NCBI GenBank assembly: GCA_965649095.1
Contig: CBFGJQ010000111.1
Span: forward strand, 1 to 30,230
DNA: 30,230 nt
From: a candidate division WOR-3 bacterium
GTDB lineage: Bacteria > Hydrothermota > Tepidihabitantia > SM23-42 > JAOAFX01
Direction of reading: 5' to 3'
Below the pieces are notes generated by a model that was not told the origin of the DNA, made no database searches, and saw only the letters and a program-made list of their open reading frames with translations. Shown one piece after another: positions 1 through 30,230 of the stretch (position 1 is its first letter; the number at the start of each line of letters is the position of its first letter). The translations under genes and the position numbers were made by a program.

Positions 1-1454
1 ATCCCTGCCAGGTGGGATTCTTCAGATAGCGCAGCCATACCCGGAAGTTCGGTCTGTTCAAGGTCTTTCATCTCAAGGGCATTGGTCAAATAGAATTTAA
101 GACGCTCGTCTTTTTCAAGTTTATAACCGAGTTCTTCTAATAAAAAAGACATTTTTATATGCCCAATTGCATAGGGCGCCATCATCAGTTCAAAGGCATA
201 GAAGTTTTTCAAAATGTGTTCTTTTATAAAATTAGCCTTTGCCCCATCACCATATTTTGTGACAAATTCATCCACTGCAACCTTGGTCGCTTCCGCTAAA
301 AAGGTAAGTGTTCCTGCAGCCGGGTCTAAAACTGTAACTGAATCGTTTGCGAATCCATCTTCTCTGTTGAAATGTTTTTTAAGAATAATATGTAATGACC
401 TAACAATATAAGAAACTACGGGCTCAGGAGTATAATACACACCCCTTTTTTCTCGTGTTTCGGGATCATATGCAGTTAGGAAGGTTTCGTAAAAATGAAC
501 AATCGGGTCCTTGCCTTTATGCTGGTGATAGTATTCATCTAATATTTTGTAAACATCTGTTACCGCAAGGACCTCTGAAATATCATCAATAATCCATTCC
601 ATCTGTTGAGGCAGGTCTCCAAGGGAGATGAATTTAAAGATATCCCTTAGAATTCCTATCGTCTTTGGTATCATGTCATAGGCAAGTTTGCGATTGAACC
701 CATTAAATTCCCCTTCCTCTCCCTTTCTTAGAGGATGAGTAGAGGGATTAAAGCGGGTGCGGGCGGCAAATAAACCGTAGGTGACGGTTTGCGAATACAG
801 ATCCGCAAATTCTTCTTTAGTTAATCCGCTGATAAGATATTTCCTGAATGCCTCATAGAATCCGGTGATAAACTTTTTCTCTTGATTCTGTTCATTTTTC
901 AATTCCTCGGTGATGACCTCATCCCTTAAAAATTTGGTTCTTTTTGCCAGTTCTAAAGCCAATGTCTTGGCATCATAGACCTTGGGCAGAGAGAAAGAAA
1001 AAAATTGCTCAAGGAGTTTGAAAAAATCAGATTCATTCTCTACGCTTGGAACTGCCTTAAGTTTTTGCATAGTAAATGGCCTTGCGATTGATACCTTATG
1101 TACTGGCTTGCCGTTTCGGTAAAGTCTAAATTCAAAAAAGTTGGTCAATATTAAATTTGGAAAGGTGCTGAGATATCTTTTCAACTGGGGCGAGGTTTCT
1201 ATCTGGTCTAAATATCCAATAGTTGGTGGCTTCGCTTCTATATAGCCAGTGATATGCTGTTTCCCGTCCCAGATTCTGAAATCCGGGTTACCGGCTTCGG
1301 TTTTCTTTGGCAAGGTTGTGATGTAAACATTGCTTAGACCGGTTGATTCTGCATACTGTCTTAATAAACCTTCAAGTGCTGAATAGAAACTTTCTTCCCG
1401 GGCATCACCACGATTTGAAATCTCAGTAATTTTCTTTAAATAATTTTTTAACAT
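1..1454 (-). CDS. Type IIG/ISP-like restriction-modification enzyme (N6-adenine methyltransferase with N-terminal nuclease-like domain); partial, continues beyond the left edge
   Basis: Hand translation from ATG at 1454 gives 484 open codons: MLKNYLKKITEISNRGDAREESFYSALEGLL...GNPDFRIWDG...GYIEAK...RGVYYTPEPVVSYIV...VLDPAAGTLTF...FYAFELMMAPYAIGH. PD-x-EAK nuclease-like motif, GVYYTP and DPAxGT SAM-binding motif. ATG directly follows the TAG of the upstream gene. Not in the ORF track (no stop in window). Confidence 0.88.
   Translation of the reverse strand, partial: MLKNYLKKITEISNRGDAREESFYSALEGLLRQYAESTGLSNVYITTLPKKTEAGNPDFRIWDGKQHITGYIEAKPPTIGYLDQIETSPQLKRYLSTFPNLILTNFFEFRLYRNGKPVHKVSIARPFTMQKLKAVPSVENESDFFKLLEQFFSFSLPKVYDAKTLALELAKRTKFLRDEVITEELKNEQNQEKKFITGFYEAFRKYLISGLTKEEFADLYSQTVTYGLFAARTRFNPSTHPLRKGEEGEFNGFNRKLAYDMIPKTIGILRDIFKFISLGDLPQQMEWIIDDISEVLAVTDVYKILDEYYHQHKGKDPIVHFYETFLTAYDPETREKRGVYYTPEPVVSYIVRSLHIILKKHFNREDGFANDSVTVLDPAAGTLTFLAEATKVAVDEFVTKYGDGAKANFIKEHILKNFYAFELMMAPYAIGHIKMSFLLEELGYKLEKDERLKFYLTNALEMKDLEQTELPGMAALSEESHLAG
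705..752. repeat. Imperfect palindromic element inside the RM gene, translated in frame as FNPSTHPLRKGEEGEF
   Basis: AAATTCCCCTTCCTCTCCCTTTCTTAGAGGATGAGTAGAGGGATTAAA; TCCTCT(715-720)/AGAGGA(730-735) and AATTCCC/GGGATT arms. Confidence 0.45.
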
Positions 1455-2315
1455 CTACCCGTTAGTAAGCAGAGTATTGGCATAGCCCGCCAGGTCGCAG
1501 ATGAGCATCAGTTGCCGGTAGAATTCAAGGATGTCTTTTGACTTGAAGACAAATCTTCTTGCCGAAACCCTTTTTAATTTGGGAAGGCTCTTTATTGCAT
1601 CACCCAAAAGGGAATTTATCATCTCCACCTCCGCATTGATTGGGTATTTGAATCTGAAGGGTCTCAATCTATTTATCTTCTTAACCACCCCCCCTGCCTT
1701 TAATTCTATCTCTTTCTGGACATCAAATGGATGCCGGCACCTTGCACAGAACCTTGAGATACTGTATTTCGTAATGATTGTCTCTACCTGTGGACCAAAG
1801 AATTTTTTCACTTCCTGAACAAGTTTGTCATCGCCTGAGACCAAGCCTAAAGGAACCCCGTAATGTCCGGCAATCCCGGCATTTATCTCCGCTTCACCCA
1901 CATCCTTGCCATTTATTTTGATATTGTAAATCAGACTTGAGGAATAAGAATGGTCCATCATACCATTTTCTGTGCCAACCATCGCATGATAGCCGATGAA
2001 GAATACTATATCAAAGTTCGCGTTTAATCCTTCCATCATATAATAATTACGCTGAGTTCCTTTGATAAGATTTATACCAGGTTCAAGGTCTTCTATTAAA
2101 AGATTTTCCCCTGAGGCATGGGAATCACAGATGAGGATTTCGCCAATTTCCAATCCACTTTTTCTCACACCGCGAATAGCCGAATTTATCTCCTGGGTTG
2201 CAATCCTGCGAATACGCAATAAATCCGGTGAATCCTTTCTCATCTCCTTCCAGGATGTTACACCACTTATTCCTTCTAAATCAAAGGAGATGAAGATATT
2301 TATCTTTCTTCCCAT
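1455..2315 (-). CDS. dppA: D-aminopeptidase, peptidase family M55 (DppA-like)
   Basis: ISFDLEG, DSHASG, GYHA, DHSYS, SGDD metal-binding motifs. Start placed at ATG 2315 (MGRKINIFISFD) rather than the track's GTG 2333, which overlaps nadC. Confidence 0.88.
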   Translation of the reverse strand: MGRKINIFISFDLEGISGVTSWKEMRKDSPDLLRIRRIATQEINSAIRGVRKSGLEIGEILICDSHASGENLLIEDLEPGINLIKGTQRNYYMMEGLNANFDIVFFIGYHAMVGTENGMMDHSYSSSLIYNIKINGKDVGEAEINAGIAGHYGVPLGLVSGDDKLVQEVKKFFGPQVETIITKYSISRFCARCRHPFDVQKEIELKAGGVVKKINRLRPFRFKYPINAEVEMINSLLGDAIKSLPKLKRVSARRFVFKSKDILEFYRQLMLICDLAGYANTLLTNG

Positions 2316-2322
2316 AGAAAAT

Positions 2323-3183
2323 TTATCCACCACTTATCGGTTTCATCTTCAGGGCAATGTCTATCGCCGGGGCGGAGTGGGTTAGGGCACCGATTGAGAT
2401 GCAATCAATATCCATCTCTGCATAGTTTATAATATTTTCAAGATTTACGCCACCACTTATCTCTATTTCAATCCTCTCTTCTGCCCTTCGCACAATTTCT
2501 ATTGCCTTTTTAATCTGCTCCAGATTCATATTATCAAGCATTACCCGACTGACACCAAGGCTGATTGCCTCTTTCAATTCATCCATTGTCTTTACCTCAA
2601 CTTCAATAAATAACTTTTTCTTTTTGCAATTGTCCCTCACTGCCCTTACTGCATTTGTGATGCTACCAGCAATCTCAATGTGGTTGTCTTTAATCAAAAC
2701 CATATCATAAAGTCCAAAGCGGTGATTATATCCACCACCAATTCTTACTGCATATTTTTCTAAGATCCTCAAGCCCGGGGTCGTCTTGCGCGTATCCATT
2801 ACCTTGATTCTATTTCCAATGACCTTCGTAAATTTTCTGGTAAGGGTTGCGATGCCACTGAGTTGCTGTAAAAAGTTTAATGCGGTTCGCTCTCCCTTCA
2901 GACATCCCTGGGCCGGTCCGATTACAGTTGCGAGGGTAACCCCGGGGCTGAACTCATCACCATCTTTCAGTTTCGCCGCAAAGACTATCCTGGGTTCAAC
3001 CTCCTCAAAGACCATCCTTGCGATATCAATTCCACAGAGTACCCCGTCCTCTTTTGAGAATATAATCCCCAGGGTCTGGGCATCAGGCGGAATAATGGCA
3101 TCGGTAGTAATATCGCCCTTACCAATATCCTCTTTTAGAGCCAGTTTTACAATCTTACGGACATTTTTATAAAAGTTTTTAAT
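2323..3183 (-). CDS. nadC: Nicotinate-nucleotide pyrophosphorylase (quinolinate phosphoribosyltransferase), probable AUU start
   Basis: GERTALNFLQ, DTRKTTPG, HRFGLYD, LIKDNH, EVEV, MLDN, EISGG, ISIGALTHS. The conserved N-terminal ALKEDIGKGDITT lies in frame upstream of the track's start (3015). Open frame up to the uvrB stop; 3183 gives 286 aa. Confidence 0.93.
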   Translation of the reverse strand: MKNFYKNVRKIVKLALKEDIGKGDITTDAIIPPDAQTLGIIFSKEDGVLCGIDIARMVFEEVEPRIVFAAKLKDGDEFSPGVTLATVIGPAQGCLKGERTALNFLQQLSGIATLTRKFTKVIGNRIKVMDTRKTTPGLRILEKYAVRIGGGYNHRFGLYDMVLIKDNHIEIAGSITNAVRAVRDNCKKKKLFIEVEVKTMDELKEAISLGVSRVMLDNMNLEQIKKAIEIVRRAEERIEIEISGGVNLENIINYAEMDIDCISIGALTHSAPAIDIALKMKPISGG

Positions 3184-3192
3184 AATGCCCCC

Positions 3193-5211
3193 TTATCTTC
3201 TGTTTCTTTTATAATAACCAACCGCACCGATCTTTTTACTCTGACGCCGTTCATTCAATTCCATCCTCTTTTTTATCTCTTTAATTTTATCCCTTATTTC
3301 CGCCGCCCTTTCAAATTCCATTAAAGAGACAGCGTCTGCCATCTCTTTATACAATCGGTCAACCTCTTCTATTGTAAATTCTTCTACTTTCTTCCCATCG
3401 ATCAGGCGGTCGGCTACCGATGTTGCGCGGAGGATTTCCTCTTTTGTCTTTACGATACTTTTGGGCGTTATGTTATGGATTCTGTTATATTCTAATTGTT
3501 TATTTCTGCGCCTTTCCATCTCCGCGAGTGCCCTTTTCATTGATTCGGTGATTTCATCGGCATATAGAATTACCTCACTTCTCACATTTCTTGCTGCGCG
3601 CCCGGCCGTCTGAATCAACGACCTTTCGCTCCTCAAGAATCCCTCCCTATCCGCATCCAGGATTGCCACCAGGGCAACCTCGGGCAGGTCAAGCCCTTCC
3701 CTTAAGAGATTTATACCAACCAGGACATCAAATTCACCAAGACGCAATCCCCTTAAAATCTCAACCCGCTGAATGGCATCTATCTCCGAATGTAGATATC
3801 TCACCTTTATTCCGATTTCATTTAGATACTGGGCAAGGTCTTCAGCCATCCTCTTGGTTAATGTTGTCACCAGCACCCGTTCATTATTCTCCACCCTTTT
3901 CCGTATTTCATTTATGAGGTCATCAACCTGATTTTTCGCAGGTTTTGTGGTGACCTTTGGGTCAACAATTCCGGTTGGCCGGACAATCTGTTCAACTATG
4001 CGCCCCTTTGACTTCTCCATCTCCCATTCGGCGGGTGTGGCGGATACGCAGATTGCCTGATTTATCAATGACTCAAACTCATCAAATCTTAATGGTCTAT
4101 TCTCCAGTGCCGAAGGAAGGCGGAAGCCATATTCAACCAGGGTCAATTTCCTTGAATGGTCACCTTCATACATCCCTTCTATCTGTGGTATTGTAACATG
4201 GGATTCATCAATTATCATCAGAAAATCTCTCGGGAAGTAATCAATCAGACAGAATGGCCGCTCTCCGGGTTTCCTTCCCGAAAGGTGCATTGAGTAATTC
4301 TCTATGCCCGGACAATATCCCAATTCTAAAAGCATCTCGCAGTCAAAGAGAGTGCGCTGGAGGAGTCGCTGTGCCTCAAGGAATTTACCCTGCCTCTCAA
4401 ACCATCTCACCCTTTCCTCAAGTTCCTTTTTTATATTTACAACCGCCTCCTCAATCCGGGGCATTGTGGTAATAAAATGCTTCGCGGGAAAGATAATAAC
4501 ATCATCAAGTTCTTTTGTAATATGCCCGGTAAGGGGGTCAAAGACCTGAATCCTTTCCACAAAGTCATCGTAGAATTCTACCCTTATTCCATTCTTTTCA
4601 TCGGCCGGGAATATATCAACAATATCTCCCCGAACCCGGAATGTCCCGGGCGTAAACTGTATATCATTACGCTGGTATTGAATGCCAACCAGCTGATTCA
4701 TCAATGATTCCCGTCCCTTCTCGCTTCCCCTCTTTAAAAAGACCACCAACTCCTTCACCTCCTCGGGTGAGCCAATGTTATAGATACAGGAGACTGAGGC
4801 AACAATTATCACATCCCTTCGGGTGAGTAAAGAAGAAGTTGCCTTGAGCCTCAAACGTTCAATCTCTTCATTGATTGAGGCATCCTTTGCTATATAAAGG
4901 TCGGTTTCAGGAACATATGCCTCGGGTTGATAATAGTCATAATAAGAGATAAAATACTCAACTGCATTTTCCGGAAAGAAGGATTTGAATTCACTGTATA
5001 GTTGGGCGGCCAGGGACTTGTTATGTGAAATTACCAGGGTCGGCTTCTGGACTTTTTGTATTACATTGGCAATTGTAAAGGTCTTGCCTGAACCGGTGAC
5101 GCCAAGCAGGGTTTGATATTTATAACCGGCTTGGATTCCTTCAACGAGCTCTCTTATTGCCTCAGGCTGGTCTCCGGTGGGTTTAAAATTGGAGACGAGT
5201 TCAAATTTCAT
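3193..5211 (-). CDS. uvrB: Excinuclease ABC subunit B
   Basis: [53 protein letters not shown]-terminal UVR coiled coil ([13 protein letters not shown]). Confidence 0.99.
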
Positions 5212-5226
5212 ATATAATAAAAAAGC

Positions 5227-8200
5227 TTAGCGTGCGATTATAAATTTCTCAACTGCCTTGTCTACACTCTCATTATGTTCAGCAAAGAGCTGAACGAGAT
5301 AGACACCATTTGAAAGATGATTGTTATAATCATCAAGCCCATCCCAGGGGATCTGATTGTAGCCAGCCTTGCAGAATCGCTCAGGTATCAGTTTAATTAA
5401 CTTCCCGGAGATTGTAAAGATCTTTATCTGGACCCTTCCCGAATGTGTCAGATTGAATGTAAACCAGACATTCCTCCGGTCTCTAATCGGATTGGGATAG
5501 ACTAAAAGGTTTTCAATTGAAATCTTTTCAAATGTCTCGGTATGGAGAACAAGTTGTTTGATTGTCCGATTGTATCTGTTATCACTGACATAGACGGTCA
5601 GTGAGTCTTCACGACTCGGGATGGAAAGTTCTATCTGAAATTCACCGGTGGTATATGAATTCTTGTGATAGATAAAATTATTGCGCAGGTCTATACGATT
5701 TGAGACTTTGTCTTTTCCTACATAGAGAAAGAATCCACGGGTATCCTCTTTTGAATTCAATAAATTTATTCCACTCTCATCTGAGACCACACCAATTAGG
5801 GTAAACTTCTGGTCAACCCAGTCACCATCTTTGAGTCTCCGGCCACCTTCATAGAGGGTAATCTCCGGACCGGTATTATCAGTCCCGGGAAGACCTGTGC
5901 CATAGACCCTTATGGAATCAAGGGTGCCGCTTCTGGTATCCTTATAGGTGCTGAGCTTAATTACCGGGAGATGGGTTGTTGGAACCGATGGCACAATTAT
6001 ATGGGCTGTATCATCCCAGTATCCGTGAAAGATTTCCTTGCCTGAGATCTGATAGTCAAAGGCTCGCCAGGAGCTATCTCCGGTCTGGACCTCGCGATAG
6101 ATATGCCCGCTTATCTTATTTGCGGTGGCGGGGCCAATATATTCAATATGGGTTGTATCGCGGATGAAGGCGGATAGATAATATGGCTTCTGTTCGGAGA
6201 AGATATTTAACTTCGCAAGGGGTCTTACTGAATCAGGGGATGCCACAATTGGTGATCTGTTTTTTACCTTTCGCAAATTCGTTGCCGGGTCACCGAGTAA
6301 AAGATAGGTTGGAATAACACCCGTGGTGTGCTTGGCAATATGGTAGCACTCGCCCATAGTAAGATTGGTATCTGGATTGGTCAATAGCCTGAACAGAACC
6401 CTCCCGAGTACCTCGTTGCTTCCCGAGCTTGAGGAGGAGTGGGCACCCATCGTCCCGATCGCCCCCCCTTTTATCCTTACCATCTCCTCGGCAATGCATT
6501 CATAATCTGAATCGTCAAATCTGCCAACGGTGCAGGAGGCAAAGTAGAAGAAGAATGCCCTCCTTTCATTTTTTATCAACGGTATCTTTGTATCATAGAA
6601 TAGCCCCTCATGGGCAAGTTGATGGGTATTACCATGGCCAAAGAAACAGCCGGCAAATGCCCCCTTATTCAATTCTTTTATAAAATCCTCCATTGCATTC
6701 GGCTTTTTCGTTGGATAGGTAAATGGAGGATAACTGATCATATATAACTTTGCAATATCATATAGAGTATCGGGAATAATGCCCGCTATTCCTTCGGTAG
6801 AGGTTGTATGGACTAATCCTTCCCATTTGTAAATCTCTCCTCCCCATTCGTCATCCGCGGTCAGGAGAATCCTCTTGTTCCATATTCCATCAATATCGCT
6901 ATTCTCATAGGCAATCAGTTTGTCAATAAAATCACGCAGTTCCTGATTTGTGCGCACCGTTATCCTTCCCATCACCATCGCCTCATTTCCGTAAAAGTTC
7001 ACATACTCACCTTCATATATATAATTTGGGGGTATACCGGGATTACCAGAGAGGGTTGTCCCCGCCTCATACATCGGCACAAAATTGGGTGGGTTCTCTT
7101 TCTTGAGATTGTTCTTATAATCATAGGTTGCATCACCAACAATCAGGACATATTTGGGAACAACTGTCCAGTTGTTATAGGCATGGAAGAGAAAATGCTT
7201 GATTGCCAGAGGGTCATATTTACCATAAGCGAAGTCATCAAAGATTGCATCCACAGTAACGACCTTTGTAGAATACTCCCTTTTTCTATAGTTTACCAAG
7301 GGCAGAAGTGAACTATAAAAATTCTTGTGGGTGATGAAGATATATTCACAGCCTGGGTCAGGCACTCTTAACCTTCCGGGATTGGCTAAGACCGGTATCG
7401 CTGGTATTGCCGAGTTGAGCTGGGCAAAGAAGAGAAGTTGAAACGAATCGCAGCTACTTGAGAAGGTGACCCTATCCTGGGAGATTGTGTAGTTTTCAAG
7501 CATCCGCGGAACCTTTAAATTTGTCACATCAAGGAGAAATAGCTTGGATTTGACACCTTTACACCTGATACTATAATCCCCTGGCTTTTCAAAGAGGGCA
7601 TAAAATGGCAGGCTCACATCGCAGACCCGCTGATAGATTAGGTCAATTGAATTCAAAAGGCAGTAAAAGTCGGCGGTAGTTCCTGATGGGCGGGTAATAT
7701 CTATCTTAAAATCGGAAGAGTCGCCGGTAAGGACTCCATTCCCTGTTATCTTATAAGGAGGTAGCGCTAATACCTTGGGAGGGACTATTGTATCTGAGAA
7801 GAAGACCGAACCACCAAGATAGAACCTGAACCAGAATGGCTGCAGGGGTGGGGGCATTGAATCAAAGATTGAGACTACCAGCCTTGCCGTTCCGCTTGCC
7901 CCTGGATGGTGGAGTTTAAAGGAGGTGCTGCTTTCCGGACCCTTACCAGGCGAGATATCCTGCCAGTACCAGTTTGTGCCGGAACGGGTAGGATTGTGGA
8001 TGTCCTCTTCAAGGTGTAAGATTTCATTCACAACCGTATCGGGACTCGTTCCGTTCCAGTTGGCATTGACTTTCTCCATCCTCTTTCCATAGTTGCCACC
8101 AAATGTGAGCCAGTAGCAATTATTTATTGCATAGCCATTTTCAAACCAATTTATTGTTGTATCAGGGATAAAATGGCTCGCGGGAAAACCATAAAAGATT

Positions 8201-9060
8201 AAATAGTCATCCTTATCAAAGGAGTGGTCTTCCTCACCTTCAACATAGATGGGAACTTCAATCAGGGAATCGGGGAAATCTGTCGTAACATTCTGGGGAA
8301 GGAGTTCAAAGGCAGAAGTATAAATCTTTAATGTCTTCGGGTCAAATTGCCTCGGCTCAATACCTCCCTTCTTCAATTCAGCAAAGCCAATTTTGTATAG
8401 TCCCTCTTTTTCAACCTCAACCTTAAACCAGGCCCCAGTTGTAAATGGGTTTTTAATCTCTCGTCCCTTTTGCAGACGACGCCAGGACTTACATTGACTA
8501 TAATTTACGATTGTGCTTGCATAAATCTCCTCAAAGGGGTCGTCGGTGATTGGCAATTGGATCGGTCTCCCCTTAAATTGGACCCTCAATTTTAATCTTC
8601 GCGAAATCACCAACTCTTTTCTGACTGGATTATAACGAACCGGATTGACCTTGATGTTTACTGTGTAGATATCACGAAAATAGCCCGGGGGAGAGGACTC
8701 AACTAAATTCTTGGGATAGTATTCATCTCTATTATATGCCTCACCCAGGGCCTCAACCTGGGGAACTGGTGGTTCATAGATAACCAAAGGGACGGCTGGT
8801 TTAATATCAACCCCTTTAAATCTCATCTCTTCATCCTCTATTATTCTAATTTCAACATCGCCTCCCTGAGGAATACCGACCAGGTAATTGAGCGAAGGGA
8901 GGTTTGGTTCACCAGGCTGAACAGTCCAGGTTGCCCCGGGAAATGAGAGGGACTCCGGGGCCATTCTCTCTTCAGTAAATGTTATCTCTAATCCCTCGAA
9001 ACCGATTGGGTTGAGGGAAATGGCGTTTGCCATGAAAAGGAGTAAGGTAGGATAATCCAT
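5227..9060 (-). CDS. PorU-like C25 (gingipain family) cysteine peptidase with propeptide and C-terminal Ig/CTD
   Basis: C25 propeptide (GEPNLPSL..GIP, PVRYNP), PorU-like WFKVEVEKEGLYKI segment, YIFITH, LIVGD, GRI, catalytic FFGHG (H809) and ASC (C843), YLLLGDPA, DNTGPEI, CTD VYPNP...IFTISGKLI...WDG...NGVYLVQL. Confidence 0.85.
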   Translation of the reverse strand: MDYPTLLLFMANAISLNPIGFEGLEITFTEERMAPESLSFPGATWTVQPGEPNLPSLNYLVGIPQGGDVEIRIIEDEEMRFKGVDIKPAVPLVIYEPPVPQVEALGEAYNRDEYYPKNLVESSPPGYFRDIYTVNIKVNPVRYNPVRKELVISRRLKLRVQFKGRPIQLPITDDPFEEIYASTIVNYSQCKSWRRLQKGREIKNPFTTGAWFKVEVEKEGLYKIGFAELKKGGIEPRQFDPKTLKIYTSAFELLPQNVTTDFPDSLIEVPIYVEGEEDHSFDKDDYLIFYGFPASHFIPDTTINWFENGYAINNCYWLTFGGNYGKRMEKVNANWNGTSPDTVVNEILHLEEDIHNPTRSGTNWYWQDISPGKGPESSTSFKLHHPGASGTARLVVSIFDSMPPPLQPFWFRFYLGGSVFFSDTIVPPKVLALPPYKITGNGVLTGDSSDFKIDITRPSGTTADFYCLLNSIDLIYQRVCDVSLPFYALFEKPGDYSIRCKGVKSKLFLLDVTNLKVPRMLENYTISQDRVTFSSSCDSFQLLFFAQLNSAIPAIPVLANPGRLRVPDPGCEYIFITHKNFYSSLLPLVNYRKREYSTKVVTVDAIFDDFAYGKYDPLAIKHFLFHAYNNWTVVPKYVLIVGDATYDYKNNLKKENPPNFVPMYEAGTTLSGNPGIPPNYIYEGEYVNFYGNEAMVMGRITVRTNQELRDFIDKLIAYENSDIDGIWNKRILLTADDEWGGEIYKWEGLVHTTSTEGIAGIIPDTLYDIAKLYMISYPPFTYPTKKPNAMEDFIKELNKGAFAGCFFGHGNTHQLAHEGLFYDTKIPLIKNERRAFFFYFASCTVGRFDDSDYECIAEEMVRIKGGAIGTMGAHSSSSSGSNEVLGRVLFRLLTNPDTNLTMGECYHIAKHTTGVIPTYLLLGDPATNLRKVKNRSPIVASPDSVRPLAKLNIFSEQKPYYLSAFIRDTTHIEYIGPATANKISGHIYREVQTGDSSWRAFDYQISGKEIFHGYWDDTAHIIVPSVPTTHLPVIKLSTYKDTRSGTLDSIRVYGTGLPGTDNTGPEITLYEGGRRLKDGDWVDQKFTLIGVVSDESGINLLNSKEDTRGFFLYVGKDKVSNRIDLRNNFIYHKNSYTTGEFQIELSIPSREDSLTVYVSDNRYNRTIKQLVLHTETFEKISIENLLVYPNPIRDRRNVWFTFNLTHSGRVQIKIFTISGKLIKLIPERFCKAGYNQIPWDGLDDYNNHLSNGVYLVQLFAEHNESVDKAVEKFIIAR
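5237..5264 (-). promoter_or_regulatory. Candidate internal sigma70 promoter for uvrB (TAGACA-16-TATAAT)
   Basis: Minus strand -35 at 5264-5259 and -10 at 5242-5237, within the last codons of the upstream C25 gene. Confidence 0.4.
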
Positions 9061-9067
9061 AAATTAT

Positions 9068-9235
9068 CTATTTAAGCGGTCTTGCCTCGTCAATGAGCAT
9101 AATTGGAATATCGTCTTTAATCGGATAGGCAAGTTTGCATTTATGGCAGAGTAACTCCTCTGCCTTACGGTCATATTCCAATTCGCCCTTACACTTCGGG
9201 CAGACCAATATCTCTAAGAGTTCCGGCTTGAGCAT
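9068..9235 (-). CDS. Trm112/YcaR family protein (55 aa)
   Basis: Hand translation: [55 protein letters not shown]; LEILVCP, two CxxC, YPI.DDIPIML. Below the ORF-track cutoff. Confidence 0.93.
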
Positions 9236-10707
9236 AAGACCTCCTCTTCCTTAAATCGTAATGTTAAGATCTTCTCTTTAAGGGAACCGAAACCAAGGCT
9301 CAAAAAGCCCAGGGTGTAGAAGAGTAAAAAAGGAATCAAGACGAGTTGAAAATTCATAATCACATAGAGGAGTCCCATTAATATATAGCATCCAAATAAA
9401 ATTTCCAGAAAGGGGATGAGAAGTTTTCTCTCCAGATGATAAGTCTGCCTTGCCCCACCCGACTTCGGAGTTCGGGTAAAGATATTGTTCTTCTTCATCA
9501 GTCCTTCAATGATGGCCCTGGTGTTTGAGATCGAAAGGCCCATGGTGTAGGCGATTACGCCGGAGATATAAGGAATTTTTCTTTTGTAGTTTTGATAAGA
9601 TTCTTTTTGTGAGAATATGTAGAGGAACGGATACCCGATTGCTCCGATGGTAAAGAAAGAAAGGAAGATATAATAACCCTGAGGCACGAGTCTTTCCACT
9701 TTGAAATAGACAATAGGTAGAGAAAAGATGCCCAAAAACAACATTGCAACAAAATTGATATGCGCAGTCAGATGGACAAATGCCTCATATTTTGCCAGAG
9801 GTCTCAGTTGGGATTTTAATACCAGTTTCAGCAGTTTACAGGCAACCTGGAAGGTTCCCTTTGCCCAGCGGTTCTGTTGAAGGCGGAAACTGTCAACGGT
9901 CTCCGGCAATTCACCTGGGACAACCAAATCTCCCCGATACACTATCTTCCAGCCCCGCAGTTGAACGCGATAGGAGAGGTCAAGGTCCTCAGCAAGGGTA
10001 TCACTGTGCCAGCCACCCGCATCAATGATTGCAGACTTACGCCATATGCCGCAGGTTCCATTAAAATTTATAAAGAAGCCGGCTTTAGACCTTAACTCCT
10101 GCTCCATCGCAAAATGGTTGTCAAGGCCAATTGCCTGTGCCCTGGTAAGGAATGAACGGTCGGAATTGAGGTGCCCCCAGCGGGCCTGAACACCGCCGAC
10201 CTCCGGCGACGAAAATTCAGGCATCAATTCCGTCAAAAAATTTTTTGGGGGAACAAAATCCGCATCAAAGATTGCAATAAATTCTCCCTTTGCCAGCTTT
10301 AGACCGTGTTGTAATGCCCCGGCCTTAAAACCCCTTCTCCTTTTTCTGCTAAGATGTTTTATGTCGTATCCCTCTTCCCTTTTCATCCTGATGATATTTT
10401 CCACAATTGTCTTTGTTTCATCATCTGAGTCGTCAAGAATTTGAATCTCAAGCCTTTCTTTGGGATAATCTAAGTTCAAGACACTGTTTATCAGACGGCG
10501 AATCACAAATTTTTCATTATATACAGGCAACTGGATAGTCACCAATGGGAAGGAATTTAACCTCTTAGACGGGGCCTCCTCGCCGGATGGATTCTTTCTC
10601 AAAATCTTAAATTTAAAATAGTAATATAACAAAAGGAAAGAGTGGAGGGAATAGAAGAAGAGGATAAAAATTATAAATGTATAAAAGGTTACGATAAAGG
10701 CAATCAC
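9214..10707 (-). CDS. GT2 processive glycosyltransferase (cellulose synthase-like / CslA-type)
   Basis: [46 protein letters not shown] (D,D,D,QxxRW); N- and C-terminal TM helices. GTG start overlaps the upstream stop (GTGA). Confidence 0.88.
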
Positions 10708-11891
10708 TCAGACCTCTCCGCGACGGGTTTGACATCAACCGGGAAGAGCGGTTCACAGATAATTCCCTTTAACCTAAGCATCTTTAGATAAGCCATCTCC
10801 GGATAGAATATAATCTTATCCAATTTTTTTGGAATGTCAAGGGTCGTAATACCGATGCAGATACCGCCGAGTTCATAGGCAATCTTTGCGGGAAGATCAA
10901 TCCGCCTTTTCAGTTTAATTGTAAGGTATGGCTTCTGCTGGTGGTCAAATCCAATTTCACACTCTTTAATATCATCGCTATTAAACAATTTACCGGATAT
11001 GGAGAGGGGTTTTTTGGGGTCCTCATTCAAATATACTACCCTTTCCATCCCGGACTCGTTATCCGCAACCGCGTAGCAAGCAAAGTCCCCTGGTGTTAGT
11101 GCCTCTCTGATATCTTCTATCTGATAGTAAGAGGGCATCCTTAGAATTATTGCCCTCTCCCTTTTCTCAATTCTATATTGAAGGTCCAACAAATCTAAAC
11201 GCGTCTTTATCTTTTTAAATGCCTCACTGATGGGGATTGCAGTCGTATCCCAGATTAGTTTATAATCTAAACTTTTTATGGTCGGTGGGGTGATCTTTTT
11301 CTTTTTGTTGATATTGGAGATCCTCACATACCAGTATACCGAGGAATCGGGTAGTCCGGCCCAGATTATTGCTGGTAAGAAATTTTTCTTAGAAATCATT
11401 AAAAACCCAATCATCTCCCGCCATCTCATCGGGTCAAGGAATGGAACATTGGCCTTAAATTGATAAGTGTAGAAATTATCTTTAAGACCAATGTATTCAA
11501 ACTTATCAAATTCAAGCATCCGCTTAATCTGGGCAAATATATCAGACTCCTCGCCCCGCGCAGATTCTTTCCATTCTCTATCTATCTTTGTCCACTCTAA
11601 ATCGTTAATTCCTATATACGCAAAGGTATAACTGCTTTCTGGAGATTCCCAGATACCTCTAATATCTTCGCCATACCCGATAATACATTTGCCTTTTCCA
11701 TTTATATGCACCAATCTCGTCTTTAATTCGTAGATATAGGCAAAAGATTTTTGATGGAAAAAGTTCTCTACCCAGTTTTTGACCTCCTCTTCTGGTCTGG
11801 GAAGGTATTTGGTATATTGAAGACAACTTAAAAAGAGGATATTCACCAATATTAAAACCTTTATTGAGCAGTGGGAATTATGTGACCACAC
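10704..11891 (-). CDS. Putative lipoprotein: N-terminal LppX/LolA-like beta domain plus C-terminal SecD P1-like domain
   Basis: Lipobox ILFLS-C (C23). C-terminal half follows SecD P1 by eye (AFKKIKTRLD, IILRMP, LFNSDDIKECEIGFDHQQKPYLTIKL, PLFPVDVKPVAERS). No TM helices after the signal. Confidence 0.55.
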   Translation of the reverse strand: MWSHNSHCSIKVLILVNILFLSCLQYTKYLPRPEEEVKNWVENFFHQKSFAYIYELKTRLVHINGKGKCIIGYGEDIRGIWESPESSYTFAYIGINDLEWTKIDREWKESARGEESDIFAQIKRMLEFDKFEYIGLKDNFYTYQFKANVPFLDPMRWREMIGFLMISKKNFLPAIIWAGLPDSSVYWYVRISNINKKKKITPPTIKSLDYKLIWDTTAIPISEAFKKIKTRLDLLDLQYRIEKRERAIILRMPSYYQIEDIREALTPGDFACYAVADNESGMERVVYLNEDPKKPLSISGKLFNSDDIKECEIGFDHQQKPYLTIKLKRRIDLPAKIAYELGGICIGITTLDIPKKLDKIIFYPEMAYLKMLRLKGIICEPLFPVDVKPVAERSE

Positions 11892-11896
11892 ATTTT

Positions 11897-11924
11897 ATTA
11901 TAGCCAAAAATGGGAAGACTTCAA
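11897..11924 (-). promoter_or_regulatory. Sigma70 promoter of the left operon (TTGAAG-16-TATAAT), leaderless GTG 5 nt downstream
   Basis: Minus -35 at 11924-11919, -10 at 11902-11897, GTG at 11891. Confidence 0.6.
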
Positions 11925-11938
11925 GAAGAGAGATAAAG

Positions 11939-12067
11939 GAGACGGAAAGGGACTTCAATTGGGCTCAGGGTGAAACCTCGGATGAGGCACGACCCGCCTG
12001 CGAATTGGGACAGAGGGGAAAGGCCTTTTCGGGGAGATACCGAGTCTTGAAACTCTCCCTCCGTCTC
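11939..12067. other. Long imperfect inverted-repeat element (candidate structured RNA or miniature mobile element)
   Basis: GAGACGG(11939-45)/CCGTCTC(12061-67), AGGGA/TCCCT, TTCAA/TTGAA, GGCTC/GAGTC nested arms; GC-rich in an AT-rich intergenic region. Confidence 0.4.
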
Positions 12068-12095
12068 TTGACTTAAGTCTAATTTCGGTTATAAT
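12068..12095 (+). promoter_or_regulatory. Sigma70 promoter (TTGACT-16-TATAAT); SD AAGGGGG at 12106-12112
   Basis: Near-consensus boxes upstream of ATG 12117. Confidence 0.7.
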
Positions 12096-12116
12096 TTATT
12101 ATAAGAAGGGGGCAAT

Positions 12117-15100
12117 ATGAAAAAGTCTTTATTCTCCTTTTTGCTTCTATTTGTGTTTGGTGTGAGCCAGGAAGTAGGGGCAAGGTATTTGATAATCACC
12201 CATGACAATTTTTATGATGCAATCCTACCCTATGCCCAGTGGAAGCATAAGATGGGACTGCGCACAAAGATTGTCCGGGTCCCTTCAGAACTCGCCCAGA
12301 ATTCCACGGCAATCAGGAATTATATTGTGAATGCATATAACAACTGGCTGATAAAGCCGGAATTTATACTATTTGTTGGTGGATACCCTTATATCCCCTG
12401 GTCTTTTAGTAATACCCCTTATGGTGATAATAATTATACAAATATGACTGGAGATGTGCGCAATGAGATTCTCTCGGGAAGGTTAACAGTGAGGGATGTT
12501 AATCAGGCACAGACGGTTGTTGCAAAGATGTTGAAGTATGAAAGAACCCCTGACCTTACTGATTCAACCTGGTTTAATAAGGGTTGTTTGATTGCCAATG
12601 CCTATGGTTCTAATGGCTCTCCGGACGATGATTCTGCCCTCTATCGCCAGGATACCTGGTATGTTGCCGGATTGATGGTGAGCAGTGGCTATGCTAAGGT
12701 TGATACATTCTATGCCCTTAATGGTGACAATGCAGATTCGGTTCGCAATGCTACAAATAATGGAAGGGAATTTGTCCTCTATCGGGGTAGTGCTACAAAT
12801 AACTGGTATCCGCCATTTAATGTAAATCCTGATATCCTTGCCAATGGAAACAAACTGCCCATTGTGATTTCTGCAACTTGTGGAACATTGGGAACTGGTT
12901 CAAGTCCGGCAACCGCCGAGTACTGGTTTTTAACCGGCACCCCAACCACACCAAGGGGCGCGGCAGGCTACTTCGCTACGACAACCACTGGCACCGGACT
13001 TGCTAATTATAGAAGTGCCGTCACCAGGGGTTTCTTTGACGGTGTCTTTTTATATAAGAGGCGAACCTTTGGCCAGGCTTGTGAGGATGGCAGATTGAGG
13101 GTTTATAATATGGGTTCTACCTCAGAATATCAGGGCTTTACCACCGTTGGCGACCCGGCAATGCAAATCTGGACTGCAACGCCAAGGATAATCACCGTCT
13201 TACACGATACTATGCTCTATGCAGGCACTGACGAAACATTAAATGTTACTGTCCAGTATCAAGGCAATCCGGTTGAATCCGCCTATGTCTGTATAGTGCT
13301 TGATACCTTAATTTATCAAACCGGCTGGACGGGTTCTGCAGGCACGATAGCCTTCACATTCTATGCAACCCAACCCGGGAATATGGATATAACTGTGACG
13401 GGCAGAAATCTTTATCCATATGAAGGGACCGCCTCAATCGTGGCGGGGGATGTCTTTCTCAGTTATATCGGGAATATCATCGCGGATTCGCTTGGCAACA
13501 ACAATGACACCATAAACCCCGGGGAGACGATTTTGCTCTGGGCAACAATAAAGAATCTCGGCAGTGTTTCAGCACAAGATGTTAATGCAATCTTAAGAAC
13601 TACCGATACCTTCGTTGTCATCACTGACAGCATTTCCCTTTACGGCAATATCAACCCGGGTGTTAGTTCAAACGGACTGAAACCATTTGTCTTTACGGTC
13701 TCACCAAAGACTAACGCCCACCTTATTCCTTTTCATATTATAATTAAAGACGCAAATGACAGCACCTGGATTGCCAGTTTTTCTCTAATGACTACGGGTG
13801 TAAGTGGTGGTGGCAGTGGGACTGGCCCAGACCCCTATGGCTATTACATATATGATAATACCGATACATTGACGGGCAATGCACCAGTCTATACCTGGTT
13901 TGAAATTGCACAACAAGCTGGGGGGCCGGGGACAATTATCTGGCAGATAACCAATGAAGATGCGGATACGGTAACTTTGCCTTTGCCATTTACATTCAAA
14001 TTCTACGGCATAAATTACAATACAATCGGAATTTGTTCCAATGGCTTTGTAGAGATTGGTGGGGCGACATATCCATACAGTTATAATGACCCGATTCCGA
14101 CTGTGGGCAAGGCAAAGCACTTTGCTGCACCGTACTGGGATGATTTAGACCCAAGTGCTTCCGGGCATGGCGATATATATCGGCATTATGACCAAAACAA
14201 TCATCTCTGGTATGTAGAGTTCTATCAGGTTGCACTTGGCTATGGAAGTGGCGCCTGGCAGACATTCCAGATTGTCCTCCGCGACCCGGCTTATTATCCC
14301 ACTCCCACGGGAGACGGTGAGATTCTTTTCTATTATCACACCGTTTCAAATGCAACAAGCAATACGGTGGGAATAGAGGATCACACTGAGACCCGGGGGT
14401 TGCAATATCTCTTTAACAATAGCTATGACCCCAATGCCGCACCGCTGGCAAATGGCAGGGCGCTTTTGATTACCACTAAACCACCAGCAAGTCAGCACTT
14501 GCCCTGGATAAATCTTTTAAGTTTTACGGTCAATGACGCGGGCGGGAATAATAATGGAATTCCCGAACCAGATGAGACAGTAGAAATTGTATTATATATT
14601 AAAAATAGTGGGGATACATCGGTTACCAATGTTACCGGGAAACTCAGGGAAAGCTCAACGAGTCTATCTCTTGTTGATAGTATTGCCAATTTTGGTAATA
14701 TGAATATTGGAGCCCAGGCGAATAATATTTCAGATCCCTATATTGTGCAGATTGCCCACGACCCGGTTGACACCTTTGTTGGTATGACTGTCTATTTCAC
14801 AGGCAATAATGGCAATTATGAGACCTACGCCTATTTTACGCTCCACATACATGCGGAAACTGGGATTGAGGAATCTGCAAGTTTGCAATCTGCAATCCGA
14901 AATCCGCAATTAGAGGTCCATCCAAATCCATTCCGTGATTACACAGTAATCAAGTATACACTAAGCACTATGCACTATGCACCGGATAATAAACTCCCTA
15001 CTGCCTACTCCATAGTGCCTACTATCCGTATCTACGATGCCACTGGCAGGTTGGTTAGACAATTTAACCATTTAACCAATTACCAATTTAATGAAATTGT

Positions 15101-15209
15101 GTGGTTTGGCGATGATGACATGGGTCGCAAACTTCCGACCGGTCTCTATTTTGTGAGACTCGCAACCGACGAATTCAAGGAAATTCGGAAAGTTATACTC
15201 ATTTGGTGA
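12117..15209 (+). CDS. Secreted C25 family protein without propeptide; Ig modules, NIDO-like domain and T9SS/FlgD-like CTD
   Basis: Signal peptide followed directly by YLIITH; ILFVGG, GRL, YRGSA in place of xxGHG, SATC (C255), GDPAMQIW; GNNNDTINPGET-type modules; GPDPYGYYIYDNTD...APYWDDL; CTD VHPNPF...IYDATGRLV...GLYFV. Confidence 0.85.
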   Translation: MKKSLFSFLLLFVFGVSQEVGARYLIITHDNFYDAILPYAQWKHKMGLRTKIVRVPSELAQNSTAIRNYIVNAYNNWLIKPEFILFVGGYPYIPWSFSNTPYGDNNYTNMTGDVRNEILSGRLTVRDVNQAQTVVAKMLKYERTPDLTDSTWFNKGCLIANAYGSNGSPDDDSALYRQDTWYVAGLMVSSGYAKVDTFYALNGDNADSVRNATNNGREFVLYRGSATNNWYPPFNVNPDILANGNKLPIVISATCGTLGTGSSPATAEYWFLTGTPTTPRGAAGYFATTTTGTGLANYRSAVTRGFFDGVFLYKRRTFGQACEDGRLRVYNMGSTSEYQGFTTVGDPAMQIWTATPRIITVLHDTMLYAGTDETLNVTVQYQGNPVESAYVCIVLDTLIYQTGWTGSAGTIAFTFYATQPGNMDITVTGRNLYPYEGTASIVAGDVFLSYIGNIIADSLGNNNDTINPGETILLWATIKNLGSVSAQDVNAILRTTDTFVVITDSISLYGNINPGVSSNGLKPFVFTVSPKTNAHLIPFHIIIKDANDSTWIASFSLMTTGVSGGGSGTGPDPYGYYIYDNTDTLTGNAPVYTWFEIAQQAGGPGTIIWQITNEDADTVTLPLPFTFKFYGINYNTIGICSNGFVEIGGATYPYSYNDPIPTVGKAKHFAAPYWDDLDPSASGHGDIYRHYDQNNHLWYVEFYQVALGYGSGAWQTFQIVLRDPAYYPTPTGDGEILFYYHTVSNATSNTVGIEDHTETRGLQYLFNNSYDPNAAPLANGRALLITTKPPASQHLPWINLLSFTVNDAGGNNNGIPEPDETVEIVLYIKNSGDTSVTNVTGKLRESSTSLSLVDSIANFGNMNIGAQANNISDPYIVQIAHDPVDTFVGMTVYFTGNNGNYETYAYFTLHIHAETGIEESASLQSAIRNPQLEVHPNPFRDYTVIKYTLSTMHYAPDNKLPTAYSIVPTIRIYDATGRLVRQFNHLTNYQFNEIVWFGDDDMGRKLPTGLYFVRLATDEFKEIRKVILIW
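14884..15090 (+). repeat. In-frame 7-bp tandem repeat tracts in CTD 1
   Basis: TGCAATC-type x4 (14884-14911), GCACTAT-type x4 (14958-14985), GCCTACT-type x4 (14996-15023), TTTAACCA/ATTACCA-type (15063-15090). Confidence 0.85.
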
Positions 15210-15295
15210 AGAGATGGTTCCGGAGGTCTATTATAAGAGGCCCGTCATTTCAGTAAGGGACAGTTTGCCGATTTTAGCAATCAAACATTAGATGC

Positions 15296-15323
15296 TTGAC
15301 CAGTCTTAATTTTTCTGTATACT
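15296..15323 (+). promoter_or_regulatory. Sigma70 promoter of the cap operon (TTGACC-16-TATACT), leaderless GTG 5 nt downstream
   Basis: -35 at 15296-15301, -10 at 15318-15323, in-frame GTG at 15329. The track's TTG start is the -35 box itself. Confidence 0.65.
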
Positions 15324-15328
15324 CAAGT

Positions 15329-16525
15329 GTGAAGGTTGGTTCCGGCATTCTCTTACTATTTATCCTGCTTATAGTAATCATCATTTTTGCGCGCATTGAG
15401 TGGACAAAGCATTTGAAAAATTTAAAGGCGATTAAGATTAGAATTGTTGTAAATGGCACAAGGGGAAAATCAACAGTGACAAGGCTTATCGGGGCCGGGT
15501 TAAAAGCAGGTAATCTCAAGGTCTTCGCAAAGACTACGGGCACAAAGCCGAGGATTGTTATAAATAATAGTATTGAAATCCCGGTGATAAGGCCGGGAAG
15601 GCCGAATATCAAGGAACAGATCAAGGTAATGAAAATGGCAGTTCAGGAGGGGGTAGATGCAGTGGTGCTTGAAAATATGTCAATAAGACCCGACCTCCAG
15701 TGGACCGAAGAGAGTAAAATCATAAAGCCAGATATTGTGGTAATAACGAATGTGCGCGCCGATCACCTTGATGTAATGGGACCAACCCTAAGGGATATTG
15801 CCAAAAATTTTATCAAGGCAGTCCCAAAGGGGGCAAAGGTCTTTACTGCCGAGCAAGAAAATTATTCTTACTTGAGAAGCGTTGCGGAAGAAAGGAGGAT
15901 TGAAATCTTTCGCTGTATTGAAGAAGATATCACGGATGAAGAGATGGAAGGGTTTGGTTATGTAGAACATAAAGAGAATGTTGCCCTTGCCCTTGGCGTT
16001 TGTAAATCTCTTGGTATCCCGAAAGATTTAGCATTGAAGGAGATGTATAAATATATCCCTGACCCGGGCATATTAAGAAAGTGGGTATTGAAGATAGAGG
16101 ATAAAAATATCACCCTCTTTAATGCCCTCGCGGCAAATGACCCGGATTCTACTTATCTAATTTACAAGCGACTGGGCAATTCAGGGGGGCGATTTTATAT
16201 AATTGTAAACTGTCGTGCCGACAGACTTGACCGCTCCGTGCAGATGGCAAGACTGGTTAAGGAAAAGATCCCGGCAAAGCTCTATTTTTTAACCGGTGGT
16301 AATACCAGGGCCTTTTACCGTGAGGCAATGAGACTCAAGATGGAGAAAGGGAGGATTATTGACCTCGGTGGAAAAAGTATTGCATCTGCCTGTGCTACGA
16401 TTATTGACAGAGTAGAAGCTAATGCTACAATTTTAGCAATCGGTAACATCGTGGGTTATGGAGAGCAACTGATTGAATACTTGATTAAAAAAGGCAATCC
16501 AAATCTAAAGGAGTTTCATAGATGA
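15329..16525 (+). CDS. capB: Poly-gamma-glutamate synthase CapB/PgsB (Mur-ligase family)
   Basis: N-terminal TM anchor, VNGTRGKSTVTRLI P-loop, AKTTGT, NIKEQ, ENMSIRP, TNVRADHLDVMG, ANDPDST, NCRADRLDRS. Confidence 0.93.
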   Translation: MKVGSGILLLFILLIVIIIFARIEWTKHLKNLKAIKIRIVVNGTRGKSTVTRLIGAGLKAGNLKVFAKTTGTKPRIVINNSIEIPVIRPGRPNIKEQIKVMKMAVQEGVDAVVLENMSIRPDLQWTEESKIIKPDIVVITNVRADHLDVMGPTLRDIAKNFIKAVPKGAKVFTAEQENYSYLRSVAEERRIEIFRCIEEDITDEEMEGFGYVEHKENVALALGVCKSLGIPKDLALKEMYKYIPDPGILRKWVLKIEDKNITLFNALAANDPDSTYLIYKRLGNSGGRFYIIVNCRADRLDRSVQMARLVKEKIPAKLYFLTGGNTRAFYREAMRLKMEKGRIIDLGGKSIASACATIIDRVEANATILAIGNIVGYGEQLIEYLIKKGNPNLKEFHR

Positions 16526-16971
16526 TTGTTGTGGCAGTTGGTCTGGGGATGGTGTTGAACTTTTTACTCACCGAGACGATTGGACTTGCTGCCGGCGGTG
16601 TCGTCGTCCCGGGATATATTGCCTTGAGCCTTCATAAACCCGATATGGTCTTAAGCACAATTTTAGTTGCCCTGGTGACATTTATTATCGTGAAAGTCCT
16701 TTCCAATTATATCCTCCTCTACGGAAGGAGGATGCTTATCCTCTGTATCATAATCGGTTATTTAATTGGTTATCTCACCCGTCTTTATCCGACTTTATCC
16801 TATGAGACACTGAATTTTGATATCACAACGATAGGATTTGTAGTACCCGGCTTGATTGCCTATTGGATGCATCGTCAGGGAATAATTGAAACGGTCAGCA
16901 CGATGCTTATCGCTGCAGTCTTTGTGCGTTTTACTCTGATAATCATTACCGGGGGTGCACTATCTCAGTAA
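16522..16971 (+). CDS. capC: Poly-gamma-glutamate biosynthesis membrane protein CapC/PgsC
   Basis: 149 aa hydrophobic protein; GGVVVPGYIAL, LYGRR, IGFVVPGLIAYWMHRQG; ATGA overlap with capB. Confidence 0.93.
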   Translation: MIVVAVGLGMVLNFLLTETIGLAAGGVVVPGYIALSLHKPDMVLSTILVALVTFIIVKVLSNYILLYGRRMLILCIIIGYLIGYLTRLYPTLSYETLNFDITTIGFVVPGLIAYWMHRQGIIETVSTMLIAAVFVRFTLIIITGGALSQ

Positions 16972-16973
16972 AA

Positions 16974-18050
16974 TTGCGCAGTGGAAAAGTCCCCAATTAT
17001 ATACTTATTATTGTCGGTCTTATTTCAATCCTTTTTGGTTATATTGGTTTGAGTTACAAAATAAAGTATTACACCCCCCAATACAAAGAGAAGATTGAAA
17101 GTGCCCGCCTGACGAAGATCTTCTTTGAAAAAATAAAAGCGGAAAAAATGAGAAGCGGTATAAGTATTGACCCGATAAATGACCCCAATCAGACCGGTCT
17201 GATCGGTCTTGAGCATTCTCCCATAACCAGTGAGCCAGGGGACTTGAATGCCAAACTGACGACGACCAATCCGAATATTTCCGCAGTTGTCGTAGAACTC
17301 TTTCAGAGGTGCAAATTAAAGGCCGGTAATGTAGTCGCCGTCTCATTCAGCGGTTCATTCCCAGCCTTGAATCTCGCTGTTCTTTCCGCAATTCAGACGC
17401 TCAATTTAAACCCCATTATCTTCACCTCGGTGAGCTCCTCAATGTGGGGGGCAAATGACCCTGATTTTACCTACCTTGATATGGAAAAGTTTTTATATAA
17501 AAATGGTTTATTAAAATTCCGCACTGCTTGTGCCTCAATAGGCGGTATTGATGATATGGGAAGGGGTTTGAGCCCAAAGGGCAGGGAGTTGATTTTAAGG
17601 GCGATGAAGAGAAACGGAATATTGGAATTGAAGTCAAAAAATCTTGAAGAGGCAATTGATTTGAAGTTTAAACTCTATTATGAATTCGCCAAAGCTGAAG
17701 AGATATCCTGTTTTATAAATGTCGGTGGTGGGGCGGCTGCCCTGGCGGGCTTTGAATTACCCACCGGAATTCTTGACCCATTAAAATACTCATCCCACCA
17801 GGGCTTGGTCGGCAGATTCCTTAAGAATGGAGTCAAGGTCATTAATCTCAATGATATCCGCCACCTGGCGCACCGATATGAACTACCCATCGCACCAATT
17901 CCCATCCCCCAGATTGGGGAAGGAAAATTGTATTATGAAAATAGATATTCGGTGCCCCTCGCAACCGTCTTTTTAATAGTCCTTGGCACAATAATCTTTG
18001 TTGTTTTGAGAATTGATATAGACTATTATTTAAGGAGGCATGATGGGTAA
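16974..18050 (+). CDS. Poly-gamma-glutamate system protein (TIGR04332-like), periplasmic domain between two TM helices
   Basis: TGLIGLEHSPIT, GDLNAKLTTTNPN, SGSFPALN, SSSMWGANDP, INVGGG; directly after capC; TTG start. Confidence 0.85.
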   Translation: MRSGKVPNYILIIVGLISILFGYIGLSYKIKYYTPQYKEKIESARLTKIFFEKIKAEKMRSGISIDPINDPNQTGLIGLEHSPITSEPGDLNAKLTTTNPNISAVVVELFQRCKLKAGNVVAVSFSGSFPALNLAVLSAIQTLNLNPIIFTSVSSSMWGANDPDFTYLDMEKFLYKNGLLKFRTACASIGGIDDMGRGLSPKGRELILRAMKRNGILELKSKNLEEAIDLKFKLYYEFAKAEEISCFINVGGGAAALAGFELPTGILDPLKYSSHQGLVGRFLKNGVKVINLNDIRHLAHRYELPIAPIPIPQIGEGKLYYENRYSVPLATVFLIVLGTIIFVVLRIDIDYYLRRHDG

Positions 18051-18867
18051 TCTTTTTCTCTTATCTCTATTATTCGGACAAACTATGAGCATCACTCCCA
18101 GGACTGAGATAAAAATAAAGATTCACACGACCAAAGAAGAGTCCTATCTTATCCTGGCAAAAAATCAACCATTGGAGATAAAGGCTTCGGGACCAACCTG
18201 GTTGAGGGTTTATACACGAATACCCTGGTCGGGAGAGAAGAAGGGCACAAGGATTTATAAGATAATCCTTCAGGAGGACGATATAAAAGAGAAATTTATC
18301 ACCCAGGAGACTGAATACTCATCTATTGCCCGATTTGATAAAATGAGATTGAGCAAGTGGCGTTCCTTTTATATAAATGTTCCGGAAGGGTTACATACCT
18401 ACCGACTTATCTACTGGCGTGCCCCACAGGATACGATTCTTTTGAGAGTTACCTATGAGGCACCAGGAAGGTGGCAGGATATCCCGGCGCTCTCCTATAG
18501 TTCCAAACTTAACCTGGTTGAAGATGAAAAGGTGATAGATTATTATGAGGCAACACCCGAAAGGCCGGTAATCCTTGAAATCAGCGGTCCAAAGAAGATT
18601 AAGATCATATCAAGGCTAAATCTATTAGCGAATGTGCAGGGTGAGCAGGTCTATTCAATCACTGTTAAAGAGAAAGAGAAAAAGATAAAATCGGTAAAAT
18701 TCAACTGCTATCGTTCCGAGACGGTGGAATATAATAATCAGAAGGATATTTTACCTTCAAATCCTCATAATTTTTATATCAATGTTCCCGGTGGGACCCA
18801 TCGCTATGAATTCATACCCGCGGGGAATGCGCGCATCAGCTTAAGATTCCTAACCGAAGTAAAATGA
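18040..18867 (+). CDS. Hypothetical exported protein with two tandem homologous beta-rich domains
   Basis: Signal peptide; SGP..L/I.V/I..R and FYINVPxGxHxY each occur twice, about 135 aa apart (F110 and F245). Start could be 18040 or 18043. Confidence 0.7.
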   Translation: MMGNLFLLSLLFGQTMSITPRTEIKIKIHTTKEESYLILAKNQPLEIKASGPTWLRVYTRIPWSGEKKGTRIYKIILQEDDIKEKFITQETEYSSIARFDKMRLSKWRSFYINVPEGLHTYRLIYWRAPQDTILLRVTYEAPGRWQDIPALSYSSKLNLVEDEKVIDYYEATPERPVILEISGPKKIKIISRLNLLANVQGEQVYSITVKEKEKKIKSVKFNCYRSETVEYNNQKDILPSNPHNFYINVPGGTHRYEFIPAGNARISLRFLTEVK

Positions 18868-19838
18868 TAATTTTCATTATTTATCTCCTATTTGCCTTTG
18901 ACCATTCGGTTAAGTCGCAGATTGACTTTGTCTACGACTACAACATCTTTGAATACTCAAAAAAGAGTCTTGAGGATTTTATCCAGCAGATTCATCCGGA
19001 GCGATTCCCTTTTGAGACATATGATGATTTTTACATACACTACAATCTCCAATTGCTAATCAGGAATAAATTTTTCAGAAATCATAATACAACCATCAAT
19101 TTCAGTTTTTCCGGTTATAACTATATTGTCAACGAGCAAAAGGACTATACAATCTTTACCACCGGATTAAGGCAGTCCTTTGGGGGGTGGTCGGTCAAGT
19201 TTGAATATCTATTTCGGCCACACTATTTAATCAGATATTACCGAGCGCCACAAAATTCCCGTTACATTGGCTGTAAATTCAGTGAGCAGTTCGGTTCACT
19301 TAAATTGTCCTTCATCCCTGCTAAAAGGTTTGATTTAAGTTTTATCGTCGGTTATGAGATTGATGATTATATTAAGGAGTTTGATGTCTATGATGCAAGG
19401 GCATTGAGGGTGGGCTTTAGTCTTGAATTTGGTCTAAATAGATTTTTCAAGCCGGAAATAGATTATGAATTCAAGTCATCAGCGGCAAGGGGTCCCGTTC
19501 CTGATATCTCTTATAGCCAGCATAAATTATGGATAAAAACAGAGTTATGCACAGGTCTTCCCGGGTTTTCAAAATGGAAATTTGGTTATCAAATGAGTCA
19601 TCGCATCTATACGACTGAGGTCTCGCCGATTCTTGATTCACCACATAGTGGAAGATTGGATATCGTTAATAACTTCAGAATTGCCTGGGAATTTCCGGTT
19701 TTCAGTGGACTATATCTATCACTGGGCTATTCATACGAATTTCGCCGTTCTCACTCCGATGTGTATCCTGATATTGGTGATTATAAGAACTACGATAAAT
19801 GGATGGTTGGTTGTGGTCTGGAGTTTGTTTATTATTGA
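18864..19838 (+). CDS. Putative outer-membrane beta-barrel protein
   Basis: Signal peptide; many alternating aromatic/hydrophobic strands (GWSVKFEYLF, FDLSFIVGYEID, GLYLSLGYSYEF); aromatic C-terminus GCGLEFVYY; ATGA overlap with the previous gene. Confidence 0.7.
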   Translation: MIIFIIYLLFAFDHSVKSQIDFVYDYNIFEYSKKSLEDFIQQIHPERFPFETYDDFYIHYNLQLLIRNKFFRNHNTTINFSFSGYNYIVNEQKDYTIFTTGLRQSFGGWSVKFEYLFRPHYLIRYYRAPQNSRYIGCKFSEQFGSLKLSFIPAKRFDLSFIVGYEIDDYIKEFDVYDARALRVGFSLEFGLNRFFKPEIDYEFKSSAARGPVPDISYSQHKLWIKTELCTGLPGFSKWKFGYQMSHRIYTTEVSPILDSPHSGRLDIVNNFRIAWEFPVFSGLYLSLGYSYEFRRSHSDVYPDIGDYKNYDKWMVGCGLEFVYY

Positions 19839-19886
19839 TTCATTTGCCTCGCTCAGAATGTCCGATCGCATCTTTAGTTTATAGCC

Positions 19887-19919
19887 AGGGAATAGGAATT
19901 TCAAAAATTCCTATTCCCT
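19887..19919 (+). terminator. Perfect 15-bp hairpin, possible terminator or RNA-processing site after the cap operon
   Basis: AGGGAATAGGAATTT-CAA-AAATTCCTATTCCCT, followed only by CTTTG (weak U-tract) and the SD AAGGAG at 19928-19933. Confidence 0.45.
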
Positions 19920-19938
19920 CTTTGAATAAGGAGAAAAA

Positions 19939-20898
19939 ATGTCCAGAAATTTCGTTTTGATTATTGTGCTACTAATAATGGGTTGCCATCGGCCCCGGGT
20001 TGAGACTCATAAATTTGTCATTGTCAGCGAATGTAAACTCCCTGGTTATGCCAAGGATATAGATATAAAGGGGAATTATGCCTATATCGCCAATGACCAG
20101 GGTGGCCTGCAGATTGTTGATGTCTCAAATCCAGAGTCTACATTTATCGTGGGTAGTTATATCAGTCAAAAGAACTATCAAGGAGTTGCGGTCAGGGATA
20201 GTTTTGCCTATGTGGCAGTTGCCGCCTCGGATGGGGGAATAGCAATCTTTAATGTGCAGAATCCGGACTCAATTGTGCTTGTGGGGCAAGACCCTTCCTT
20301 TTATGCCTATCGGATTGCTGCCCCAAAGAATGATACACAATTTGTCTATGTTGCCGCCCGTTACTGGTTGATTGTTGAGGATGTCTCCTGGCCACAGTAT
20401 CCAAGTTTCATCCGCCGGTTTGCCACACCCGGCAATGTCCACAGCCTATCTGTTATTGATTCTATCGTCTATCTTGCCTGTGAGCAGATGGGCTTGCTCA
20501 TCTATAATCTAAACCATCCGGATAGCACGGCAAGGGTTGGGGCGATAGATACGCCATCAAATGCCCGTGATATATTCGTATGCGAGAACAGGGCATATAT
20601 TGCGGATGGCTATGGTGGTCTTGTAATAATTGATATCTCAGATCCTGGTAATCCCGAAATCTTAAGTTCCTATGATACACCGGGTTATGCCCAGGGTATC
20701 TTTGTAAAAGATAATCTTGCCTATCTAGCCGATGGTAGCGAGGGATTAAAGATTTTTGATGTTTCAGATTCTCAAAATCCACAAATTTATGGTGAGTTGA
20801 AGACGCCATATGCCTATAATCTCTATGTAAGAGACAATTTGGTCTATCTTGTTGACAGAGACCTCGGATTGGTTATAATAAAGGAGGAGAATAGATGA
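19939..20898 (+). CDS. LVIVD-repeat beta-propeller lipoprotein
   Basis: Lipobox LIMG-C; at least six repeats of the type YAYIANDQGGLQIVDVSNP / RAYIADGYGGLVIIDISDP / LAYLADGSEGLKIFDVSD. Confidence 0.88.
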   Translation: MSRNFVLIIVLLIMGCHRPRVETHKFVIVSECKLPGYAKDIDIKGNYAYIANDQGGLQIVDVSNPESTFIVGSYISQKNYQGVAVRDSFAYVAVAASDGGIAIFNVQNPDSIVLVGQDPSFYAYRIAAPKNDTQFVYVAARYWLIVEDVSWPQYPSFIRRFATPGNVHSLSVIDSIVYLACEQMGLLIYNLNHPDSTARVGAIDTPSNARDIFVCENRAYIADGYGGLVIIDISDPGNPEILSSYDTPGYAQGIFVKDNLAYLADGSEGLKIFDVSDSQNPQIYGELKTPYAYNLYVRDNLVYLVDRDLGLVIIKEENR

Positions 20899-23800
20899 TT
20901 CTCTTCTGTCTCTATTTTGCCTTTCTGGCGGGTAATCCTCTTATTAAAGTAATAGAAAAAGGTAACAGGAGAATTGTGCTAAATGTCTCTTTCGGTGAAG
21001 AGAAAAAAGAGCCGATAAATATCGGTTTTATCCTCTCGCCCGTTATTCCCTCTTTTGACTATCGGTTAATCAATTCTGATACCTCCGAAATAAAAGAGAC
21101 AGCTGTCAATAATAATCCGGTAGAAATAGGATGCCCAATTAACCTGATGGGATATAATCTATTCCCTGTGCTTGTTCATTCAAATTTCACTCAAAACAAT
21201 AGGAAGATAAATGTGCGCAAAATGGACTTAAGACTTAATTTTGAGAGCTACCAAGATATAAACCTGCCACAGAGCCTGGGACAGGTATTTAAAAATTTAA
21301 TCCTAAATTATGAGGATAACCCCCAGACAAAGCCAAAGGGACTTTTGATTATTACACCAAATTCTTTTTATAATGCGGTCTTGCCACTCGCGGACTGGAA
21401 GGAAAAGAAAGGCTACCGGGTTACGATTGCCCGACTCGCAGAGACAGGGAATACCCCATCGGCAATAAAGAATTATATTGCCAATGCCTACCATAACTGG
21501 AATCCACCATTGGAGTATGTGATACTCATCGGTGATAAGGATTCCTTGCCCGCATACTCCTATGCGGCCCCGGTGGGTGCTACAGACTATCCGTATACCC
21601 TGATTGATGGCGATGATTTCCTTGCCGAATTGCTGATTGGACGAATATCTGTAGCAACTATAAGTGAACTGGATAAGGTCGTGGCAAAGATTCTTGGCTA
21701 CGAAAGGAATCCTTATACTGGTGAAACCCAGTGGTATGAAAGGGCTTTAGTGGTCGGCGCAAATATGCCGGTCGGTATGACCACACCCATACCAGTAAAG
21801 AGATGGGTCAGAGAAAAATTGATTGAATATGGTATCAATACGGTTGATACAGTCTTCTACCCGATGGCACCATCCAATATTACAAATTCAATAAATCAGG
21901 GCGTTCTGTTTGTAAATTATCGCTCAGGAGAAGGAGACCCCGATGGCTGGCCATTTCCGCTTTTTAAAAATACTGAGGTATATGCATTGAATAACGGCTG
22001 GAAACTACCAATAGTTACGAGTATTACCTGCTATACTGGCAATTTCCAGGCTGAGCCCTGCTTTGGCGAGGCCTGGTTAAGGGCTGGCGCTAATCCCTCA
22101 AACCCCAAGGGGGCGGTAGGATTTATCGGTGCTTCCGCGGCTTCAACCAGCAGTCGCTGGAATAACTGTTTAGATTATGGAATCTACTGGGGAATATTAA
22201 AAGAAGAGATATACAATTTAGGTCCGGCCCTCTATCGGGGTAAGCTGGAAGTCTATATGAACTTTCCTGCTGAGACAACCTGGAATAGTGGAAGTTCCTT
22301 TTACTTCCATACCTATAATCTGCTTGGCGACCCTTCTCTTGAAATCTGGACCGATGTGCCTCAGAATTTTGTCGTTAATCACCAGATGACGATACCGGTG
22401 GGAACGAATTCTTTCTCAGTCCAGGTTTTGAATTCATCATCCCAGCCGGTAAAAGGGGCGATGGTAAGTCTTTATAAGAAGAACGAAACAAAAGAGATTG
22501 ACTTTACGGATGCCGGTGGTCTTGCCAGATTTCAAATTACTACCAGCACACCTGATACACTCTTTGTTACAGTCACAAAGCATAACTTCAAACCCTATTG
22601 TGGCTATGCCCTCGTAAACAATTCCGGAGTCTATGTTGGATACTACAGTCATACAATCTCTGACCCCGGTGGTAATAATAATGGTGAGATAAACCCGGGG
22701 GAGACAATCAACCTTTCAATTACCTTAAAGAATTTTGGTAATTCAATGACCGCCAGCAATGTCTCGGCAAAACTCTCTACAACTGACCCTTTAATTACAA
22801 TCACCGATTCAATAAAAAATTATGGGAGTATCAACCCGGGGGCAACGGTCGGTTCTTCACCGTTCATCTTTAATGTTTCTCAGAATATTAAAAATAACCA
22901 TCCAATTAAATTTAATCTGACAATTAACTCTTCTCAAGGGAACTGGAGCTCAGTCCTCTGGCTTATTGCAAAGGCAGCCGAATTTGAATATCAGAGGCAG
23001 CAGGTCCTTGATGGCGGAAATGGCGTCCTTGAGCCCGGGGAGACATCGGATTTGACTATCTTTATAAAAAATATCGGTGGGCTTATGGGAACGAATATAA
23101 GCGGTATATTGAGGTCACTCAATCCGGGGATCTCAGTTATTGATTCACTTGGCTCCTTTGGCAATATTCCGCTCGGTGATTCGGCAACAAACTCCAGTAA
23201 CCATTTTCGGATAGGTGCCTCATCACAACTTGCCCCAGGGCATGAAATAAAATTTATTACGATGCTCTCCGGGGATAACAATTTTAAAGATACGGTTGAA
23301 TTCTCTATAATCATCGGTGTAGTTAATGCAAATACACCCACCGGACCTGATGGCTATGGCTATTATGCTTATGACAACACCGATGCCGGTTATCCTGAGG
23401 CACCAACCTATAACTGGATTGAGATTGACCCGGAACTTGGCGGGGCGGGAACGATTCTGAATCTGTTGAATGACGAAACAAAGACAATAAATCTACCCTT
23501 CAATTTCAAATTCTATGGCATAGACTACAACAAGATTTCCATCTCTTCAAATGGCTATGTGGCAATGGATTCAACCTGGATTGCGGATATGTATAACTGG
23601 CGAATTCCTGCAGCAGGCGGTCCGCCCTTACTCATTGCACCATTCTGGGATGATTTGGACCCTAATGCTACAGATTCAAGTGGCAATGTCTGCTACCATT
23701 ACGATGGAACAAATCACCGTTTTCTTGTGGAATGGTCAAGGATTCAACACCTCCATAACCCAATCTATCCAACCCCGGCTGAGCTCCAGACTTTTGAGGT

Positions 23801-24422
23801 AATACTCCTTGACCCAATTTATTATCCGACCCAGACCGGTGATGGGGAAATCCTATTTCAATATAAAAAGATAACCAATGATGACACCTGGCATAACTAT
23901 GCCACAGTTGGTATTGAAGACAAAAATCACATAAATGGGCTTGAATATACCTATGCAAATATCTATCCCCCCTCGGCGGCAATTCTGGCTAATAATCGGG
24001 CGATTAAATTCACAACTGACCAGCCCGACCCATTTCCGGGGGTTGGAGAGAGCAATCTACGACCTACGATTTACGACCGGCGCTTATCGGTCTATCCAAA
24101 TCCATTCCGTGATTACACGGTAATCAAGTATGCACTAAGCCCTATGCACTATGCAACAAATAACAAGGTGCCCAGTGCCTCCTCCCTAGTGCCTATTATT
24201 CGTATTTACGATGTAACAGGTAGACTTGTTAAGGATTTTTCACGACTTACGATTTACGATCTACACCCTACGCAAATTCTCTGGTTTGGCGATGATAACT
24301 CGGGGTGCAAGTTGCCGGCGGGTATTTATTTTATTGAGGTGAAATACAGTAATAATTGGGACGGTGCGATTCATCACACAAATAATATAAGTGAGGTTCA
24401 AAAAATAATTCTGCGGAGATGA
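20895..24422 (+). CDS. Secreted C25 family protein with short N-terminal prodomain, Ig modules, NIDO-like domain and CTD
   Basis: LLIITP, YVILIGD, LLIGRIS, NYRSGEG in place of xxGHG, SITC (C379), YNLLGDPSL; GNNNGEINPGET and GGNGVLEPGET modules; GPDGYGYYAYDNTD...APFWDDL; CTD VYPNPF...IYDVTGRLV...AGIYFI. SD AGGAGG, ATGA overlap. Confidence 0.85.
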   Translation: MILFCLYFAFLAGNPLIKVIEKGNRRIVLNVSFGEEKKEPINIGFILSPVIPSFDYRLINSDTSEIKETAVNNNPVEIGCPINLMGYNLFPVLVHSNFTQNNRKINVRKMDLRLNFESYQDINLPQSLGQVFKNLILNYEDNPQTKPKGLLIITPNSFYNAVLPLADWKEKKGYRVTIARLAETGNTPSAIKNYIANAYHNWNPPLEYVILIGDKDSLPAYSYAAPVGATDYPYTLIDGDDFLAELLIGRISVATISELDKVVAKILGYERNPYTGETQWYERALVVGANMPVGMTTPIPVKRWVREKLIEYGINTVDTVFYPMAPSNITNSINQGVLFVNYRSGEGDPDGWPFPLFKNTEVYALNNGWKLPIVTSITCYTGNFQAEPCFGEAWLRAGANPSNPKGAVGFIGASAASTSSRWNNCLDYGIYWGILKEEIYNLGPALYRGKLEVYMNFPAETTWNSGSSFYFHTYNLLGDPSLEIWTDVPQNFVVNHQMTIPVGTNSFSVQVLNSSSQPVKGAMVSLYKKNETKEIDFTDAGGLARFQITTSTPDTLFVTVTKHNFKPYCGYALVNNSGVYVGYYSHTISDPGGNNNGEINPGETINLSITLKNFGNSMTASNVSAKLSTTDPLITITDSIKNYGSINPGATVGSSPFIFNVSQNIKNNHPIKFNLTINSSQGNWSSVLWLIAKAAEFEYQRQQVLDGGNGVLEPGETSDLTIFIKNIGGLMGTNISGILRSLNPGISVIDSLGSFGNIPLGDSATNSSNHFRIGASSQLAPGHEIKFITMLSGDNNFKDTVEFSIIIGVVNANTPTGPDGYGYYAYDNTDAGYPEAPTYNWIEIDPELGGAGTILNLLNDETKTINLPFNFKFYGIDYNKISISSNGYVAMDSTWIADMYNWRIPAAGGPPLLIAPFWDDLDPNATDSSGNVCYHYDGTNHRFLVEWSRIQHLHNPIYPTPAELQTFEVILLDPIYYPTQTGDGEILFQYKKITNDDTWHNYATVGIEDKNHINGLEYTYANIYPPSAAILANNRAIKFTTDQPDPFPGVGESNLRPTIYDRRLSVYPNPFRDYTVIKYALSPMHYATNNKVPSASSLVPIIRIYDVTGRLVKDFSRLTIYDLHPTQILWFGDDNSGCKLPAGIYFIEVKYSNNWDGAIHHTNNISEVQKIILRR
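24056..24273 (+). repeat. In-frame 7-bp tandem repeat tracts in CTD 2
   Basis: (T/C)NTACGA x3 (24056-24076), GCACTAT-type (24132-24152), GCCTAGT-type x4 (24170-24197), TTTACGA-type x5 (24239-24273). Confidence 0.85.
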
Positions 24423-24471
24423 TACTGAAGAATACCTCAAAGGTTCAGAAGCAACAAATAAAGGGGAGAAT

Positions 24472-25752
24472 ATGAAAGGAAAATGCCTTTTATTTCTATG
24501 TGTGGGTGGGCTTTATGCCTTCCAGAATTTCCACGGTTGTTATCTGGCACCGGATAACCTGACCGGATGGGTCGTTACCCTTGACTCAATAATAGTCTTA
24601 AAGACAACCAATGGCGGGGCGTATTGGTATCAACAGAGTAATTATGTGGCAACGAGAAGATTTTTTGATATTACCGGCCGGGGTAATCTCAAGGCCTGGA
24701 CCTGTGGATTCCTGGGCGAAATTACCCATACCAGTGATGGCGGCCAATCCTGGATTTCCCAGGGACAACTGACGGCAAAGTATGCAACCAGAATTGAATT
24801 CATTGACGATACGCTGGGTTGGGCTGTCTGTGGTGATGGCCTTGTGGGAAGAACTACTGATGGTGGTGCATCCTGGGAGTCAAATTTTACATCACCTTTC
24901 TGTGCTGAGCTATATGGGGTGTCCTTCATTGATGACCAGAATGGCTGGGCTGTGGCAGGCTGGCCTGACTCAATCACTACCGGTCAGGGTTATGTGCTAT
25001 GTTCAACTGATGGCGGGATACACTGGGGGGCATCCCTTTTTCACTCCGGCTATGAAGATTACTTTGATGTTCACTTCTTTAATTATAACGAAGGGATTGT
25101 AGTGGGGGGTAATGAATTGACATTGACCCCAATAATCTTAAAGACCACAAACGGCGGGGTTACCTGGTTTGAAATTCCCATTCCCGATACCAGTGTTTAC
25201 TATTTAAGGGCAGTTGATTTTGTTGATAGCCTGGGCTGGGCTGTGGGCAAGTTCGGCACAATAATCCATACAATAGACTATGGTAATACCTGGGAATTCC
25301 AGCCTAATCCAGCAACTACCACCCTCTTTGATGTTGACTTTTCCGATTATCTTCATGGCATTGCCTGTGGATATGGAATTATTCTCTATACTACTGATGG
25401 TGGCCAGAACTGGAATATCGGAGAGATAGAAGGGGTTGAGGAATCCCCAATCCCCAATGTCCAATGTCCAATGCCCAATCTGCAGGTCTATCCGAATCCA
25501 TTTCGGAATCACCTTGTGATTGAGTACGCACTAAGCACTATGGACTATGCACCAGATAACAAAGTCCCTACTATTCGCATCTATGATGCGGCGGGTAGGT
25601 TGGTCAAATCATTTTCTCCCCACTCGCTACTTTCTACTGTCGTATGGGATGGAAGAGATGACCTTGGTCGCAAAGTGCCCGTGGGTGTCTATTTTGTAGA
25701 ATTAAAGACCAAAGATTTCAAGAAGGTAGAGAAGACGGCGCTATTAAAATAG
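24472..25752 (+). CDS. YCF48/BNR (Asp-box) beta-propeller secreted protein with CTD
   Basis: Seven T.DGG..W boxes (KTTNGGAYW, HTSDGGQSW, RTTDGGASW, CSTDGGIHW, KTTNGGVTW, HTIDYGNTW, YTTDGGQNW); CTD VYPNPF...IYDAAGRLV...WDGRDDLG...GVYFV; SD AAGGGGAG. Confidence 0.85.
   Translation: MKGKCLLFLCVGGLYAFQNFHGCYLAPDNLTGWVVTLDSIIVLKTTNGGAYWYQQSNYVATRRFFDITGRGNLKAWTCGFLGEITHTSDGGQSWISQGQLTAKYATRIEFIDDTLGWAVCGDGLVGRTTDGGASWESNFTSPFCAELYGVSFIDDQNGWAVAGWPDSITTGQGYVLCSTDGGIHWGASLFHSGYEDYFDVHFFNYNEGIVVGGNELTLTPIILKTTNGGVTWFEIPIPDTSVYYLRAVDFVDSLGWAVGKFGTIIHTIDYGNTWEFQPNPATTTLFDVDFSDYLHGIACGYGIILYTTDGGQNWNIGEIEGVEESPIPNVQCPMPNLQVYPNPFRNHLVIEYALSTMDYAPDNKVPTIRIYDAAGRLVKSFSPHSLLSTVVWDGRDDLGRKVPVGVYFVELKTKDFKKVEKTALLK
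25445..25555 (+). repeat. In-frame 7-bp tandem repeat tracts in CTD 3
   Basis: CCCCAAT,CCCCAAT,GTCCAAT,GTCCAAT,GCCCAAT (25445-25479); GCACTAA,GCACTAT,GGACTAT,GCACCAG (25528-25555). Confidence 0.85.
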
Positions 25753-25797
25753 GGATGAAGCGGTTAAATTAGATGCGGCTTAGTTTAATGTAATCTC

Positions 25798-26253
25798 TTA
25801 ATACAACCGCCCTTGGTTTTTTATGATTTTTACTATAAACCTGCAGAATCTCTCAAGGTCACCCAAATAGTTCTGGATAATCTGGTAAAGTTCTTCTTTG
25901 GTTATTTCATGATAAAAATGAACTAACCTAATTCTAGACCCGGCCATTTTTAATAATGTATCTTCGGCAAATTCTTTGGGAACGATTTTGTATTTACCTA
26001 ACAGCTGCGCAATTTCTTTATATGTTGATGGTCTCTCTTTTGGTGGAAGCGAAAGGCGCGAGAGGAGATGATTGCCAATATCAAAAATTGCCTCAAGTGC
26101 CCGACGCAAATAATGCTCAGCAATAGCAAAATTTTCACCTTCAAGAAATTGATTTAGGGAAAATTCTTTAAAACTGTATAATTTCTTAAGATCGGCATTT
26201 ATCTCAGCGAGTCTATTTTCAAGCAATTCTCTATTAAGAGGAATTTTTTTCAC
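25798..26253 (-). CDS. hepT: HEPN/DUF86 ribonuclease toxin (HepT-like)
   Basis: EHYLRRALEAIFDIGNH, RIRLVHFY (Rx4HxY); GTG start overlapping the antitoxin stop. Confidence 0.85.
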   Translation of the reverse strand: MKKIPLNRELLENRLAEINADLKKLYSFKEFSLNQFLEGENFAIAEHYLRRALEAIFDIGNHLLSRLSLPPKERPSTYKEIAQLLGKYKIVPKEFAEDTLLKMAGSRIRLVHFYHEITKEELYQIIQNYLGDLERFCRFIVKIIKNQGRLY

Positions 26254-26651
26254 GAAAATGCTTCTGTTGTTATTTTTTTATACTCATTCATTAGCGGTGC
26301 GAAAAATAAGTAATCTCTAATCGTAATCTCTTCGTAGTCCATACGAAACTTTGGTTCGATTTCAAATAAAACCCTACCAGACTTAATCACTTCAAATTGA
26401 AAATCAAGCGGAGTAAATTGGAGGAGAGAAATGTCAATATTCTCTTTCGGAAATTCTTGTGCGAAGATATGATAAAGGCGAAAGTAAAGACTTAAACTAT
26501 CCTTTCTTTCAGGTTTATAAGTGAAGACCAAACCGATGTCAAAGTCGTTTTTCCGTTGTTTGCCACCCATAATCTGGGAACCAAATAGATAAACTATTCC
26601 TACCTTCATCGAGCTCAGTTTTTTCTTTAATTTTGAAGAAAGATTTATCAT
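26250..26651 (-). CDS. mntA: Minimal nucleotidyltransferase antitoxin (MntA-like)
   Basis: YLFGS-x10-DFD (GSx10DxD), IDISLL, EVIKSGRVLF; upstream of and coupled to the HEPN gene. Confidence 0.85.
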   Translation of the reverse strand: MINLSSKLKKKLSSMKVGIVYLFGSQIMGGKQRKNDFDIGLVFTYKPERKDSLSLYFRLYHIFAQEFPKENIDISLLQFTPLDFQFEVIKSGRVLFEIEPKFRMDYEEITIRDYLFFAPLMNEYKKITTEAFS

Positions 26652-26660
26652 AATTGTTAA

Positions 26661-26688
26661 ATTATACTCGCTTCTTTTAAAAAATCAA
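26661..26688 (-). promoter_or_regulatory. Sigma70 promoter of the TA pair (TTGATT-16-TATAAT), ATG 9 nt downstream
   Basis: Minus -35 at 26688-26683, -10 at 26666-26661; no SD before ATG 26651. Confidence 0.6.
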
Positions 26689-26716
26689 GATGACAGTTTA
26701 AATCAAAAATAATCTT

Positions 26717-26796
26717 ATTCGCCACCCTCTATGGCGAATTATTTGAGGTAATGGGAATTTCAAAAGCACATCCCTGAAATGAATTCAGGGCAGGCT
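26717..26796. repeat. Two short palindromes (REP-like) in the mntA/exeA intergenic region
   Basis: ATTCGCCA-7-TGGCGAAT (26717-26739) and CCCTGAA-5-TTCAGGG followed by CAGGCT (26772-26796). Confidence 0.4.
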
Positions 26797-26903
26797 CTTT
26801 ATTCTCCCCTATTTTAAGAACTTCTTTTCACCTCCTATAATCCAATACCACACCTTTGTCCTGTGGAATGGAAATAGTCATAGGTACTCCTTTCGCCGTA
26901 TAG

Positions 26904-26931
26904 TTGACAAATAGAAAAATTTGAAGATAAT
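26904..26931 (+). promoter_or_regulatory. Sigma70 promoter (TTGACA-16-GATAAT), leaderless ATG 6 nt downstream
   Basis: Perfect -35 at 26904-26909, -10 at 26926-26931, ATG at 26938 with no SD. Confidence 0.65.
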
Positions 26932-26937
26932 TAGACT

Positions 26938-27741
26938 ATGACTATTGAAGAGTACTGGCAGGTTAGCGAAAAGCCATTTTTGAATACCCCAGATACAAAA
27001 TATCTCTTTGAATCTGAGGATTTTAGTGAGGCGATGGGAAGAATTCTTTATAACCTTAAGGAGATAAAAGGTGGTATCACGATGATTGTTGGTGAAATTG
27101 GCTGCGGGAAGACAATCCTTGTTCACTCTCTAAGGGAAAAATTACCCCGGGAAGAATATTTAACCCTCATTCTTATCAATCCAAGGCTTTCGCCCAATCA
27201 ACTTTTGAGCACGATCGCCACCGGGTTAGGTAGCAGAGATATCCCCCGCTATCGCAACAAAATTCTCTCGGAAATCTACGATATTCTTGTGAGAATAAAT
27301 AATGAGGGAATTACCCCGGTTCTTTTGATTGACGAAGCCCAGACTATGGCAACAAAAGTCCTGGAGGAGATAAGACTATTATTGAATTTTGAGGATGCAA
27401 AGAAGAAATTAATCCAGATTGTTCTATTTGGGCAACCTGAATTGAAGAAGAAGATAAAGGGCATTGAACAGTTGAATCAAAGGATAAATATCAGGTATCA
27501 CCTGAAGGGATTGAATCCACCGGAGACCTCTGAATATATCAAACATCGTTTAAGGATTGCCCGGGCAAAGAGGGAGATATTTAGCGATTCTTCAATACCA
27601 TTGATTCACCAATATTCAAGGGGTATTCCCCGTCTGATAAATACGATTGCCACGAATTCAATGTATGCGGGTTTTCTTTTGAAAAAAGATATTATTGACC
27701 CTGAAACCATAGAAGAGGTCTATAAGGACATAAACGAATAA
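26938..27741 (+). CDS. ExeA/GspA-type AAA ATPase (ATPase domain only)
   Basis: YWQVSEKPFLNTPD, Walker A GEIGCGKT, Walker B LLIDEAQ, QIVLFGQPEL, QRINIRYHL, SRGIPRLIN; 267 aa with no TM or peptidoglycan-binding tail. Confidence 0.88.
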   Translation: MTIEEYWQVSEKPFLNTPDTKYLFESEDFSEAMGRILYNLKEIKGGITMIVGEIGCGKTILVHSLREKLPREEYLTLILINPRLSPNQLLSTIATGLGSRDIPRYRNKILSEIYDILVRINNEGITPVLLIDEAQTMATKVLEEIRLLLNFEDAKKKLIQIVLFGQPELKKKIKGIEQLNQRINIRYHLKGLNPPETSEYIKHRLRIARAKREIFSDSSIPLIHQYSRGIPRLINTIATNSMYAGFLLKKDIIDPETIEEVYKDINE

Positions 27742-28322
27742 TGGCACTAAAGTTTAAGCAGTTCTATAAACCTGATGACAGAATAAAAGAGAACGGTTCG
27801 CGCGGTGAGAAATTAAAAACAGGACCGGTCCCGAAAGAGATGGCAGAAAGACAATTTGAGATAAAAGAAAAACAGGAGCGGAGTTTTGCTATCTTTGCGG
27901 TTGGTCAGGAGGATTACGGTATTGACCTTTCTAATGTTATGGAGGTATTACACAATTTTTCAATTATTCCAGTTCCCCATCTTCCCCACTTTTTCTGTGG
28001 TGTGACAAACATAAGGGGAGAGTCAATACCGGTTGTGGTAATGGCAGAATTGTTGAAACAAAAACCAAAGACGGATGGCACAAAAGTCTGTATTATAACA
28101 AAAACTGGTGAAACCAAAGCCGGTTTACTTGTTGACTCAGAGGTGGAGATTGTTGATTTAGAAAAAGGGAAGATGTTTCCATTACCCGATTGTTATACAA
28201 AGGAAGAGGCTGAGTTTTTAGAGGGCATATTTTTGTTAAATGAACGATTCATTGGTATTCTAAGAATTGAAGATGCACTCAAGCATCTTTTAAAATGGAG
28301 GAATGAAGATGAAGATAGATAG
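27741..28322 (+). CDS. cheW: CheW-family coupling protein with a charged N-terminal extension of about 45 aa
   Basis: [45 protein letters not shown]; TAATG overlap with the ATPase. Confidence 0.85.
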
Positions 28323-29871
28323 AAAAATAGTCGCCACTTTGGGCTTCATTGTCCAGGTCGCTCTATTCTTTTTTATAACTTTTAGTCTATCCCTTCCCAG
28401 TTCCTTTTACTATTACTACACCGCCTTTGCCATTCTGGTATTGGTATATAACCTCGTGGTGGGTAAATACCCCGTGCGTATTACCGGGGGGCTGATTTAT
28501 CTACTCTCAACGCTCGGCGCCGGTATTATTAGTGGACTCCTTACTACCAATAGGGGTGAGACATTCCATTGGCTCATCCTATACAGTATTATCTGTGGTT
28601 TTAGCGTTATGATGTTTTCATATTATCTTATGCTCTTCTCTTACCCCAATGACCTGCCGGGATTCCCTAGTTCTATGGAATTCGGAATTGGTATATTTGC
28701 GACCGTAACCTATCTCTTTTTGTTATTCATCCCATTGAAAATCTCTGATGCGATTCTTGTTGTCTTTTTAATCTTTATTGCTGCTTTATTATTGGGTTTT
28801 CTTTTTACCTTTTCCCTAAAAAAAGCATTGGGGAATTTAATAACGATAACCGAAGGCACGCTGGAGAGGAGGCCACTTTCGCATTCTACAATTTTTCAAG
28901 TCTTCTATAACAAAATTATGGAATTTCTATCCCGAACCTATGCCTCGTTTACCGATGTTGAGAATGTAAGTAAGGATATAAAGGCGTCAGCCGAGGACCT
29001 ATCATCCGCATCGGAAGAGATGAATGCCTCACTTGAGGAGGTATCATCAACAGTTCAACACATTGCCAAGGGGGCACAGGAGCAGTCAGAGGCAATTACT
29101 GCGATTGCCCGGGCAATAGAAGAATTGAATAACTTAACAACTTCAATTTCATCTCAAGTAAAAATGGCTAATGTATCATCACGCCGGACAACCGATTCGG
29201 CAAAGAAGGGAATGGAACTTTCAATTCATCTGGCAAAGATATTGAAGGAAATCTTTGAGCAGACAAGGTTTATTGAAGAAAAGATGGCGCGCCTGCGCGA
29301 ACAGGCAACCGAGATTAAAAAGATAGTGGACATAATTCAAAAGATTACTGAACAGACCGACCTTCTGGCGCTTAATGCCGCAATTGAGGCAGCAAGAGTC
29401 GGTGAGCAGGGAAAGGGATTTGCGGTCGTTGCTGACGAAATAAGGAATCTGGCAAACGAAACCAAACGTTCTTCTACAACTGTTGAGGAACTCATCGCCG
29501 AGATTAACAAAACGACTGTGGAATTGAATAATCTGTTAAATATTGAGCGAGAGAAGATAGATGAGGCTAATATTTCAGCCACGCAATCCGAAGAGGAATT
29601 TACTGGAATAGTAAATGCGGTTGATCTTGTAACCGATATGATTGGAAGAATCAATGAGGCAGCCGGGAATCAGATGCAGAATACAAAAGAGCTTGTAAGA
29701 AGAGTAGAACAGGTGGCACAGGTTGCAACCGACACCGCGGCGGCAACAGAAGAGGTTTCTGCCGCCGTGCAGGAGCAGACCGCCTCTATGGAGGAATTTA
29801 CCTCCACTGCGCAACTTCTTTCTCAGATCGTTATAAGATTAGAGGAACTCATCAAGACGATTAAAAAATGA
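28303..29871 (+). CDS. Methyl-accepting chemotaxis protein with a polytopic N-terminal membrane domain
   Basis: Signalling tip [37 protein letters not shown]; methylation-type helices ([25 protein letters not shown]); about 170 N-terminal residues almost all hydrophobic. Confidence 0.93.
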
Positions 29872-30230
29872 ACTATCTCCTTGAATACACAATTGGCAGG
29901 ATAAGATTCGCGACACTGATTGAAGAGATAAAAGAGATAACAAGACCAAGGGATATTATAAAAGCAAAGGATATGCCCAGTAATATTATTGGGTTCTTTG
30001 AACTCAGAGGTGAAAGATTACCCCTTTACGATTTGCCCAGGTTTTTGGGTTTAAACTCAGAAGAGAAATTTGAGGTAATTGTAAGTGAGATCTCTCAAAT
30101 TAATATTGGCTTTAAGGTAGATAAGGTCAATGGAATAGTTACTAGCGAGTCAATAATACCCTTTCCGGATATTGTAAAGGCAAAGGAGTACTTGAAAGGG
30201 GTAATAAAAAAGGAAAATGAACTACTGCAG
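29868..30230 (+). CDS. cheW: Second CheW-family protein; partial, runs off the right edge
   Basis: Hand translation: [24 protein letters not shown]...[18 protein letters not shown]...[11 protein letters not shown]...EYLKGVIKK; 121 open codons; ATGA overlap with the MCP stop. Not in the ORF track. Confidence 0.85.

Follow-up and report, generated by a model that had tools for sequence, protein, structure and literature searches.

Half-barrel domains of the LprG/LppX/LolA type hold acyl chains in their solved relatives. LprG, LprF and LppX (LppX_LprAFG) are mycobacterial lipoproteins, and the titles of the PDB entries for LprG state that its crystal structures contain PIM and triacylglyceride; LolA, LolB and RseB belong to the same fold class, and LolB is likewise lipid-anchored. 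The P1 domain of SecD/SecDF (Pfam SecD_1st PF21760 and SecDF_P1_head PF22599; PDB 3AQO, 3AQP, 5XAN and 5MG3), in which a head is inserted into a split ferredoxin-like base, usually appears in discussions of SecDF as its moving arm, driven by protons. The P1 head has been described as polypeptide-binding and, from AlphaFold models and low-resolution EM, has been proposed as a docking site for the chaperone SurA; a contact between it and the BAM machine, of the Omp85 family, has also been proposed (PMC9987972). The literature that we found confines type IX secretion to Bacteroidota or, at the widest, to the FCB superphylum; within the attachment complex of this system (PorU, PorV, PorQ and PorZ), PorU attaches cargo to a glycolipid and a role has been described for PorZ (PMC10202324).

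The window analysed here, a 30,230-nucleotide stretch of DNA from a WOR-3 bacterium, encodes a lipoprotein that joins the first two of these domain types. Our literature search (PorU with LolA-like proteins, type IX secretion with WOR-3, SecDF P1 with lipoproteins) found this architecture nowhere described. The features of the gene are as follows:

10704..11891, minus strand: lipoprotein gene, putative GTG start, 395 aa (ORF list and translation)
11823..11891, minus strand: signal peptide, 23 residues, the last being the lipobox Cys (codon 11823-11825)
11268..11810, minus strand: LprG/LppX/LolA-like half-barrel domain, residues ~28-208 (VIA-align, Foldseek)
10716..11273, minus strand: SecD P1 homologue, split ferredoxin-like base with inserted beta-rich head, residues ~207-392
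11897..11924, minus strand: promoter-like hexamers TTGAAG and TATAAT, 16 nt apart, 5' of the GTG (consensus match only)

A lipid-anchored protein built of two modules

The ORF list and its translation confirmed the reading frame given in the earlier note and placed it on the minus strand. The database gene call instead begins at a TTG at 11849 and yields 381 aa, with a numbering 14 lower than that of the 395-aa reading; with this start, just 8 residues would precede the lipobox Cys. Read manually from the GTG, the signal peptide has an n-region containing a Lys, a hydrophobic core 11 residues long and then L-F-L-S-C. The putative -10 hexamer TATAAT ends 5 nt 5' of this GTG, so close that either the start codon or the transcript start may be a different one. 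The lipobox Cys (residue 23 when counted from the GTG), as had been claimed, is borne out by its invariance across 66 aligned relatives. Only at residues 6-30, i.e. the signal peptide, does the Kyte-Doolittle mean over 19 residues exceed 1.6, so that this is the one hydrophobic segment of the protein and the SecD transmembrane helices are indeed absent, as the earlier note had it. With its signal peptide and lipobox Cys the product qualifies as a bacterial lipoprotein, and it is a lipid-anchored envelope protein built of two modules.

For the N-terminal module, the AlphaFold model (pLDDT 93.5; 92.1 for a distant relative that is ~21% identical) was compared with solved structures using VIA-align. 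Residues 14-194 (381-aa numbering) matched LprG (3mh9) with Z 16.8, LprF (4qa8) with Z 15.7 and LppX (2byo) with Z 13.5, with 160-179 residues aligned, whereas the match to the LolA/LolB/RseB class was weaker (Z 8-11 for LolA chains, Z 8.1 for LolB). Foldseek returned an E-value of 1e-6 for the same half, and the N-terminal half of the ~21%-identical relative matched LprG with Z 14.9. The LppX/LolA-like reading proposed earlier is therefore right at the level of the fold, that is, a half-barrel with no sequence-profile match: neither Pfam nor NCBIfam contained an LprG/LppX/LolA match to this half, three profiles found nothing among the PDB sequences, and a single relative gave a weak Pfam match to DUF4292 (E 0.007). 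C55, RGEESD and WAGLPDSS (381-aa numbering) are invariant in this half in the alignment of the 66 relatives. In contrast to LprG, LprF and LppX, with which it shares the half-barrel but no sequence similarity that we could find, the lipoprotein comes from a diderm phylum of the FCB group rather than from mycobacteria, its gene was not seen next to one for an MFS or MmpL transporter, and it carries an additional P1 domain, the conserved polar RGEESD and WAGLPDSS and a second invariant Cys.

The C-terminal module is truly homologous to P1 of SecD, in the base as well as in the head, beyond mere likeness of fold. From about residue 222 to the C-terminus, the translation contains, in the order given, all five peptide stretches that had been quoted as following SecD P1, and the head is inserted into the split base with the shared motifs in the same order as in SecD. 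The expected structural and profile match to SecD P1 was obtained: residues 193-378 (381-aa numbering) superimposed on the isolated SecDF P1 chain 3aqo_A with Z 13.9 (181 of 221 residues aligned, rmsd 3.8), the next-best matches reaching Z 7.3 at most and being confined to the ~70-residue ferredoxin-like core, and the distant relative matched SecDF P1 with Z 13.0 over 185 residues. At the level of sequence, a family-wide profile matched the Thermus SecDF P1 crystal chain 3aqo (E 2.5e-13) and E. coli SecD (E 6e-6), and hhalign aligned the family-wide alignment with the phylum's own SecD (95.4%, E 1.8e-8, 173 columns) across SecD residues 76-332, which take in the Pfam P1-domain matches of that SecD. 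Three family members exceeded the gathering cut-off of 27 bits for Pfam SecDF_P1_head (69.1, 61.7 and 33.6 bits), and the domain was found in 5 of the 63 members of the family-wide alignment A3 at E up to 0.01.

The homology to SecD rests on this wider family, because the window's sequence and the profile of its close relatives (A1) detect no SecD by themselves. Searched against Pfam at E up to 10, the window's protein gave no SecDF_P1_head match and one irrelevant DUF (0.088); the single sequence and A1 returned only noise among the PDB sequences; hhalign of A1 gave no signal (probability 0.2%) with the genome's SecD or with a 25-sequence SecD alignment; and the ESM Atlas gave only low-scoring unnamed clusters. 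The window's subfamily, which falls below Pfam detection and is devoid of the short helical insert of the SecD head, is connected to a Pfam-positive member by hhalign (99.5%, E 2.7e-22). Judged from these profiles, membership in SecDF_P1_head would hold at the family level, by transitive homology, and not for this particular sequence by the Pfam rule.

Could the protein simply be a piece of a broken secD? A normal secDF does exist elsewhere in the same genome, where contig C104 carries an intact secD (504 aa; TIGR01129, 448.5 bits) with secF (298 aa) immediately behind it, and this pair rules out a split-secD fragment. The earlier note had named two findings that would speak against its reading, the lack of a SecD P1 match and a split secD; a P1 match was found and secD is intact. 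The differences from SecD are as follows: the lipoprotein ORF ends a few residues past P1 and thus lacks the six transmembrane helices and SecD_SecF_C (PF02355, no match by Pfam), it is not the genome's secF-paired secD and has neither secF nor yajC as a neighbour, and it is instead lipid-anchored and fused to another domain, without proton-driven movement. With this excised P1 we have an instance of the domain being reused by itself, and the binding partners of P1 could be sought with it as a simple soluble object.

A patchily distributed family of WOR-3 bacteria

Homologues fell into at least 84 clusters at 90% identity, and the named ones all belonged to WOR-3, Stahlbacteria or TA06. The family was found only in WOR-3 and in part of this phylum, namely in 135 of the 272 WOR-3 genomes (87 of the 181 high-quality ones), nearly always as a single copy. 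No Pfam or NCBIfam model covers it, and members named 'hypothetical protein' in the sources can now be labelled by domain. We also considered hidden, very diverged copies in the family-negative genomes and dropped this idea, given that the genes 5' of PorU (16 genomes), 3' of the Omp85-type gene (16 genomes) and 3' of the glycosyltransferase gene described below (12 genomes) were all unrelated.

Conserved linkage to PorU and an Omp85-type gene

Downstream of the lipoprotein gene, the window encodes three further proteins on the same strand:

9214..10707, minus strand: BcsA-like processive GT2 synthase, 497 aa, membrane-embedded, with QQNRW motif (Pfam and NCBIfam)
9068..9235, minus strand: Trm112/YcaR-like zinc-ribbon ORF, 55 aa (Pfam Trm112p, 61.4 bits)
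5227..9060, minus strand: PorU, type IX secretion sortase, 1277 aa, with C-terminal sorting domain (NF033707, 468.6 bits, cut-off 420)

PorU additionally matched Peptidase_C25 and Por_Secre_tail in Pfam, and the genome encodes SprA/Sov, PorV-like paralogues and about 25 ORFs with a C-terminal sorting domain. According to the earlier note, the lipoprotein heads an operon with the GT2 and PorU-like genes. Indeed, it heads a tight minus-strand cluster containing the GT2 and a true PorU, although the GT2 turned out to be merely optional.

Across 47 genus-level loci (~20-68% identity), the recurrent order was Omp85-type gene, lipoprotein, [GT2], [Trm112-like], PorU. An Omp85-type outer-membrane protein gene, whose product has no POTRA domain by Pfam, lay immediately upstream in 35 loci, and PorU lay downstream on the same strand within 2.2 kb in 32, both being present in 22; 45 of the 47 had one or more of the four neighbours. 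PorU was not adjacent in the remaining 15 loci, and at the species level it lay downstream on the same strand in 12 of 13, so that the linkage to a core type IX gene is conserved. PorU is better conserved as a neighbour than the GT2, and so, across most of the family, is the upstream Omp85-type gene. Both are near-universal in the phylum (PorU in 264 and the Omp85-type gene in 258 of the 272 genomes). In 16 lipoprotein-negative genomes, no Omp85-type gene was located upstream of PorU within the ~6-7 kb examined, and the gene that follows the Omp85-type gene was unrelated; the two were thus seen side by side in lipoprotein-bearing genomes alone.

In the order that the window belongs to, the Omp85-type gene is not at the locus; in the window's own genome it is split over two contig ends elsewhere and is followed by a 403-aa lipoprotein, which we rejected as a paralogue since it is an ABC solute-binding protein. 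The divergent intergenic region was likewise rejected as a genomic repeat causing the contig breaks, being unique in the genome.

A possible role in surface protein export and attachment

Taking the predicted folds, the homology and the gene neighbourhood together, we tentatively propose, with slightly less than even confidence, that the lipoprotein is a carrier or adaptor in the export and attachment of cell-surface proteins. It would act passively and independently of energy: the P1 module would bind a secreted polypeptide along an extended stretch or dock a partner protein, as is thought for SecDF, while the LprG-like module would accommodate lipid tails belonging to the membrane, to a lipidated product or to a glycolipid anchor. 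In this way the protein could link the Omp85-type outer-membrane protein with the sortase PorU and, at loci with the GT2, the glycan made by this enzyme may enter the same attachment step. Points against the proposal are the 15 loci without an adjacent PorU, the displaced Omp85-type gene in the window's order, the lack of any sequence-level match of the N-terminal half to LprG or LolA and a distribution that does not complement that of PorZ-like proteins. The architecture reported in the earlier note is confirmed and its reading supported, with 'chaperone or carrier' as a candidate function. Combining a putative lipid- with a putative polypeptide-binding module recalls the logic of PorZ handing anionic LPS to PorU, whereas the fold is unrelated to any type IX component described and no such protein appears in the reviews that we read. 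The linkage to PorU and the Omp85-type gene makes the lipoprotein a candidate for surface attachment in an uncultured phylum.

A narrower and rather doubtful version would have P1 captured as a stand-alone, lipid-anchored accessory subunit of type IX attachment outside Bacteroidota. Here, the lipoprotein would bridge the Omp85-family protein and PorU and present either the extended C-terminal region of the cargo or the lipid anchor to the sortase; P1 would then work without the proton-motive force. The protein could at most be a lineage-specific accessory, because about half of the PorU-bearing genomes in the phylum have no member of the family, and it is no core part of PorU, Omp85-type or GT2 function, because all three occur without it.

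The alternative that fares best, albeit unlikely in our view, is a general outer-membrane biogenesis factor with no relation to type IX secretion, either a LolB-like acceptor of lipoproteins or a substrate receptor of the Omp85-type protein, next to which the adjacency of PorU would be incidental. A LolA/LolB-type fold with a lipid anchor would suit this, as would a genome with a canonical LolA elsewhere and no Pfam LolB, the Omp85-type gene as the commonest neighbour (and the sole one of the four in five loci: L062, L068, L069, L071 and L072) and the contacts of P1 to BAM and SurA that have been proposed (PMC9987972). A housekeeping role is nevertheless unlikely because the family is patchy, covering about half of the phylum, while the Omp85-type gene is not; moreover, the fold lies much nearer to LprG than to LolB, and the adjacency of PorU persists down to ~20% sequence identity.

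Less probable still is that the lipoprotein serves the GT2 as an analogue of BcsB, receiving a nascent beta-glycan and guiding it through the periplasm, perhaps with the Omp85-type protein as the exit at the outer membrane. The GT2 matches BcsA in the PDB over residues 12-442, through the membrane part (E 7e-24), and carries the QQNRW motif; its gene and that of the lipoprotein share 4 nt at the lipoprotein stop in the window, as they do in nearly all of the 21 loci in which the two adjoin. Part of the family thus shows translational coupling with a BcsA-like GT2. Against this, 26 of the 47 loci have no adjacent GT2, no GT2 orthologue (E up to 1e-20) was present in five 91-99% complete genomes that carry the lipoprotein directly before PorU, the whole family f14 is without it (0/44), and lipoprotein-negative families have the GT2 by itself, in other, unrelated contexts. 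We therefore rejected an obligate GT2 partnership; the GT2 is dispensable for the lipoprotein family. Furthermore, neither fold is known as carbohydrate-binding, and both differ from BcsB, which has a C-terminal membrane helix where the lipoprotein has a lipid anchor.

That the lipoprotein stands in for PorZ and hands the glycolipid anchor to the sortase is improbable as well. This idea draws on the search of this genome, in which no full-length PorZ but only sorting-domain matches were found, on the glycolipids carried by LprG-type folds and on the role of PorZ known from the literature (PMC10202324). A replacement seen as complementary distribution is not supported, however: PorZ-like proteins were detected in 28 of the 272 genomes, including lipoprotein-bearing families (f20, f38, f43 and g51), and were undetected in the other 244 whether or not the lipoprotein was there. 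In addition, the outer membrane would separate a lipoprotein in the periplasm from PorZ at the cell surface, except if the lipoprotein, too, faces outwards.

Finally, an inner-membrane holdase near Sec, in which a lipid-anchored extra P1 supplements SecDF by capturing polypeptides that leave SecYEG (the idea of the earlier note in a narrow form), would fit the true SecD P1 homology and the description of P1 as the polypeptide-capturing part of SecDF (PMC9987972), yet it is very improbable given that secD, secF, yajC or secY never lay beside the lipoprotein gene in the loci examined and are found elsewhere, that the neighbours encode outer-membrane and cell-surface proteins, that the lipid-binding fold would be left unexplained and that a protein without the membrane part could exert no proton-driven pulling.

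The Trm112-like ORF had not been part of the cluster in the earlier note and is added here. It overlaps the end of the GT2 gene by 22 nt, its stop lies 7 nt 5' of the PorU start, and its NCBIfam match to YcaR (53.5 bits) is under the cut-off of that model. Such a mini-ORF occurs in 22 of the 47 loci and also precedes PorU in 11 of the 16 lipoprotein-negative genomes.

Gene series and start of the lipoprotein

The lipoprotein gene is the first in a closely spaced run of minus-strand genes, in which it is followed by GT2, a Trm112-like ORF, PorU and uvrB. The earlier note had grouped it with GT2 and a PorU-like gene, and the latter proved to be a true PorU. The features of the window are as follows.

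10704-11891, minus strand: lipoprotein ORF, GTG start, 395 aa
Directly after the lipoprotein gene, with a 4-nt overlap with its stop, minus strand: GT2, 497 aa
9068-9235, minus strand: Trm112/YcaR-like zinc-ribbon ORF, 55 aa, unlisted (Pfam Trm112p, 61.4 bits)
After the Trm112-like ORF, minus strand: PorU sortase (NF033707, 468.6 bits; cut-off 420)
Within 12117-16971, plus strand: C25-family peptidase with a type IX sorting domain, 1030 aa, divergent from the lipoprotein gene
Within 12117-16971, plus strand: pgsB (392.5 bits) and capC/pgsC, poly-gamma-glutamate synthase, directly after the 1030-aa C25 gene
20895-24422: third C25 gene, 1175 aa
25798-26651, minus strand: HepT-like ribonuclease and Pol-beta-type nucleotidyltransferase, overlapping, a toxin-antitoxin-like pair

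The match of GT2 to BcsA, which runs from the glycosyltransferase domain through the membrane helices (E 7e-24), together with its QQNRW motif, marks it as a synthase of the processive beta-glycan type. The Trm112-like ORF overlaps GT2 by 22 nt and its stop lies 7 nt ahead of PorU. This ORF is translationally coupled to PorU in the window (compare loci L105-L120), and since it also stands before PorU in 11 of 16 genomes without the lipoprotein, the two may be the phylum's best-conserved gene pair; the zinc ribbon is presumably cytoplasmic, yet it is encoded beside a secreted sortase.

The public gene call starts the lipoprotein 14 codons later, at TTG 11849 (381 aa), just eight residues ahead of the conserved cysteine, whereby most of the signal peptide is lost. 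Read from GTG 11891, the protein carries a 23-residue lipoprotein signal (an n-region Lys, an 11-residue hydrophobic core and L-F-L-S-C), so that this candidate start would restore a normal signal peptide. A promoter-like hexamer pair is also present, and because its -10 hexamer ends 5 nt upstream of GTG 11891, this start is provisional. The lipobox claimed earlier was confirmed by the cysteine that ends this signal in the GTG reading, which is invariant in 66 aligned sequences. All five peptide stretches quoted in the earlier note occur in the ORF in the order given, and outside the signal peptide the protein has no hydrophobic segment, in agreement with the claimed absence of SecD transmembrane helices.

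Predicted fold and homology to SecD P1

Pfam and NCBIfam scans of the window's lipoprotein, at E values up to 10, returned no recognised family. An AlphaFold2 model built from the 66-sequence alignment (pLDDT 93.5, pTM 0.88) had SecDF structures (5yhf, 3aqo, 5xap; E about 1e-7) as well as LprG, LprF, LppX and LolA as its top Foldseek PDB matches, and the matched LprG entries include structures solved with PIM and triacylglyceride. A second, independent all-against-all structure search resolved two domains. In the 381-aa numbering, residues 14-194 matched LprG (Z 16.8, 179 aligned), LprF (Z 15.7), LppX (Z 13.5) and numerous chains of LolA, LolB and RseB (Z 8-11), and residues 193-378 matched 3aqo_A, the isolated P1 crystal chain of Thermus SecDF (Z 13.9, 181 of 221 residues, rmsd 3.8). 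Both halves thus have the folds proposed for them earlier. Further C-terminal matches (Z 7.3 or below) aligned just about 70 residues scattered across 192-380, which in the model is the signature of a SecD-like split ferredoxin-like base with an inserted head. Since the model of an approximately 21%-identical relative from another family of the phylum (pLDDT 92.1) repeated both matches (LprG, Z 14.9; 3aqo_A, Z 13.0, 185 aligned), the predicted two-domain architecture belongs to the whole lipoprotein family.

A profile of close relatives gave no signal against SecD. When the phylum was scanned with Pfam SecDF_P1_head, SecD was matched in every genome and two lipoprotein-family members also exceeded the Pfam cut-off (72.2 and 36.7 bits); direct scans confirmed this, with C-terminal matches of 69.1, 61.7 and 33.6 bits in three members. 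In the family-wide alignment SecDF_P1_head matched 5 of 63 members with E no higher than 0.01, and SecD_1st matched a further one. The window's subfamily aligned with one Pfam-positive member over 353 columns, head included (99.5% probability, E 2.7e-22), and the family-wide alignment, which contains the window's protein, aligned with the phylum's SecD over 173 columns (95.4%, E 1.8e-8), covering SecD residues 76-332 and thereby spanning the Pfam P1-domain matches. A search with this alignment as an HMM retrieved the crystallised P1 chain from Thermus at E 2.5e-13 and SecD of E. coli at 6e-6. Judged from these profiles, the P1 half is homologous to SecD, beyond resemblance, by a link that becomes visible through the wider family. 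This evidence, with the Pfam and structure matches, upholds the original motif-by-motif reading as SecD P1. A split secD was excluded: on a separate contig the same genome carries an intact secD (504 aa; TIGR01129, 448.5 bits against a cut-off of 244.4) with secF (298 aa) immediately behind it, the normal pair for which the earlier note had advised a search.

Family extent and gene neighbourhood

A word-indexed search found homologues in at least 84 clusters (35-68% identity), the named ones all from candidate division WOR-3, Stahlbacteria or TA06, and an exhaustive profile search, run against 1.84 billion representatives, retrieved only 106 clusters. Profile matches occurred in 135 of 272 phylum genomes (87 of 181 high-quality ones), and nearly every positive genome had a single match in the whole-genome scan. 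Besides the lipobox cysteine, the 66 aligned sequences share several invariant positions (381-aa numbering): the N-terminal half has a second cysteine, C55, and parts of its RGEESD and WAGLPDSS motifs, and the C-terminal half has R217 and D338.

Of the 13 species-level loci, 12 extended far enough, and in each of these PorU lay downstream of the lipoprotein; GT2 lay between them in 5 of the 13, counting L014, whose contig ends inside GT2. We then sampled 47 loci at genus level, one per genus where possible.

Neighbours of the lipoprotein gene in 47 genus-level loci
PorU downstream, same strand, within 2.2 kb: 32
GT2 directly downstream: 21
Trm112-like ORF: 22
Omp85-type gene immediately upstream, same strand: 35
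Both Omp85-type gene and PorU: 22
At least one of these four neighbours: 45

In the Omp85-type outer-membrane protein (about 950 aa; range 910-1030 aa), Peptidase_MA_2 is joined to a TolB-like PD40 propeller and to an Omp85 barrel, and no POTRA domain was matched.

L049:103-2877, plus strand: example of the Omp85-type gene, also found in 34 other loci
C301:883-2217 and C376:8944-10389: Omp85-type gene of the window's own genome, split over two contig ends

The gene has moved away from the lipoprotein in the window's own order, and in the window's genome the split gene is followed by a solute-binding lipoprotein gene. In family f13 of the phylum (L085:15400-17478, minus strand, and L086) a shorter PorU-like gene lies upstream, not downstream, of the Omp85-type/lipoprotein/GT2 series, that is, the same genes rearranged.

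PorU (264 of 272 genomes, one or two matches each) and the Omp85-type protein (258 of 272, nearly always one copy) are near-universal, whereas the lipoprotein occurs in about half; as the PorU scan scored two or three candidates per genome, loci recorded as not adjacent may hide a further paralogue. In 16 genomes lacking the lipoprotein, the Trm112-like ORF still preceded PorU in 11, no Omp85-type gene was found upstream of PorU within the roughly 6-7 kb fetched, and the Omp85-type gene was followed by an unrelated gene. PorU and the Omp85-type gene were therefore seen side by side only with the lipoprotein.

That the lipoprotein is a partner of GT2, its direct neighbour in the window, is weakened by distribution: a GT2 orthologue was present in 96 of 272 genomes, was missing from whole lipoprotein-bearing families (e.g. 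0 of 44 genomes in family f14), went undetected in five genomes of 91-99% completeness in which the lipoprotein directly precedes PorU, and occurred by itself, in unrelated surroundings, in families that lack the lipoprotein. The lipoprotein is independent of GT2.

In MAGs of the window's order, contigs often end about 100-600 nt upstream of the lipoprotein gene (loci L005, L006, L008, L009, L013, L015 and L016; genome contigs G140:C3, G141:C7, G142:C1, G127:C65, G154:C217 and G156:C307). A genomic repeat was rejected as the cause, the window's 225-nt intergenic region upstream of the gene being unique in its genome.

Proposed role in a type IX context

Both domains are of known kinds. Three features are new as far as the libraries and literature searched go: P1 has been cut out of SecD, it is joined to an LprG-like domain in a lipoprotein, and its gene is linked to PorU and the Omp85-type gene. 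The window's genome encodes SprA/Sov, PorU, PorV-like paralogues and about 25 ORFs ending in a C-terminal sorting domain. PorU is described as the sortase that cleaves this domain and attaches the cargo to a glycolipid, which PorZ supplies (PMC10202324). The P1 head of SecDF is described as a polypeptide-binding element, P1 has been modelled as a docking site for the chaperone SurA, and a SecDF contact to the Omp85-family BAM machine has been proposed (PMC9987972). These parts and published roles, with the LprG ligands, lead us to a tentative reading, to which we give slightly less than an even chance, of the lipoprotein as a passive, lipid-anchored carrier or adaptor. An extended polypeptide or a docking partner would be bound by the P1 half, and acyl chains by the LprG-like half; gene order suggests the Omp85-type protein and PorU as the partners.

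Among the rival readings, a general LolB-like factor or Omp85 receptor would suit a genome with LolA in which Pfam LolB was not found, but the half-phylum distribution argues against such a housekeeping role. A Sec-proximal holdase, another rival, has no genomic link to sec genes in its favour. In a sharper version of the carrier reading the lipoprotein would replace PorZ, of which no full copy was found in the window's genome; this version lacks phyletic support, as most genomes of the phylum gave no PorZ-like protein, with or without the lipoprotein, and the two co-occur in several families.

Finally, PorV-like barrel genes (sub-cutoff matches) directly follow sorting-domain genes at C170:1844-2857, C434:8318-9179 and C276:8635-9611, which suggests dedicated pairs of cargo and PorV-like protein in the window's own genome.
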